Part shown: positions 1 to 64,000 of the stretch, one piece after another
How the letters are laid out: the number at the start of each line of letters is the position of its first letter
How positions within the stretch are numbered: the stretch's first letter is position 1
Assembly (NCBI GenBank): GCA_050950505.1
Contig: JBMNHS010000001.1
Coordinates: 256,001-320,000, forward strand
Length of the DNA: 64,000 nucleotides
Source: Candidatus Methanomethylophilaceae archaeon
GTDB lineage: Archaea > Thermoplasmatota > Thermoplasmata > Methanomassiliicoccales > Methanomethylophilaceae
Direction: 5' to 3'
Position numbers and translations under genes: made by a program
The notes under the pieces: model-generated
Told to the model about the DNA's origin: nothing
Databases searched by the model: none
The model's input: only the letters and a program-made list of their open reading frames with translations

Positions 1-1419
1 TCTATTATTGATGACAGTGATTTAAAAAAGTAGGATTTCGATCTTTGGAACAAGATGCTTTCCTCTATCGGCCCGTGTCTGAAATCCGTTAGAGATGCCG
101 TCAGACTTTTGAATTTATTTGCGTTGAAATATACTTTGATGAGGGGGGAAACAGATGTCATTGAACTTCTGGGGCTTACCTGTATAGAAATTTTTGAACC
201 TGCTGTGTATGGTGCGATACCGTTTCATAAGAAACAGTTGTGCGGAGGGATATATGCCCCCAACTATCAGGAAGATCTAAATCGGACCGCCAATTCATTT
301 AATATTTTGGTTGCCGAGGTTCGAGAAGACACAAGAAAAGACGCCGTCGGGAACATACTCACGGTATTGTTTCCAAAACTTGACTATGTTACAAACAGAC
401 ATTACAGAATTGGCAGAACGTGTAACGATTCTGAAGCATTGAATAACACCAGAATCTCTCATAGAAACTGCTTTGACAAATATTTCAAACTTAATATTGG
501 ACGAGATGCGCTTTCTAAGAGTTTTATTGATTACATGGTTTTCAATTCTTCTGAAGACGAACTATTAAAAAATATTTCAGAAGTGGCAGCAAACAAAAAA
601 ATTGGACCGCTGTTTGATCAGATTTATGCTAAATTCGACATGGGTGATAAATTTTCTGAAATGTCTGAGAGAGCCGCTTTGATTGTGAGGTGTCTTTTCC
701 TGTACGGATATGGTTCGGAAGGGTATGAGGGTCCGTTCTATATGTCATACGATATGAGTCAGAGACGCGTTGTCTTCAAACTACTGGAAAATATAAACGA
801 TTCCGACAGATATGGTGTAATACATGGAATATTCACAAACTCTGATACGGATCTTGCCGCAGTGCACGATTTATTATACACCCTCAGAGAACAACAAGAA
901 GATTTACCGGAGGGGTCGGATAAAAACTATCCGGACAACGCATTGCTGACACGCAAAGAGGTTCACGAATTAGAGGAAATTTTTGTTAATCGCATAACCT
1001 CTCTGAGTACGGATGACTTATTGACCAACATATCTGCAATATACATACTAAAGATGTTGTGGGAACTTGATAAAGCGAAATATGAAAATTACACTCGTGA
1101 TTTGATTGCTCAGAATTTATCCCTGGCAAATTTAATATGTGCTTCAGTGACTCACGGAAGTCTGTTGGGAATAGAGCAAAAAATTACGTGGAACATACGC
1201 GAAGAAGAACTAGAGAAGTACATCGATTTGGATACTGCCTATAGGCGCATGGTAAATTTCGTAAAAACTGATGGTTTTAGAACTATGCCATTTGATAGAA
1301 AAAAGAATCTGGCTGCATTTTTAATATATATGGAAAGTGGAACGAAGAAGGGACATATCGGCGGTAGATACATTTTTATTGAAGATATCGACGAAAGATT
1401 GGAAAAGATCGAAGAGTAA
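1..1419 (+). CDS. KAP-family P-loop NTPase, C-terminal part (5' end outside window; in-frame TAG at 31-33)
   Basis: Motif 'W..mlssI...lksvRDavRLlN.f...Y....gEtdviELLgLtcieiFePavY' and later 'RISHRNCFDKYF' are typical of the region following the KAP NTPase core. Frame 1 is open from base 1 except for one TAG. AT-rich. Confidence 0.7.
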
Positions 1420-1467
1420 ACAGCTTGATTTTTTAAAATCCAAAACACCGCAACTTACAATTCCTGC

Positions 1468-1791
1468 AGGGCTCTTGTTCAGCAGACACCGTGTTTGGTT
1501 TTGGACGAACCGACAAATCATTTGGATATCAAGTTTCAGATGGAAATCATGGATATCGTCAAAGAATTGGGATGCACCGCACTTTGTGCCCTTCACGATC
1601 TCAATCTTGCCGCACAGTATTGTGACAGAATATATGTTCTGAATCACGGTCGTATTGTGAAAGAAGGAACTCCTGAAGAGGTAATTACCGAAGACTTATT
1701 GCAGGACGTTTTCGGAGTCAAGGCCTCGATTGATTATAACACCGAAATAGGCAGAATAAATGTTGTGTATCATCCCAGGCACCTGTCCTGA
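1468..1791 (+). pseudogene. C-terminal remnant of a FecE/FhuC-type iron/cobalamin ABC transporter ATPase
   Basis: Reads RALVQQTPCLVLDEPTNHLD...LHDLNLAAQYCD (Walker B, D-loop, H-loop). Walker A and signature motif are absent, and the KAP gene lies ~50 bp upstream. Confidence 0.85.
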
Positions 1792-1926
1792 TTTATAAAA
1801 ACAAAGGCATGCCCACTGTATCCATGAGAAGGATTGCTACTACATCCATCGTGATTCCGTACATCCGGACAAAGGTCTTCCACCTTCGGATGAAGTGCCA
1901 GCTTTAATAAGAAATTATTTAAGTCA

Positions 1927-3282
1927 TTGTTTCATCGCCAAACCGTGAACGACATTGCGTCCATAATCCTGATTATATTCATCCTGCTGCTTTTTGCAAA
2001 AATTGTAGGGGGTATATTCGAGAAACTGAAAATGCCGAAACTCATCGGAGAGATTCTGGCCGGAGTCATATTCATCAATCTGGCCATATTCGTTCCCGGA
2101 TTCGGGGATGCCATAGGTTTCTCGGTCAGTGATTTCAACGATCCGACCCATGCGAACTTCTTCGAAATAATGGGAGAACTCGGAATAATATTCCTTCTGT
2201 TCTCGGTGGGTCTCGAAATGAAGTTCAGCGAACTCATGAAGGTCGGAAGGACCGCAATAAACGTCGCCGTCCTCGGTATCGTCATACCTTTCGCAGGCGG
2301 GATGCTGTTCATGTTCCATGAAATGGTGTCCTTCGAGGCGGCGCTTCTAATAGGGGCGGCTCTCTTCGGCACGAGCACCGCGGTGGGGGTGGAATGCCTG
2401 AGAAACGTGAATGCCATGGATTCCATGGAAGCCAAGCTGATAATCAGCGCCACAATCATAGACGACATATTGTGTCTGGCATTGTTGGGTGTAATAATAG
2501 GAATGATCCAACCGGAGGCCAGCATTCAGTCCATCGTAATCAACGCCGTGATTGTGATTGCCTTCGTACTGTTCATGTTCCTGTTCATATCCAGAATCAA
2601 AGATCTGGCAACCCGCAGAAAGAAGAGAATATCGGAGAGAAAGAAGGCGATTGCATTATCCAACGGCGAAGACGTGTGCGGCTGCGAGACGGAACAGCCC
2701 ATGGAAGAACTGGGTGCGCTGGGCCTCGCAATACTGGTGTGTATGGGTCTTGCGGCCGTTTCGGTCAACATAGGATTGGCCGCAATAATAGGTGCTTTCT
2801 TCGCAGGCATGATATTCGCAGAGTTCAAGGACACCGTTCCCTGTGAGCATAATTTCAACGTCATCACGTACTTCATGCTGCCTTTCTTCTTCCTTTGGGT
2901 TGGAATGGAAGTCCAGTTTGACAGAGTGCTGGAATACGGCGCTGACATCGTTATCCTGCTTGTGGCGGTGCTGATTGTTGCTATCATCACCAAGTACGTG
3001 GCGGGATTCCTCGGTTCCAAGACCGGAAAGCTTCCCAACGATTCGAGCCATCTCGTGGCAGTGAGCTTTATTCCCAGAGGGGAAGTGGGCATAATCGTGG
3101 CTACCCTGGGTCTGAGGTACGGCGTTTTCGATACGCCCGTGTTCACGGTCATAATTCTGATGGCGCTGATAACCTCCATGGTCGCGCCGCCTTTCATAAC
3201 AAGGGCTTACCTGAAGGTTGAGAAGAACCGTGCGGAAACGGAGATCTCCCCTAATGTACCCGGCGAAGAAAGATTCTCATAA
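1927..3282 (+). CDS. cation:proton antiporter (CPA2, NapA/KefB-like)
   Basis: Many TM helices, 'LIGEILAG', 'LFSVGLE', 'ATIIDD', 'IPRGEVGI' motifs. The true start may be GTG 1945. Confidence 0.9.
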   Translation: MFHRQTVNDIASIILIIFILLLFAKIVGGIFEKLKMPKLIGEILAGVIFINLAIFVPGFGDAIGFSVSDFNDPTHANFFEIMGELGIIFLLFSVGLEMKFSELMKVGRTAINVAVLGIVIPFAGGMLFMFHEMVSFEAALLIGAALFGTSTAVGVECLRNVNAMDSMEAKLIISATIIDDILCLALLGVIIGMIQPEASIQSIVINAVIVIAFVLFMFLFISRIKDLATRRKKRISERKKAIALSNGEDVCGCETEQPMEELGALGLAILVCMGLAAVSVNIGLAAIIGAFFAGMIFAEFKDTVPCEHNFNVITYFMLPFFFLWVGMEVQFDRVLEYGADIVILLVAVLIVAIITKYVAGFLGSKTGKLPNDSSHLVAVSFIPRGEVGIIVATLGLRYGVFDTPVFTVIILMALITSMVAPPFITRAYLKVEKNRAETEISPNVPGEERFS

Positions 3283-3515
3283 ATCAGAGCTCCCTCCCGA
3301 CAATGATTTTTTTGAGATGAGGCTATTCCGTGTTGATATCAGACAGACTGGCACTGAAAGGTTCTGTTGCCCGAATAATTAAAATCTTCTGCCGAACCCC
3401 TCTGTTGAAGAATGTGTAATAATGTCGAGCGTTACGTACGTATATACCAACCGTCGATATATTGATTGTAACCCATGTTGTTTAAAATCGAATAACTCAT
3501 GGTACCACATACGGC

Positions 3516-4622
3516 GTGTTGAGTGAAATGAACGATTCAAAGAAGTTTTCAATCAGATTCGATGGCGGCCGGTTCAAAAACCAGAGACTCCCATTCAATT
3601 CTCTCATGGATATAGCGTTAATTGAGAGGATGGTGATGGATATAGCTTCAGAAGTTTTCATCGAAGAAAATCCTGAAAGAGTAAGAGCTCCGAGGAATTT
3701 TAAGAAAAATTACTTTTTGTCCATGACCGATCTGACCGACGGCTCTACCGTGGTTGAATTCACAATCTCAAACAGAATACCCCAACAGGTTTTCGAATCC
3801 AAAGAAGAAAGGTCTATTGAGATTGCCATTGACGATTTTATTGATTATTGGGGTAATGATCTTGAAGAAAATAAATTTAAAAAAAGGGGCGACAGAATAA
3901 AGCCGCACCTCAGATTATTCGGACAAAGTCTTCTTGACGGAGAGTGGATGGAATTCAGCAGCAATAATAAAAAATCCATCTATAACCAAAAAATAAGGCA
4001 TGAACTCATTGAAGAAGGCACAGAGTACAATGATGGGATTGAAATTTACGGAGAGGTGCAGGAATTAGATAATAAATCCGAAACGTTCAGACTTCATTAT
4101 ATGGAAAAAGGGAGGGAGAGACGCGTCAATATCGCCCTGGATGCTGACCATAAGGATTCTATTCATATTGCTTTGAAGGAGGATAATCGAAAGGTGTTCG
4201 TAAGAGGGACCGGTAATTTTAAAGATCAGAAACTGCAAAAGATTGAGAAAATAGACGAATTCCAACTTCTTGACCCGCGTGACATACAGTTCAAACTGAA
4301 TGACCTTAAAAATCTTGAAGACGGTTGGTTTGAGAACGTGGGTAAAGCCCCATCGGCAGAAGGGTTAACGAAATTATCAGAACTCTTCGATGATTATTAC
4401 ACAGAAGACAGAAACCTCCCTTATATCTACCCGACGCCGGAAGGTAATCTTGAATTGGAATGGTCCATCACGGATGCTGAAGTCATATTGGGAATTAATA
4501 TCGATTCATTAATGGGAGATCTTCTGGTGATTTATGACAACAAAGAAATTCAATATGACCTGGATTTGAACACATCCTCAGACTGGAATAAACTGAATGA
4601 TGTTCTTAAGGGTGTGTGCTAA
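3516..4622 (+). CDS. hypothetical protein (candidate partner/antitoxin of downstream gene; central OB-like region, C-terminal 'LEDGW..PYIYPTPEGNLELEW' domain)
   Basis: 368-aa AT-rich ORF, coupled to the next ORF by a TAATG overlap. Confidence 0.75.
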   Translation: MLSEMNDSKKFSIRFDGGRFKNQRLPFNSLMDIALIERMVMDIASEVFIEENPERVRAPRNFKKNYFLSMTDLTDGSTVVEFTISNRIPQQVFESKEERSIEIAIDDFIDYWGNDLEENKFKKRGDRIKPHLRLFGQSLLDGEWMEFSSNNKKSIYNQKIRHELIEEGTEYNDGIEIYGEVQELDNKSETFRLHYMEKGRERRVNIALDADHKDSIHIALKEDNRKVFVRGTGNFKDQKLQKIEKIDEFQLLDPRDIQFKLNDLKNLEDGWFENVGKAPSAEGLTKLSELFDDYYTEDRNLPYIYPTPEGNLELEWSITDAEVILGINIDSLMGDLLVIYDNKEIQYDLDLNTSSDWNKLNDVLKGVC

Positions 4623-4987
4623 TGGACGGAGACACGATTTTGCTGAGGCACGTAGTTTCCGACTGGATAGTTGACGGTCGTTTAAGTTCACAGGCATTCC
4701 GTCCCTTTTCAGGGGATAGTCTGTCCACTTATGACGGCGATATGATATCTCCTGAAGAAGCATACCGACATTACACGGAAGTATTGTGTAACAGGTCCGT
4801 AGGCGTATATGGCATAACCTGTGATGAGGTCAAAGAACAAAATCTCGGAATTGTAGAAGACCGGGTGCCCTATAAAGAGCACATATCCGTGGATTTTCGA
4901 GGAGTGGGTTCCAATGGAAGGAAGTCGAAATCCCGAAAATTAGCATCTTACGCCAAGGATAGAGGTCACCTCTATAAACCTGATTGA
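4622..4987 (+). CDS. small hypothetical protein, ADP-ribosyltransferase/RES-like motif pattern
   Basis: 'ILLR', 'SSQAF', 'LSTY', 'EHISVDF' spacing resembles ART-fold R-S-H/E proteins (inference). ATG overlaps the upstream stop. Confidence 0.65.
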   Translation: MDGDTILLRHVVSDWIVDGRLSSQAFRPFSGDSLSTYDGDMISPEEAYRHYTEVLCNRSVGVYGITCDEVKEQNLGIVEDRVPYKEHISVDFRGVGSNGRKSKSRKLASYAKDRGHLYKPD

Positions 4988-5216
4988 AAAACACAGTATA
5001 AGTCTTAAGAGTGAATGACTCGGATGATTATTATTCATTGAATAATATAAGGAAATAACATGATATATCATCGGAGCGGAGAGGGCCTGGGTATTTACAG
5101 TGATTAAGTTTCAACAAACGGAGCCGCATCTGTTTTCATGCGATATTCTCCCTTCGTACCTCAACACGGACAAGACGTAACCGCTCCGCTGTCCGTCTAA
5201 AAAATAAACAGTTTAC

Positions 5217-5288
5217 GGACCGGTGCTTTCGCAACCGAGTCCATGTTTTTTGAAGGTGCCGCCGATTCCGCAATAGCGGAACGGCGGC
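5217..5288. terminator. pair of hairpins between convergent genes; probable terminator
   Basis: GGACCGGT-gctttcgca-ACCGAGTCC flanked by A/T tracts, and GCCGCCGATTCCGC-aata-GCGGAACGGCGGC at 5258-5288. Confidence 0.5.
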
Positions 5289-5326
5289 TTTGCGTCCGAT
5301 CGCTCGGATGATTGCTGTTGCGTCCC

Positions 5327-8155
5327 TTACTCTTTCTGCGTCCCCCTCTTCTTAATGAAGAACACTGCCGCAAGGGCTATTGCCGCAACTACGGCTATGA
5401 CCGCAGCATACAATGTCGGGAAACCTCCGGCACCGCCGTCGTCAACGAAATACATCACGGCATAGTATGACAGATGGTCGGTAACAAAGGTCACGTACCC
5501 GTCCTCATATGTGCATTTGTACTTCTCAACGGTTCCTTCATCGTTGACGAACCACACACTCAGATTGTTCTTGTCTTCTTCGGGACCGAGTTCGTACTTC
5601 AGAGTTACCGTCAACGATCCGTTACCGAAGGATGATACGTCACCGATATTGACGCTGAAAACCGGACGGTCTCCGACCTTATCCAGAATTGCCTGACTGA
5701 GTTCGTTTGCGTTGACTTCGGAAATCGTTACCGATACGGAATCCGTCAGTGATCCGAGCAATGCTTCCAGTGCCGCCTTGTTCAAAGATATCGAGCCTCC
5801 GGAAACAGATATGGAAACACCTTTGACGGAGGGATCGTCTATCATGGCATCCAGAAGTTTTCCGAACATCTCCGTAGATATCTCGATTTCTTCCAAATCT
5901 TCGACGTCCGCCTCTATTATTCCGTCTTTTACGGACGACTGTATTTCGCTTTCATTCATCTGCAGAACGACTTTGAAGTCCGCAACGAATGTAACGTCTC
6001 CGGATGCCGTCATACTTTCCGTGAACCCGATCCAACCCATGAATTCATAACCGAATTTCGCACCGGGTTCCTTTACGGGATCGTCCGCAGGTGCGGCTAT
6101 GGTCGATCCGTGGTCGAGAGTCTGAGTGTTAAATTCAACATCGTCGACCTTCCAGGTTATGGTATAGGTGTTTATAGTCCACTGTGCGACCAGTGTTATA
6201 TCTTCAGCGGGCATCAGGGACGGGACGTTTCTGTCCCACTTGAAAGAATAGCCCTCTATCAGAAGACTGCTTTCAGGTATCACGATTTCCGAATGATATG
6301 TGAAATCCTTGTAATACAGGTCACCGTCTTTTGTCCATCCGTCCGGTGTCAAATCAATAGAACTTTCGTTAGGATTGATATACAGTCTGTAAACACCAAA
6401 CGGTTCGTAACTGAATGTTGTGTATTCGCCTTTGTACGAATCCAGGAATCCGTCATTCATAAGTGAATATACTGTGCATGTCGTCGGTTCGGATTCCGTG
6501 CCCAAGTTGAAACTGTTCGCTTCGAACGTGGTGGGCGTTCCGTTAAAGAATATGGTTGATAGACTTGTGCATCCGAAGAACGCATTTTCTAAGATGTTTT
6601 CAACACCTTCACCGATTACGACTATGGCAAGCCCGGTACATCCGGAGAACGAGCTGTCGCCGATAACCGTGACACTGTCACCGATGGTTACGGATGTCAG
6701 TCCGGTACATCCCTCAAACATATCGTCCAGGATAACTGTTATTCCGTCGAGAAGAACCAATACTTCCAGTTTATCGGTTTTTGGCAATGCACTCAGTGCA
6801 TTATCACTCGCTACGTCCATATTGACTATATTGTTACATCCGTGGAATGCGTTTACTCCGACGGATGTGACTCCGTTGCCGATTGTTACGGAAGTCAATC
6901 CGGTGCATGTAGCGAACGCCCTTTCCCCAATGGATATGACACTGTCGGGTATTGCGATTGAAGTGAGTTTATTGCATCCGTAGAACGCGTGATTCTCTAT
7001 GTAAGTAACACTGTCGGGTATGGTAAACGATCCTGTTTTTCCTCTCAGACATTGGATAAGAGTCGTCTTATCTCTGTCATAAAAAACTCCGTCTTCTGCT
7101 GAATAATTCATATTGTTCGCATCAACGTAGAAAGACGATAATCCTGTACAATCGTAAAACGCATAGTCTTCGATAGTTGTGACACTAGCAGGTATTGTGA
7201 CGGAAGTCAGTCCGGTACATTGGTAGAACGCGTAGCTTCCGATAAACGTGACGCCTTCGGGTATTATGACGGAAGTCAGTCCGGAGCACTTATAGATCGC
7301 GGAGGCTCCGATAGAGGTGACACTGTCGGGTATTTCGAAGGATCCCGTCTTTCCTGCCGGGAATTGGATAAGAGTTGTCTTATCCTTATTGTAAAGAACA
7401 CCCTCTTCCGCTGAATAATCCATATTGTTTATGTCTACATCGAAAGACGATACCTTTGCGCATTCGCGGAAAGCGTAGGCTCCGATGGAGGTGACACTGT
7501 CGGGTATTGTGATTGAGGTGAGTTTGCTGCATTCGCGGAACGCGGAGGCTCCGATAGAGGTGACACTGTCGGGTATGGGAGCGTGAGTTAGTCCGATGCA
7601 CCCGGCGAACGCGGAGGTTCCGATGGATACGACGTTCTTACCGATAGTGACAGAGGTTATTCCGGTGGATTGGTAGAACGCGGAGGCTCCGATGGAGGTG
7701 ACACTGTCGGGTATTGTGACGGAAGTCAGTCCGGTGCATCTGTAGAACGCGGATGCTCCGAGGGAGGTGACATTTTTCTCTGCACCGTCAACCGTGATTG
7801 TGGCAGGTATTACCAGACTCCCTGACGGCGCAACATATTCTGCGCCGTTGTCCCACCCGACTACTTCATAATCGTCTGTTTCTTCAACAAGAGAATATGC
7901 CAGCCGGTACTTGTCGGAAGTATCCGGTATATCCACGGATTCTCCGTATTTGTAATCGCTGCCGCTTACACCGCTTCCGAGAACCATGTATGCGTTATGG
8001 TCATAGTTATCGTTCTGTTCGGTGAAAACGACTGATGCCGTTATTATTAAGGTTACTGCGACAGCCAAAGATATCAGAAACGGGCTGCTTTTTTTCAAAC
8101 CGTTTATTCTGGTTGTCAAACCTGAACCTCTTATAGGATTCGCTATTTTTTTCAT
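5327..8155 (-). CDS. BspA-type leucine-rich-repeat surface protein with Listeria/Bacteroides (InlB-B-like) repeats and C-terminal membrane anchor
   Basis: N-terminal TM, repeated 'CTGLTSVTIPDSVTSIGASAF', 'MPAEDITLVAQWTINTYTITW', 'FVTDHLSYYAV', C-terminal TM plus basic tail. Confidence 0.9.
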   Translation of the reverse strand: MKKIANPIRGSGLTTRINGLKKSSPFLISLAVAVTLIITASVVFTEQNDNYDHNAYMVLGSGVSGSDYKYGESVDIPDTSDKYRLAYSLVEETDDYEVVGWDNGAEYVAPSGSLVIPATITVDGAEKNVTSLGASAFYRCTGLTSVTIPDSVTSIGASAFYQSTGITSVTIGKNVVSIGTSAFAGCIGLTHAPIPDSVTSIGASAFRECSKLTSITIPDSVTSIGAYAFRECAKVSSFDVDINNMDYSAEEGVLYNKDKTTLIQFPAGKTGSFEIPDSVTSIGASAIYKCSGLTSVIIPEGVTFIGSYAFYQCTGLTSVTIPASVTTIEDYAFYDCTGLSSFYVDANNMNYSAEDGVFYDRDKTTLIQCLRGKTGSFTIPDSVTYIENHAFYGCNKLTSIAIPDSVISIGERAFATCTGLTSVTIGNGVTSVGVNAFHGCNNIVNMDVASDNALSALPKTDKLEVLVLLDGITVILDDMFEGCTGLTSVTIGDSVTVIGDSSFSGCTGLAIVVIGEGVENILENAFFGCTSLSTIFFNGTPTTFEANSFNLGTESEPTTCTVYSLMNDGFLDSYKGEYTTFSYEPFGVYRLYINPNESSIDLTPDGWTKDGDLYYKDFTYHSEIVIPESSLLIEGYSFKWDRNVPSLMPAEDITLVAQWTINTYTITWKVDDVEFNTQTLDHGSTIAAPADDPVKEPGAKFGYEFMGWIGFTESMTASGDVTFVADFKVVLQMNESEIQSSVKDGIIEADVEDLEEIEISTEMFGKLLDAMIDDPSVKGVSISVSGGSISLNKAALEALLGSLTDSVSVTISEVNANELSQAILDKVGDRPVFSVNIGDVSSFGNGSLTVTLKYELGPEEDKNNLSVWFVNDEGTVEKYKCTYEDGYVTFVTDHLSYYAVMYFVDDGGAGGFPTLYAAVIAVVAAIALAAVFFIKKRGTQKE

Positions 8156-8544
8156 CGTGATTTTTCCCCCATGTAAAGTGTTTATATGCGATTATAACGC
8201 ACTGACATAAAGGTATTTATAATAAAATGATAAATAAATATTTAATTTCATCAAACGTCGTAATTTTTTCAATTATCTAAATATTTAGTTTCGATTTAGA
8301 AGATAATCTATCTCAAATGCCGTAAATTTCAACAATGGCATAACCGTAATTTTGCGTGAAATCGACGTGTTTCGGTCTGACGGCATCTTTGAATCTTACA
8401 CCGTCAATCGAGAGAGTGTGTGCCCGGGAGATAAGTGTTTTTAATCCGAACGTGAAATTTTTCAGATCATGCTTTGTGCTGAATCTTGGATTGTTTCTTT
8501 TAATATAAAGAAAATATTATATAATGTAACCTAATTGTAACAAT

Positions 8545-8814
8545 ATGGACCCGTGGGTCGAAAGAGTGGGAGAAACAGAATTCTCTCTGCGTTTGTTCAG
8601 ATTGCAAGATCAATGCGGTCTGACATTCAAAGAGGCTGTAGCCGTTCTTACGCATCATGACTTCACCGATGATCTGGCCGAAAAGTGGGGCGTCAGCAAG
8701 CAAGCAGTGCACAATGCGAGTAGACGCGGGTACGATAAGATTTACGCCAAAGTGGGCACCGACGAGATGGCAGTGGCGGAATTCGTACCGTTATACTTTA
8801 CACAGATATTCTGA
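8545..8814 (+). CDS. small helix-turn-helix protein (sigma70-r4/HTH_10-like)
   Basis: 'DDLAEKWGVSKQAVHNASRRGYDKI' HTH pattern; preceded by AT-rich promoter-like sequence. Confidence 0.7.
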   Translation: MDPWVERVGETEFSLRLFRLQDQCGLTFKEAVAVLTHHDFTDDLAEKWGVSKQAVHNASRRGYDKIYAKVGTDEMAVAEFVPLYFTQIF

Positions 8815-8931
8815 AAAGAGCAATATAGTGCACGTCAGATTATTATCCAAAGGCTTTATTGGGAGGCTTCTTAAGAAATATAAAAACAAAATAAAGAATT
8901 ACATTATATAATATGAACACAATTGTTCAAT

Positions 8932-9219
8932 ATGAGCGACGAGTTAGCGAGAATTGAAGCACATTACAAAGAACAACGATACAAGATGGCTATGTGTGTA
9001 TACAAGCTTCAAAGGGAAGCGGGTATGAGTTTTCGCGAAGCCCGAATCGCGATGGTAGACAGAGGCGAGAGTGCATTGAGTATATCCAAGGAGTTTGAAA
9101 TGAGTCAGGACGCACTCAGAATGGTATATCTCAGGTCCGAAAGAAAACTCCGCAAAACGGGAAAAACATTGGAAGAATTCTGCGGAGAGGATTTCCCCGC
9201 ATTCATTCTTGCTGATTGA
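8932..9219 (+). CDS. small helix-turn-helix protein, paralog of 8545-8814
   Basis: 'VYKLQREAGMSFREA' vs 'LFRLQDQCGLTFKEA'; 'SISKEFEMSQDALRMVYLRSERKL'. Confidence 0.7.
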   Translation: MSDELARIEAHYKEQRYKMAMCVYKLQREAGMSFREARIAMVDRGESALSISKEFEMSQDALRMVYLRSERKLRKTGKTLEEFCGEDFPAFILAD

Positions 9220-9443
9220 GATTGCTCTATCATCGAACAATTGTTTGATAAATTGCACAACCTTAACTTACGTTTATTTTTCATCATTGCCGGGCTACAC
9301 AGAACTTCGATTTTACGATTGAAAGTACGAGATACAAGGGAAATGTGTAGGAATGAAAGGAGCCCTATCTCAGGTTTGGCAACAGTGAGTTTACCACAGG
9401 TCTGTTCTCGAATATGCGATACACCTCTTATGAAATTTCGAAA

Positions 9444-9668
9444 TCAATAGAAAAAGAATACTTCTAACACCACAGGTAAAACCCACCAAAATATTGCAAT
9501 AAGTATTGCTACTCCGAAAACTCTGGGTATGATTACTATGAATAAGGTTTCTATAAAATCCGCGAAATCCATACCATAGCCTCCGTCACGAGATTCCAAT
9601 ACGTGAATCAGTATTGTGATAATCACGCTAATAACCAGCAAAATCGCTATCCAGCCCCATAAACTCAC
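9444..9668 (-). CDS. small two-TM membrane protein
   Basis: Two hydrophobic segments; GGTGATG RBS-like sequence upstream of GTG start. Confidence 0.55.
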   Translation of the reverse strand: MSLWGWIAILLVISVIITILIHVLESRDGGYGMDFADFIETLFIVIIPRVFGVAILIAIFWWVLPVVLEVFFFY

Positions 9669-9800
9669 TTACATCACCACCGCGCTTACTTATTATACGA
9701 GTGTTACAAAGATGTGAGACGGGAGAAGGCGTTGTCGCCTCAACCCGATTACATCATGTAGGCAATTTAAACATCAAACACCAGTTCTGATTATTGTTGT

Positions 9801-12800
9801 TCAGAACTCTTTTGCCCTCCTGCTTCTGAATACCACGGCTATTATACCTATGATTAATACAGCTGCGATCACAGCAACAATGCCGCTCATTGAGTTTGAA
9901 TCTACGACAAATCCGTTATCAAATTCAAATCCAATTTCTTCGAACAACAAGACATATTCCGAGAAATGTGTAGTTGTGAATTCAACGTACCCCATTCCGT
10001 CTTCCTCGAAATAATAGGCGTCAACGAGCTCTACGTTGTTGTTCAAACCGATGTAATAAACCTTTACCCAGTCTCTATTCTCACCGTCTTTCAGTGTGTA
10101 AGGTACGGTTATCTTGACATTTCCCAGATTGCTTGTGGATTTGGCATTTGTAAGATTTACACTGATTACAAAGGCGTCAGATACCTTTTCCCTCATCCCT
10201 TCATTCAATTCTTCGAGAATGATTTGATCTCTGAATCCAAAATATGTGTCCAAGGAGATGAGTATGTTATCTACGTCATAATCCGGACCGATAATAGCGT
10301 CCAGTGCGTCCGATGGGAAAGATATCGTTCCGTTTTTGAGTATAATATCCACAGTATCGGACTCATCGGCAGACCCGTCAATGTTTGCCCAAAGCTTTTC
10401 AAGATCCTTCTTGGCAACGGCAACAGCCTGCTTGTCCGTTCTGTCGATTGAGGTTGTTGAATCATTTATATTGACGATTTCATACCACAACGCAGTGACT
10501 ACCACGTCACGAGCAGGCATAATCTCCGGTAGATTAGGGAACCATTCGGCGAACGCGAATCCTTCCCTTACAGGATCTTCCGGTTTAACGATAGGCGTTC
10601 CGAAGGTTTGAGTCGTCGGTTCCGGAGGTAGTCCGTCACCGGGATAGAATGCAATCGAGTATTGGTTAACCGTCCATTCAGCGATAACTGATATGTCGCC
10701 TATGGGCATCGTTTCAGGTAACGCGGGACTCCATCCCACAAACGTGTATCCCTCCTTACTCGGATTGGCGGGAGGTGTTACGATCGCTTTGTAATCCAGT
10801 GTTATCGAAGCGACTTCATTTCCTCCGTCGGAGTCGAAGGTTATGGTGTATTGGTTTATCTTCCACGACGCCGTGAGCGTCATATCATTCGCAGGCATTG
10901 TGGGCGGAACTGGAATGTCCCAGCCCATGAATGTGTAACCTTCTTTAGTCGGATCGGCAGGGGGTGTTATAATCGCATTATAATCCAGAGTGATCGATGG
11001 GATTTCATTTCCTCCATTGGAGTTAAAGGCTATAGTGTATTGGATAACGTCCCATTCTGCGGTTATTATGATATCTTCTGTAGGCATTTCTAGAGGAATC
11101 AAAGTATTCCATTTAGAGAAAGTATGACCCGTTTTCGTCGGCGCTATCGGAGGTGTTACGGGAGTCCCATAACGCTGAATAATCGGTTCTACAAATGAGC
11201 CTCCGTCGGTCTCGAATGACATCATATAATGACTTTTCAGAGTTCTGACTTCAACCGTATCGCTTGAATCTGAAGAACCTATGATATTCGTCGCCAAAAT
11301 ATAGAATCCGTATAAGGTGTCTTCTTCCAAATTTGTTATGACGTATTCTGTGTTGTTTGTCGTATCATACTGTACCCATGATGCCTCGTTTCCACCTATT
11401 CTGTACCATACAGCATACGATACGGGATTTCCATTGGCGGACCATTCGAGACGTACTTTATCGTATCCGACAGGAGTAGCGGACAACCCTGTTACTTTGT
11501 CAGGCAGCGATAAGCGGATTAATTCCATGCCGCTCCACATGGATGAGTCAAATCCTGTTACGTCATCGAGATGATATATGGTTGTTTTACCCGAGAACGA
11601 ATTGATTTCGATACCCGGGGCGTTGCCTTCAAATTGTATACCGTTCAACGAAGAGCATCCATAGAACGCGTAATCGCCGATTGTGGATACGGTGGCAGGG
11701 ATGTTTATTTCGGCTAAGGACGAACAACCGCTGAAGCCGAAATCACCTATGCTTGTCACACCGGTGCTCATCGATACAGATGTCAGTAAGGAACATCCGT
11801 GGAAAGCATATTTGTCAATCAGAGAGACACTTTCGGGAATGATGATTTTTTCGTTCTTTCCATTCGGACACTTGATTAACACGTTAATTCCTTCATCGTA
11901 CAGAATTCCGTCTACTGAGGCATAGTTCTGATTTTCGGATTCCACGTTGATATCAGTTAATGACGAACAGCCCTGGAACGCATGTTTGTCGATACTTATC
12001 ACGCTTTCTGGAATGGTTATATTTTTCAGTGATGAACAATTGTGGAATGCGCCATACCCTATGTGGGTAACAGTGTTGGCAATCGAAACATCGGTCAGTG
12101 AAGAACTTCCAAAGAATGAGCAGTCGCCTATACTGATGACGCCGTCGGAGATTGTGACAAAGGCCAGATTGGAGTTATACCATGGCGTTTCGGGTCCATA
12201 TACCGAGTAGTATGATGCCCCCATTCCAGTTTGGCCCTCAGTCAGAGTCAGGGTTATGAGGCTTGTGAAACGCGCGCTAGTCCACATTTTGATGTCAATA
12301 GGAGCTGTCAAAGACGTTACGTTGTAACAGCCATATAATGCATGATCTCCGATTTCCTCAAGACTGTTGGGTAGTATTACATTCTCCAACGAGAAGCAAT
12401 TGTAAAAAGTAAAGTCTCCTAGGGATACAACGCCTTCCGAAACTATGAGAGATGTTAAATTGTAACGGCTTAGATGCCATGGAGTATACTGGTGTATACT
12501 ATACGATGGTCCTATGCCAACGTGTCCGCCTGTCAACACAATCGATTCTATATTTGTACAATCAAAGAACATATATTCCGTTACTTCGACATCTATTGGC
12601 ATCGTCAAAGATTTCAGACTCGTACAGCCATAGAATGCATGATCTCCTATGCCCGTAACACTATTGGGCATCTCTATGCCAGTCAGTGAGGAGCACCCAT
12701 AAAATGCATAGTCTCCTATAGAGTTGATTTCGCCTTCAATGGTGACATCTGTTAAAGACGTGCAATTGGAGAATGTGTACCCTCTTATGGAAGTAACCCC

Positions 12801-15038
12801 TTCAGGTATCGTTATGCTGGTTATACCTGTTGCATAAAACGCATACGATTCTATGTGAATTATTTCTTTCCCAAAGGAAATATATTCAAGAGATGTGCAT
12901 TGGGAAAATGCCGCATAACCGATATGAATGATTTCTTTCCCAAAGGAAATATATTCAAGAGATGTGCATTGGGAAAATGCCTCACTGTCGATGTGAGTAA
13001 CGTTTTCTCCTATAGAGATGTTTTTCAAAGATGTGCATTGGGAAAATGCCGCATAACCGATGTGAGTAACGTTTTCTCCTATAGAGATGTTTTTCAAAGA
13101 TGTGCATTGGGAAAATGCCGCATAACCGATGTGAGTAACGTTTTCTCCTATAGAGATGTTTTTCAAAGATGTGCATTGGGAAAATGCCGCATAACCGATG
13201 TGAGTGATTTCTTTCCCAAAGGAAACATTTTCAAGAGATGTGCATTGGAAAAACGTAGCATGATAGATCTGAGTCACGTTTCCTTCGACAGAAACATCGG
13301 TCAAAGATGTGCATAGACCGAATGCCCCCTCGCCAATGTGAGTAACGTTTTCTCCTATAGAGATGTTTTTCAAAGATGTGCATTGACTGAATGCCCCCTC
13401 GCCAATGTGAGTAACGTTTTCTCCTATAGAGATGTTTTTCAAAGATGTGCATTGATTGAATGCCCCCTCGCCAATGTGAGTTACTCTATCAGGTATTACT
13501 ACACTAACTAACGAGTCGCATTCAGAAAATGTATAGTCGCCGATGGATGTGACACCGTCTGAGATAGTAAGAGACACCAAATTGGAACTACTGTAGTACC
13601 AAGGAGTTACCTTATACGATCCAGAATAATCGGCACCCATCCCCGTCCGACCTTCTGTCAATGTGACCCGCTGTACGTTTGTACAGTTTTTAAACATATT
13701 TTCCGTAATCTGGATATCGATAGGGATGTCCAATGATTTTAAATTCGTACAATTATAGAATGCCTGTTTTCCTATCGACCTTACTCCGTCTGAAATCGTA
13801 AGATATACTGAATGGTTACTCTTATACCAGGGGGTGAATTCATACCCGTAAATGTAAGTGTAGTTGGAGAGCCAATATCTGTCGTAATCGGCCCCCTTCC
13901 CTGTCTGACCTACTGTCAATGTAATCCACTGTACGTTTGTACAGTTTTTAAACATATTTTCCGTAATCTGGATATCGATAGGTATACTCAGGATTGTCAA
14001 ACCTGTACAGCTGTTGAATGCACCGTCGCCAATAGATGTGATGCTATCCGGTATCGTAATTTCCTTTATTCCCGTGCATCCGGAGAATGCAGAGCTGCCG
14101 ATAGATGTGATGCTATCCGGTATCGTAATTTCCTTTATTCCCGTGCATCCGGAGAATGCAGAGCTGCCGATAGATGTGATGCTATCCGGTATCGTAATTT
14201 CCTTTATTCCCGTGCATCCGGAGAATGCAGAGCTGCCGATAGATTTTATTCCGTCTGAAATTGTGATGGATGTTAGAGTAGGCCTACTATGATGCCAGGG
14301 CAAGGCGTACTGATAACCTGCTGATGCCCATAATCCTGTTTTCCCCTCTGTCAATATTACTAATTTAATGTTTTCTGAATCCGGAAACATGGTGCTTGTA
14401 TATTGAATGTCCACGGGAAGCGTCAGTGATTCCACAGCTGTGCATCCAGAGAACGCATAATTGCCGATGGATTTGATTCCGTCCGAAATCGTAATGGAAG
14501 TCAAATTGGATTTGCTATACTGCCAAGGAGTTACAACGTTAGAACTATAGGATGTGCCTATACCTTCCTCCCCCATTGTTAATTTGACTGATTCAATGTT
14601 TGCACAATTATAAAATGAGTCTGAAACCGTTTGTAAATCTACAGGCATATCCAGAGACTTCAGATTTGTGCAACCAGAGAAGGCCTCTTTGCCAATGGAT
14701 CCGACTGTGTTTGGTATGATAATCTCAGTCAGACTTTTGTTATAAAATGCCCGCTCACCTATAGAGGAAACGATTTTGCCACTTATCTTATCGGGGATTG
14801 TTACGTTATTGCTTAATCCTTTGTATTTTGTGATTGTTAAGCTCCCGTCGTCGTTCTCCCTGTATTCAAAATCGCTCAATGGATTCGATGCAGAGGTAAT
14901 CGGAACAATTTCCTGGGAATCGGTTGTAAAATGTTGGGCTCCTTCCTCAACGTCGTTAGTATATTCTTCCAACAGGAAATAAGCAGGAACCGTCAGGACT
15001 ATTGCTAAAGCGATAACTGCATAGACTTTTCTACCCAT
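9801..15038 (-). CDS. large BspA-type LRR surface protein with fibronectin type III domain, InlB-B-like repeats and C-terminal anchor
   Basis: Many 23-aa LRR units, 'PDKVTGLSATPVGYDKVRLEW..ITNLEEDTLYGF' (FN3), four 'YTI.F..G....P..P.KEGYTF.GW' repeats, 'EFTTTHFSEYV', TM tail. Confidence 0.9.
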   Translation of the reverse strand: MGRKVYAVIALAIVLTVPAYFLLEEYTNDVEEGAQHFTTDSQEIVPITSASNPLSDFEYRENDDGSLTITKYKGLSNNVTIPDKISGKIVSSIGERAFYNKSLTEIIIPNTVGSIGKEAFSGCTNLKSLDMPVDLQTVSDSFYNCANIESVKLTMGEEGIGTSYSSNVVTPWQYSKSNLTSITISDGIKSIGNYAFSGCTAVESLTLPVDIQYTSTMFPDSENIKLVILTEGKTGLWASAGYQYALPWHHSRPTLTSITISDGIKSIGSSAFSGCTGIKEITIPDSITSIGSSAFSGCTGIKEITIPDSITSIGSSAFSGCTGIKEITIPDSITSIGDGAFNSCTGLTILSIPIDIQITENMFKNCTNVQWITLTVGQTGKGADYDRYWLSNYTYIYGYEFTPWYKSNHSVYLTISDGVRSIGKQAFYNCTNLKSLDIPIDIQITENMFKNCTNVQRVTLTEGRTGMGADYSGSYKVTPWYYSSSNLVSLTISDGVTSIGDYTFSECDSLVSVVIPDRVTHIGEGAFNQCTSLKNISIGENVTHIGEGAFSQCTSLKNISIGENVTHIGEGAFGLCTSLTDVSVEGNVTQIYHATFFQCTSLENVSFGKEITHIGYAAFSQCTSLKNISIGENVTHIGYAAFSQCTSLKNISIGENVTHIGYAAFSQCTSLKNISIGENVTHIDSEAFSQCTSLEYISFGKEIIHIGYAAFSQCTSLEYISFGKEIIHIESYAFYATGITSITIPEGVTSIRGYTFSNCTSLTDVTIEGEINSIGDYAFYGCSSLTGIEMPNSVTGIGDHAFYGCTSLKSLTMPIDVEVTEYMFFDCTNIESIVLTGGHVGIGPSYSIHQYTPWHLSRYNLTSLIVSEGVVSLGDFTFYNCFSLENVILPNSLEEIGDHALYGCYNVTSLTAPIDIKMWTSARFTSLITLTLTEGQTGMGASYYSVYGPETPWYNSNLAFVTISDGVISIGDCSFFGSSSLTDVSIANTVTHIGYGAFHNCSSLKNITIPESVISIDKHAFQGCSSLTDINVESENQNYASVDGILYDEGINVLIKCPNGKNEKIIIPESVSLIDKYAFHGCSLLTSVSMSTGVTSIGDFGFSGCSSLAEINIPATVSTIGDYAFYGCSSLNGIQFEGNAPGIEINSFSGKTTIYHLDDVTGFDSSMWSGMELIRLSLPDKVTGLSATPVGYDKVRLEWSANGNPVSYAVWYRIGGNEASWVQYDTTNNTEYVITNLEEDTLYGFYILATNIIGSSDSSDTVEVRTLKSHYMMSFETDGGSFVEPIIQRYGTPVTPPIAPTKTGHTFSKWNTLIPLEMPTEDIIITAEWDVIQYTIAFNSNGGNEIPSITLDYNAIITPPADPTKEGYTFMGWDIPVPPTMPANDMTLTASWKINQYTITFDSDGGNEVASITLDYKAIVTPPANPSKEGYTFVGWSPALPETMPIGDISVIAEWTVNQYSIAFYPGDGLPPEPTTQTFGTPIVKPEDPVREGFAFAEWFPNLPEIMPARDVVVTALWYEIVNINDSTTSIDRTDKQAVAVAKKDLEKLWANIDGSADESDTVDIILKNGTISFPSDALDAIIGPDYDVDNILISLDTYFGFRDQIILEELNEGMREKVSDAFVISVNLTNAKSTSNLGNVKITVPYTLKDGENRDWVKVYYIGLNNNVELVDAYYFEEDGMGYVEFTTTHFSEYVLLFEEIGFEFDNGFVVDSNSMSGIVAVIAAVLIIGIIAVVFRSRRAKEF
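12990..13196. repeat. three identical 69-bp tandem repeats (LRR units), within a longer array of variants ~12860-13480
   Basis: Unit gatgtgagtaacgttttctcc...gccgcataacc at 12990, 13059, 13128. Confidence 0.9.
14032..14238. repeat. three identical 69-bp tandem repeats (LRR units)
   Basis: Unit atagatgtgatgctatccgg...gagctgccg at 14032, 14101, 14170. Confidence 0.9.
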
Positions 15039-15129
15039 ATAATCAGCGTTAATTACAACTTTTCAATATAAATAAATGACTTCCAGGCTTAAAAAACAGA
15101 TATTAAAAAGAGAAACCTGCCCAATTTAA

Positions 15130-16535
15130 AAAGTGGTCTGCACATTGAGGTTTATCCAAAAACACAAAAGTACAGACCGTGAGCAACATCTTCGAAGTTG
15201 GTTAAATAGTCAGCGGAAAAGACGCAACGGAATGCACCTTTTGTGCGGAGGATACCGAACGAGGTGCGAAAATGAAAATTGCGGTGGGAGTGGATCTTCA
15301 CTCGAAAATGGCCGTTGCATATGCCGTTTTGGCAAGCAACAGGGAACTGAAAAAGAACGAAAAAGAATTTTTGGATTATTTCAACAAGGAATTTTCCAAT
15401 GTTCCGTCAACACCGGAAAACATGAAACGTTTGGCCGTGGCCCTGCGGGGCCACGAGGCAAACGTTCTCATCGAGAATTCAACGAAGACGCACGAAACAT
15501 ACTGGGTATTGACGAATGCCGGGTGCAAAGTCACCGTGGCATTCGCGGCGGACCTGTACCGGATAACAAAATCCGTGAAGAAAACAGACCGTAACGACGC
15601 CATGGAATTGGCGGCGTACATGCGCAGGCGCATGAACGGCGAAAACGAGTTCGCCGAATGTTATATGCCGTCTCTGGACTGGATGATGAAGCGTGAAATC
15701 TGCCGTGCGGTGTTTTGGGAAAAAAGACATCTGGCCGACGTTAAAAGAAGGGTTCGGGCGCATTTGCTTCTTCACGGAATAAATCTGAGTCAGGAGTATT
15801 CGGATATTTTCTGCAAAAAAGCCGTTGCGGACATGAAGAGAACCAGGGATCCGGTTTTATTTATAGCGATAAACGAGGCAGAATCGATAAAAAAGAGAAC
15901 CGATGATATGAAAAAAATCGTAGAACATTATTTTGCGAACAACCGAATGTGCGAATTAATTTATTCGATTCCGGGTTTCGGTTTGATATCCGCGGCCTAT
16001 CTCACTTCTTTAATCGTGAATATGTCCAGATTCGAGAATTCGTCCAAATTCTCAGCGTATTTCGGTCTGGTTCCGAAAGTCAGGAACTCCGCGGATTCCA
16101 ATCCGCGGTGTTCCACCACTCACCGAGGGGACGAGGATGCCAGACGGTTGCTGTGCCAGTCTGCGATGGTACACATCCGCACCGTCGAAGACTCCGTCGT
16201 AACAAAAATGTATCACTGTCTCCGAGGCAACGGAAAGGCTCACAAAGAAGCTTTGGTTGCCTGTGCAAGAAAGCTCACGACCGTTGTTTGGTCAGTCGTG
16301 AAGAACGACCTTCCGTACACCGACGACGCGGGCCTTCTGGCCCGCGCCGAAGATGTGATAGAGAAGGTAGAGGAGGAAATGGCCGAATAATCGAACCGTT
16401 GCGGAGACTGAAAACGGACAACGGCGGGGAAAGAATCGCAGAACACCATTTGATCGTTTCTTCCGGAAACCGATCGGCAGATAAACTTGCGCAGTACCCC
16501 CTCGTCTTTCGGAGCAGTGTTGATTCTCAATAGAG
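15130..16535 (+). mobile_element. IS110-family insertion sequence (ends approximate)
   Basis: Transposase plus structured non-coding flanks. No terminal inverted repeats or target duplication seen, as expected for IS110. Right end guessed at TTGATTCTCAATAGAG. Confidence 0.7.
15272..16390 (+). CDS. IS110-family transposase (DEDD RuvC-like recombinase)
   Basis: 'VGVDLH', 'LIENST', 'KKTDRNDA' (DEDD); 'SIPGFGLISA', 'AYFGLVPKVRNSA', 'ALVACARKL'; GAGGTG RBS. Confidence 0.95.
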   Translation: MKIAVGVDLHSKMAVAYAVLASNRELKKNEKEFLDYFNKEFSNVPSTPENMKRLAVALRGHEANVLIENSTKTHETYWVLTNAGCKVTVAFAADLYRITKSVKKTDRNDAMELAAYMRRRMNGENEFAECYMPSLDWMMKREICRAVFWEKRHLADVKRRVRAHLLLHGINLSQEYSDIFCKKAVADMKRTRDPVLFIAINEAESIKKRTDDMKKIVEHYFANNRMCELIYSIPGFGLISAAYLTSLIVNMSRFENSSKFSAYFGLVPKVRNSADSNPRCSTTHRGDEDARRLLCQSAMVHIRTVEDSVVTKMYHCLRGNGKAHKEALVACARKLTTVVWSVVKNDLPYTDDAGLLARAEDVIEKVEEEMAE

Positions 16536-16569
16536 TAATCGCGCTTTTTATTTAGAATAATGTAATAAA

Positions 16570-16645
16570 TGGTGGGCCCGCCCAGATTTGAACTGGAGTT
16601 TCATACACCCCAAGCATGGAGGATACCAAGCTACCCTACGGGCCC
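16570..16645 (-). tRNA. tRNA-Pro(GGG), CCA encoded
   Basis: Reverse complement folds as a cloverleaf: GGGCCCG acceptor, anticodon arm CATGC-TTGGGGT-GTATG, TTCAAAT T-loop. Confidence 0.95.
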
Positions 16646-16666
16646 TAATGTGTTTTTGTAAAAGGT

Positions 16667-16861
16667 TTAACCAAGAGGTGCGACCTCACCGATGAGGTCG
16701 GCGTGAGAGACGATCATTCTGCGACAGCAGTATCTTTCGAAACCGAGATCGTCCAAAACGTCTTTGGGGTTCTCTCCACCTTTGCTGACACGGTCTGCGT
16801 AAACGGGATAGGCGCTGCCCACCACTTTTCCGCACGTGAAACATCTCACCGGTATTATCAT
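16667..16861 (-). CDS. rpoN: DNA-directed RNA polymerase subunit N (Rpo10)
   Basis: '[12 protein letters not shown]...RYCCRRM'. Confidence 0.98.
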
Positions 16862-16867
16862 GTTACA

Positions 16868-17275
16868 TCACCTGTAGGACTTCTGCTTTCTTGCACGTGC
16901 ACCCGGACCGAGTTCCTTCTTCGGAAGCTTTCTCCTGGTGTCGTTGATTATCAGAGTTCTGTCATACTCTTTGAACATTGCCTCGAGTTCTTCGTCTTTG
17001 AAGTATTCGACGAGTCCTCTCGCAATCGCGGTTCTCGCGGCTGCGGCCTGTCCCATGACCCCACCGCCGTTGACGGTGACGCTTATGTTGACTTGTTCCG
17101 CCTTGTCGGCGGCCATTCCGAGAGGTTCCAGAATCTTGAGTCTCGCGAGTTCGGGGGAATAAACGTCAAGGGGGACCCTGTTTACGGTCACCTTGCCGTC
17201 ACCCTTCTCGACGACGGCTCTCGCAATCGCAGATTTCCTCTTTCCACTTGTGTTAACGCATTCCATGGAATTCAT
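16868..17275 (-). CDS. rps9: 30S ribosomal protein S9 (uS9)
   Basis: 'GKRKSAIARA', 'GGGVMGQA', 'GPGARARKQKSYR'. Confidence 0.98.
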   Translation of the reverse strand: MNSMECVNTSGKRKSAIARAVVEKGDGKVTVNRVPLDVYSPELARLKILEPLGMAADKAEQVNISVTVNGGGVMGQAAAARTAIARGLVEYFKDEELEAMFKEYDRTLIINDTRRKLPKKELGPGARARKQKSYR

Positions 17276-17697
17276 CTCACATTGGAGCCCAGGTATTTTG
17301 AAACGGCTCCCAGGGTAGTATATTTGCCGACAATCTTCTTCTTCGCCTCCGCGGGCACCTCGACGGTTGCTCCGGAGAACTGTTTGGGCGTGCCCACGAA
17401 AACGTGGAGCCTTCTGTATGCATCCCTTCCGCTGGACTTCTTCCAGGGAATCATGCCCCTGACGGATCTCTTGAACAACAAGTCCGCCCTGCGGGGGTAG
17501 AAGGGACCTTTTCTCTTGGTGGCGTCACCAAGATCGATGCGGTGCTGGAATTTTGCGTTCAGCGCCGCTTTGTCCCCGGTCATTATGAGAGATTCCGAGT
17601 TTATGACGACGATTTCCTCGCCGTCCATGATTCTCTCTGCCACGATGCTTGCGAGCCTGCCGTATACCAGGTCCGTCGCGTCAATAACAGTAACCAT
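17272..17697 (-). CDS. rpl13: 50S ribosomal protein L13 (uL13)
   Basis: 'VIDA..LVYGRLAS', 'GPFYPRRAD', 'VRGMIP'. Confidence 0.97.
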   Translation of the reverse strand: MVTVIDATDLVYGRLASIVAERIMDGEEIVVINSESLIMTGDKAALNAKFQHRIDLGDATKRKGPFYPRRADLLFKRSVRGMIPWKKSSGRDAYRRLHVFVGTPKQFSGATVEVPAEAKKKIVGKYTTLGAVSKYLGSNVR

Positions 17698-17703
17698 ACC
17701 TCA

Positions 17704-18066
17704 TCACCTCATTATCCTGATGTTGGAACCTTTTGGGTTTGAATCCATGAGATCTCTGATGCTCATGGCCTTACCGCCGGACTCCGCAATCGCGACTTTT
17801 GCCTTCTCTGAGAAAGCATAAGCAGCTACGTTCACTTTTTTCGTTATCTTGCCTGCCGCGAGAACTTTTCCGGGTACGACGATGGTCTCCCCGTCCGCAG
17901 CATATCTTTCGATTTTGCTGAGGTTGGTTTCGGCTCGGTTCTTGTTGGGTTTTTCAAGCCGAACCGCTATGTCTCGCCAGAGGGCAGAATCGTTGTCCCT
18001 CGAGGTCGTTTTGAGATCTTGAATCAAAGCGACCAAAGAGGGGTTAGTCTTGAAACTTGCCTTCAT
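17704..18066 (-). CDS. rpl18e: 50S ribosomal protein L18e
   Basis: 'KTNPSL', 'NLSKIERYA', 'VVPGKVL'; start reassigned to ATG 18066; conserved L18e-L13-S9-rpoN order. Confidence 0.97.
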   Translation of the reverse strand: MKASFKTNPSLVALIQDLKTTSRDNDSALWRDIAVRLEKPNKNRAETNLSKIERYAADGETIVVPGKVLAAGKITKKVNVAAYAFSEKAKVAIAESGGKAMSIRDLMDSNPKGSNIRIMR

Positions 18067-18243
18067 ATTTCTGACTCTCCCGACATTGGGTAAATCTGTC
18101 GTATGCTGGTTTTGTTTATAAAACTTACCTGGATTTTCCCTGTTATAATATTGCTTCAAACCCACGGTATGTCCGTACGCCCGACGACGTGTATATCTTC
18201 CGTTATCTTTAATACTGATTGTGTGATAGCAACGTCCGATATC

Positions 18244-19275
18244 ATGATTAGATTCGGACCTGCGGGCATACCGCTATCGTGCAAGGGCCGTACCCTCAAG
18301 GACGGAATCGAGGATGTTCACAACCTCGGACTCACCGCAATGGAGATTCAGATGGTCAGGCCGAACAGTTACGCGAGACCGCCCGAAGAGGAAGAAATCG
18401 GGATGACGATTAAAGATATCCAAGAGGATTTCGTCGTCGAGATTGTCAGGGACGGGATTCCGATGAACGATCCTGAACTTTCCATAGAGGAAGACGACGA
18501 TCTGCTTTATATTTCATCCGCGGTGTCCGACACCTTCGGTTCTCTTTACGAAATCGGAGAAATCGCCAAGAGAATGGATGTCACCGTGTCCATCCACGCA
18601 CCTTACTACATGGATCTGGGAACCGAGGCCCCCCTGGCCGAAATGTGCCTGGAAAGCATCAGACACGCGGCTTTGATTTTGAACGCTTTGGACGGCACCA
18701 CCGTCGTGACGAGTCTGGGGTTGTACGAAAACGAGGACCGCGAAGATGTTGACGCCCGCATTTACGAAAACGTTGTGGATCTGATGGACTGGTGGGCCGA
18801 TGAAGGGATAAAACCCAAACTGGGTATCGAAATAAGCGGGCACCAGGAAACCTTCGGATCTCTGGAACAGATTCTGGATCTGTGCACCGAGTTCGAGAAC
18901 ATCGTTCCGGTGCTGAACTTCCCCCGTCACCACGCACGCACCGACGGGTCTTTGCTCGAAGTCCAGGATTTCATTGACGTCATCGAAACCGTTCAGCCTT
19001 ACAGCGACGGTTCCGTTTATTCCCAGTTCTCCGGCGTGGAACACAGCGACGGCGAAGAAAGGAAACTCACCCCCATCAAGAAAGGGGATCTGAGATTCGA
19101 AACTCTGGCCGACGCGCTGACCGAAATTACGCCGGACATTACCATAATTTCCTGTTCCCCGTTGCTGGAACACGATGCCATGTACATGAGAATCATCGAA
19201 GAAAGGGTTCTCAGCAAGAAGGTCGCCAAGAACCTCAAGGAAATGAGAAAGCAGGCGGCGAAAGCAGAGGAATGA
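18244..19275 (+). CDS. endonuclease IV-like TIM-barrel protein, degenerate, with inserted domain
   Basis: 'IRFGPAGIP', 'SIHAPYY', 'FGSLEQIL', 'SPLLEHDA' match archaeal Nfo; several metal ligands are substituted. Confidence 0.85.
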   Translation: MIRFGPAGIPLSCKGRTLKDGIEDVHNLGLTAMEIQMVRPNSYARPPEEEEIGMTIKDIQEDFVVEIVRDGIPMNDPELSIEEDDDLLYISSAVSDTFGSLYEIGEIAKRMDVTVSIHAPYYMDLGTEAPLAEMCLESIRHAALILNALDGTTVVTSLGLYENEDREDVDARIYENVVDLMDWWADEGIKPKLGIEISGHQETFGSLEQILDLCTEFENIVPVLNFPRHHARTDGSLLEVQDFIDVIETVQPYSDGSVYSQFSGVEHSDGEERKLTPIKKGDLRFETLADALTEITPDITIISCSPLLEHDAMYMRIIEERVLSKKVAKNLKEMRKQAAKAEE

Positions 19276-19278
19276 TAC

Positions 19279-19812
19279 ATGGATCCGGCGCTGGAATACC
19301 TTTCGAAGAAATGCCTTGAGACCGCCGCTCAGGTGTCCGAGGAAGAAAGGGAGAAGCTTGCCGCCCTCATTTCCACCAACCGGAAGATTTTCATTTACGG
19401 TTCGGGAAGATCCGGACTTGTCGGCGAACTGTTCGCGGTGAGACTTGTTCAATTGGGTCTCGACGTTCATCTGGTGGGTGAAATGACCACGCCGATCATC
19501 GGCCGGAACGATCTCACCATACTGATATCCAACACCGGGGAAACGTCTTCTGTTGTCAAAACCGCGAACATCGCGGGACGGATCGGTTCTTACGTCGTGT
19601 CTTTCACTTCGGATTCCCGAAGCAAACTCGCCCATGCCTCCGACATGGTCATTCTTTTGCGTCCGGCCTGCATAAACCCCGAATACGCCCCGTTGGGAAC
19701 GGTGTTCGAAGGTTCGGCTCTCATGTTCTTCGACAGTTTCATCGCGGATCTTATGAAAAAATTCGATTGCGGCGAAACCGAAATGAAAGGCCGGCATGCG
19801 ATTTGGGTTTGA
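19279..19812 (+). CDS. SIS-domain 6-phospho-3-hexuloisomerase-like protein
   Basis: 'IFIYGSGRSGLV', 'VGEMTTP', 'SNTGET', 'APLGTVFE'. Confidence 0.85.
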   Translation: MDPALEYLSKKCLETAAQVSEEEREKLAALISTNRKIFIYGSGRSGLVGELFAVRLVQLGLDVHLVGEMTTPIIGRNDLTILISNTGETSSVVKTANIAGRIGSYVVSFTSDSRSKLAHASDMVILLRPACINPEYAPLGTVFEGSALMFFDSFIADLMKKFDCGETEMKGRHAIWV

Positions 19813-20331
19813 TCACAAGTCCTCGGATACGACCATCCGGGCTTTTCTGAAACTCCCGTCATCGTTCACGAACACCGACATTGTCTGTTCCGAGGGATCC
19901 AAAACCGCGGAGAATCCGGTTTTTTCACCGAATATGTTTTTGTGGGTTTTCATGTCCGTGTCCGACATGTAACAGCCGAATCCGGGGTGGGAATGGTACC
20001 ATCCCACCACGGTTCTGCATTTGTTCTCATCCATGGATGAGAACAAATCCTCCAAAGCCTTCGGATCGAACCTTACGCTTGTGTCCGTAGCCACGAGTCC
20101 CGAGGTGGCGGTGCCTTCCGCCACCGCGTATTCCCCTTCGCCGTCCACGTAAACCTTGCCCATCAGGAGTCCCATGACTTCTTTGTTGTCCCCGTACCCC
20201 AAATCGGCATGGAAAGCCATTTTGGAAATCACGCTTTCTCCCATGAACAGTTCCGCTCCGGGAACGCCGCGGTTCCTGAATTCTTTGACTCCCTCTTCCG
20301 AGGATATTATTTTAGGCATCTGTACCGCCAT
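19813..20331 (-). CDS. JAMM/MPN+ metalloprotease, Rpn11/CSN5-like (putative deubiquitinase)
   Basis: 'EVMGLLMG' and 'VVGWYHSHPGFGCYMSDTD' complete JAMM motif. Confidence 0.92.
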   Translation of the reverse strand: MAVQMPKIISSEEGVKEFRNRGVPGAELFMGESVISKMAFHADLGYGDNKEVMGLLMGKVYVDGEGEYAVAEGTATSGLVATDTSVRFDPKALEDLFSSMDENKCRTVVGWYHSHPGFGCYMSDTDMKTHKNIFGEKTGFSAVLDPSEQTMSVFVNDDGSFRKARMVVSEDL

Positions 20332-20803
20332 AGCTTACCTTCGCCGAGAATTTAGGTTTATTGGAAGAATACCATTCCGCCGCCGCGACGCAGGACTCCG
20401 TCCCGTAAGGATTCATGGGGTTCGGGGCGGAGATGAGATTTTCGATTCCGATGATGAACGAAATGAGATTGGAACCGAAATTCCAATTCTCGGATATTTT
20501 CAAACATACCAAGCCCCCGTCTTCGGGCATCATGATGTTCGGATGAAATATCTCGGTTCTCCAGTTTACTCTGGGTCTTTCGTAAGGATATTCGTCGGAT
20601 ATCACCAGATCGAAACGGTGGCGGTCCGTTTCTTTATCTCTTGTTGCTTTTGCGGGAAGGTTGAAAAGACATACGCTCAGGATTATTGGAAACCCCGCAT
20701 CTTCCGGTATTGAGTCCAATCCCGTGTCGAAGTAATCGTTGAGTGTTTCAATTTCGTTGTTTAGTCTTTTCATCAGAAGAGGTTTCGCCAATCCCATGGT
20801 CAT
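20312..20803 (-). CDS. ubiquitin-conjugating enzyme E2 (UBC fold)
   Basis: 'KRL..E', 'EYPYERPRV', 'IFHPNI...GLVCL', 'W', 'LISAPNPMNP'. Confidence 0.92.
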   Translation of the reverse strand: MTMGLAKPLLMKRLNNEIETLNDYFDTGLDSIPEDAGFPIILSVCLFNLPAKATRDKETDRHRFDLVISDEYPYERPRVNWRTEIFHPNIMMPEDGGLVCLKISENWNFGSNLISFIIGIENLISAPNPMNPYGTESCVAAAEWYSSNKPKFSAKVSYGGTDA

Positions 20804-21039
20804 CCGCCTTCCGGGTCCGGAATTATTTCAACCACGTCCCCGTCGCAGAGATTCATTTCCTCAACGGTTCTGGACCCCGGCAGAAGTTTCGTTCCTTTCT
20901 TGAGAACGAAGGCTTCGGCGCCTTCCCCCCAGTAACTTGTGGCGATTTCGATGATTTCCGCCATTTTTTCATGAGGTTCGAGTTCCATTCTCAACGAAGA
21001 TTTCGTTATCATGTTAACAACTGTGATTTTTACCGTCAT
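20800..21039 (-). CDS. ubiquitin-like modifier ending in di-glycine
   Basis: 79 aa, beta-grasp pattern, C-terminus IPDPEGG-stop; lies between E1 and E2. Confidence 0.9.
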   Translation of the reverse strand: MTVKITVVNMITKSSLRMELEPHEKMAEIIEIATSYWGEGAEAFVLKKGTKLLPGSRTVEEMNLCDGDVVEIIPDPEGG

Positions 21040-21040
21040 T

Positions 21041-21796
21041 TCAATCCCACCTGTAATTGGGACACGCTTCGTCCATGTCCAGGGAAACCGTGTCCATGGT
21101 TCCCCTGACCCCGTCGTAAAAAGTTATGTTTCTGATACAGAGATCTTCTTTCCCCGAAGCTATCTTTTCCGCTTCCCTGACCTGCATCGCCGCGACTATG
21201 GAAGTGGTGGTTATTTCCGCAGGAAGCAGCGGAGGGGCGTTTGCCGAACCGGTGCAGGAGAATCTTGAATTCAGAACCTTGACGTGACTTCCGTTGATTG
21301 CGCAGTTCAGACACGGACCGCCGGGAAGAACGGTCTGAACTTTGCCCCTCATTCCGTCCGTCCCTCCGTCCACATACGGGATTCCGTGGTAAATCGCGTG
21401 GGAATTGGTGTGAAGCCTTGCGGAGATGTTGTCGAGGCAGCCCAGAATCAGATCGTAATCCCAGTCGTCGATTTCCTGGATCTTTGAATTGATTCCTTTC
21501 ACGTTCATGTTCGGGGACTGCCGGTTGGCACGTTCCGCCAGAACATGGGATTTGATCAGACCGCAATCGCATTCCCTGAAAAATACGCAACGGCTGAGAT
21601 TGGAAATTTCCACACGGTCCATGTCCACCACCGTGAGGTCCCGGAAACCGGCAAGGATCATGCATTTCAGGACTTCGTTCCCCAAAGCCCCGGCACCGAC
21701 GACCAGACATTTCAAACGGGAAAAACGGTCCACATCCATCCAGGAAATACGCCTCATGCGGTCGTATCTGTCTTCTTCCGATGTACTCCGCACCAT
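21041..21796 (-). CDS. ubiquitin-activating enzyme E1 (ThiF/MoeB/E1 family)
   Basis: 'RYDR', 'VVGAGALGNE', 'DMDRVEISNLSR', 'CLDN..AR', 'DGGTDGMRG', CxxC, 'FSCT' candidate catalytic Cys. Confidence 0.92.
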   Translation of the reverse strand: MVRSTSEEDRYDRMRRISWMDVDRFSRLKCLVVGAGALGNEVLKCMILAGFRDLTVVDMDRVEISNLSRCVFFRECDCGLIKSHVLAERANRQSPNMNVKGINSKIQEIDDWDYDLILGCLDNISARLHTNSHAIYHGIPYVDGGTDGMRGKVQTVLPGGPCLNCAINGSHVKVLNSRFSCTGSANAPPLLPAEITTTSIVAAMQVREAEKIASGKEDLCIRNITFYDGVRGTMDTVSLDMDEACPNYRWD

Positions 21797-21870
21797 CGTC
21801 CCGAATATTTGAAAGTGTCAATAAAATATTATCCGTTGATGTTAATATAATTGTATAGGACGGTTCCATA

Positions 21871-22254
21871 TCATGATTGGTCTTGAATCTCCAATATTTT
21901 TTTGAAGCATACGGGAACCTGATGGCAAAGTTCCTGTCCGCAGTAAACCGTAACCGTGCCTTCGGCACGTTTACGGATTGAACTTTCCCAATCCGGGAAT
22001 TCGGAGACGAAATGAATCAGCACCGTCGAATCCCGGGGGAGGGAATCTCCGAGGACGCTTTCCGGATTGTCTTTTTCTCCGATTACAAAAATATTTTCTT
22101 CCGGAAACCTGTTTTTTAGAAATTCATAAAAATCTTCCAGGAGTCTGACCTGCCCCATTCTTCTTTTTCCGGTCATCATCGCTCCGTCCCCGGAGCCCGC
22201 AAAGGATTCCATTCTCTGTTCGGAAAGAACGTCCGTTTCCGGAACACAGTTCAT
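21871..22254 (-). pseudogene. degenerate N-terminal fragment of AAA_14-type ATPase (or derived small protein)
   Basis: 'MTGKRRMGQVRLLEDF...PEENIFVI' resembles 'ITGxRRxGKSxLL...PEENIIYI' with the Walker A Lys lost; only 127 aa. Confidence 0.45.
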
Positions 22255-22568
22255 TTTATCTCGATGATAACGTCGGCTTTCAGGCCCATGCCCGATGCGA
22301 CTTCTATGGCTTTCATGAAAGCACAGGGAACCGGACAGGCCGTATGGTTGATTATATCGTCCGCCGCACGGTATACTTCGGATTCGGAAAACTTCACGCA
22401 GATGTTCTGAAAGGGATCCACCGACCCCAAAGTTTCCGCCAGTCTCGTGATGTCCGCACAGTCGCTTTCGACGTCGAAGACCACCCGCATGTCGTCGTTC
22501 ATTGTTGCCTTTATTTTGGTTTTCAGTTTACATACTCCGGGCTGTATGTCAATGTTGCATTCACTCAT
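22251..22568 (-). CDS. conserved Cys-rich hypothetical protein (DUF6951-like)
   Basis: 'PGVC', 'ESDC', 'HTACPVPC..KAIEVASG'. Confidence 0.75.
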   Translation of the reverse strand: MSECNIDIQPGVCKLKTKIKATMNDDMRVVFDVESDCADITRLAETLGSVDPFQNICVKFSESEVYRAADDIINHTACPVPCAFMKAIEVASGMGLKADVIIEIK

Positions 22569-22639
22569 GATCGGTCACTCTCTATGATGTCAACACTAAA
22601 CGGCGTTCATATGATTTATTCTTTTCAGGAAAATCCAAG

Positions 22640-22712
22640 TGGGGCTGCCCGGATTTGAACCGGGGTCAATGGCTCCCAAAGCCACAAGTATGCCAAGCTA
22701 ACCCACAGCCCC
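22640..22712 (-). tRNA. tRNA-Pro(TGG), CCA not encoded
   Basis: Cloverleaf with GGGGCTG acceptor and TTTGGGA anticodon loop. Confidence 0.95.
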
Positions 22713-22811
22713 CTCGGGGTGAAGACCGCTGTTCGGTTAATAATCATATCGTCGATGCTACATATTTTGTGAAATTGTTACCATATGCTTTTAACCATAT
22801 AACGAGATAAT

Positions 22812-23510
22812 GTGGAAGGGGGTTTTATTCTGAGATATACCATAACAGGAGATAATCTGCAGTTTGTGAACATTGAGTTGCAGCAAGGTGAAGAAATCTG
22901 TACCATCCCCGGCAGCATGAAGTATATGAGTGGCAACACCCGTATGACCACAGGCATGGATGGCGGTCTCGTCAAGGGTCTTAGAAGATCCCTGTCGGGA
23001 GCCACATTTTTCCTGGTCCGGTTCGGAGTTGACAGCGGTTCGGGGGTTGTCGGTCTCGGCGGAAACGTTCCGGGCAAGATCATCGATCTGCAAATAACTC
23101 CGGGAAAGAACTGGATTATGGAAAAATCCGCATATCTGGCTTCGCAGCCCGGGGTGAGCGTCGACATGACGTTCCAAAAGAAATTGGGCAGCGTGCTGTT
23201 CGGCGGAGAGGGTCTGATTCTTCAGAAACTCAGCGGAAACGGTGTGGCCTGGGGCAACGCCTGCGGCGACTTCAACGTGATCGATCTGGCACCGGGGGAA
23301 ATGTACAAAGTGTCCACGGCGAACGCCGTGGGATGGGAGGAATCCGTGAGTTACGACATCACCTCCATCGGAGGGTTCAAGAACGTCATGTTCGGAGGCG
23401 AAGGGATGTTCGTGACCACGCTGACCGGTCCGGGCAAAGTCATAATTCAGTCCATGACCCTGGGCGAGCTGGCGGGATCTCTCATACCGTATCTGCCCTC
23501 GTCGAAGTGA
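22812..23510 (+). CDS. AIM24/TIGR00266 family protein
   Basis: 'YTITGDNLQFV', 'PGKII', 'FGGEGLILQKLSG', 'FGGEGMFVTTLTGPGKVIIQS'. Confidence 0.9.
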   Translation: MEGGFILRYTITGDNLQFVNIELQQGEEICTIPGSMKYMSGNTRMTTGMDGGLVKGLRRSLSGATFFLVRFGVDSGSGVVGLGGNVPGKIIDLQITPGKNWIMEKSAYLASQPGVSVDMTFQKKLGSVLFGGEGLILQKLSGNGVAWGNACGDFNVIDLAPGEMYKVSTANAVGWEESVSYDITSIGGFKNVMFGGEGMFVTTLTGPGKVIIQSMTLGELAGSLIPYLPSSK

Positions 23511-23527
23511 AAGTGAGGTGAAAAAAC

Positions 23528-23845
23528 ATGAATGACATGAATAGGGAAAAGACCTGGCCGTCGGCGATAATGTTCCTGTTGCTGGCCATAGGCATCATAA
23601 TCCTGATAGCGGTCGGATTTTACGCTCTGACGCAGCCCGGTGTGCTGGAAGCCACGGTGAAATTGATTCTCATCGTCCTGGTGGCGATTGTCGCAATAGC
23701 AATAATCGTCTACGCGGTTTTGGCTCTCCTTGCGATACCCATGTATGCCTTCAAAGGCACATCGTACCAAACGAACGCTTCGTACGGCCTTGACAAAGTC
23801 GAACCCGTCAAGGAAAAGGGCCTCGAGGAAGACGAAGAGGAGTAA
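23528..23845 (+). CDS. small membrane protein
   Basis: Two TM helices, acidic tail, GAGGTGA RBS. Confidence 0.8.
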   Translation: MNDMNREKTWPSAIMFLLLAIGIIILIAVGFYALTQPGVLEATVKLILIVLVAIVAIAIIVYAVLALLAIPMYAFKGTSYQTNASYGLDKVEPVKEKGLEEDEEE

Positions 23846-23863
23846 ACACCAATTCCGTTCCGT

Positions 23864-24421
23864 TCAGACGGAACGGCAACTTTTTAATTTTTCAACCAGC
23901 AGACGTATCGCGTTTCCTCTGTGGGATACCGCATTCTTTTCGTCCAACGGCAGTTCCGCGAAGGTTCTCTTTCCGTCATGGGTGAAAATCGGATCGTATC
24001 CGAAACCTTCTGAACCCGCTTCCGATTGGGTGATGGATCCTTCGCAGACTCCGGTCACGATTATTGTTTCTCCGTTCACGTCGCATCCTATGCAGGTCCT
24101 GAATTCCGCTTTGCGGTTTTCTTCGCCTTCCAGTAATTTCAGTATTCCCGGGTTTCCGATGGTTTTCTGAACGTAAGCGGACCAGACTCCGGGGAATCCT
24201 TTCAGGGATTCTATGAACAGCCCCGTGTCGTCAATGATGAAATCCGAAAGTCCTTCGGATCTCAGGGCCTCCATTCCTTTAAGCACCACTTCCCGGAGTT
24301 CGGAAGACTGCACTTCGTCGTATCCGACGGTGCAGTGTTCGATTTCGATATCCAGATGTTTCAGCCCTTCCCTGAATTCTTCGGCTTTTCCGAGATTGGA
24401 GGTTATGATTTTAAGTTTCAT
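23864..24421 (-). CDS. rdgB: non-canonical purine NTP pyrophosphatase (RdgB/HAM1)
   Basis: 'TSNLGK', 'DDTGL', 'GFPG', 'GFGYDPIF', 'KNAVSHRG'; start at ATG 24421. Confidence 0.95.
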   Translation of the reverse strand: MKLKIITSNLGKAEEFREGLKHLDIEIEHCTVGYDEVQSSELREVVLKGMEALRSEGLSDFIIDDTGLFIESLKGFPGVWSAYVQKTIGNPGILKLLEGEENRKAEFRTCIGCDVNGETIIVTGVCEGSITQSEAGSEGFGYDPIFTHDGKRTFAELPLDEKNAVSHRGNAIRLLVEKLKSCRSV

Positions 24422-25035
24422 GTGTATCTCGCCCTGTTTCTGATTTCTTCGGTTTTCCTGAGGACGGCGTCCGCATCCGTCTTGTGTTTTACGTATTCTT
24501 CCATTACCGTTACGAATCCGTTCGCGATTCCGGAATGGGCCGATGCCAAGGCTCTCTCCAGAAGACGTATGTCCACGCCCATCTCTTCGATTCCCGCTTT
24601 GGGATTTCCCAACGACATGTCGGTCACGCACAGTTTGCCGTCATCGCCCAAGATCATGTTCGAAGTGGTCAGATCCCCGTGGGATATGCCCCGGTTGTGC
24701 AGATCCGCCAAAACCCTTCCTATCAAAGGACATATTTCCTCCGCCGAAGACGGGTCGGAATCCAGAATCTCCTTGACGGTGGAACCTTCGATGAATTCCA
24801 TGGTTATGCTGTATTCCGACATGTCCACGTCATAAATCACGGGAGTTCTCACGGTGTCGGAACGCGCTTGTCTCATTATCCTGACTTCATTCCTGGTTCT
24901 GACCGAACGTATCCTTTCATCAAGGACCGGATGTCGGTATTTCTTCGGAACCCTGGTTTTCTTTACCGCTTTCCTGCCGAGGAATTCCGAAACCGTGACA
25001 ACGGCTTCCGCCCCGACGGCAATGGGCTTTTCCAT
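24418..25035 (-). CDS. bud32: KEOPS kinase Bud32
   Basis: 'GAEA', 'KKYRHP.LD', 'HGDLTTSN', C-terminal 'RARY'. Confidence 0.93.
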   Translation of the reverse strand: MEKPIAVGAEAVVTVSEFLGRKAVKKTRVPKKYRHPVLDERIRSVRTRNEVRIMRQARSDTVRTPVIYDVDMSEYSITMEFIEGSTVKEILDSDPSSAEEICPLIGRVLADLHNRGISHGDLTTSNMILGDDGKLCVTDMSLGNPKAGIEEMGVDIRLLERALASAHSGIANGFVTVMEEYVKHKTDADAVLRKTEEIRNRARYT

Positions 25036-25096
25036 GTTCCGTCATGTCTCAGGTTCCCTATATAATTAATAGAACACAGAGTTATACAAAACCGAC

Positions 25097-25771
25097 ATGA
25101 GGTATGTGATAAGCGGGGACAATCTCCAAATGGCCAACATAACGCTCAGCGAGGGCGAAGCCGTGGAAGTCATCGCGGACTCCGTGGCCTACACCGTGGG
25201 AAAGTTCGACATCAAAGCGTCCAAAGGTTTCATCAGCGGTCTCAAAAGAGCGATTACCGGGGAAGGTCTGGAAACCGTTACGTACAGTCCAAGTAAAGGC
25301 GTGGCCGCTCTGGGCGTCGGGGGAACTCTTCCGGGAAGAATCATGGATGTTGAACTGAACCGCACGGATTGGATTGCGCAGAAGGATTCTTTTTTGGCGA
25401 TGCAGCCCACCATCACGGTGAAAATCGAATTTCAGAAGAAACTCGGAGATGCTTTCGGAAACGAATCCTTCACTTTGCTGAGACTCGGCGGAAAGGGCAT
25501 GGCTTTTCTTTTCGCCCTCGGGGACTTTATCATATTTCCGTTGGACAAAGGGGATTCTTACGAAGTTTCCACCGACCGGGCGGTCGCCTGGGAATCCACG
25601 GTGAAATACAAAATCGAACCCAAAAAGGAAATGAAAAGCGGATTTTTCGATAAAGACCTGCCTTACGTCACGAAATTCGAAGGTCCGGGAAGAATCGTGA
25701 TGCAGACCATGTCTCTGCTGAGGGTTCACAGTATGTTGTCCCCTTATATCGAGGCCGAAGACAGCAAGTGA
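25097..25771 (+). CDS. AIM24 family protein (second paralog)
   Basis: 'YVISGDNLQ', 'PGRIM', 'FQKKLG', 'GPGRIVMQT'. Confidence 0.85.
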   Translation: MRYVISGDNLQMANITLSEGEAVEVIADSVAYTVGKFDIKASKGFISGLKRAITGEGLETVTYSPSKGVAALGVGGTLPGRIMDVELNRTDWIAQKDSFLAMQPTITVKIEFQKKLGDAFGNESFTLLRLGGKGMAFLFALGDFIIFPLDKGDSYEVSTDRAVAWESTVKYKIEPKKEMKSGFFDKDLPYVTKFEGPGRIVMQTMSLLRVHSMLSPYIEAEDSK

Positions 25772-25810
25772 TTGAGAAACGATTTATAACCCTCATACAT
25801 TCAAAACAGT

Positions 25811-26473
25811 GTGAAGCGGATACCTTTGGGAAGCGGCGCGTTGGACGAACTTCTGGGCGGCGGCGTGGAGTCGGGCAGTCTCACTCTTTTGTACGGAGAA
25901 GCGGGAAGCGGAAAAACCAACATGTGCCTGCAGGCCGCACGGAACGTGCTGGAAACCGGAAAGAAGGTCGCTTTGATAGACTGCGAAGGAGTCTCTTACG
26001 AACGGGTGAACCAAATATTCGGCGATCGGGAAGACCTTCTCAAAAATCTCCTGGTGTTCCAAGTGCACAGTTTTGAGGAACAGGGGGACAGGGTCGGAAA
26101 GGTTGCCCGCATGGCCGAAACCCGGGGGGAACTGGGATTGATAATCGTGGACTCCCTGACGGTGTTTTACCGTCTGAACCTGGACGATCATCTGGCCAGA
26201 AACGATTTCATAAGACAGATAGACACCCTCACGGAAACCGCGAGGAAAATGGATCTGCCGGTGATAGTCACGTCACAGGTTTATGCAAACATAAACATGG
26301 GCGGGATAGAGTTCATCGGCGGACATGTTTTGAGGCATAACGCGAAGACCATCCTCAAACTGGAACCGAGAGGAAAAGGCGTCCGTTCGGCGGTAATAAT
26401 GAAGCACAGAAGCCTTCCCGAGGGCAGAAACGCCATGTACAGAATCACGGATGCCGGAGTTACCGACATTTGA
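25811..26473 (+). CDS. radB: DNA repair protein RadB
   Basis: Walker A 'GEAGSGKT', 'IVDS', RadB-specific 'KHR' motif, no N-terminal HhH domain. Confidence 0.93.
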   Translation: MKRIPLGSGALDELLGGGVESGSLTLLYGEAGSGKTNMCLQAARNVLETGKKVALIDCEGVSYERVNQIFGDREDLLKNLLVFQVHSFEEQGDRVGKVARMAETRGELGLIIVDSLTVFYRLNLDDHLARNDFIRQIDTLTETARKMDLPVIVTSQVYANINMGGIEFIGGHVLRHNAKTILKLEPRGKGVRSAVIMKHRSLPEGRNAMYRITDAGVTDI

Positions 26474-26510
26474 GTGTGTTTTTCGTCATTCCGATTGCGT
26501 TTTCCCACGG

Positions 26511-26559
26511 TTTATATAGTTAAATTTTGTTTACCGCAGTATCACTACGAATTTAGTAG
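26511..26559 (+). promoter_or_regulatory. TATA box (TTTATATA 26511-26518) and 15-bp imperfect palindrome (26545-26559), candidate Lrp operator
   Basis: CTACGAATTTAGTAG matches its reverse complement at 12/15 positions. Confidence 0.55.
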
Positions 26560-26569
26560 GAGTAACTTT

Positions 26570-26992
26570 ATGGTCGACAACCTGGACAAACTCATAATTG
26601 AAATGCTCAAAAAAGATTCAAGACGCCCGTTCGTTGAAATAGCCAGTAATTTGGGCGTGTCCGAAGGAACCATCAGAAGCAGAGTGCACAGAATGACGGA
26701 AATGGGAATCATCCGCGGATTCACGATAAAGACCAGTTCCAAGAACGTCAAGGCGCTCGTAGAAATACGCGTAAACGTGAACACGGATACGGAAAAGATT
26801 GCCAAGGAACTTGCGGAATACGACGGAGTCACCGAAGTTTTCGAAGTGACCGGAGATCAGGACATTATTGCCATAGTCGACGTGGACTCGTCCCAGAAAC
26901 TGAATGACATAATAGAGAAGGTCAGAAGATACGACAATACTCTGAGCACAAGAACTAAATTGATATTGAAGGAACACTTTGGAGGGGCTTGA
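26570..26992 (+). CDS. Lrp/AsnC (LysM-like) transcriptional regulator
   Basis: 'LDKLIIEMLKKDSRRPFVEIA..LGVSEGTIRSRV', RAM domain 'EVTGDQD'; heads the lysine operon. Confidence 0.93.
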   Translation: MVDNLDKLIIEMLKKDSRRPFVEIASNLGVSEGTIRSRVHRMTEMGIIRGFTIKTSSKNVKALVEIRVNVNTDTEKIAKELAEYDGVTEVFEVTGDQDIIAIVDVDSSQKLNDIIEKVRRYDNTLSTRTKLILKEHFGGA

Positions 26993-26993
26993 A

Positions 26994-27863
26994 ATGTTTG
27001 CAGGATGCTCCACGGCGCTGATTACGCCTTTCAAAGACGACGGTACGGTTGACGAAGAAACTTTTAGACGGCTGATAGACTTCCAGGAAGAAAACGGAGT
27101 GGATACCATTGTACCCTGCGGTTCCACCGGGGAGTCCGCGACTCTGAGTGCCGAAGAACATGTCAAAGTCATCGGAATCGCCGTGGATCAGGTAAAACGC
27201 GCCAAAGTTCTTGCCGGGGCGGGCAGCAATTCCACCGCCGAAGCCATTTCTTTCAGCAAACACGCGGAGGACATGGGAGCCGACGGTGTGCTTTCCATTT
27301 CGCCTTATTACAACAAACCCACTCAGGAAGGGATTTACCTTCATTACAAATCCATAGCGGAAGCGACGGAAATACCGATTGTGGTGTACAACGTCCCGGG
27401 AAGGACCGGATCGAACATCACCTCCGAGACCATGCTCCGCATGGCCGAAATACCCGGAATCGCCGCCGTGAAGGAGGCCAGCGGAAACATATCCCAGGTT
27501 CAGAGAATCCTTGCGGGAAGACCCAGGGGGTTCGAAGTGATCAGCGGTGACGATGCGCTTACCTATCCCATCATGGCGATGGGGGGCGACGGAGTGATAT
27601 CCGTGACCGGCAACTGTTGTCCCGCACGCATGAGCAAAATGGTTCATCTTATGCAGGAAAGCAAATTTTCGGAAGCATTGGAGATCTGCAACGAACTGGT
27701 GCCGCTGTTCAACGCACTGTTCTCGGAACCCAATCCCATTCCCATAAAATATGCGATGAAGGAACTGGGTTTCGGAAACGGAGTTCCGAGGTTGCCCCTT
27801 ACGCCGTTGAGCGAAGCGGGACGGAAAACTCTTGCCCCGATTCTTAAAGAATTGGGTCTGTGA
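26994..27863 (+). CDS. dapA: 4-hydroxy-tetrahydrodipicolinate synthase
   Basis: 'GSTGES', 'PYYNKP', 'YNVPGRT', 'KEASG', 'PNPIPIK'. Confidence 0.97.
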   Translation: MFAGCSTALITPFKDDGTVDEETFRRLIDFQEENGVDTIVPCGSTGESATLSAEEHVKVIGIAVDQVKRAKVLAGAGSNSTAEAISFSKHAEDMGADGVLSISPYYNKPTQEGIYLHYKSIAEATEIPIVVYNVPGRTGSNITSETMLRMAEIPGIAAVKEASGNISQVQRILAGRPRGFEVISGDDALTYPIMAMGGDGVISVTGNCCPARMSKMVHLMQESKFSEALEICNELVPLFNALFSEPNPIPIKYAMKELGFGNGVPRLPLTPLSEAGRKTLAPILKELGL

Positions 27864-28648
27864 TAGGTATGACGGACGTTGTTGTCGGAGGCGCCTCCGG
27901 CAGACTCGGGAATATGATTTGCCGCCTGATTTCCGAATCCGACGATCTGAATCTCGTCGGTGCGGTGGTTTCAGAGAACGGCGGCAGTCTCGGGAAGGAC
28001 ATATACGGAACAACGGCGACGGGTCCCGACGGATTGTTCGGACTTGCGGAAAATGCCGATGTTTACGTGGATGTCACCACTCCCGGTGCCGCGGCGGAAA
28101 TCGTGGCGGACATTCCGAAAACGGGATGCAACATGATTATCGGAACAACGGCGATACCCGGAGAGGTATTGGAACGGATGGCGGTCAACACCGCCGAATA
28201 CGGCACGTCGTCCCTGGTCACGGCAAGCTTCGCCCCGGGCGTAAACGTGTTCTGGAAACTCTGCGAAACCCTCGCAAAATATCTTCCGGACTACGACACG
28301 GAAATAATCGAATACCACCACCGGGGAAAAATTGACTCTCCTTCTGGAACGTCGATTGAAACCGCAAAGCGGCTGACCCTGTCTTCGGGCGGAAAAGAGA
28401 TTCTTTACGGAAGAGAGGGCGAAGTCGGTGCCAGAGGCAAAGAAATAGGAATACATTCGATAAGGGCGGGAGACATCGTCGGAGATCACACGGTGTGCTT
28501 CGCCAAAAATTCGGAACTCATCGAACTGACACACAGAACGGACTCCCGCGAGGTCTTTGCACAGGGGTGTCTGAGTTCCGTACGCTGGATCGCGGACAAG
28601 AAAGACGGAAAGGTACACAACATGGAAGAGGTGTTAGGAATATGCTGA
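27860..28648 (+). CDS. dapB: 4-hydroxy-tetrahydrodipicolinate reductase
   Basis: 'GASGRLG', 'IGTT', 'EYHHRGKIDSPSGT', 'RAGDIVGDH'. Confidence 0.96.
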   Translation: MIGMTDVVVGGASGRLGNMICRLISESDDLNLVGAVVSENGGSLGKDIYGTTATGPDGLFGLAENADVYVDVTTPGAAAEIVADIPKTGCNMIIGTTAIPGEVLERMAVNTAEYGTSSLVTASFAPGVNVFWKLCETLAKYLPDYDTEIIEYHHRGKIDSPSGTSIETAKRLTLSSGGKEILYGREGEVGARGKEIGIHSIRAGDIVGDHTVCFAKNSELIELTHRTDSREVFAQGCLSSVRWIADKKDGKVHNMEEVLGIC

Positions 28649-29991
28649 CAGTAATGAAATTCGGAGGATCGAGTATGGCATCCTCCGACGCATTCAAGAA
28701 AGTGGCGGACATCATCGCATCAACGGAAGGAAACAAAGCGGTGGTCGTATCGGCGGTGGCCGGGGTCACGAACTTTCTGGTGGGTGCGGTGGAAGAAGAA
28801 ATTATTGATTACGAAGGGGTTCTGAAAACCTTCTCGGACAAACATACGGAGATAGCGGAACAGCTTTTCGACGAAGAATATATGGAAATCTTCCTCAAGG
28901 CTTTCGACGAGAGGATGGAATCCTTCGAGAACGCCCTCAGGGGAGACAGAAAGAACCCATACTATATGGATGCGATTTCTTCATCGGGAGAAAGATTTTC
29001 CTCTCTGATACTGGCACACCTTCTGAAATACATGGGGAAGGAATCGGTGCCCCTCACTTCGGCGGCGGCGGGAATATATGCGGCGGGTCTGCCTCTTTCC
29101 GGCCATGCCGACCTCAAACGCACCAAGGCTGAAGTGAACATGAAAGTCAAACCCATGCTTGAACAGGGAATAATCCCGGTCATAACGGGATTCTACGGCA
29201 TGAACGGCGACGGCAACCCTCTGACTTTCGGCCGCGGAGGTTCGGATTATTCCGGAGCCGTAATCGCCAACGCGTTGGAAGCCGACGAACTTCAGATATG
29301 GACGGATGTGGACGGATTCATGTCCGCGGACCCCCGCATGGTCACCGATGCGGTGCCCATAAAGGAAATGAATTACGGAGAGGCCGCCGAACTGGCATAT
29401 TTCGGAGCCAAGGTCCTTCATCCCAGAACCATAGAGCCGGTCAGACAGAGACACATCCCGGTGAGAGTTAAGAACACCTTCAATCCCGATTCTCCCGGTA
29501 CGTTCATCCACCACCTGAGAGGCCCCCAGAACGGCCTGCTGATGAGCGTTGCGGTGAAAACAGATCTGTCCATAATCACCATAAGCTCAGCGGAAATCGC
29601 GTTCCGCCCCAGCATCGTGGCCCACATAATCGAAAAATTTGCAGAGAGAAACGTGATAATATATTCGATATCCACCTCTCTGTCCACCGTTGCGTTCTTG
29701 TTGCACAACAACGACATGCAGGACGTCCTCAACCAATTGAACCATCTTGTGGAAACGGATATAGAGAAAATCAACGTTAAGAGTGATGTTGCCCTCGTCT
29801 GTTGCGTCGGGGACGACCTCTTGGACAAATGCGGAGTGTCGGGAGACATCTTCGGAGTGGTGAAGGAAGTCGGAACGAACGTGGAGATGATTTCCGAAGG
29901 GGCCTCGGACTCTTCCCTTAACTTTGTCGTGCCCATGGAAATGCTTGTAAGCACCGTAAGAGCTCTTCATGCTCAGTTTGTGAGGGAATGA
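28642..29991 (+). CDS. lysC: aspartate kinase
   Basis: 'KFGGSS', 'GRGGSDYS', 'WTDVDG..ADPR', ACT domains; start at ATG 28642. Confidence 0.96.
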   Translation: MLTVMKFGGSSMASSDAFKKVADIIASTEGNKAVVVSAVAGVTNFLVGAVEEEIIDYEGVLKTFSDKHTEIAEQLFDEEYMEIFLKAFDERMESFENALRGDRKNPYYMDAISSSGERFSSLILAHLLKYMGKESVPLTSAAAGIYAAGLPLSGHADLKRTKAEVNMKVKPMLEQGIIPVITGFYGMNGDGNPLTFGRGGSDYSGAVIANALEADELQIWTDVDGFMSADPRMVTDAVPIKEMNYGEAAELAYFGAKVLHPRTIEPVRQRHIPVRVKNTFNPDSPGTFIHHLRGPQNGLLMSVAVKTDLSIITISSAEIAFRPSIVAHIIEKFAERNVIIYSISTSLSTVAFLLHNNDMQDVLNQLNHLVETDIEKINVKSDVALVCCVGDDLLDKCGVSGDIFGVVKEVGTNVEMISEGASDSSLNFVVPMEMLVSTVRALHAQFVRE

Positions 29992-31250
29992 AAATGGAAG
30001 ACTACGAATCGGACAAAGGCAGAATGATTATCGGCGGAATGTACGCCGGAGACATTGCGGATGAGTTCGGCACCCCGGTTTACGTGACCGATGAGCAGAG
30101 ACTCAGGGCAAACTATCGCAGAATTTACGGTGCGTTCTCCAAAGAAATGAACACCGTAATCAATTATGCCTGCAAAGCCAACAGCAACCTTGCCATTCTC
30201 AGCATTCTCGAAGAGGAGGGATCCCACATAGACGCGGTGTCCATAGGCGAAGTCGAATCCTGCATGAAGGCGGGATTCACCGCCGACAGGATTCTTTACA
30301 CCGGGGTCAACGTCAGCAACGAAGAACTGAAAGCGGTTTCCGATTTGGGAGTCATGATTAACATCGACTCCGAATCCGAATTGGAAAGATTGGCGAAAAT
30401 CAAACAGGGTCACAAAATATCCATCAGGGTCAATCCCGACGTTGGAAGCGGACACAGCGATGCCGTCATAACCGGAAAAAAGGGAACCAAGTTCGGAATC
30501 CCTTCCGAAAAGGCCGTCGGGGTTTATGCCAGAGCCAAGGAACTCGGGTTTGACATCAAAGGGATTCACGCCCACATCGGTTCCGGAGGCAGTGACATAT
30601 ACCCCTTTATGGACGCCGCCGACGTGCTTTCCGAACTTACGAACGAAATCAAAGAAATCGGCATCGATTTGGATTTCATCGACATCGGAGGCGGATTCGG
30701 AGTTCCTTACAAAATGAACGAAGAACCTATGAGCATCGAGGAACTGGCCATAGAAGTCACCGACATCATAAAGATGCAGACCGACGTGGAAACGGTGTAC
30801 ATAGAACCCGGCAGATACATCGTGGCGGATTCCACCGTTCTGCTCACAAGATGCGTGGACGTCAAGAACCTGGGAGTGAAAAGTTTCGTGGGCGTTGATG
30901 CCGGAATGAACACTCTGGCACGTCCCGCCATGTACGGTTCCCACCACCATGTCGCCATCGCCGACAAATTCGGCAAAGCCTGCACTGCGAGATATGACGT
31001 TGTGGGTCCCATCTGCGAAACCGGAGATCATCTGGCATTGAACCGTGTTCTCCCCAATCCCGAAGAAGGGGACGTGGTCGTCGTTTACACCGCGGGGGCT
31101 TACGGATTTTCCATGTCCAGCAATTACAATTCGAGACCTCTGTGCAGGGAAGTGCTTGTGAACAACGGAAAGGCTGAACTCATACGTGAGGCACAGACCA
31201 TGGAAGATCTCTGGAAACACCAGAGGATACCCGAGAGGCTCAGGAAATGA
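29988..31250 (+). CDS. lysA: diaminopimelate decarboxylase
   Basis: 'YACKAN', 'KFGI', 'HIGS', 'EPGR', 'GPICETGD', 'SNYNSRP'. Confidence 0.97.
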   Translation: MKMEDYESDKGRMIIGGMYAGDIADEFGTPVYVTDEQRLRANYRRIYGAFSKEMNTVINYACKANSNLAILSILEEEGSHIDAVSIGEVESCMKAGFTADRILYTGVNVSNEELKAVSDLGVMINIDSESELERLAKIKQGHKISIRVNPDVGSGHSDAVITGKKGTKFGIPSEKAVGVYARAKELGFDIKGIHAHIGSGGSDIYPFMDAADVLSELTNEIKEIGIDLDFIDIGGGFGVPYKMNEEPMSIEELAIEVTDIIKMQTDVETVYIEPGRYIVADSTVLLTRCVDVKNLGVKSFVGVDAGMNTLARPAMYGSHHHVAIADKFGKACTARYDVVGPICETGDHLALNRVLPNPEEGDVVVVYTAGAYGFSMSSNYNSRPLCREVLVNNGKAELIREAQTMEDLWKHQRIPERLRK

Positions 31251-32074
31251 TTTTCCTGAAATATCACGGACTGGGCAATGATTTCGTCATTCTTGACGGT
31301 ACCGACGGAAGGTTGGAAATCGACAACGAATGGTGCAAATGGGCCTGCGACAGAAACTTCGGAATAGGTGCCGACGGAGTCCTGTACGTCATGCCCGGAA
31401 AAAACACGGACATCACGATGAGGGTCATCAACGCCGACGGTTCCGAAGCCGAAATGTGCGGAAACGGCATCCGTTGCGTGGCAAAATACGCTTACGATTA
31501 CAATATAGTCGATAAAGAGAAATTCCTGATACACACCCTTGCCGGGGATTTGGAAGCCCTCGTTTCATTGGGGGAAGACGGCAGGGTATCTACGGTGACC
31601 GTGGATATGGGAGCGCCGGTGTTGGACGGGCGTTCCGTTCCCGTGAATCATGACGGAAAATTCGTCAACGAAGAATTCGACGCGGATTCCCTTAAACTCA
31701 GAGGCACCGCGGTGTCCATGGGAAACCCCCATTTCGTGACTTTCACGGAACTTGAAGATGAAACCGTCGACAGACTGGGACCCGTGATTGAAAAACACGG
31801 ATTTTTCCCTAACAGAACCAACGTGGAATTCTGTAAGGTTTCCGACGGCAAAATATACGTCCGCGTCTACGAACGCGGAGCCGCATGGACTTTGGCCTGC
31901 GGCACGGGTGCCTGCGCATCCACCGTCGCGGCGGCCTTGATCGGACTTGTTCCCTTCAACCTGCCGGTTGACGTAAAACTTCCCGGCGGATGGTTAAAAA
32001 TAACCGTCGACGGGAATTTGAACCGCGTCCTCATGGAAGGACCTGCGGAATTTGTATTCAAAGGAGAGATGTGA
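31247..32074 (+). CDS. dapF: diaminopimelate epimerase
   Basis: 'KYHGLGNDF', 'EMCGNG', 'GNPH', 'ERGA..TLACGTG'. Confidence 0.97.
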   Translation: MIFLKYHGLGNDFVILDGTDGRLEIDNEWCKWACDRNFGIGADGVLYVMPGKNTDITMRVINADGSEAEMCGNGIRCVAKYAYDYNIVDKEKFLIHTLAGDLEALVSLGEDGRVSTVTVDMGAPVLDGRSVPVNHDGKFVNEEFDADSLKLRGTAVSMGNPHFVTFTELEDETVDRLGPVIEKHGFFPNRTNVEFCKVSDGKIYVRVYERGAAWTLACGTGACASTVAAALIGLVPFNLPVDVKLPGGWLKITVDGNLNRVLMEGPAEFVFKGEM

Positions 32075-32075
32075 C

Positions 32076-33230
32076 ATGAAATACGCTCAATCAGAAAGAC
32101 TCCAGAAACTGCCGCCTTATCTCTTCGTCAGATTGGAAGAACTCACTTCCAAAAAGAAGGAAGAAGGCATGGACATGATCGATTTCGGAATCGGGGATCC
32201 GGATCTTCCCACCCCTCAGCCCATAGTGGAAGCGATTCAGGAAGCCATGCCCGTGAACAAAAACCAGAAGTACTCTTCGTCCCAGGGCGAAAAGGATCTC
32301 CGGGAAGCCATTGCCGAATGGTACAGCCGCAGATACGGCGTGGATGTCAATCCCAAGACCCAGGTCTGCGTCACCCTCGGTTCCAAAGAAGCGATATTCA
32401 ACATATCCCAGGCTTTCGTCAATCCCGGCGAAACCGTCATCGCGCCCAGCCCGGGATACCCCGTGTATTCGGGAGCCTCCGTGCTGTTCAACGAGGCCGA
32501 GTGCGCAAGCGTGAACCTCAAACCGGAAAACGACTGGCTATTGGACGTCAACGACTGTCCCACGGATGCGAAGATGATGTATCTCAACTATCCGAACAAT
32601 CCCACCGGAGCCACCTGCGACGTCGATTACCTCAAAGGCGTGGGAAAGTGGTGCGATGAGACCGAAACCATACTCTGCTACGACAACGCGTACTGCGAGA
32701 TGTGTTACGACGGGTACGAAGCGCCCTCGGTTCTGCAGGCCACCGACAACGCCATCGAATTCGGTTCCTTTTCCAAAACGTTCAACATGACCGGATACAG
32801 ACTGGGTTATGCCGTAGGACACCCCGATCTCGTTTCCGGCCTGACGAAATGCAAAGGACAGATTGACTCCGGTGCACCCATTTTCGTACAGAAAGGAGGA
32901 ATCAAAGCCCTCAGCATGTACGGCGAGGACGGTTCGGTTCCCGCCGAGGTTCAGAAAAGCATGGACGTTTACGCCGAAAGAAGAACCGCCATAGTCAACG
33001 GCCTCAGGGAACTGGGATTCGACGTGAAGATGCCCAGAGGCACCTTCTACGTCTGGTTCGACTGCGGAATGACTTCCATGAAATTCACCGAGAAACTGAT
33101 CGACTGCGGAGTGGTGTTCACTCCGGGATCGGGATTCGGGGCTTCCGTTGACACTTACGTCAGAGTGGCAACGACCCAGCCTCTTGACAGAATCGAGGAA
33201 GCCTTCGAAAGAATCGGCAAAGTGCTCTGA
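32076..33230 (+). CDS. dapL: LL-diaminopimelate aminotransferase (class I PLP aminotransferase)
   Basis: 'LPPYLF', 'GIGDPD', 'NYPNNPTG', 'SFSKTFNMTGYRLG'; operon context. Confidence 0.85.
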   Translation: MKYAQSERLQKLPPYLFVRLEELTSKKKEEGMDMIDFGIGDPDLPTPQPIVEAIQEAMPVNKNQKYSSSQGEKDLREAIAEWYSRRYGVDVNPKTQVCVTLGSKEAIFNISQAFVNPGETVIAPSPGYPVYSGASVLFNEAECASVNLKPENDWLLDVNDCPTDAKMMYLNYPNNPTGATCDVDYLKGVGKWCDETETILCYDNAYCEMCYDGYEAPSVLQATDNAIEFGSFSKTFNMTGYRLGYAVGHPDLVSGLTKCKGQIDSGAPIFVQKGGIKALSMYGEDGSVPAEVQKSMDVYAERRTAIVNGLRELGFDVKMPRGTFYVWFDCGMTSMKFTEKLIDCGVVFTPGSGFGASVDTYVRVATTQPLDRIEEAFERIGKVL

Positions 33231-33242
33231 TTCTCCGAAAAA

Positions 33243-34472
33243 TCACTCCGAAAACTTTTTTCTGGAGTGCTTGAGGGCTTCCACCACGGGCAGAGGTCTG
33301 CCCATAAGGAAGGACTCGAGCGCTCCCCCTCCGGTGCTGGTGTAAGCGAAACTGTCGGAGAGATTGAATCTCTCGGCGGCGGCACCGGTATGTCCCCCTC
33401 CTATGACCGACTGGCCTTTGCTGTCGATCATCGCTTTCATGAGGACATGGGTTCCCACGGCGAAATCCTCTTCTTCGATCATTCCGGCGGGACCGGACAT
33501 GAAAGAAGTTCTTGAAGACTCTATGACTTTTCTGAATTTCTCCGCACTGTCGTCCCCGATGTCAAGGGCGGGTTCTTCGGTAGGCATGTCCCCCACATTG
33601 ACCGAGACGCGTTTGCCGTTCCTGTTGACGGCAACATCCACCGGCAACAGTATTTTGGAGCCGTGAACGTTCAGCACTTCTTTGGCGAGATTGAGATTTT
33701 CTTCGGTAAGTTCTTTTTTAAGTATTTTCAGACTGGATTCGCCGATGTTCACCCCTCTGGCATAAAGGAACGCGTTTCCCGCCAGTCCGGTGAGAATCAC
33801 GGTGTCGGCGGTCTGCGCGGTCAGAACGTGATCCACCATCGACGATATGTCCCCGAACTTCGCCCCGCCCAAAATGAAAACGGAAGGGCGGCGGGGTTCG
33901 TCGAATATCGCGCTCAATGCGAAAAGTTCCTTCATCATCAGCCGTCCGGACGCGGAAGGCAGACGGTCCTGGAATCCCACAAGGGAGCTTTGGGAGCGGT
34001 GGGATGCGCCGAAGGCATCGCACACGAAATAATCGAACATGGGCGCCAAGACGTTTACGATTTCGGAATTTGCCTGAACGTCCATGTCTGCTTCCACGGA
34101 TTCCGAATCGATTTCCCTGACGTTTCCCAACAGCAGAATTTCCCCCGACTTCAGGGATTGGATTGCTTGTTTGGCTTTTTCGCCGATGACGTCGTCAACG
34201 TACTTCACGGGATAATTCAGATTTTTGGAAAGACGCTCGGCATGCTGTTCCAAGGGAATGAAATCCCATTGGCCTTTTCTGCCCTGATGGGCGATAATCA
34301 CAAGCTTCGCCTGTTTTCCCACGAGCTCCCGTACCGTCGGCACCACTCTTCTTATGCGGGAATCGTTCAGTATCCTCAGTTCGTCCTTTTCCAGGGGACA
34401 ATTGATATCCACCCTTAACAGAACTTTCTTGTCCTTGAAGTTGAAATCACTGAGAGTGTGGAATTCCCGCAT
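33243..34472 (-). CDS. pgk: phosphoglycerate kinase
   Basis: 'RVDIN', 'AHQGR', 'DAFGASHR', 'GGAK', 'STGGGA'. Confidence 0.97.
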   Translation of the reverse strand: MREFHTLSDFNFKDKKVLLRVDINCPLEKDELRILNDSRIRRVVPTVRELVGKQAKLVIIAHQGRKGQWDFIPLEQHAERLSKNLNYPVKYVDDVIGEKAKQAIQSLKSGEILLLGNVREIDSESVEADMDVQANSEIVNVLAPMFDYFVCDAFGASHRSQSSLVGFQDRLPSASGRLMMKELFALSAIFDEPRRPSVFILGGAKFGDISSMVDHVLTAQTADTVILTGLAGNAFLYARGVNIGESSLKILKKELTEENLNLAKEVLNVHGSKILLPVDVAVNRNGKRVSVNVGDMPTEEPALDIGDDSAEKFRKVIESSRTSFMSGPAGMIEEEDFAVGTHVLMKAMIDSKGQSVIGGGHTGAAAERFNLSDSFAYTSTGGGALESFLMGRPLPVVEALKHSRKKFSE

Positions 34473-34481
34473 AGAACGACC

Positions 34482-35501
34482 TCATCTCTTGTATGGTATT
34501 CCGAGGGATATGTTTGTTTTTCTCCTGGACTCGTTGACATCGCAGAGTTTGCACATGGATCGTATGCAATCGATGTTTTCGGGAACGACGTCGGATTCCT
34601 GGTGAACCGCCTGATAGTAATACAATGTGTTTCCGGTGGATTTGACTCCGTTTTCCCAGACAACCACTTCGTACATGTCGGACCTGTTTCTTCCCAGATC
34701 CCTTGCCAGTTCCATGATTTCCGCCGTGGACTTTATTCCCGAGGAGGTGTCCACCAGCCGCACCCTTGAAGAATTGCCTATGACTTCGAGGGCTTCCTCG
34801 GTGGTTGTTTTGTTTTTGAGTTCCAAGGTCACCGTGTGCATGTGCATGATTGTGGTCGACGCTTTGATCGCCATGGTGTTGATGTTGATCCAGGGCATGA
34901 TGCTCCTGACGTCGGGACCGTGATGGGTGGGCAGACTCACGGAAGGTTCGAGGGCGTTGATGGGGCCTCCTTTGCTGTCTCCGGGATCCGCCGCTCTTCT
35001 GACAAGGGTGACGTAAGCGTTTTCAATGCCGAATTCGCGGTCCAGGGGGAACAGGGTTCTGAGAAGTCCGGTAGTGTTGCAGGAAACCACTCTGGAAAAC
35101 TGGGCACCCCAGGATTCCTGATAATTGGCGGTCGAGTTGAACGAAGTGCCGGTGAGGCTGTGGTCTTCCCCGCCCTGGAAAATCGCTTTGACTCCCGCTT
35201 CGGCGTACATGTCTTTGTACATCTGACCCACGTTTCCAGGGGTACAGTCCACGATGATGTCGGCTTTCTCACACAGTTCTTCCACGGTTCCCTCCACAGG
35301 AACCCGGGCTTCTTCGAACAATCCCTTTCTGTCCGACGGTACGTAGAGATCGAATCCGCTCGCCCTCGCCGCGTTTACTTCGAAAGTGGGCCGGGTCTTG
35401 GTGACACCGATGACTTCCATGTCGCTCTGGGCGTCCACCGCAGAGGCAACTCTTTTTCCGATTGTTCCGAAACCGTTGATACCTACCTTGATAGCAGTCA
35501 T
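34482..35501 (-). CDS. gap: glyceraldehyde-3-phosphate dehydrogenase, archaeal type II
   Basis: 'NGFGTIGKRVA', 'VVSCNTTGL', 'HQESDVVPEN'. Confidence 0.97.
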   Translation of the reverse strand: MTAIKVGINGFGTIGKRVASAVDAQSDMEVIGVTKTRPTFEVNAARASGFDLYVPSDRKGLFEEARVPVEGTVEELCEKADIIVDCTPGNVGQMYKDMYAEAGVKAIFQGGEDHSLTGTSFNSTANYQESWGAQFSRVVSCNTTGLLRTLFPLDREFGIENAYVTLVRRAADPGDSKGGPINALEPSVSLPTHHGPDVRSIMPWININTMAIKASTTIMHMHTVTLELKNKTTTEEALEVIGNSSRVRLVDTSSGIKSTAEIMELARDLGRNRSDMYEVVVWENGVKSTGNTLYYYQAVHQESDVVPENIDCIRSMCKLCDVNESRRKTNISLGIPYKR

Positions 35502-35624
35502 GAAACACCTATTGGCAACATATGTTGCCGGTTGTACATAAAGTTCTTCCGTGGTTGCCTTATCTTCCCGTTTTCAGAAACACTATTATAAAAACTGACG
35601 CAATTACCAGTCGGAGATTATATC

Positions 35625-37298
35625 ATGAAAGGAAACAGAGCATTGCTCCAAATGCTGGAGGACAGAGGTGTAGAGACCATGTTTGGATATCCGGGAGGCA
35701 GCGTGATTTCGATTTATGACGAAATCATGGACTCCTCGATCGATCACATCCTGGTACGCCACGAGCAATGTGCCGCTCATATGGCCGACGGATTTGCCCG
35801 CGCCAGCGGAAAACCCGGCGTCTGTATAGCCACAAGCGGTCCCGGCGTCACCAACATGATTACCGGCATAGGCACCGCGTATGCGGATTCGACTCCCATG
35901 ATTGCGTTGACCGGACAGGTCGGAACCGGTTCTCTGGGACTGGGCGCATTCCAGGAAGTGGACGCCTACAGTCTGCTCATGCCCATAACGAAGCATAACT
36001 TCAGGGTTCTTGACGTTAACCGGCTTCCCCACGCCGTGGACGAAGCCTGGCAAATCTGCCAGATCGGAAGACCGGGGCCGGTTCACATAGACCTTCCTTC
36101 GGATCAGATGAACTCCGAAATAGACGAAAGTCTTCTCGGCATGACTTACGGGGTCAAACAGCCCAAAGAAGACATGTCCGAAATCAAAACAGCGGTGCAG
36201 TGGATCAAAGAAGCCCAAAGACCCGTTCTTTTGGTCGGCGGGGGTTCCATAAACGCCAACGCCGGAGACGAAGTCGTCAAACTCGCTGAGATGATTAACG
36301 CACCCGCGGTGTTCACCCTTATGGGCATCGGCGCAATGCCGACCGCCCACCCCCTGAACCTCGGCCCGCTGGGAATGCACGGAAGACTCTGCGCTCTGGA
36401 TGCTTTCAAGAACGCGGATCTGGTCATTGCCATAGGCACCAAGTTCTCCGACAGGACTTTCAGCGTGCACACAAGGTTCAGCAACAAGTGCAGAGTCATT
36501 CAGATCGACATCGACGCCACGGAATTCGAGAAACACGGAAACATGGACATCAACCTTCTGTGTGACGCGAAGAAAGGAACGCAGGCGCTGATAGACGGGC
36601 TGGCGGGCTACAAGAACAATCACGCCGCCTGGGACAAGACCTATTCCGAATACAAGACAAAATGTCATTGCAACACAGACATCAACGAAACCCCGATTGT
36701 TCCGCAGAAGATTCTCTTCGAACTGAACAAACTCATCGACAAAGATCCCGACATGATCGTCACCACCGACGTGGGACAGAATCAGATGTGGGCGATGCAC
36801 TATCTGCACGTTCACAAGCCGAGACACTTCCTGTCGTCCGGAAGTTTCGGAACCATGGGATTCGGTCTGCCTTCGGCCATAGGCGCCAAAGCCGCCAAAC
36901 CCGACAACACCGTGGTCACCATCACGGGCGACGGGGGATTCCAGATGGTTCAGCAGGAACTTGCCACCGCGGTCGCCGAAGATCTTCCGGTGGTCATCAT
37001 TCTGCTGAACAACGGATGGCTGGGTATGGTCAAACAGTGGCAGAAACTGTTCTGGGACCAAAGGTACAGCGCCACGGATTTGCGCAACGGACCGGATTTC
37101 GTCAAGATTGCCGAAGCTTACGGCGCCAAGGGACAGACGGTCGACAAACCCGGAGACATCGCCGATGCTCTGAAGGAAGCCGTCAACAGCGGAGAAACGT
37201 ATCTTCTCAACATCCATGTGGATCCCGAGGAAGACGTGCTCCCGATGCTGCCCGCGGACCCGAAGCAGTCGATGGTCAAAGGACGCTGTCCGTACTGA
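35625..37298 (+). CDS. ilvB: acetolactate synthase large subunit
   Basis: 'FGYPGG', 'RHEQ', 'TSGPG', 'DVGQNQMW', 'GDGGFQM', 'LGMVKQWQ'. Confidence 0.96.
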   Translation: MKGNRALLQMLEDRGVETMFGYPGGSVISIYDEIMDSSIDHILVRHEQCAAHMADGFARASGKPGVCIATSGPGVTNMITGIGTAYADSTPMIALTGQVGTGSLGLGAFQEVDAYSLLMPITKHNFRVLDVNRLPHAVDEAWQICQIGRPGPVHIDLPSDQMNSEIDESLLGMTYGVKQPKEDMSEIKTAVQWIKEAQRPVLLVGGGSINANAGDEVVKLAEMINAPAVFTLMGIGAMPTAHPLNLGPLGMHGRLCALDAFKNADLVIAIGTKFSDRTFSVHTRFSNKCRVIQIDIDATEFEKHGNMDINLLCDAKKGTQALIDGLAGYKNNHAAWDKTYSEYKTKCHCNTDINETPIVPQKILFELNKLIDKDPDMIVTTDVGQNQMWAMHYLHVHKPRHFLSSGSFGTMGFGLPSAIGAKAAKPDNTVVTITGDGGFQMVQQELATAVAEDLPVVIILLNNGWLGMVKQWQKLFWDQRYSATDLRNGPDFVKIAEAYGAKGQTVDKPGDIADALKEAVNSGETYLLNIHVDPEEDVLPMLPADPKQSMVKGRCPY

Positions 37299-37378
37299 CG
37301 GAGGATTTCGCGAAGCCGGAAAAACGATACCTTTTAGTCTATAAAGTAATTTGACCAGTCAATACAAGGTGTAATTCA

Positions 37379-38365
37379 ATGAAAATTTACCATGATTCGG
37401 ATGTGGACATAAACGTCCTCAAAGGAAAAACAGTCGCGGTTTTGGGTTACGGCTCCCAGGGAAGGGCTCAGGCTCTCTGTTTCAGGGATTCCGGACTCGA
37501 AGTCGTCATCGGACTCAGAAAGGGAGGAAAATCCTGGGAAAAAGCAAAAGAAGACGGATTCAAGGTTCTTGAATTCGGAGACGCCGTGAAAAACGCGGAC
37601 GTCGTCATGATGCTTTTGCCCGACGAAGTTCAGCCCAAAGTTTACAAAGAGTTCGTCGAACCCAACATCAAAGAAGGCGCGGCTCTCGAGTTCGCCCACG
37701 GATTCGCGATCATCTACGGAACCATCGTTCCCCCCAAGAATGTTGACGTCATCATGATGGCCCCCAAAGCCCCCGGTGACAAAGAAAGAGACGTTTTCGT
37801 GGAAGGATTCGGAGTTCCCGCCCTTGTCTGCGTGCACCAGGACTTTACCGGAAACGCGATGAAGACCGCGTTGGCTCTGGCCAAAGGTCTCGGTTCCACC
37901 CGTGCCGGTGTGTTCGAGACCACTTTCGAAAACGAGACCCTCACCGACCTTTTCGGCGAGCAGGCCGTCCTCTGCGGAGGCACCACCGCCCTCATCAAGT
38001 CCGGATTCCAGGTTCTTGTTGATGCGGGATATCCCCCGGAAATGGCTTACTTCGAAGTCTGCCACGAAGCCAAACTCATCGTCGATCTGATCAACGAGGG
38101 AGGATTCGAAAAGATGTGGCATGTGGTTTCCAACACCGCCGAATACGGCGGTTTGACCAAGAGGGACCTGGTCATCACCAAAGAATCCGAAGAGGGAATG
38201 AGAAAAATCCTCAAAGACATCGAATCCGGCAAATTCAGGGATGAATGGACCGCCGAATGGGATAACGACCTCAAGTACCTGAGAGAAATGGAAAACAAAG
38301 AAAAGGATCTCGGAATCGAAGTGGTCGGCAGGGAAATCAGAAAACTCTTCGAAAGAAAGAACTGA
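37379..38365 (+). CDS. ilvC: ketol-acid reductoisomerase
   Basis: 'GYGSQG', 'LPDE', 'AHGF', 'DLFGEQAVLCGG', 'SNTAEYG'. Confidence 0.97.
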   Translation: MKIYHDSDVDINVLKGKTVAVLGYGSQGRAQALCFRDSGLEVVIGLRKGGKSWEKAKEDGFKVLEFGDAVKNADVVMMLLPDEVQPKVYKEFVEPNIKEGAALEFAHGFAIIYGTIVPPKNVDVIMMAPKAPGDKERDVFVEGFGVPALVCVHQDFTGNAMKTALALAKGLGSTRAGVFETTFENETLTDLFGEQAVLCGGTTALIKSGFQVLVDAGYPPEMAYFEVCHEAKLIVDLINEGGFEKMWHVVSNTAEYGGLTKRDLVITKESEEGMRKILKDIESGKFRDEWTAEWDNDLKYLREMENKEKDLGIEVVGREIRKLFERKN

Positions 38366-38387
38366 AACTTTTGAGCCGGGTGGTGTT

Positions 38388-38765
38388 GTGAAAAAAATCA
38401 GGATCGTCACGCGAAGCGGCGAATATGCCGCCGTCCTTGACGACTCGGACATTTCCAACGCCATCTGGCTGTCTTTACCCCAAAGACCGACCGTCAACAT
38501 GATGGGCGGCGAAATTTATTTTGAAATGCCTTTGGACCCGGATACCGCGGGATCGGCCAGAATCACGGAACTTGAAAAAGGCGATGTTGCCTGGTGGCCC
38601 GGACCCCGGGCGGTAAGAATATTTTACGGATCCACGCCGTTGAGCGGAGAAGACGGTAATCCGGTTTCCTCCCATCCCGTGATCAGGATAGGTCACATCG
38701 AAAACTGCGAAGGGATTGAAGATTCCGGCGACAGGCAGAGAATTCTGATGGAACGGGAATTCTGA
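38388..38765 (+). CDS. cyclophilin-like fold protein (DUF369-type)
   Basis: 'GGEIYFEMP', 'GDVAWWP', 'IFYGSTP'. Confidence 0.8.
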   Translation: MKKIRIVTRSGEYAAVLDDSDISNAIWLSLPQRPTVNMMGGEIYFEMPLDPDTAGSARITELEKGDVAWWPGPRAVRIFYGSTPLSGEDGNPVSSHPVIRIGHIENCEGIEDSGDRQRILMEREF

Positions 38766-38908
38766 TTTGACGGTTTTATCGTCCGCTCGGCATCTTCAAT
38801 GCGTCTTAGTGTTTCTTCAGAACGAAAGCCGATTTCTTCCTGTCCTCTTCGGAAAGAACGGAATCTGCCGCGCATAATGAAAGACTTCATTGAATCCGGG
38901 AAATATTT

Positions 38909-39994
38909 TCACAGAACCGTCAGGGACTTGTCGAAGGACGTCAGTCTCTCGGCCCCGCCTTTCTTCACCAAACAGGTATCCTCGATTCTTATTCCTCCGA
39001 CGTTCGGAAGATAGATTCCGGGTTCGGCGGAAACCACATTCCCCTCTCTCAGAATCTGTTCCGATTTGCTGTAAACGGAGATTCCTTCGTGAATGTTCAT
39101 TCCCAGACCGTGACCGAAGGTATGAATCATTTTTCCTCTGAACTCTCCGGCATCGATTATCTCTCTGGCACGTACATCGGCATCCGCGGCGGAAGCACCG
39201 TCTCTGTAACACAGAAATCCTTCTTCCTGGGCTTCCCTGACGACTTCGTAAGCTCTTTTCAGAACTTCGGGAGGTTCACCGAAAAACACCGTTCTCGTCA
39301 GGTCCGAACAGTACATTGAGTATTTCGAACCGAAATCAAAAAGTGCCGTATCCCCGCGCTCAAGTTTCCGGTCCGTGGGGGAGTGATGGGGCATGGAGGA
39401 ATTCGGACCGAAGGCCGCGATGGTTTCAAAGGCGTTCCCGTCCCCTCCCCGTTCCCGCATTCTTCTGTCGATTTCGGCGGCGGCTTCCTTTTCGGTCATG
39501 CCCGCTTTGAGAATCTCCGGGATCTCCCCGGCGACGGTTGAGGTTATTTTGCAGGCTTTCCTCATGATTTCTATTTCTTTTTCGTCTTTGACCGCAACAG
39601 TCTCTTCGATGCCTTTTGTCACGTCAACGGGATTTGCGTCAGCTGTTTTTCTCACGTACTCGACGCCGGCGTAGGAAACGCTGTTGGTGTTGAATCCGAC
39701 GTTCTTGCAGCCGCGGAGAAGATCTTTCAGAATGCCGTCTCTGTGTTTCCTGTTTTCATACACATGACAGGTTCCTTTTCCCAGAGCTGCCCCTTCGGCT
39801 TCCAAAGGACTGACTATGGTGTTCAGTTCCCCGTCCCTTACGACGGCGATGCCGCCTTCGAAGGTTCCGGAAAACAATTCCGTGAGATACCAGTAAGTGG
39901 TGTCCAAGAACTGATTCTGTCCGTTCACTATCACCACCGCGTCCGCGTCCGGAGTGTTCAACGTGAGCCTTTCGGCCCGAGGCGTGCGTGACAT
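38909..39994 (-). CDS. Xaa-Pro aminopeptidase (M24)
   Basis: 'DFG..YCSDLTRT', 'HTFGHGLG..IHE', 'EPGIY..GGIRIED'; start at ATG 39994. Confidence 0.93.
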   Translation of the reverse strand: MSRTPRAERLTLNTPDADAVVIVNGQNQFLDTTYWYLTELFSGTFEGGIAVVRDGELNTIVSPLEAEGAALGKGTCHVYENRKHRDGILKDLLRGCKNVGFNTNSVSYAGVEYVRKTADANPVDVTKGIEETVAVKDEKEIEIMRKACKITSTVAGEIPEILKAGMTEKEAAAEIDRRMRERGGDGNAFETIAAFGPNSSMPHHSPTDRKLERGDTALFDFGSKYSMYCSDLTRTVFFGEPPEVLKRAYEVVREAQEEGFLCYRDGASAADADVRAREIIDAGEFRGKMIHTFGHGLGMNIHEGISVYSKSEQILREGNVVSAEPGIYLPNVGGIRIEDTCLVKKGGAERLTSFDKSLTVL

Positions 39995-40005
39995 TTTACC
40001 GGGAA

Positions 40006-40812
40006 TCAGATTGCAATCCAGACGTTCTTGACCAGACTTCTCAAAGCATGGGAAGCCGATAAGGCCGACAGATGGGACGTTCTCGGGTTGTCGGGGGACG
40101 GGATGTTGAATGTTTGGCATTCCGCCCTTCCGAAATCTCCGCTGTACACCAGTTTGTGAGAGTTGCAGGTTGCTTCGGGATCGACCACAATGCGGACTTT
40201 GGTTTTGTCGAAACCTATTCCGAACATGCTGACCGTCGCCGCCACGTTGATGTTCTTGGGGAACAGTTTGACGGCCTCCCTTGCGGTTCCGTAGAAAACC
40301 TCGGTTCTCTCCTTGAGGTCGTCGACGACTATCCCTTTCTCAAGGACGTATTCCACGTCCTCTATGCTCTTGGGACCTTTGGTCGAGATGAGTTCGACGC
40401 TGTCCACGCCGGCTTCGATGGAGGATCTCAGACCGTCCAATCCGGATACCGCTCCCGACGGGATGTATATGCAGGCTTCGGCTTCCGACGCTTTCACCAA
40501 AACTTCCTCTCGGAAATCATCGTCCACAAGGGCCCCGACGGACATGACCATCATGTTTACCCCTCTCTCCACGACCACGGGGAGATAGGTTTTGGCGGCT
40601 TCCTGGGATGCCGCTTCGATGACAAGGTCCGAATGATAGAGTTCTTCCTCGACGGATTCCACCACAATGGCCTTTTCCGTCTTTTTCACAAGTTTTTCCG
40701 CCGCGCTGGGCTTACTGTCGAAGATGTAGATCTTGCTCACTTCAGGCATGCTGTCCGCCGTCATGGCCAGACTGGTGCCTATGGACCCGCATCCGATAAT
40801 CAGTATTCTCAT
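40006..40812 (-). CDS. nadX: L-aspartate dehydrogenase
   Basis: 'IGCGSIG', 'EAAS', 'SGAVSGLD', 'FPKNINVA', 'NPRTS'. Confidence 0.93.
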   Translation of the reverse strand: MRILIIGCGSIGTSLAMTADSMPEVSKIYIFDSKPSAAEKLVKKTEKAIVVESVEEELYHSDLVIEAASQEAAKTYLPVVVERGVNMMVMSVGALVDDDFREEVLVKASEAEACIYIPSGAVSGLDGLRSSIEAGVDSVELISTKGPKSIEDVEYVLEKGIVVDDLKERTEVFYGTAREAVKLFPKNINVAATVSMFGIGFDKTKVRIVVDPEATCNSHKLVYSGDFGRAECQTFNIPSPDNPRTSHLSALSASHALRSLVKNVWIAI

Positions 40813-40986
40813 AATCTCTGGAATTATACGGATATATTAAGAACTTGTGTACTATCTCTTTTTAAATCCGTATATCGAAATCCCACCCTGTTTTTAATGC
40901 GGTTACAGCAAAGAAATTACGATTATCGGAACGCCCGTTTTGTTTTGTCCGAAGATTCCTTTAATGGGCCGACCCATTCGGTTGCC

Positions 40987-41394
40987 GTGCACGAGTACGA
41001 GAGGTTGGAACACACGGCGGATGCTTTCGTGAAATGTACCGGCAAGACTTTGGAAGAGTGTTTTGCCAACGCCGCATACGCAATGTTCGATCAGACTTTG
41101 GACCTGAAAGGCGTGGAACCGAAAGAAACCCTTCGCATCGAAACCGACGGCAGGGATTACGAAGAACGTCTGTACAACTTTTTATCGGAATTGCTGTTCA
41201 TCGAAGATACGGAGAGAATGTTCTTTTCCGAATTCAACGTGATGTTTGAGGATGACAGGGTGATCTGCGACGCCGCGGGCGAAGGTTTGGATTTTAACAA
41301 ACATACCGTGAGAACCGAAGTCAAAGCCGTGACGTACCACATGTTGGAAGTCAACGAAAAAGAACTTTACGTCACGGTGCTGTTCGACATATAA
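40987..41394 (+). CDS. archease (tRNA ligase cofactor)
   Basis: 'EHTAD', 'EVKAVTYH', C-terminal 'LFDI'; start reassigned to GTG 40987. Confidence 0.93.
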   Translation: MHEYERLEHTADAFVKCTGKTLEECFANAAYAMFDQTLDLKGVEPKETLRIETDGRDYEERLYNFLSELLFIEDTERMFFSEFNVMFEDDRVICDAAGEGLDFNKHTVRTEVKAVTYHMLEVNEKELYVTVLFDI

Positions 41395-41423
41395 TAAAAT
41401 ACAGAGATAGGAGTTAAGGGTCG

Positions 41424-42245
41424 ATGTTGAAGATAGGCTGGTTCTCGACGGGGAGAGGTCCCGGTTCAAGAAACCTGCTCAGAGCCGTAATGGATGAGAA
41501 GGAAAAAGGGAACTTGGATATCGAAATATCTTTTGTGTTCTGCAATTGGGACAATACGGAAACCGACAATCCCCGCAAAGACCAGAGAGAAATTTTCTTC
41601 GATATGGTCAAAGGATACGGCATCCCCCTGATCACATGTTCCTGGAAGAATTTCGAACCGGAACTGAGAAAGGAAGACGAACATTCCTGGAGAATCGAAT
41701 ACGGAAGACTCCTGAGGGAAGAAACCGGAAAATACGGATTCGACCTGGGAATACTTGCGGGATATATGCTCTGGATGGATGACGAAACCTGTGAAACATA
41801 CGATATGATCAATCTTCACCCCGCCCTTCCCGACGGTCCGAAAGGAACCTGGGAAGAAGTCATATGGGAACTCATGAAGGACCGTGCCGAATCCCAGGGT
41901 GCCATGATTCACCTCTGCACCGAAGAGTGGGACCGGGGGGCGCCTCTGACATACTGCGGATTTTCCATCCGCGGCGAAGAATACGATGTTCTTTGGGAAA
42001 ATTTTGAAGAAAAACTGAAAAACGACACTTTGGACGGTATCAAAAAGAAGGAAGGGACCGACGAACCCCTGTTCAGGAAAATAAGGGAAGAGGGGGCAAA
42101 ACGGGAACTTCCCCTGATTGTTTCCACCCTCAGGGCTTTTGCCGACGGCGAGGTTTGCGTCAAAGGCAAAACTCTGTACGCCGGAGACGACAGACTCGGA
42201 GAACCTTACGATCTGACGGAAGAAGTCGATGCTTCCCTGAGGTGA
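41424..42245 (+). CDS. phosphoribosylglycinamide formyltransferase-like protein
   Basis: 'GWFSTGRG', 'LAGYM', 'INLHPALP', 'G.MIH....WDRG'. Confidence 0.8.
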   Translation: MLKIGWFSTGRGPGSRNLLRAVMDEKEKGNLDIEISFVFCNWDNTETDNPRKDQREIFFDMVKGYGIPLITCSWKNFEPELRKEDEHSWRIEYGRLLREETGKYGFDLGILAGYMLWMDDETCETYDMINLHPALPDGPKGTWEEVIWELMKDRAESQGAMIHLCTEEWDRGAPLTYCGFSIRGEEYDVLWENFEEKLKNDTLDGIKKKEGTDEPLFRKIREEGAKRELPLIVSTLRAFADGEVCVKGKTLYAGDDRLGEPYDLTEEVDASLR

Positions 42246-42249
42246 TTCT

Positions 42250-43371
42250 TTGGCTGAATTCGACACTCTGGATGATTTGGGGTTCATAAACGACAAACAG
42301 TTCGTCTGCAGCTGCTGGGGATTCCTTACCAGAAACAACGGAACACGGGACATCTGCGAACGTTTCATAGGGGACGGGGGGCACTTCTTCGATATCATAT
42401 CCCGGTACGATTCCCTCTGCGCTTATGTTTTGGACCGGGAGGACGGGAGGACGGGAAACACCATGAAAATGATCGCCCCGTTCCTGAAAGCTTACGGTGC
42501 GACGGATCTTCAGGTTCACAACATCAGCGCGGAATCCCTGGAACTCATACCCAAGGCGGGACACACCATGCGTTACGCCCTGAACGTGATGCCGACTTTC
42601 ATCACCACCGGTCTGTACGAACATGACGTGATGAACATCTGTGAAGCGTTGGAAATTCCCATGGGAAATCTTACCTGCACGGATCTGAGCCTGGATTCCC
42701 ACGACATGCCCCGACAGGAGGCCAGAGTCCTCAGGGAAAAAATATCCGAGATATCCGCTCTGAGACTGCCCAGGATCGAATATCCGTTGAACGTTCCGAT
42801 GGAACTTGACGAACTGGACGTGAGAATGCTGAAAGTTATGGACGAAATCGGGGAAACCGTCAATTCCCTGGATTCCGCCGGTACGATTATGAGGTCCATG
42901 TCTTCGATAGGCTCCAACGAAAAAGCGTACACCCTTTTGGAAATCAGAAGAAGAACGTCCATAGAACTGGACGGTACGGCGTACATAGGAAGCGACACTT
43001 CCGATTATCAGGCGATGGAACTGGTAAACGAAAGCGGAGGTCTGGCTCTGTCTTTCAACGGAGAGGATTTTGCGGTTCGGGGAAGCAACATCGCCGTCCT
43101 TTCCAACGATTGCACGGTGGCCGCCGTGATTCTTCAGGAATTTTACAACAGCGGCATCGAAGGCGTGTTGGATCTGGCCGAGAACTGGAACATGGATTAC
43201 ATAGAAAGCAGAAGCTTTTCGGATCCTTACCTGGTGGAGGCCATGCTCAGAGAGAATCCCAAGAAACTCCCCGAAGTCTACGCCGTTAACAAAGGCAATG
43301 TGGACGAAATCGCAAAGAAAAGCGCGGCTTACCGGAAAAAGATACTCGGATTCCGGACAAGATACCCGTGA
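42250..43371 (+). CDS. EhaR-like HAD-superfamily protein (degenerate motif I)
   Basis: 'ISRYD', 'GNTMKMIAPFL', 'YIGSDTSD', 'SFNG' resemble the EhaR/HAD family. Confidence 0.7.
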   Translation: MAEFDTLDDLGFINDKQFVCSCWGFLTRNNGTRDICERFIGDGGHFFDIISRYDSLCAYVLDREDGRTGNTMKMIAPFLKAYGATDLQVHNISAESLELIPKAGHTMRYALNVMPTFITTGLYEHDVMNICEALEIPMGNLTCTDLSLDSHDMPRQEARVLREKISEISALRLPRIEYPLNVPMELDELDVRMLKVMDEIGETVNSLDSAGTIMRSMSSIGSNEKAYTLLEIRRRTSIELDGTAYIGSDTSDYQAMELVNESGGLALSFNGEDFAVRGSNIAVLSNDCTVAAVILQEFYNSGIEGVLDLAENWNMDYIESRSFSDPYLVEAMLRENPKKLPEVYAVNKGNVDEIAKKSAAYRKKILGFRTRYP

Positions 43372-43387
43372 ACCGAAAGAAGTGTAA

Positions 43388-43463
43388 TGGTGCTCCCGTC
43401 GGGATTTGAACCCGAGTGTCGGCCTCGAAAGGGCCGAATGATTGGCCGCTACACTACAGGAGC
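43388..43463 (-). tRNA. tRNA-Glu(TTC), CCA encoded
   Basis: Anticodon arm CGGCC-CTTTCGA-GGCCG. Confidence 0.95.
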
Positions 43464-43581
43464 GTACGCCGTCAATAATTGAAGATAGATAAAAAAGTTT
43501 GTATCTTTTTAAGGGTTTTCTTTAATTCTTATCTTAAAAAATGTGAAATCATTAATATAAAGATGCAAGCATAGGTCAGGT

Positions 43582-43911
43582 ATGGCAATGAAAACGGTAC
43601 CGGTCGACGGTGAAGAAGATGTATCGCGTATTCGCATGCCCAACATAAAAGAGGGCGAGATGTTCGGAATAGCCGACCAGCTTTTGGGGGCCTCCAAAAT
43701 CCGCGTGATGTGCGAGGACGGAGTATCCAGAATGGGTCGCATTCCGGGAAAAATCAAAAAACGCATGTGGATCAGGGAAGGAGACCTTTTGATTGTATCC
43801 GTATGGGATTTCCAGCCCGACAAATGCGATATTAAATTCAGATACACAAGAACCCAGGCAATGAACCTCAGCAGAAGGAACAGGATCCCCAAGTCCATTG
43901 ACATATTCTGA
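43582..43911 (+). CDS. eif1a: translation initiation factor aIF-1A
   Basis: 'LLGAS', 'RIPGKIKKRMWIREGD'. Confidence 0.96.
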   Translation: MAMKTVPVDGEEDVSRIRMPNIKEGEMFGIADQLLGASKIRVMCEDGVSRMGRIPGKIKKRMWIREGDLLIVSVWDFQPDKCDIKFRYTRTQAMNLSRRNRIPKSIDIF

Positions 43912-43923
43912 GGTTGAAGCGAC

Positions 43924-44706
43924 ATGGCCTCCTACGATGAGATTTACTCCTACATGGAGAAACATGTCGATGCTTTGAAAACAGACCGAACGGGGGATGA
44001 GAGGCAGACCGAGGGCGAAGTCTTCGACAGAAGAACCCTGATGGTTCTCTACAACTTCATGACCTCCGGAATCATCGACACCGTCCAGTACCCCATTTCC
44101 ACCGGCAAGGAAGGAAATGTCTTTTACGCGGAAGATCCGGACGGGGCGCCTTTGGCTCTGAAAATATTCAGAACCTCCACCGCGACTTTCAAAAGAATCG
44201 CAAGATACATCGACGGAGATCCGAGATTCAAAGGGATGACCGGGAACCGGGTCAAAACAATTTATACCTGGACTCAAAAAGAGTTTCAGAATCTTCACCG
44301 TTATGCCAATGCCGGACTGAGGGTGCCGGAACCCGTGGCCCGTGAGAAAAACTGCCTCGTGGAGGAATTCATCGGCGACGGCACGGGTCCCGCGCCTCAG
44401 ATAAAAAACGCCGAACTCGAAAATCCTACGGAAACTTACGAAGAAATAGTGTCCTTCATCGTGAAGGGCTGGAAAGAAGCCCGTTTGGTTCACGGCGATT
44501 TGAGTGAATATAATATACTGATGTCCGATGAAGGCCCGGTGGTAATAGACTGCGGACAGGCGATGGACACCGAATCCTACGGTGCCGTCGAACTTCTTGA
44601 AAGGGACATTGCCAACGTAAACAGATTCTTCGGACTCAGAAACGCGGATGTGTTGGAATCCGAAGAGATAATGAAAATGATATTCGACAAAGAACAGGAG
44701 GAGTGA
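43924..44706 (+). CDS. rio1: RIO1-type serine kinase
   Basis: 'ISTGKEGNVF', 'YIDGDPRF', 'LVHGDLSEYNIL', 'ID.GQA'. Confidence 0.95.
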   Translation: MASYDEIYSYMEKHVDALKTDRTGDERQTEGEVFDRRTLMVLYNFMTSGIIDTVQYPISTGKEGNVFYAEDPDGAPLALKIFRTSTATFKRIARYIDGDPRFKGMTGNRVKTIYTWTQKEFQNLHRYANAGLRVPEPVAREKNCLVEEFIGDGTGPAPQIKNAELENPTETYEEIVSFIVKGWKEARLVHGDLSEYNILMSDEGPVVIDCGQAMDTESYGAVELLERDIANVNRFFGLRNADVLESEEIMKMIFDKEQEE

Positions 44707-44709
44707 ATC

Positions 44710-45246
44710 GTGAGAACCGTCAGAATAGCCGCGGACCGGGTCGGCGCGCTTGTGGGAAAATCCGGAGAAACAAAAAAGATGCTGCAGAGAGTGTCGGGTC
44801 TGGAACTTGATATTTCCAAGGACGGGGTCGTTGTCATAAACAGACGCGAAGACGGAGATCCTCTCATGGAACTGAGCCTTGCGGACGTTGTCAAAGCCAT
44901 CGGACGCGGTTTCAATCCCGAAAAAGCCCTGCGGCTTCTGGAAGATGACGAATACCTGGAAATCATAGATTTGAAAGAGTACGTTTCCGACAAACAGATG
45001 ATGAGAGTCAGAGGGAGATTGATCGGAAAGGAAGGAAAAACCAGGAAGATCATCGAAGACCTCACTCTCTGTGACATGATCATCTACGGAAACACCGTGG
45101 GACTCATAGGAAACTCCATAAGCCTCCCGGTGGCAAAACATGCCGTCGACATGCTGATCAACGGCAGCGAACACTCCAGCGTTTACGGGTATCTGGAAGG
45201 CCAGAGGCCCCGACTGAGAATTTCCGAAATGGGATTCGATCTCTGA
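44710..45246 (+). CDS. KH-domain ribosome biogenesis protein (Dim2/Pno1-like)
   Basis: 'AIGRGFNPE', 'RGRLIGKEGKTR', 'GSEHSSVY'; aIF1A-rio1-KH synteny. Confidence 0.92.
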   Translation: MRTVRIAADRVGALVGKSGETKKMLQRVSGLELDISKDGVVVINRREDGDPLMELSLADVVKAIGRGFNPEKALRLLEDDEYLEIIDLKEYVSDKQMMRVRGRLIGKEGKTRKIIEDLTLCDMIIYGNTVGLIGNSISLPVAKHAVDMLINGSEHSSVYGYLEGQRPRLRISEMGFDL

Positions 45247-45256
45247 GGTTTTTGAC

Positions 45257-46492
45257 ATGGACGATTGGGTTTCCGGAAATTTGGACAAAGCCGAAGGGCT
45301 TGCCGAGAAGGGATTGTGCGACCGTTGTTTGGGTCGGATGTTCGGAAAGGAAGGAACGGGCATGACCAACGAAACCCGGGGGATCATGCTCAGGGAAGCG
45401 TTGAAGGAATCCGGTAAAGACCTCCCGGCAAAGAATCCCTGCACTCTGTGCGGGAACGTTTTCGATTTGTTGCCCAGATTCGCTGAAACCGTTGCGGAAG
45501 CCGTGAAGCCTCTGGAAACGGAAAACTTCCTGATAGGCACGAAAGTCGACCCTTTCATAACCGAAGCCGAAAAGAAACTTGTCGAAGAGTTCGGACTTGA
45601 ACACAGCGAGATGATAAAATCCGAGCTGAACAGAGAAATAGGAAAACTGGCCGGCCCCATGATCGGCCGTCCGGTGGAATTCGACGGACCCCATGTGGTT
45701 GCCTGCATAGACACCCGTTTCGCGGACGTGGATTTGGACATCAAGCCTCTTTTCATCGCGGGACGTTACAATAAATTCAGCAGGGAAATCCCTCAGACCA
45801 AATGGCCCTGCAGAGAATGCAGGGGAAGAGGATGCGAACGCTGCAACCACATCGGAAAAATGTATCCCACTTCCGTTCAGGAAATCATCGGAGACATCGC
45901 GTTGGAAATGGCCGGAGGGGAGGAGCACTTCTTCCACGGCATGGGAAGGGAAGACGTGGACGCGCTCATGCTTGAGGACGGGCGTCCCTTCGTCCTGGAA
46001 ATCAGCGGTCCCGTCAAGAGAAGCATAGACCTGAAAGAACTGGAAGAAAGAGCCAACATGTCGGAACTGGCAGGATACAATTCTTTGCACTTCACCGAGC
46101 GGGAAACCGTCAGGGAATACAAAGGCGCCACCCCCGACAAGGTCTATCGCGCACGCGTAAAAGCAAAGAGCAAAGTTAATAAACAGGAACTAATTGATGT
46201 AGCACTGACGTTCAAAGACGTCTGCATCGACCAACGGACCCCAAACAGGGTAATGCACAGACGTGCCGACCTTGTGAGACGGAGAGGAATACGTTGGGTC
46301 GAGGCGGAACCGGTCGACGATTATACCTTCGACCTTACACTTGAGACCGAAGCCGGGACATATGTGAAAGAGTTCGTTTCCGGCGATGAGGGAAGGAGCC
46401 TGCCAAACTTCTCCGACTCTCTCGGGATTCCCTGTGTAGTCAGCGAATTGGACGTGTTGGCAATCAAATATAACAAATCAGAGCGTGAATGA
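45257..46492 (+). CDS. pus10: tRNA pseudouridine(54/55) synthase Pus10
   Basis: 'LCDRCLGR', 'IPQTKW', 'HGMGREDVD', 'QRTPNRV', 'GTYVKE'. Confidence 0.95.
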
Positions 46493-46493
46493 G

Positions 46494-46787
46494 ATGAAAG
46501 CATCTAAAGGACCAAGGACGAATACCCGCTACAAGCTCCAGAAGAAACCCAGGAACCGCGGTCTTTCCCCTATCACCAGAGGTCTCCAGACTTTTGAGTC
46601 GGGAGAGAAGGTCAACATAGTTATTGACCCCAGCGTGCACAAAGGAATGCCGTTCTCCAGATTCCACGGTCTCACCGGAGTCGTTATCGGATCCAGAGGG
46701 GCGGCTTACGAAGTAAGCGTCAAAACCGGCGACAAATACAAAACCGTTGTCGCAAGACCCGAACACCTCGTAAGAAACGTGAACTGA
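46494..46787 (+). CDS. rpl21e: 50S ribosomal protein L21e
   Basis: '[14 protein letters not shown]', 'RPEHL'. Confidence 0.97.
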
Positions 46788-46814
46788 ACGGAGCAATGAC
46801 AGGTGGAATTCAAA

Positions 46815-47132
46815 ATGGCTGAAAAATACGTAAGTCTCGCAGAAGTCGGAGAACTTCTTACCTCCGACAAAGAGGCCAGAGGCCTTCTGGTGGTACAGAA
46901 CGCCGCAATGGAACATGCACAGGCGGTCAGCCGTCTCTCCGCGGAGGATACCAGAAACCTCATCGAAGAGTTGAAGGAAGTTCCCCTTGTCACCGATTTT
47001 ACCGCTGTGAAGATAGCGGATGTGCTGCCGAAGTATCCGGTGGACCTTCGTGCAATATTCTCCAAGGAAAGAGTGGTCTTGGAACCCGAGGACTCCCGCA
47101 CCATCTTGGAGATAGTTGCTAAATACCTGTAA
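46815..47132 (+). CDS. rpoF: RNA polymerase subunit F (Rpo4)
   Basis: 'YVSLAEV', 'AVKIADVLP', 'LRAIF'; L21e-rpoF-DUF655-ksgA synteny. Confidence 0.92.
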   Translation: MAEKYVSLAEVGELLTSDKEARGLLVVQNAAMEHAQAVSRLSAEDTRNLIEELKEVPLVTDFTAVKIADVLPKYPVDLRAIFSKERVVLEPEDSRTILEIVAKYL

Positions 47133-47156
47133 CTTGGTACGAGAAGGGGGATCACC

Positions 47157-47705
47157 GTGGAAGAATACGTACGCGTTATTGATTATTTACCGCAGGGCAT
47201 ACCCAGCGGAGGCTATTCCAAAAAGGAGCCTGTATGCTTCGGAGTCGGTGAATCCGAATTCAAATTGTTCGAACTTGTGCCCAAAGCGGGAGCCCGGATC
47301 ACCATGGGCGACCGTGTTTACGTGGGAGAGGACAAATCGAAACGCGAACAGATCGACCATATCCGGAAAAGAGTCGGATACGAGGATCTCACAAGCACCG
47401 CACAGTCCGAACTTGAATACGCGGTGGACGACATTGTCAGAGCCAATCCCGGCAGATACATCAGATTCTACAATGAGGCCGGCCCCATAACAATGCGCAA
47501 ACACGCATTGGAAGAACTTCCCGGACTGGGAAAGAAAAGCATGGACGCCATCCTGAAAGAACGGAACGTTGAGAAATTCAAAAGCTTCGAGGACCTTGCG
47601 GAAAGAGTCCCCGTGGTCAAAAATCCTGAAAAACTCATAATTGAAAGAGTCCTGATGGAAATCTCCGAGAACAACCTCAAACGCTATATCTTTGTTTCAA
47701 GATGA
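47157..47705 (+). CDS. DUF655 family nucleic-acid-binding protein
   Basis: 'EEYVRVIDYLP', 'FKLFELV', 'HALEELPGLGKK'. Confidence 0.9.
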   Translation: MEEYVRVIDYLPQGIPSGGYSKKEPVCFGVGESEFKLFELVPKAGARITMGDRVYVGEDKSKREQIDHIRKRVGYEDLTSTAQSELEYAVDDIVRANPGRYIRFYNEAGPITMRKHALEELPGLGKKSMDAILKERNVEKFKSFEDLAERVPVVKNPEKLIIERVLMEISENNLKRYIFVSR

Positions 47706-48487
47706 AAAATCCGGGGCATCTCATCAGGGAGACCGAACTGGTCCCGAAAAAAGAAAAGGGACAGAACTTTTTGACTGACGGATCCGTGGCCGACCGTCAG
47801 GTGGGTCATGCGGATATTTCCGAAGGGGACAGAATTCTTGAAGTGGGTCCCGGTTTCGGAATACTCACCGAACGCCTGGTCGGAACCGGGGAACTGACCT
47901 GCATAGAGCTTGACGACAAGCTTGCGGAATACATCGGGGACAAATTCGGAGACCGGGTGAGATTGATTCACGGAGACGCCGTGAAAGTGAAATGGCCGGA
48001 ATTTGACGTTTTCGTCAGCAATCTTCCTTACAGCGTTTCAACCCCGATCATATTCAAACTTCTGGAACATGATTTCAGGAAAGCCGTCGTGATGGTCCAG
48101 AAAGAGTTCGCGGACAGAATGGCCGCGGAACCGAACACCAAAGACTATTCGAGGCTGACCGTGGGAATTTATTACAGGGCGGACTGCGAGATTCTTGAAA
48201 AGGTACCGGCCTCCAAATTCAATCCCCGTCCGAAAGTGGATTCCGCCGTGGTATCGCTGACCCCCCGTCCCCCGCCTTTCGAAGTCCTGGACGAAAAACT
48301 GTTTTTTAAAATCGTCAACCTGTGTTTCGGCCAAAGACGGAAAAAAATAGGCACCTCGCTGAAGAAAGCCGGTATCATAGACAAAGACGCGGAACTGCCC
48401 TATCTTGACGAAAGGATTGAAAACCTTACGCCGGAACAGATCGGCGAATTGACGAATGCCGTGACCGCCCATGCGACAAATGTATAA
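47702..48487 (+). CDS. rsmA: 16S rRNA dimethyladenosine transferase
   Basis: 'GQNFL', 'EVGPGFG', 'SNLPY', 'PKVDS'. Confidence 0.95.
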   Translation: MKNPGHLIRETELVPKKEKGQNFLTDGSVADRQVGHADISEGDRILEVGPGFGILTERLVGTGELTCIELDDKLAEYIGDKFGDRVRLIHGDAVKVKWPEFDVFVSNLPYSVSTPIIFKLLEHDFRKAVVMVQKEFADRMAAEPNTKDYSRLTVGIYYRADCEILEKVPASKFNPRPKVDSAVVSLTPRPPPFEVLDEKLFFKIVNLCFGQRRKKIGTSLKKAGIIDKDAELPYLDERIENLTPEQIGELTNAVTAHATNV

Positions 48488-48516
48488 TCTTCCCAAAGAG
48501 ATACAGGGTCGATTCA

Positions 48517-49704
48517 ATGCTTATAGGAATTGTAGGTAAGCCCAACGTGGGCAAATCAACTTTCTTCGGAGCCGCGACCATGGCTTCCGTGGAAATCGCC
48601 AATTATCCTTTCACGACCATAGAGCCCAACAAGGGTGTCGGATACGTCAGATCCGCCTGTCCCTGCAAGGAACTGGGTGTCGAGTGCACCCCTCACAACT
48701 CTTCCTGCAAAGACGGAGTCAGATGGATTCCGGTGGAACTTCTGGATGTTGCGGGATTGGTTCCCGACGCCTGGGACGGAAAAGGACTGGGAAACAAATT
48801 TCTTGACGATCTGAGACAGGCTGACGCTTTGATTAACGTAATAGACGTAAGCGGTTCCACCGACATCGAAGGAAACTCCGTCGACATAGGCACTCACGAC
48901 CCGGTGGAGGACATCACCTTCCTGCAGAAGGAAATCGACCGCTGGATGCTGGAAATCATCAAGAACGGTCTTTCCAGAATAGCAAGACAGGCGAAAATGC
49001 AGGGCACCAAGCCCGAAGTCGTGCTCGCCGACAGACTGGCCGGCCTGAAGGTGACGGAGGGTCAAATCAAAGAAGCAATCAAAGTCACCGAACTTTCCAC
49101 CGATCCTTCGACTTGGAGCGATGATATCCTGCTGCCCTTCTGTACCAGACTCAGGGAAATCGGCAGACCCATGATGGTTGCCATGAACAAATCCGACATC
49201 GCCCCCGCAAAATGCATTGACCGGGTGAAAGAATTCGCCGACCCGGGAGTTCCCACCATGGCGGAAACGGAATTGGCCCTCAAGAAGGCCGCGTCCGGAG
49301 GGCTGATAGATTACGAACCCGGCGACGAAACCTTCGCCGTGAAGGACGGGGTGCAGATAAACGAAGCCCAGAAGAAAGCTTTGGACTTCATGAAAGAAAA
49401 AATTTCCATGCACAAAGGCACCGGGGTTCAGGACTGTCTGGAAACCGCGGCCTTCGATCTGTTGGATCAAATCACCGTTTATCCCGTTGAGGATGAGAAC
49501 AAATTCACCGACCACTTCGGAAGGGTCCTTCCCGACGCTTTCCTGATGAAAAGAGGTTCCACCGCCAAAGATTTGGCTTACAGAGTCCACACCGACCTGG
49601 GGGATAAATTCATCAGAGGCGTGAACGCGAAAACCAAACGCACCGTCGGAGCGGACTACATCCTTCAGGACGGAGACGTCATCAGAATCGTGGCGGACAA
49701 GTGA
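48517..49704 (+). CDS. ychF: Obg-family ATPase/GTPase YchF
   Basis: 'GKPNVGKST', 'YPFTTI', 'DVAGLV', 'GLGNKFL', TGS domain. Confidence 0.93.
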   Translation: MLIGIVGKPNVGKSTFFGAATMASVEIANYPFTTIEPNKGVGYVRSACPCKELGVECTPHNSSCKDGVRWIPVELLDVAGLVPDAWDGKGLGNKFLDDLRQADALINVIDVSGSTDIEGNSVDIGTHDPVEDITFLQKEIDRWMLEIIKNGLSRIARQAKMQGTKPEVVLADRLAGLKVTEGQIKEAIKVTELSTDPSTWSDDILLPFCTRLREIGRPMMVAMNKSDIAPAKCIDRVKEFADPGVPTMAETELALKKAASGGLIDYEPGDETFAVKDGVQINEAQKKALDFMKEKISMHKGTGVQDCLETAAFDLLDQITVYPVEDENKFTDHFGRVLPDAFLMKRGSTAKDLAYRVHTDLGDKFIRGVNAKTKRTVGADYILQDGDVIRIVADK

Positions 49705-52124
49705 TGAAAATGAACAACTGGGACGTCAGACTTTTTGCCGCTTCCTACAAACAGGAAGGCGAAGAAATGGTTATGGAAATGTTCGGAAAAACCCGCGAGG
49801 GAAAATCCGTAACAATCCTGTCCCGGGGATTCAGACCTTACTTTTTCATCGTTGAACCGAACTCCGAAATAGAAGGATACCACAAACGGGATTCCGACGT
49901 TCTGTCCGTCGAACACGACGAGTTGCTTTTGGGGGGCGTCATGAAAAAGGTGCTGAAAGTCACCATCAAGTACCCTTACAAAATGACGGAATACAGAAAC
50001 CGGGTCAAAAGAGAAGGTTTCGAAGTTCTTTCCGCGGATATTCCCTTCCACCTCAGATTCATTTACGATTTGGATCTGGGAGCCTGTCTCAAAGTCATCG
50101 GAAAAGAAATCAAAGGGGAATACTGCACCGATCTTACCGTCGAAATGGAAAGCCATGAAGATTTGGAGCCTTTCACGCCCCCTCTCAAAATAATGTCTTT
50201 CGATTTGGAAAACAGCGTGGAACACGATTATCTTTACTGTATCTGCGCGGTGATTTCCGAGGGGGATGAGCTCCGGGAGTGCAAACCGATCACGGGGACC
50301 GAAAAGGAAATCATAACCGAATTCGGAGAACTGATACGTTCCGAAGATCCCGACGTGATAACGGGATACAACATAGACAATTACGACATAAGGAAAATCA
50401 AGGAACGCGCGGACGCCATAAAGTTCGCCGATGGGATGCCTTGGGGGCGCGACGGCAGTCAGCCCCGCCTGATAAGCGACCGATTCTGGAGAATAAAAGG
50501 ACGGTTGGTGATTGATGCCTGGTGGGCGGTCAAACGCGAGATAAGGCCCAAACAGGAAACCCTCAACGCGGTTTCCATGCAACTCTTCGGTGAAGGGAAA
50601 CTTGACGTGGACCCCGCCGACATGGACCGTCAATGGAAGGAAAACCGGGAAGGTGTCATAAAATACTGCATGAAAGACGCGGAATTGGCATACCGCATTC
50701 TGGACGAAATAGAGTCCGTGCGCAAAAACATGGATCTTGCCGCGGTTTCCAAACTTCCGGTCGAGGACGTTCTGACTTCGGGTTCGTCGCAGCTTGCAGA
50801 TTCTTTGGTCATACGTCTGGCCGACCGAAGCAAAGTCGCCGTCCCCAACATGGGAGGGCGGAGGGCGGGAGCGGATCAGATCGAAGGCGGTTACGTGCAC
50901 ACCATGAAACCCGGTCTGTATCACTGGGTGGTGGTTCTGGACTTCAAATCCATGTATCCTTCCCTGATTATTTCCAAGAACATATGTTTCACCACTCTGT
51001 CCGAGGACGGGGAAATAATAAGTCCCTCCGGCGCAAGATTCATGTCCAAAGAGAGAAGGGAAGGTCTGCTGCCCGCAATTCTTTCGGACCTCATGAACTA
51101 CAGGGACAGCATAAAAAACTCGATGAAACTCGCACATGACGATCACGAGTACCAGTACCTCAACGGTCTGCAGGAAGCCGTGAAAATCCTGATGAACACG
51201 TTCTACGGGGTGTTCGCTTCCTCATTCTACAGATTTACCAACAAGAACATCGGGGCCGCGATAACAGCCTTCGCGAGAGGAAACGTGAAGGGAATAATCA
51301 GTGAAGCCGAAGCCGACGGGATAGACGTAATTTATTCCGATACCGACTCGGTGTTCGTACAGTCTCCCGAGAACAACCTGGAAGGTTCCGTGAAATTCGG
51401 AATGTCGTTGGCGGAACGGTTCTCCACCGACGAAGGCGTTCTGGAATTTGAAAAACTCATCGAACCCCTGTTCTCCCACGGAAAGAAGAAACGTTACGTG
51501 GGGCGGGTCGTGTGGCCGGTCAAAGAAGAGGATCTTCTGGTCAGGGGCTACGAAATACGCCGTTCGGATTCTTTCGACCTGCAGAGCGAACTGTTGGAAG
51601 AACTGTTCGAGAAAATTCTTGACGAAGACAACGAAGGTGCCGTGGCTTACGTGAGGAAAACCGTACAGAACACCCTGAACGGCGAGGTGGATCCGAAAGA
51701 GCTGGTGATTTCCAGAACCTGCAAAGGAATGGACGCTTATGTGAATCCCGAAAGGATGGCCAACGTGCAGGCGGCCCGCAAAATGGTCAAACTCGGATAC
51801 GACTTCATTCCGGGAATGAAGGTTTCGTGGATCGTCACCGACGGTTCCGTCGTCCCCCAGAAGGTCGAGCCTTTCATCAGCGGCAAAAAATTTGAACACC
51901 GGCCGGACTACAGATACTACGCCGGAAGACTGGCGCAAACGGCGTCCAGGATCACGGAAGTCTTCGGATGGACCGAAAAGGACCTTATGCTGGGAAGCCG
52001 GCAGTTTACTTTCGACATGGATTTCGATTCCGACGATTCACCCGAGGAAGATGGAAAACAGATCGAAGTCAAAAAGAAAGGTCCCAAAAAAATCAAAGGG
52101 ACCAGTCTGAAAGACTTCTTCTGA
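49701..52124 (+). CDS. polB: family B DNA polymerase (no intein)
   Basis: Exo 'FDLE', 'YNIDNYD', 'YCMKD'; pol 'DFKSMYPS', 'KILMNTFYG', 'YSDTDS'; C-terminal PIP-like 'TSLKDFF'. Confidence 0.96.
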   Translation: MMKMNNWDVRLFAASYKQEGEEMVMEMFGKTREGKSVTILSRGFRPYFFIVEPNSEIEGYHKRDSDVLSVEHDELLLGGVMKKVLKVTIKYPYKMTEYRNRVKREGFEVLSADIPFHLRFIYDLDLGACLKVIGKEIKGEYCTDLTVEMESHEDLEPFTPPLKIMSFDLENSVEHDYLYCICAVISEGDELRECKPITGTEKEIITEFGELIRSEDPDVITGYNIDNYDIRKIKERADAIKFADGMPWGRDGSQPRLISDRFWRIKGRLVIDAWWAVKREIRPKQETLNAVSMQLFGEGKLDVDPADMDRQWKENREGVIKYCMKDAELAYRILDEIESVRKNMDLAAVSKLPVEDVLTSGSSQLADSLVIRLADRSKVAVPNMGGRRAGADQIEGGYVHTMKPGLYHWVVVLDFKSMYPSLIISKNICFTTLSEDGEIISPSGARFMSKERREGLLPAILSDLMNYRDSIKNSMKLAHDDHEYQYLNGLQEAVKILMNTFYGVFASSFYRFTNKNIGAAITAFARGNVKGIISEAEADGIDVIYSDTDSVFVQSPENNLEGSVKFGMSLAERFSTDEGVLEFEKLIEPLFSHGKKKRYVGRVVWPVKEEDLLVRGYEIRRSDSFDLQSELLEELFEKILDEDNEGAVAYVRKTVQNTLNGEVDPKELVISRTCKGMDAYVNPERMANVQAARKMVKLGYDFIPGMKVSWIVTDGSVVPQKVEPFISGKKFEHRPDYRYYAGRLAQTASRITEVFGWTEKDLMLGSRQFTFDMDFDSDDSPEEDGKQIEVKKKGPKKIKGTSLKDFF

Positions 52125-52143
52125 TGTTTAAATGAAGGGCGTA

Positions 52144-52503
52144 TCAGAACAGCACGTAGACCGCAAAGAACGCCGCGGACAGCAACACCGCCGCCATGCA
52201 CAGCATCATACGGAGCAGATAGTTTCCTTCAAGGTTCCGTTGAACGTACGCTACGGACACTCCCCGGATTCCCGCGATGAGGCCCAAAGCCGGAACGAAT
52301 ATCCCTATGGGGTCGTCAATCAGACCCGCATACATCCCGAAAAAGGAAAAACCCGCACCCACCAATATTCCGAACATACCTAAGAAATAAGGTTCCGGAG
52401 ATGCTTTTGCGTCGTCTTTCGTTGCGGTGTGATCGACACCGCAGGCAGGACAGACGAGAGCATTTTCCGGCACTTCAAAGCCACAATGGGCACAGTTCGG
52501 CAT
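52144..52503 (-). CDS. zinc-ribbon membrane protein
   Basis: N-terminal CxxC..CxxC followed by three TM segments. Confidence 0.75.
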   Translation of the reverse strand: MPNCAHCGFEVPENALVCPACGVDHTATKDDAKASPEPYFLGMFGILVGAGFSFFGMYAGLIDDPIGIFVPALGLIAGIRGVSVAYVQRNLEGNYLLRMMLCMAAVLLSAAFFAVYVLF

Positions 52504-52657
52504 GAGGTATGAATTTTGTAATAGAGATAAAATGATTTGTAATGAAAAACCGCATAGTCAATGATTAAATACTGAACCACAATCAGGACAGATACGGAGC
52601 ATTATAGGCTCTGCGGAAATGTGCCCGTAACAAGGTGAATCCGGAATGGTGATACAA

Positions 52658-53317
52658 ATGGAAAACAACACCCAGGAAAATGCACGTCCCGTTAACGGTA
52701 AAAGCATGTACAGCTACATCGGAGACGCATGGAACGTGCCCGATAAATCTTATGTGAAAGACCTGAACCGCGAGAGAAAGATTCTTTGGAGAAGGGAAGA
52801 GAACTTCATCAGGATCGAAAGGCCCACCCGTTTGGACCGGGCGAGAGCTCTCGGATACAAGGCAAAACAGGGTTATGTCGTCGTAAGGGCCCGTGTCAGA
52901 AAGGGCAGTCTAGGAAAAAGAACCATCAAGGCCGGAAGAAGGGCCAAAAGAAAGGGTATTAACAAAATTACCGCAGGCAAGAGCCTTCAGCGCATGGCTG
53001 AAGAGAGAACTGCGAAGAGATACCCCAACATGGAGGTTCTGAACTCTTATTGGGTCGGTGCCGACGGACAGCACGAATGGTATGAGGTCATCCTGGTGGA
53101 TCCCGCACACCCCGTCATCAAAGCCGACAACAAGATCAACTGGATTTGCGACAACACCAGCAAAGGCCGTGTTTACCGCGGAAAGACTTCCGCAGGCACC
53201 AAGGGCCGCGGAATGAGGCACACCGGAAAGGGAGCTGAAAAGGCCAGACCCTCGGTCAGGGCCAACAAACGCGGCAACAGTGAAAAACAGCGCCTCAAGG
53301 ACCCGAAGAGACACTGA
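52658..53317 (+). CDS. rpl15e: 50S ribosomal protein L15e
   Basis: '[18 protein letters not shown]', 'EVLNSYWV', 'EVILVDP'. Confidence 0.97.
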
Positions 53318-53352
53318 TACGGAACCTCCGTTCCGTTTTAAACCCTTTAACT

Positions 53353-54195
53353 TTATTTTACTTCATTTTTCAGAATGTCCGTCATTTCTTTCACTTTGGA
53401 ATCTGACATTCCTATGGTCGGAAAATAAACCGGCAGGTCGTAATCGGTCACGTTCACGTTTTTGAGATCTTTGAGCGAAGTTCCCAGTACGTAACCCAAC
53501 GCATTGGGCTCTTCTTCGTCCTCTTCGATGAATCTCATATCCGGGTCGTAATGTGCCAGTATTCCGGTTTCATCGTTCCCTTTGGCAATTACCCTGCAAC
53601 CTCTTTTCATCATGAGCCATGCGGACAAGGCGTCACGGTCGTTGCCCACCAGTGCAATTACCCGTCCTTGGGTTCCCACGGGAAGACCTCCGTGGCCTCT
53701 TATGTACTCGTCAAAAACGAAGGCTTTGTTTTCCCTGACCTCGATGAAGAAAACCTTGTCGGGATCCGTCAGGTCAACCCTTACGTTCAGATGTTCGTTG
53801 GCCCGGTAAATCGCCGAGCCGGCTTCGCGTCCGACATCCGTGCTGCGGTAAGGATGCGTTCCCTCCCGTCTTGGTTTTACGGCAAAAGACTCGCCCTCGG
53901 ACAGACGGCCTTCGGAATACTTTGCGGCCGTTCCGCAGATGTCTTCCATTGACGACGAAGTGACTTCGGCGACGGAAAGAGAACCTATTCCGAAAACTTT
54001 CTTCAGGGATTTTATCGTTCCTTCGGTGTCCGAGGTTCTGACGTAAAAACGGGTGTCGCCTCTGTCGATGAGAGCTTCGACACCGTCAGCAGCCAACATG
54101 GACAGCATGGAATCTCTGAGCTGATTCTCATATCTTGTTCTGACCGGGGTACTCTTGAGACCGATCTCCGAATACCTCACCATTATGACGGACAC
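53353..54195 (-). CDS. THUMP-domain ThiI-like protein lacking intact PP-loop
   Basis: 'VRYSEIGLKS', 'VFGI', 'VDLTDPD', 'GGLPVGTQG', 'MMKRG'; SGGxDS is absent; start at GTG 54195. Confidence 0.85.
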   Translation of the reverse strand: MSVIMVRYSEIGLKSTPVRTRYENQLRDSMLSMLAADGVEALIDRGDTRFYVRTSDTEGTIKSLKKVFGIGSLSVAEVTSSSMEDICGTAAKYSEGRLSEGESFAVKPRREGTHPYRSTDVGREAGSAIYRANEHLNVRVDLTDPDKVFFIEVRENKAFVFDEYIRGHGGLPVGTQGRVIALVGNDRDALSAWLMMKRGCRVIAKGNDETGILAHYDPDMRFIEEDEEEPNALGYVLGTSLKDLKNVNVTDYDLPVYFPTIGMSDSKVKEMTDILKNEVK

Positions 54196-54268
54196 GGAGT
54201 CTGCTAGACGAAATCCGATAATAACACTTTGCCACACTCTTAATATGGAATCGTCCATCACGGAGCAC

Positions 54269-55090
54269 ATGGACCCGGTATTGTTGATTGCCCTCGTGTT
54301 CGTGGGGCTGTTTGCAGGAATCATGGGGGCCTTGTTCGGCATCGGGGGCGGAATGATCATCGTGCCGATTCTGACAATCGGACTCGGTATGGCCGCAAAG
54401 GATGCGGCGGCGATAAGTCTGGTGGGAATCGTCGCAACCTCCGTCGGCGCGTCTTCGGTTTACGTGGGGCGGGGAATTTCCAACATAAGATTGGGCCTTT
54501 TCATGGAAATCGGTACGGTTATCGGGGCCATCGTCGGTGTTTTCATTGCGATTTACATCAGCAACTTTGTTCTGACGATTGTGTTTTCTGCCGTTACGGT
54601 TTATGCCGGATACAGAATGCTCGCCGAACCGGAAAAGAAAGTGATGCCGACGGATGACCAGGGAAAATATAATATGAAATATTTTGATGAAACCGATAAG
54701 AAATACGTCGGATACAACGTCCGCAATCTCGGAAAGGGCGCCGCGATTTCCTCTGTCGCGGGAGTCATCGCATCCATGACCGGAATGGGCGGAGGAACGA
54801 TCAAAGTGCCCGTGATGAACATGTACATGGGAGTTCCGATGAAAGTGGCCACCGCCACCAGCAATTACATGATAGGAATCACCGCCTTTGCAGGCGCGAT
54901 TCTGTACTTCATCCTGGGCGAAATCGATCTCATGTTCGCCGGAACCGTCGCCGTCGGAGGATTCATAGGTTCAATGATCGGCACGAGAATATCCCCTCAC
55001 ATCGACGGAAAAGCTTTGAGAAAATATTTCGCCGTATTGTTGTTCGTCGTCGCGGTAATCATGGTACTCAATGCGGGAGGTTGTCTGTGA
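54269..55090 (+). CDS. sulfite exporter TauE/SafE family membrane protein
   Basis: 'GALFGIGGG', 'GMGGG', 'PMKVATATS'. Confidence 0.9.
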   Translation: MDPVLLIALVFVGLFAGIMGALFGIGGGMIIVPILTIGLGMAAKDAAAISLVGIVATSVGASSVYVGRGISNIRLGLFMEIGTVIGAIVGVFIAIYISNFVLTIVFSAVTVYAGYRMLAEPEKKVMPTDDQGKYNMKYFDETDKKYVGYNVRNLGKGAAISSVAGVIASMTGMGGGTIKVPVMNMYMGVPMKVATATSNYMIGITAFAGAILYFILGEIDLMFAGTVAVGGFIGSMIGTRISPHIDGKALRKYFAVLLFVVAVIMVLNAGGCL

Positions 55091-55362
55091 TGGATCTTTA
55101 CAAAGCGACATCGAAAACCCTTTGGGGAGGCGCGGTGCTGGGTATTGCCATTACCGCAATCGGATTGATGGTGAACATGTTGGGTCACGGCGAAGGAGTC
55201 CTGTGGGCGGGATTGCTGATTTTGATACTGTCCCCGATCATCGGAGTCATGGTAAGCGCCGTTTTTCTCCTGTTGGCCAAAGACTATGCCTGGGCGTCGG
55301 TTGCTTTGATTCTGATTGCGATGACCGCGGTATCGATTATGTTGACGATGTATCTCAACTGA
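55090..55362 (+). CDS. small membrane protein (DUF1634-like TauE partner)
   Basis: Three TMs, 'GLLILILSP'; TGATG overlap with TauE gene. Confidence 0.7.
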   Translation: MDLYKATSKTLWGGAVLGIAITAIGLMVNMLGHGEGVLWAGLLILILSPIIGVMVSAVFLLLAKDYAWASVALILIAMTAVSIMLTMYLN

Positions 55363-55452
55363 GATGCCATAACGCGAACCGCGACATGTTCACCCTTTGT
55401 TGACCGAATCAAAAGTACCGGTAACCTGTTCTGAAAACTTTCCTAAAACCGA

Positions 55453-55540
55453 TGGTGCGGGGGATGGGATTTGAACCCACGAACGCCTACACGAATAGGC
55501 CCTGAACCTATCGCCTTTAGCCAGGCTCGGCAACCCCCGC
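55453..55540 (-). tRNA. tRNA-Leu(CAG), CCA encoded
   Basis: Anticodon arm ATAGG-TTCAGGG-CCTAT, long variable arm. Confidence 0.95.
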
Positions 55541-55635
55541 TTTCTTCGGTTCGGGAGTAACACTTAGTTGTATAAAAAGAAGTACGGCCGGACAGATATC
55601 CGACCTAAAAGCATTTCAGACTTTCAGGATCCCAA

Positions 55636-55872
55636 TCACATCGGGCAGGTTTGGTCGGCCTTCATGATCTTCATCCAGCCGCCGGACTCGTAAATAGCCA
55701 ATCCTCTTTCTTCGATTGCTTCTTCGAATTCATCCCAGGAGATAATCGAGAGCCGTTCGTTGTCGCCCTTGGTGAACTGAACGCCTTCGGTTCCCTTCAC
55801 GCGGCCGGGCTGTAAACCCTTGGCTCTAGCAATCATCTGTGCCTTTCCAAAATCTATTCTATCCATCGCCAT
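55636..55872 (-). CDS. small conserved hypothetical protein
   Basis: 78-aa ORF with own TATA-like upstream sequence; 'ISWDEF....ERGLA' motif. Confidence 0.7.
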   Translation of the reverse strand: MAMDRIDFGKAQMIARAKGLQPGRVKGTEGVQFTKGDNERLSIISWDEFEEAIEERGLAIYESGGWMKIMKADQTCPM

Positions 55873-56073
55873 TATTTTTCCCTTCTGAGATAAGCCAGAC
55901 TTACCCCGGCAGAAGAATCTATTTTAATAGTATATAAAGATTAGTTAAAATACCGAGTTATTTCCCATGCTGGCTCATTGAAACTGTCTGAAATCCGTCC
56001 AAAAGAACGGAGAGGCACAAAGGAACAAAGGACCCAACCTGACCCGATTCGGTTGCTTCTGACGGTACTTGCG

Positions 56074-56487
56074 TCATAAATCGAAGCAATCGTCCCGGGT
56101 GTCCGAAAAAATCTTAAGATTCATGACTTCCCCCCGGGAGTTGTAGGCTTTCCAGCTGTTTCTGTCGTAAGGCATACAGGAAATTATGTGAACCCCGCCC
56201 CGGTTGGAAAAATATGACAGGTCTTCCGGAGACGGCCGGTTGGAATATCCGGGATGGGAATGCATCGTCCCCACCAAACTGAAATCCACCGGCGCCATCC
56301 AATCGTTCAGGAAACTGTGGGAATCCCCGTATACCGTGCCCGGGATCAGAACCATCTCCGAAAGTATTCCGTCGTCTTCCCGGATCATACAGAGAAATTC
56401 CTCCGGATGGACGGAACGGGCGGCTTCGTTCAACGCATCTATCAGTTCGATGTATATCCCGCGGATTTTCTTTTTGCCGCCGATCAT
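56074..56487 (-). CDS. JAMM/MPN+ metalloprotease, typical archaeal (JAMM1-like)
   Basis: 'HPEEF', 'GTMHSHPG..RPSPEDL'; ATGA overlap with NAD kinase; start at ATG 56487. Confidence 0.88.
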   Translation of the reverse strand: MIGGKKKIRGIYIELIDALNEAARSVHPEEFLCMIREDDGILSEMVLIPGTVYGDSHSFLNDWMAPVDFSLVGTMHSHPGYSNRPSPEDLSYFSNRGGVHIISCMPYDRNSWKAYNSRGEVMNLKIFSDTRDDCFDL

Positions 56488-58100
56488 ATGGCATTCACCA
56501 ATTTGTCTCTCACGTGGGAATAGAAGTCCTTGTCGAGTTTGATGAATCTTGCATAATCTTCCGCTTTGGTGAACTCCACGTGGGTCTCGCCGTCCATTTT
56601 GTATTCGTGCTGACCGTCGATCACAATCAGGCAGCCTTTGTCCATCACCGCTTCGACGGTTATCTTTGCCGTCGACGGAACCACGAAGGGCCTTGACGCG
56701 AATTTGAAAGCCGCCATGGGCACAATCAGGAAAGCTTCCACGTTGGGGTCCGTGATCGGAGCGCCCAGACTCATCGCGTAACATGTGGAGCCGGTGGTGG
56801 TTGACACGATTACCCCGTCGGCTCTGACTTCGGTGGCCAAATGCTCGTTCACATAAATTCTGAACTGCCTTATCTTCGCGACGGAATCCGTATGGATGAC
56901 GGTTTCGTTCACGGCTTCGGCGAGATATTCGTTGTTGTACCAAGTTCTGAGCTTGGATCTTTTTTCAACCGTGTATTCCCCCCGTCTTATTCTTGCGATG
57001 GATTCTTCGATCTCATCCGGCTCTATTTCGGCAAGGAAGCCCACGCCGCCGGCGTTTATGCCGATGACCGCCGCTTCGGTGTGTTGGAACGCCCTGAGTA
57101 TAGTTCCGTCACCCCCCACGACAAGGACTATGTCCGCCTCTATATCGTCCAAAGGCACCCCTTCGGTTCCCATGAGTTTTGCGGCGGAAGTGTCCAGTGT
57201 GACGTTTTCCCCTTTCAGGGCCTCATAGGCCCTCCGAACATACTCTTCCGCGTTTTCCACGAATTCGTTCGCGTATATCGCAAAACGGGCGGAACCGTGT
57301 TCCTTGATGTACGGCCTCATGACGTGATCGTAAACTTCTTTTCCCGAACATGCCACAAAACTTGCGTGTGACCTGTTGTCAAGAGGCATATCCAAGGGGT
57401 TTCCCCCCAGATCGTAAACTTCGCCGCCGGCCTCCCTCAGAATCAATGCGCTGGCGGCAATATCCACCGCCCTGACCCCCCGGCTGTACCTCACGGTGTT
57501 CATGTAATACAGATCCGCGTTGCCCATGGCGAGAAGAGCCATTTCCAGGGAAGCGCATCCCATTGAACGGGAGGTCTTCACGTTTTTGGCCATGCGGAAG
57601 GCTTCGTCCGGCGCGGCGTTCCCCATATAGATCATGGCGAACAGATTTGCCAGATCCGGTTCCCTGACGTGTATTTTCCTTCCGTTGTAGTACGCACCTT
57701 TTCCTCTGAATGCCCAGAATTCGTCTCCGGTGGCCAAATTCCTAAGAAACGCGGTGTGTATTCCGCAAATCGAATCTTTTCCCACAGCCATGGAAACGGA
57801 ATAGAAAGGAATTTCCGCAGCGGAATTGTTGGTTCCGTCAATCGGATCGAGAACCAGTATTTCGGTCCCGCCGTTGTCGACGAAGCCGATTTCTTCACTG
57901 AGGACGTTTATCCTGAGTCCTTCGGACTCTATGAACTTCAACACCGCATTTTCCGCGACTTTGTCTATTTCTGAAGTCGGCGTACCGTCATCGCCGATGC
58001 AAATCTCGTTGCCGCGGTCACAGGGGGAAGGTATCAGCGATACCGCTTCCTGCACAACGTCGGCAATCCGTCGGAGGGTGTTCAAATCCATACATCCCAA
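56484..58100 (-). CDS. bifunctional NADP phosphatase (inositol monophosphatase-like)/NAD kinase
   Basis: 'SEE', 'LDPIDGT' N-terminal; 'GGDGT', 'AVNE', 'DGVIVSTTTGSTCYAMSLG' C-terminal. Confidence 0.93.
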   Translation of the reverse strand: MGCMDLNTLRRIADVVQEAVSLIPSPCDRGNEICIGDDGTPTSEIDKVAENAVLKFIESEGLRINVLSEEIGFVDNGGTEILVLDPIDGTNNSAAEIPFYSVSMAVGKDSICGIHTAFLRNLATGDEFWAFRGKGAYYNGRKIHVREPDLANLFAMIYMGNAAPDEAFRMAKNVKTSRSMGCASLEMALLAMGNADLYYMNTVRYSRGVRAVDIAASALILREAGGEVYDLGGNPLDMPLDNRSHASFVACSGKEVYDHVMRPYIKEHGSARFAIYANEFVENAEEYVRRAYEALKGENVTLDTSAAKLMGTEGVPLDDIEADIVLVVGGDGTILRAFQHTEAAVIGINAGGVGFLAEIEPDEIEESIARIRRGEYTVEKRSKLRTWYNNEYLAEAVNETVIHTDSVAKIRQFRIYVNEHLATEVRADGVIVSTTTGSTCYAMSLGAPITDPNVEAFLIVPMAAFKFASRPFVVPSTAKITVEAVMDKGCLIVIDGQHEYKMDGETHVEFTKAEDYARFIKLDKDFYSHVRDKLVNAI

Positions 58101-58174
58101 TGTAACTGATTCCCTATTTAGGTTTTGTAGAATTTCAGACAGGTATTATTAGAAGAACCCGGATAAAGCAGAGT

Positions 58175-58828
58175 ATGGAACCGCTGAAGGATTTTCCCGG
58201 GGTTTACGTCAGGGAAAACTCTCTGTATACCCTGTCCGCTAATCCGGGCGTCCGCGTTTACGGGGAACGTATACTGTCCCACGGGGGAAACGAATACAGA
58301 GAGTGGTCTCCGAGACGCAGCAAACTTTCCGCCTACCTCACGTTGGACGGGGATTGTTTTCCTTTCAAGAAAGACAGCAAAGTGCTGTATCTCGGAGCTT
58401 CGGGGGGAACCACGGCTTCCCATGTCGCGGACATCTGTTCCGAAGGTTCCGTGATTTGCGTGGAATTCTCGCCGAGAATGTTCAGGGATCTGGTAACCGT
58501 CTGCGAAGGGCGGAAAAACATGATTCCGCTGTTGGGGGACGCCACCCGTCCTGAGGATTACATGTTCGTGTCCGAAGGCGCCGACATCGTTTACCAGGAC
58601 GTTGCTCAGAAAGGACAGGCGGGAATCATTTCCGACAATATGGAAAAATCAAATGCGAAATACGGAATGGTCGCGATAAAATCCAGATCCGAGGACGTCA
58701 CGGCAGATCCGGCGGAAGTGTTCGGCAGATCCGAAAAATACCTGAAAAACAAAGGATACAGGATTTTGGACAACCGGTCTCTGGAGCCTTTTGAAAAGGA
58801 CCATTCCATGATTGTGTTCGGAGTGTGA
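58175..58828 (+). CDS. flpA: fibrillarin-like rRNA/tRNA 2'-O-methyltransferase
   Basis: 'VYGE', 'REWSPRRSKL', 'LYLGA..GTT.SHVAD', 'QDVAQ'. Confidence 0.96.
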   Translation: MEPLKDFPGVYVRENSLYTLSANPGVRVYGERILSHGGNEYREWSPRRSKLSAYLTLDGDCFPFKKDSKVLYLGASGGTTASHVADICSEGSVICVEFSPRMFRDLVTVCEGRKNMIPLLGDATRPEDYMFVSEGADIVYQDVAQKGQAGIISDNMEKSNAKYGMVAIKSRSEDVTADPAEVFGRSEKYLKNKGYRILDNRSLEPFEKDHSMIVFGV

Positions 58829-58832
58829 CATT

Positions 58833-59174
58833 TTGAAGACCGTGTACACAGTCGCGTTCAAAGACGGAAAATTTCTGATGGTTTTCAATCCCGAAAGAAA
58901 TGGCTGGGAAATGCCCGGCGGAAAAATAGAGAAAAACGAAGACGTGAAAGACGCGGCAATAAGGGAATTTCTGGAAGAATCGGGATATGAGGTGGATATC
59001 GTGTCCGTGAGAAATCTGAACCACTGCTGGGTGTGTTCCGCACGTCTGAAAGACAAAGTGTCGGATTCGGAGATGGAAAGCGAATTGTTCGAAACTCTGC
59101 CCGATGAATTGTTTTTCGATAAAAAAGAGTACGATGAAGTCATACCTTGGGCGCTGAAAGAACTGAACGAATAA
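58833..59174 (+). CDS. NUDIX hydrolase
   Basis: Nudix box 'GGKIEKNEDVKDAAIREFLEESG'; start uncertain (58812 or 58833). Confidence 0.9.
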   Translation: MKTVYTVAFKDGKFLMVFNPERNGWEMPGGKIEKNEDVKDAAIREFLEESGYEVDIVSVRNLNHCWVCSARLKDKVSDSEMESELFETLPDELFFDKKEYDEVIPWALKELNE

Positions 59175-59254
59175 TCGGGAATGGTCAACCTTTTAATAGT
59201 GGTTGCAGATTGTTGACGCAGTCAAGCCACCAAACCTATTCGGAGTAACAAATC

Positions 59255-59710
59255 ATGGCAAGAATGCACACGAGAAGAAGAGGAAAATCCGGTTCCGACC
59301 GCCCGTTGGTGTCCGAGAATCCCTCATGGGTCCCCATTGGAGAAACAGAAATAGAGGACCTTATTGTGAAACATGCGAAGGACGGTGCGGGATCCGCCAA
59401 AATCGGACTCATACTCAGAGACCAGTACGGCGTACCCGACGTCAAACTCGCCACAGGCAAAACAATCACGCAGATCATGGAAGAAAACAACGTTCTGTCT
59501 TCCATTCCCGAGGATCTTTCGAACCTCATGAGGAAGGCGATTTCCCTTAACGGTCACCTGAAAGAAAACAACCGCGACATAGCCAACAAAAGAGGTCTGG
59601 CTCTCATCGAGGCGAAAATCAGAAGGCTTGAGCGCTACTACAAAGGAAACGGTACTCTTCCCGCAGACTGGAAATATTCTCTGAAGAAAGCAGAACTTAT
59701 GCTTAAGTGA
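59255..59710 (+). CDS. rps15: 30S ribosomal protein S15 (uS15)
   Basis: 'MARMHTRRRGKSGS', 'LRDQYG', 'PEDL', 'IRRL..YY'. Confidence 0.98.
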   Translation: MARMHTRRRGKSGSDRPLVSENPSWVPIGETEIEDLIVKHAKDGAGSAKIGLILRDQYGVPDVKLATGKTITQIMEENNVLSSIPEDLSNLMRKAISLNGHLKENNRDIANKRGLALIEAKIRRLERYYKGNGTLPADWKYSLKKAELMLK

Positions 59711-61053
59711 GAATAACCATGGACCGCAGCGTCCCCCCCAAACTTCTTGAAGAACTTTCAAAAGCCGCGGACATCGTCCGCGGCCACGACTTTATTCATA
59801 TTTTTTCACATTACGACGCGGACGGTCTGTCCTCGGCGGCGATTCTTGCCAAAACCCTGCTGAGGGAAAAGAAAGAATTCCGCGTTACGCTGTTCACCAC
59901 TCTGGATGACGAAACTTTCCGTGAAATCGCCGCAAGCAACGCGGATTGCTTCATTCTTTCGGATATCGGCGCTTCCTACGTGAAAGAACTCGATGGCCTG
60001 AAACCCGACATAATCGTTTTGGACCACCACACCCCCGAGGGAACGGCGGAACGGATCTGTTGCATCAACCCCCATCTCCACGACATCGACGGCATGAAAT
60101 ACGGCTGCGGCGCGACCATGTCCTGTCTGTTCGGAATAACCATGGATGAAAACAATTGGGACTTGGTTCAGATTGCTTTCGCGGGGATGTCGGGAGACCG
60201 TCAGATAATCGACGGGCTGAACGGATATCTTCTGGACGGCGCCGTCAAAAGAAATCTGATAGAAATCGTCGACGGTTCGGTCATTCCTTTCGGAAGCCTT
60301 ACGGACAATCTGTTCCTTGCCGTAGATCCTTACGTCAGAGGGGTGAGCGGAAACGCCGAAGGCGTTGCCGGACTGTTGACGGATGCGGGAATACCGAGAG
60401 ATGCGAAAAGTCAGAATCTTTCGGAAACCGAGAGAAGAAAACTGTCTTCGCTGATTGTTTTGGATCTCGTCGAACAGGGAGTTTCCGCCGAGACCGTCGA
60501 ACAGGTGGCCGACAGAAAGTATTCTCTCAACGGCCGGAACATGGACTCCGCGGAACTGGCTTCTTTGTTGGACGGCTGCGGAAGAAACGGACTCACGGGG
60601 CTGGGGGTCGCTGTGGCCTGCGGGGACGAAGACAGTCTTGCCGAAGCGGAAGAAATCCGCAAAGAATACAGACGGAGCATAGTCCTGGGCGCAAAAGAAC
60701 TGGACGACCGCGGACTGACCCAGGAATCCGATATTCAGTGGTTTGACAGCAGCGAATCCGGTTACACCGGAGTGCTTTGCGGCGTCGCGATGAGTTATTT
60801 TGCCGATCCTTCGAAACCCACATTCGGTATAAACACTTCCGAAGAACTGGGTAAGGTTTCCGGGAGAGCCACCGACAAATTGCTGTCAAGGGGGGTAGAC
60901 CTGTCCGAAGCGCTGAAAAAAGCATGTGCCGCCGTCGGAGGTTCCGGAGGGGGCCACCGTATTGCCAGCGGAGGTTCTTTCCCTTCGGATCACAAAGAAG
61001 AATTCATTAAAATTTTGAATGAAACGATCGGCGAACAGTTCAGCGCCAAGTGA
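59707..61053 (+). CDS. DHH/DHHA1 phosphoesterase (RecJ/GAN-like)
   Basis: 'HYDADG', 'SDIG', 'LDHH', 'GGGH'; conserved position after rps15. Confidence 0.9.
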
Positions 61054-62026
61054 CTTCCACTTCGTCCGTTCTGAACTTTTGTCTGACTTTAGTTTCGGAT
61101 ATCTCCATTCTCGTACCGGAATCGTACATGAGATGACCCAGCCACGCAATCATGGCGCCGTTGTCCACACACAGTCTGCGGTCGGGAACAAACATTTCCG
61201 CTCCTCTGGCTTCTGCCATCTCCCCCGCCATTTCCCTGAGACGTTGGTTCTGCACCACGCCGCCTCCGAGAAGGACTTCGTGTTTTCCCGTGTGGGCCAT
61301 TGCTCTTTCGGTGACTTCCGTCAACATCGCAAAGGCCGTTTCCTGCACGGACATGGCTATGTCTTCCAATCTGTGACCTTTTTTGTAAAGAGCCAGGGCC
61401 GCGGTCATGATGCCCGAAAAAGAAACGTCCATCCCTTTCACGGAATACGGAATGTCCAGGAGTTCTTCGCCGCCTCTCGCAAGTTCTTCGATTTTTGGTC
61501 CGGCATAGAAACCCAGACCCAGTTCCCTTCCGAGTTTGTCAAACATGTTTCCGATGCCTATGTCTTCGGTTTCCCCGAATATTCTGTATCTTCCTTCGGA
61601 GAACGCGATTATCTGGGTGTTGCCGCCGGAAGCGTACAACAGGGCGGGGTCTTCGCAACCCTGAAGTTTACGGCCGATTTCGATGTGGGCGATGCAATGA
61701 TTCACGCCCATTATCGGAATTTTGAGTCTGTGGGAAAGGGTTCTCGCGGCAGTGGCGGATGTTTTCAGACAGGGTCCCAGTCCCGGGCCCATCGAAAAGG
61801 AAACGAGATCCACGTCGTTTATGCTTATGCCCGCCTGATCCAGAGCTTTTTCGACATCCGCCGCCACATTCTCCGCATGATGGTTGGCGGCCTCTCTGGG
61901 ATGGAGTCCTCCCTGAGGGGGGCGGTACATGTCTATCACATTCGCTATGACAACGCCGTCATCGTCGGAATCGACGATTCCCACACCCAAAGTGTGAGCG
62001 GTGCTTTCGATACCCAGTGTTATCAT
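61040..62026 (-). CDS. kae1: tRNA N6-threonylcarbamoyltransferase Kae1
   Basis: 'LGIESTAHT', 'GPGLG', 'NHCIAHIE', 'SGGNTQ', 'DNGAMIA'. Confidence 0.96.
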
Positions 62027-62265
62027 TTGTTTTCTGCGATCTCCATGATTTTCTCAAGAACTTTTATGGAACCTTCGGCGACGAACTCGTCATCGAGCAC
62101 CAGTACCGGAAAGGTTTTGTCCAGGATTTCACAGAACGCTCCCTCGGCCAGTCCGTCGACGGTGTCGACGTTCAGGATTTTTGGTTCAATTCCGGAAGGA
62201 AGTCTTTCCTTTACATAATCGCATTTCGGACAATCGTTCTTGGTGAACAGTTTGATCTCGACCAT
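62023..62265 (-). CDS. glutaredoxin/thioredoxin-like protein
   Basis: '[10 protein letters not shown]', 'TFPVL'. Confidence 0.8.
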
Positions 62266-62389
62266 GATGCGGGAGAAACTTCTCACGATTAAAGACTATC
62301 GTGAACGTGTGCCAGAACGACCGCTGAAACGAAGAGGGATTCGACCGAATGAAAAGATATAATTACTTAGAGAGTATCGGTTGTTCATC

Positions 62390-62466
62390 GGGCTCGTGGT
62401 CTAGTTGGTTATGACGTCGCATTGACATTGCGAAGGTCGCCAGTTCAAATCTGGCCGGGCCCACCA
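62390..62466 (+). tRNA. tRNA-Val(GAC), CCA encoded
   Basis: Anticodon arm TCGCA-TTGACAT-TGCGA. Confidence 0.95.
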
Positions 62467-62626
62467 TATCTTACTTCATTCCCGCAACTTTGTTGACTTT
62501 ATAGATAATACTTATTATACCGGGGTTATACGCAAAACAAGCCACGGTATTGAAAATGACGGAATCCCGCATCCGTTTCTTCGGAATGGGGATCCGTTGC
62601 TTGCAAAAGGATGGGACTGAGAAAAC

Positions 62627-64000
62627 ATGGACGGCATATTATCAAACATTTCGTTGGATGACATAATCGCCGTCGTCGATGAATACATCTGGTATTTGGC
62701 GTTCATAGTTCTGATAGGTGCCGGACTTTATCTCACATACAAATTCAAAGGGATTCAGTTCACGAGATTCATTGAATCCATGAAACTCTCTTTCGGAGGC
62801 ACCAAAAGTACAAGCGAACAATCGGTTTCGTCCATGGAAGCTTTCTGGGTGGGGGTCGGGGCCCGTATAGGCATCGGCAAGATCGCCGGGGTCGCCATGG
62901 CAATCATTCTCGGCGGAGCCGGAGCAATATTTTGGATTTGGGTATTTGCTTTGATAAGCTGTGCCAGCTGTTTTGCCGAATGTACTCTGGGACAGATATT
63001 CAAAGACAAGAAGTCCGACGGTCTGTTTCACGGCGGTCCCGCGTATTATATCAGAGACGGGTTGAAAAATCCGAAATTTGCGAAATTGGTAGCCATTCTT
63101 ATAGTGCTCACTTACGCGGTGGGTTTCATCGGAATACAGGCTTCCAGCGCCACCGCCTCCCTCGTGGACACTTTCGATGCGGAAAAATACAGAATGATAT
63201 TTGCAATCGCCTTGGCCGCAACGACCGGACTGATGATGATCCGCGGAATCAAAGGTGTGGCAAAATCTCTGGCGAAAATAGTTCCCTTGGTGTCCATAGT
63301 GTGGTTTTTCATGGTAATTGTGACCGTGGTCTTCAATTGGAGATACATCGACGACGCAATCATCATGATTGTCAAAGGGGCCTTCGGATTGGACAGTATC
63401 ATGGGCGGAACTTTGGCCGCAGCGGTGATGTGGGGCATGAAACGGAGCGTTTTCTCAAACACCGCGGGAATAGGGGCCATCCCCAACGTATCTTCCGCCG
63501 CGGATGTCCGTCACCCCGTGGAACAGGGACTTTCACAGTCCTTCGGTGTGATTCTGGACACCATCATCTGTACCGGAACCGCGCTGATCATCCTCACAAG
63601 TTCGGACATGGGTTCGCTTCTGGGCATCGGTAACGGGATTGAACTTGTTTCCGCGGCGATGGCCGCCGGTCCTTTCGGGGTTTACGCACCCTATCTTCTG
63701 ACGGGAATCATTCTGATTTTCGTCATAATCAGCATTGTCAGTTCGTATTCCATCTGTGAAGTCAATCTTATGTTCCTCAGTGAAAAACCCATATACTCGG
63801 CGATGCTGAAAATCGGAATCCTTCTTTCCATATTCGTATCGTCGATATTGCCGGCGGACATAGTTTGGAGTCTGTCCGACATTCTGATGGCCGCGTTGGG
63901 AATCGCGAACATGGTTGCCGTCCTCAAACTGACGGATTACGTCATGGAAGCTCTCAGGGATTACAACCGTCAGAGGGCCGCGAACAAAGTTCCGGTGTTC
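62627..64000 (+). CDS. alanine/glycine:cation symporter (AGCS) family, 3' end beyond window
   Basis: Not in the ORF track because it runs off the window; translation from ATG 62627 gives 'ARIGIGKIAGVA.AI..GGAGAIFW.W', 'GGPAYYI', 'KRSVFSN.AG.G', 'HPVEQG', 'DTIICT'. Confidence 0.9.
   Translation, partial: MDGILSNISLDDIIAVVDEYIWYLAFIVLIGAGLYLTYKFKGIQFTRFIESMKLSFGGTKSTSEQSVSSMEAFWVGVGARIGIGKIAGVAMAIILGGAGAIFWIWVFALISCASCFAECTLGQIFKDKKSDGLFHGGPAYYIRDGLKNPKFAKLVAILIVLTYAVGFIGIQASSATASLVDTFDAEKYRMIFAIALAATTGLMMIRGIKGVAKSLAKIVPLVSIVWFFMVIVTVVFNWRYIDDAIIMIVKGAFGLDSIMGGTLAAAVMWGMKRSVFSNTAGIGAIPNVSSAADVRHPVEQGLSQSFGVILDTIICTGTALIILTSSDMGSLLGIGNGIELVSAAMAAGPFGVYAPYLLTGIILIFVIISIVSSYSICEVNLMFLSEKPIYSAMLKIGILLSIFVSSILPADIVWSLSDILMAALGIANMVAVLKLTDYVMEALRDYNRQRAANKVPVF

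Follow-up and report, generated by a model that had tools for sequence, protein, structure and literature searches.

A eukaryote-like E1-Ubl-E2-JAB operon in a Methanomassiliicoccales methanogen and a candidate RING-type E3 encoded at a second locus

Does an archaeal operon that encodes a ubiquitin-like protein (Ubl), its E1 and E2 enzymes and a JAB protease belong to a conjugation pathway that works without an E3? The question is raised by positions 19813-21796 of the DNA analyzed here, a stretch of 64,000 nucleotides (the window) from a Candidatus Methanomethylophilaceae archaeon, which a preliminary description had read as a compact ubiquitination operon without an E3 and possibly E3-independent. 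Eukaryote-like ubiquitylation in archaea has been reconstituted solely from uncultured Caldiarchaeum and Asgard lineages. Our answer, to which we give a probability of roughly two in three, is that the operon is part of a chromosomal, vertically inherited ubiquitin-type conjugation system of the Caldiarchaeum subterraneum kind with its E3 at a second locus. A RING protein with a membrane anchor, whose gene lies at a distance and beside a proteasome gene, appears to be the ligase that was thought to be missing.

The operon and its four products

The four co-oriented genes are tightly coupled at the positions listed in Table 1, with a 1-nt gap between E1 and Ubl, an ATGA overlap between Ubl and E2, and a 20-nt overlap between E2 and JAB, exactly as first described. 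The 74-nt region 5' of E1 is AT-rich, with a G+C content of 31% versus 49% for the window; its role as an archaeal promoter is probable, judged from these letters, and the sequence 5' of E1 varies from family to family. Short contigs from one RNA-labelled metatranscriptome run cover 19763-20194 and 20717-20871, and the latter of these two spans the Ubl/E2 junction; the presence of such contigs is no proof of transcription or co-transcription. A second sequencing run searched with the operon is probably DNA. No fifth conserved gene adjoins the operon among the related loci compared, and a 127-aa gene and a DUF6951 gene upstream of it were ruled out as partners, as they are not conserved.

Table 1. 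Features of the operon (positions in the window) and the RING-like candidate (position on the genome contig)
Feature	Position	Strand	Description
E1 gene	21041-21796	minus	single-domain ThiF/UBA-type Ubl-activating enzyme, 251 aa
Ubl gene	20800-21039	minus	ubiquitin/SUMO-fold modifier, 79 aa, ends PDPEGG
E2 gene	20312-20803	minus	canonical UBC-fold conjugating enzyme, 163 aa
JAB gene	19813-20331	minus	JAB/MPN+ metalloprotease, Rpn11/CSN5-like, 172 aa
AT-rich intergenic region 5' of E1 (probable promoter)	21797-21870	minus	TATA-like runs 20-60 nt before ATG
RING-like candidate E3	G000:C1:683897-684490		198 aa, N-terminal membrane helix and cross-brace RING-like zinc domain

The E1 matches Pfam ThiF with 154 bits (cut-off 28.1). 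All of the motifs quoted for it earlier are present and conserved; the protein carries GAGALGNE (the nucleotide loop), SNLSRC, DGGTDGMRGK and C162-x2-C165, and a zinc site is made up of C162-x2-C165 and C245-x2-H248. The candidate catalytic Cys181, in RFSCTG, is like these motifs invariant in 27 of 27 aligned E1s and sits in a short crossover loop; the protein has no separate Cys domain, no C-terminal ubiquitin-fold domain and no rhodanese domain. Its nearest solved structures are UBA3, UBA1 and UBA2 (E 4e-25 to 1e-21), with MoeB behind (4e-15). The genome encodes two ThiF paralogues besides this one, of which one is MoeB/UbaA-like and the other a ThiF adjoining a ThiG-like gene.

For the Ubl, sequence profiles gave sub-threshold matches alone (YukD, E 0.044). 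Its AlphaFold model (pLDDT 87) was matched by Foldseek to SUMO1, ubiquitin, NEDD8, ISG15 and Caldiarchaeum ubiquitin (TM 0.8-0.88, E about 1e-7), the TM value for the last (6fno_D) being 0.88. The C-terminal motif is invariant in 24 of 24 aligned orthologues, among which 8 stop at Gly-Gly and 16 have 1-11 residues beyond; the Ubl of this genome, with zero residues past Gly-Gly, is already in its mature form.

The E2 exceeds the cut-off of Pfam UQ_con (52.9 bits, cut-off 27) and has HPN87-89, the catalytic Cys100, Trp107 and PNP127-129. Both HPN and Cys100, pointed out in the preliminary description, are invariant in 26 of 26 aligned sequences. When the single protein was searched against solved structures, the best 60 listed matches were all eukaryotic E2s (E about 1e-10), and a profile gave E 1e-12 to 1e-14. 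The protein is already named as an E2 in databases. The JAB protein, present as a single copy in the genome, scores 48.2 bits with Pfam JAB (cut-off 22.5). What had been called a near-Rpn11 motif is a complete JAMM motif, with the glutamate in EVMGLL and HSHPGFGCYMSDTD, and H-x-H-x7-S-x2-D is kept in the JAB genes of 37 of 39 related loci of the order. CSN5 (6e-13) and Rpn11 (1.5e-11) are its nearest solved structures, followed by the Caldiarchaeum Rpn11 homologue (6e-8). All four components, with their catalytic residues, are thus found intact and conserved in this Methanomassiliicoccales methanogen, in line with the functional-looking, eukaryote-like conjugation pathway that had been proposed.

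A RING-like protein at a second locus

Across the 39 loci of the order, the operon neither contains nor adjoins a RING gene, and no match above cut-off to zf-RING_2, RINGv, Prok-RING_1, Prok-RING_4 or U-box was found in this genome. Both results suit an operon that is E3-free, its E2 transferring the Ubl straight to targets as in Bil-type systems; bacterial BilABCD operons, as outlined in 10.1101/2023.09.26.559546, encode E1, E2, Ubl and a DUB without a named E3. The whole-genome scan with zf-RING_2, however, yielded a weak match of 17.8 bits that served as a lead to the candidate in Table 1. Its RING domain scores 19.4 bits with zf-RING_2 (PF13639), below the curated cut-off of 27.3; judged by sequence, the candidate resembles a RING, yet is no zf-RING_2 member by the curated threshold.

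In its family, 26 of 26 members match zf-RING_2 at E<=0.1 (best 2e-6) and 21 of 26 match Prok-RING_1. The ligand pattern is C-x2-C-x11-C-x-C-x4-H-x2-C-x6-C-x2-C, with seven ligands invariant and the eighth present in 24 of 26, and the protein carries two further zinc ribbons besides the RING-like domain. The Arg/Lys linchpin directly after the last zinc ligand is not conserved, which speaks for an E3-free operon and an unrelated RING-like protein; the Caldiarchaeum E3 is reported to require its linchpin Arg (R69A; PMC5654768). The RING part of the AlphaFold model has a pLDDT of 90-97. Listed Foldseek matches are RING/U-box domains of E3 ligases at weak E values (3e-3 to 0.1), which is expected because the domain has just 50 residues, and VIA-align gave Z 5.1-6.4 and rmsd 1.5-2.5 A over 43-59 residues for residues 79-129, a Z range in which ZZ and p300 zinc fingers also fall. 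A word-based protein search with the RING protein returned just two clusters, unnamed and with no Pfam domain recorded, but this says little since the family evolves fast. A second RING-profile match in the genome (G000:C1:142144-142245, E 4e-5) was rejected, being a DUF5817 zinc-ribbon protein without the first Cys pair and without the His.

In this genome some 400 kb separate the candidate gene from the operon, and the two are unlinked across the order. At its own locus the RING gene is followed by a 108-aa gene and then by PsmA (Pfam Proteasome, 199 bits), an order that recurs in 15 of the 16 loci compared within the family. The 108-aa gene looked like RNase P Pop5, but it has no Pfam or NCBIfam match and is left without a name. 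Unrelated housekeeping genes are also contained in this region.

Four lines of evidence connect the candidate with the E2 and argue against an E3-free operon. First, the presence or absence of E2 and RING is concordant in 146 and discordant in 5 of the 151 genomes compared for the order: 113 carry the E2, of which 110 have the RING gene and 3 do not, while 2 have RING alone and 36 neither; as the genomes are related and not independent, these counts overstate the number of events. In three split genera, E2 and RING are positive in identical genomes (7 of 13, 3 of 6 and 7 of 8). One genome of 99% completeness (G041) has the E2 and no RING match with a single-protein query, and at the level of the phylum, where 91 of 401 genomes carry the E2, the RING profile also matches E2-less families (15/24 in one, 4/4 in another). 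Second, the RING gene is lost where the operon decays. All 5 E2-less genomes inspected lack the operon or retain decayed relics of it (Ubl without GG, JAB without HxH, E1 without nucleotide motifs), and the two neighbours of the RING gene enclose an empty slot, with the flanking genes of both loci retained; a search of the empty slots for relics of the RING gene gave no profile match better than E 0.7.

Third, the orthologous cluster of other Thermoplasmatota families itself contains this RING domain in 6 of 7 loci fetched, the seventh having RING-E2 only. The arrangements are E1-[RING protein]-Ubl-E2-JAB, E1-[RING protein]-E2-JAB, RING-E1-Ubl-E2 and RING-E2-JAB (contig cut upstream), so that the domain can stand between E1 and Ubl or E2. 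Fourth, complex prediction with E2 and the RING domain gave 0.64 against 0.04 for the best of three controls; of 80 solved complexes 58 attain that mark, as do 2 of 110 mismatched pairs, counts that are rough here as our own alignments were used. Runs agreed in at least 93% of contacts, with a partner pLDDT of at least 73, and the predicted contacts join E2 residues 5-20 and 108-112 with RING residues 10-17 and 36-45. The interface in the model would be the canonical RING-binding face of an E2; E2-RING complexes have been solved many times over, and the score may mirror likeness, not binding.

Taken with these results, we consider it unlikely that the operon is E3-free. The phrase "without an E3" finds no support, as a candidate RING protein is present elsewhere in the genome, co-occurs with the E2, is encoded in the operon in other families and is predicted to dock on the E2. 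The genome search proposed at the outset for a RING gene, whose detection was to count against E3-independence, has turned up a candidate, as far as computation tells.

Conservation of the locus and comparison with known systems

At all 39 related loci of the order that were compared, E1-Ubl-E2-JAB occupies the same chromosomal place and has the same convergent genes around it, in a neighbourhood of ribosomal-protein and sugar-phosphate genes, and the G+C content of the operon resembles that of its surroundings. Long residence among core genes and a composition similar to theirs, both suggested before, are supported; the operon is neither mobile nor defence-like, and we read it as chromosomal and vertically inherited.

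Housekeeping and antiviral roles had both been proposed. In the antiviral alternative, the operon would tag virus proteins as a defence system related to Bil or to CBASS Cap2/Cap3. Its four protein kinds are those of Bil, and PADLOC gave weak matches to CBASS E1-E2 (1.6e-13, in the Rossmann part of E1), BilD (5e-5 over 100 residues) and JAB (4.5e-5). Against it, PADLOC gave none for the Ubl and just E about 0.01 for the E2, no BilA, BilB or BilC is among the matches listed, and the fixed, order-wide position is no variable island. The BilABCD systems (types I and II), as far as they are characterized in 10.1101/2023.09.26.559546, share with this operon the set of E1, E2, Ubl and JAB, an E1 without a UFD and a JAB that matures the Ubl. 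They differ in that their E2 has neither HPN nor UQ_con-type similarity, whereas the E2 here is a canonical UQ_con enzyme with HPN; in that their E1 holds two adenylation domains in one chain, whereas the one here has 251 aa and one such domain; and in their sporadic occurrence as a defence system. BilD is described there as having an inactive and an active domain, and BilB a Cys/His motif. An antiviral role is thus very improbable, and housekeeping is the likelier of the two.

Least probable of all is that Ubl and E1 are mainly a sulfur-carrier pair (MoaD/ThiS/SAMP-like) with conjugation secondary: the Ubl has a weak MoaD-family match (TIGR01687, E 0.0017), the E1 matches ThiF/MoeB/UbaA models below their cut-offs, and SAMPs and Urm1 have dual roles (PMC11354881), but the genome has two other ThiF paralogues (of MoeB/UbaA and ThiF type), the E1 lacks a rhodanese domain, the Ubl model is nearest to SUMO and ubiquitin, and sulfur transfer has no use for a conserved E2 with its catalytic Cys, for a JAMM protease or for a RING partner. 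The SAMP/Urm1 system (UbaA as E1, SAMPs, HvJAMM1) does share a beta-grasp modifier with Gly-Gly, a ThiF-type E1 and a JAMM protease. Unlike the system here, with a dedicated E2 and a RING candidate, SAMPylation works without E2 or E3; moreover, the NCBIfam models of UbaA (83 bits for the E1, cut-off 450) and desampylase (38 bits for the JAB, cut-off 130) stay far below their cut-offs, and a separate MoeB/UbaA-like paralogue exists. A UFM1-type system (UBA5/UFC1) is also unlike: UBA5 is absent from the solved relatives of the E1 at E<=1e-10, which are UBA3, UBA1, UBA2, UBA7, UBA6 and MoeB, and the E2 is UQ_con-type, resembling the E2s of ubiquitin, NEDD8 and SUMO and not UFC1.

The preferred reading, a ubiquitin-type system with its E3 at a second locus, rests on comparison with Caldiarchaeum and Asgard archaea, whose ubiquitylation operons are described as comprising Ub, E1-like, E2-like, a small RING finger protein and an Rpn11 homologue (PMC5654768, PMC6043591). 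Four of these five component kinds are encoded in the operon here, and for the fifth, the RING, there is the candidate at the second locus. Further likenesses are an E2 with canonical UBC motifs, a JAB that groups with Rpn11/CSN5 and not with archaeal desampylases, a Ubl of ubiquitin-type fold, whose extension in most relatives needs cleavage as in Caldiarchaeum pro-ubiquitin, and a predicted E2-RING contact via E2 helix 1 and loop 7. On the other side, the components are not all in one operon, the RING gene being about 400 kb off beside psmA; the RING protein is membrane-anchored and has 2-4 extra zinc ribbons; its ligands are C4HC3-like, not RING-H2, with the linchpin Arg/Lys not conserved; the E1 is small, lacks a ubiquitin-like domain at its C-terminus and has its candidate Cys within a short crossover loop; the gene order is E1-Ubl-E2-JAB, with JAB in the same predicted transcription unit; and the host is a methanogen of Thermoplasmatota.

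E2-dependent cascades had been said to be characterized only in Caldiarchaeum and Asgard archaea. This stands for biochemistry, but a clade of Thermoplasmatota E2s is already present in a tree published in 10.1101/2023.07.25.550441; our placement of the system relative to Asgard, Aigarchaeota and eukaryotes comes from solved-structure rankings and a statement in that source. As early as 2015, attention had been drawn to an Rpn11-like protein in Methanomassiliicoccus luminyensis (PMC4453063). Our full-text searches turned up no description of the operon or of the RING partner in Methanomassiliicoccales, and one survey's supplement may list the operon.

A possible pathway and what it would mean

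From sequences and models, through which the system is known here, we infer the following steps. The small E1, probably a homodimer like MoeB/UbaA, would adenylate Gly79 of the 79-aa Ubl and take it as a thioester on Cys181, and the Ubl would be handed on to Cys100 of the UBC-type E2. The 198-aa RING-type protein, presumably anchored in the membrane via its one N-terminal helix, would bind helix 1 of the E2 and the loop after Cys100 and promote transfer of the Ubl to substrate lysines, probably at or near the membrane. The JAB protease would remove the tag and, in the many relatives with residues past Gly-Gly, mature the Ubl. Tagged proteins would most likely go to proteasomal degradation, because the gene for the proteasome alpha subunit follows closely after the RING gene, with just the 108-aa gene in between; this is the weakest step, drawn from gene order alone.

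Eukaryotes have membrane-anchored RING E3s of protein quality control, namely RING-CH/MARCH/Doa10 and Hrd1. The candidate is like them in its transmembrane anchor and cytoplasmic cross-brace zinc domain of C4HC3 order, in its UBC E2 and in the suggested proteasome link. It is unlike them in showing no sequence kinship beyond the RING superfamily (Pfam RINGv gave no match), in having a single helix versus a polytopic membrane domain, and in that its function is predicted. A bolder proposal, which we regard as tentative, is that Methanomassiliicoccales and many other Thermoplasmatota possess a complete ubiquitin-proteasome pathway outside Asgard/TACK, with a membrane-anchored RING E3 co-encoded with proteasome alpha. 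It would be a prokaryotic counterpart of ERAD-like, membrane-associated quality control that depends on ubiquitin, and large-genome relatives would show a eukaryote-style diversification of E3s. If this were true, what ubiquitylation does in archaeal physiology could be tested in living cells, as the order has cultured members.

Apart from this proposal, the analysis shows such a system as a stable part of the chromosome in an entire order of methanogens that live with hosts, and in many other Thermoplasmatota. The missing ligase is likely identified in the membrane-anchored RING protein by the proteasome alpha gene, and the origin or spread of E1-E2-RING cascades would be placed beyond the Asgard/TACK branch. 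The analysis predicts the tag-carrying cysteines, the E3-binding surface and where to seek substrates. Operon and RING gene have repeatedly been lost together in some gut genera, which can serve as natural knock-outs in comparisons. In large-genome relatives, a single genome has up to 7 matches to the E2 profile and no fewer than 16 to the RING domain, and many of the latter lie in open frames of 1,000-4,900 aa.

Composition and residence of the operon

Four co-oriented genes on the minus strand were found as the preliminary description had placed them, joined by a 1-nt gap (E1/Ubl), an ATGA overlap (Ubl/E2) and a 20-nt overlap (E2/JAB). The E1, E2 and JAB motifs named there are also all present, and they are conserved among relatives in alignments and at related loci. 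In E1, GAGALGNE, SNLSRC, C162-x2-C165 and Cys181 in RFSCTG are invariant (27/27 aligned sequences), and Cys245 and the nearly invariant His248 likely complete a zinc site with C162-x2-C165. HPN87-89, Cys100, Trp107 and PNP127-129 of E2 are invariant in 26/26 sequences, and the complete JAMM motif of JAB is retained at 37 of 39 related loci.

Coordinates of the operon, its neighbours and the other features discussed (window, the stretch analyzed; G000:C1, contig of this genome; L, loci fetched from genomes)
Feature	Location	Strand	Remarks
E1	window 21041-21796	minus	251 aa; Pfam ThiF 154 bits, above curated cut-off
Ubl	window 20800-21039	minus	79 aa; sequence matches sub-threshold only
E2	window 20312-20803	minus	163 aa; Pfam UQ_con 52.9 bits, above curated cut-off
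JAB	window 19813-20331	minus	172 aa; Pfam JAB 48.2 bits, above curated cut-off
First upstream gene	window 21871-22254	minus	127 aa; family-less
Second upstream gene	window 22251-22568	minus	DUF6951, 110.8 bits
Xylose-isomerase-like TIM-barrel gene	window 18103-19275	plus	sub-threshold UAE_UbL match (E 0.014, 16.3 vs 30.8 bits)
RING candidate	G000:C1:683897-684490		198 aa
DUF5817 zinc-ribbon protein	G000:C1:142096-142572 (= L156:1453-1929)	plus (L156)	158 aa
JAB without JAMM motif	L020:1949-2380	plus	genus g2
JAB without JAMM motif	L041:6449-6850	plus	genus g2
ORF matching E2 and JAB	L162:6518-8152	plus	544 aa; E2 profile 1e-40, JAB protein 2e-23
Giant operon protein	L157:1164-10631	plus	3155 aa
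Giant operon protein	L163:1119-10670	plus	
Giant operon protein	L158:1250-10654	plus	
Giant operon protein	L159:5194-14598	minus	

The AlphaFold model of the Ubl (pLDDT 87) resembles SUMO1, ubiquitin, NEDD8, ISG15 and Caldiarchaeum ubiquitin, with TM scores of 0.8-0.88 and E about 1e-7. Among solved structures, the nearest to E1 are UBA3, UBA1 and UBA2 (E 4e-25 to 1e-21), then MoeB (4e-15); the best 60 matches listed for E2 are all eukaryotic UBC enzymes; and for JAB, CSN5 and Rpn11 (about 1e-12) come before the Caldiarchaeum Rpn11 homologue (6e-8). These rankings are eukaryote-like. The UAE_UbL (E1 ubiquitin-like domain family) match of the neighbouring TIM-barrel gene is most likely due to chance.

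The host genome is 1.33 Mb in size and 99.6% complete. Gene order is preserved at all 39 relatives' loci compared, 19 from the same family and 20 from other families of the order, and the convergent neighbours beyond the JAB gene, encoding a 6-phospho-3-hexuloisomerase-like SIS protein and a xylose-isomerase-like TIM-barrel protein, are likewise found at 39/39. Across the related loci no fifth conserved gene was found upstream of E1, where the region is variable. The two coupled genes lying there in this genome appear not to be part of the conjugation system: a homologue of the 127-aa protein occurs at 1/39 related loci, and none of the DUF6951 protein. E2 is present in 113 of the 151 genomes of the order, representing 30 of 34 genera. 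A profile search detects it in 91 of 401 genomes drawn from the phylum, including several other families (e.g. 14/14 in f13 and 4/5 in f30); the search was empty in f10 (0/27), f16 (0/36) and f27 (0/24).

Moreover, PADLOC gave weak matches only, and the G+C content of the operon resembles that of its surroundings. Because the genome holds two other ThiF paralogues, one MoeB/UbaA-like and one adjoining a ThiG-like gene, the operon E1 is an additional, dedicated enzyme. Together with the fixed locus, these features favour housekeeping conjugation over a sulfur-carrier pair and over defence by a mobile island. The canonical HPN E2, one-domain E1 and fixed locus rule out identity with the bacterial BilABCD defence, and E1-only SAMP conjugation was rejected for this operon. 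A UFM1-type system was likewise rejected, in view of the solved structures nearest to E1 and E2. Taken alone, a protein-conjugation cascade is highly probable, and in this respect the earlier interpretation stood; its proposal of ubiquitination without an E3 was not supported, since a RING candidate tied to the operon was found.

A RING candidate and its association with the operon

We searched the whole genome for RING, RINGv, Prok-RING and U-box domains, and none reached the cut-off. The strongest match below it (zf-RING_2, 17.8 bits) lies in a 198-aa ORF outside the window, about 400 kb from the operon, with neither a name nor a Pfam domain recorded in the protein collection. A single strongly hydrophobic helix at the N-terminus is followed by the ligand pattern C-x2-C-x11-C-x-C-x4-H-x2-C-x6-C-x2-C and then by two zinc ribbons. 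Seven ligands are invariant among 26 aligned orthologues and the eighth is kept in 24. The Pfam profile zf-RING_2 is matched at E<=0.1 by 26/26 orthologous domains (best 2e-6) and Prok-RING_1 by 21/26; the domain of this genome's copy scores 19.4 bits with zf-RING_2, under the curated cut-off. The AlphaFold model has a pLDDT of 90-97 across the domain, and the Foldseek matches listed are E3-ligase RING/U-box domains, although their E-values are weak (3e-3 to 0.1). VIA-align gave Z-scores of 5.1-6.4 over residues 79-129, with ZZ and p300 zinc fingers scoring alike. The DUF5817 protein, which has the C-x-C-G-K...C-P-Y-C half of the pattern (RING profile E 4e-5), was rejected as a RING because neither the His nor the first pair of Cys residues is present.

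E2 and the RING gene occur together in 110 of the 151 genomes of the order; 3 have E2 only, 2 RING only and 36 neither, and since these genomes are kin, the independent events are far fewer than such counts. Genera of mixed status agree: the same genomes are positive for both in g2 (7/13) and g24 (3/6), and a single g6 genome has neither; g7 (0/19) and g19 (0/4) also have neither. In all five E2-less complete genomes examined, the operon flanks are retained and the operon is gone or survives as relics: an E1-Ubl-JAB remnant with Ubl lacking Gly-Gly, JAB lacking His-x-His and E1 lacking SNLxR; a dead JAB gene beside an E1 without the GxGxxG loop; a faint JAB relic; or a sole Ubl relic without Gly-Gly. 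Relic loci of E2-less genomes are L095 (G030), L094 (G100), L096 (G076), L092 (G104) and L093 (G096); GWFRTS replaces GWYHSH in the relic JAB genes. These loci look like natural stages of loss. In the same five genomes the RING gene is absent between its two conserved neighbours, and a relic search of the empty slot (316-580 nt) found none.

In other families of Thermoplasmatota, the same RING domain lies within the orthologous cluster at 6/7 loci fetched. Two f15 genomes have E1, a giant protein whose RING is C-terminal (3155 or 3183 aa), Ubl, E2 and JAB; two f33 genomes have E1, a 3134-aa RING protein, E2 and JAB; a third has a RING protein, E2 and JAB on a contig that stops inside the RING gene; and f35 has a 409-aa membrane RING protein, E1, Ubl and E2. 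At the seventh, RING adjoins E2, with an E2-JAB fusion besides. The C-terminal RING is the sole recognisable part of the giant proteins between E1 and Ubl/E2, and a Pfam scan of the L157 giant found nothing at E<=0.001.

The predicted E2-RING complex scored 0.64, while the highest score among three controls was 0.04. This mark is attained by 58/80 solved complexes and 2/110 mismatched pairs, counts that hold roughly here because our own alignments were used. The three runs share at least 93% of contacts, with partner pLDDT of at least 73. Contacts are predicted between E2 residues 5-20 (helix 1) and 108-112 and RING residues 10-17 and 36-45, on the same face of E2 as in solved E2-RING complexes; as such complexes are already solved, a passing score means likeness, not proof of binding. 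We give a probability of about 0.68 to the overall explanation, an E1-E2-Ubl-JAB conjugation system with an unlinked RING E3 candidate.

Possible pathway and proteasome context

In the pathway we propose, E1 would adenylate Gly79 of the Ubl and take it as a thioester on Cys181, then hand it to Cys100 of E2; the membrane-anchored RING would promote discharge to substrate lysines, and JAB would take the tag off. JAB may also mature the Ubl precursor in relatives with a C-terminal extension, since 1-11 residues follow Gly-Gly in 16/24 aligned relatives. Two sequence features do not fit a RING mechanism that is canonical throughout: the E1 is without a ubiquitin-fold domain for recruiting E2, and the Arg/Lys linchpin after the final RING ligand is not conserved in the 26 aligned orthologues. 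According to PMC5654768, the Caldiarchaeum E3 required the matching residue.

The RING gene heads three co-oriented genes, followed by a 108-aa gene matching no family and the proteasome alpha subunit gene psmA, whose product scores 199 bits with Pfam Proteasome and also bears the alpha N-terminal signature; an HdrA-like gene is divergent from the trio. This order is found at 15/16 same-family loci, the sixteenth being incomplete. Flanks of 1.5 kb stop before psmA at the 15 loci from other families, two of which have the 108-aa gene about 1.1 kb off. The gene order tentatively suggests delivery of tagged proteins to the proteasome, a link that we put at somewhat less than even odds.

Relation to known systems

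Among known systems, the ubiquitylation operon of Caldiarchaeum and Asgard archaea is nearest; PMC5654768 and PMC6043591 report its in vitro reconstitution as a cascade of E1, E2 and RING E3, with an Rpn11 homologue that matures pro-ubiquitin. Five component kinds are common to both if the RING candidate is counted. Here, however, the RING candidate is unlinked, membrane-anchored and C4HC3-like with extra zinc ribbons, the E1 is minimal, and gene order and host lineage differ. In MAGs of Methanoplasma, Methanomethylophilaceae and Methanomassiliicoccaceae, the E2 orthologues already bear the database name "ubiquitin-conjugating enzyme E2". An Rpn11-like protein of Methanomassiliicoccus luminyensis was noted in 2015 (PMC4453063), and in a 2023 preprint (10.1101/2023.07.25.550441) a "Ca. 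Thermoplasmatota E2" clade branches deeply among archaeal E2s. The accessible text of a 2015 survey of archaeal ubiquitin toolkits (PMC4327156) does not mention these methanogens, and our full-text literature search turned up no account of this operon, or of a RING partner, in Methanomassiliicoccales. PMC5654768 screened all February 2017 archaeal assemblies for clusters of this type and, in its accessible text, refers an extra "Cluster III" to Supplementary Fig. 1 only; the operon may already be drawn there. Given these traces, we regard the operon as a known type of system and its division over two loci, where the membrane-anchored RING is encoded next to psmA, as a new form of that type.

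Several variants were also observed. The two g2 genomes with JAMM-less JAB retain E2 and the RING gene, and this JAB is possibly an early decay stage or a non-catalytic MPN protein. The RING profile also matches families without an E2-profile match, namely f27 (15/24, in open frames of about 650-1,500 aa), f9 (4/4), f11, f14 and f31; these may be RING-like domains that serve a different partner, or the profile may be of limited specificity. The 544-aa ORF of L162, an apparent E2-JAB fusion, is encoded beside another E2 gene and the gene of a RING protein of 323 aa. Finally, relatives of 3-5.5 Mb (G221, G281, G305, G295, G227, G267 and G318) have an enlarged kit, with at least 16 RING-domain matches in each of four large genomes and 7-13 in others, often within open frames 1,000-4,900 aa long, and up to 7 (G295) and 5 (G267) E2-profile matches.
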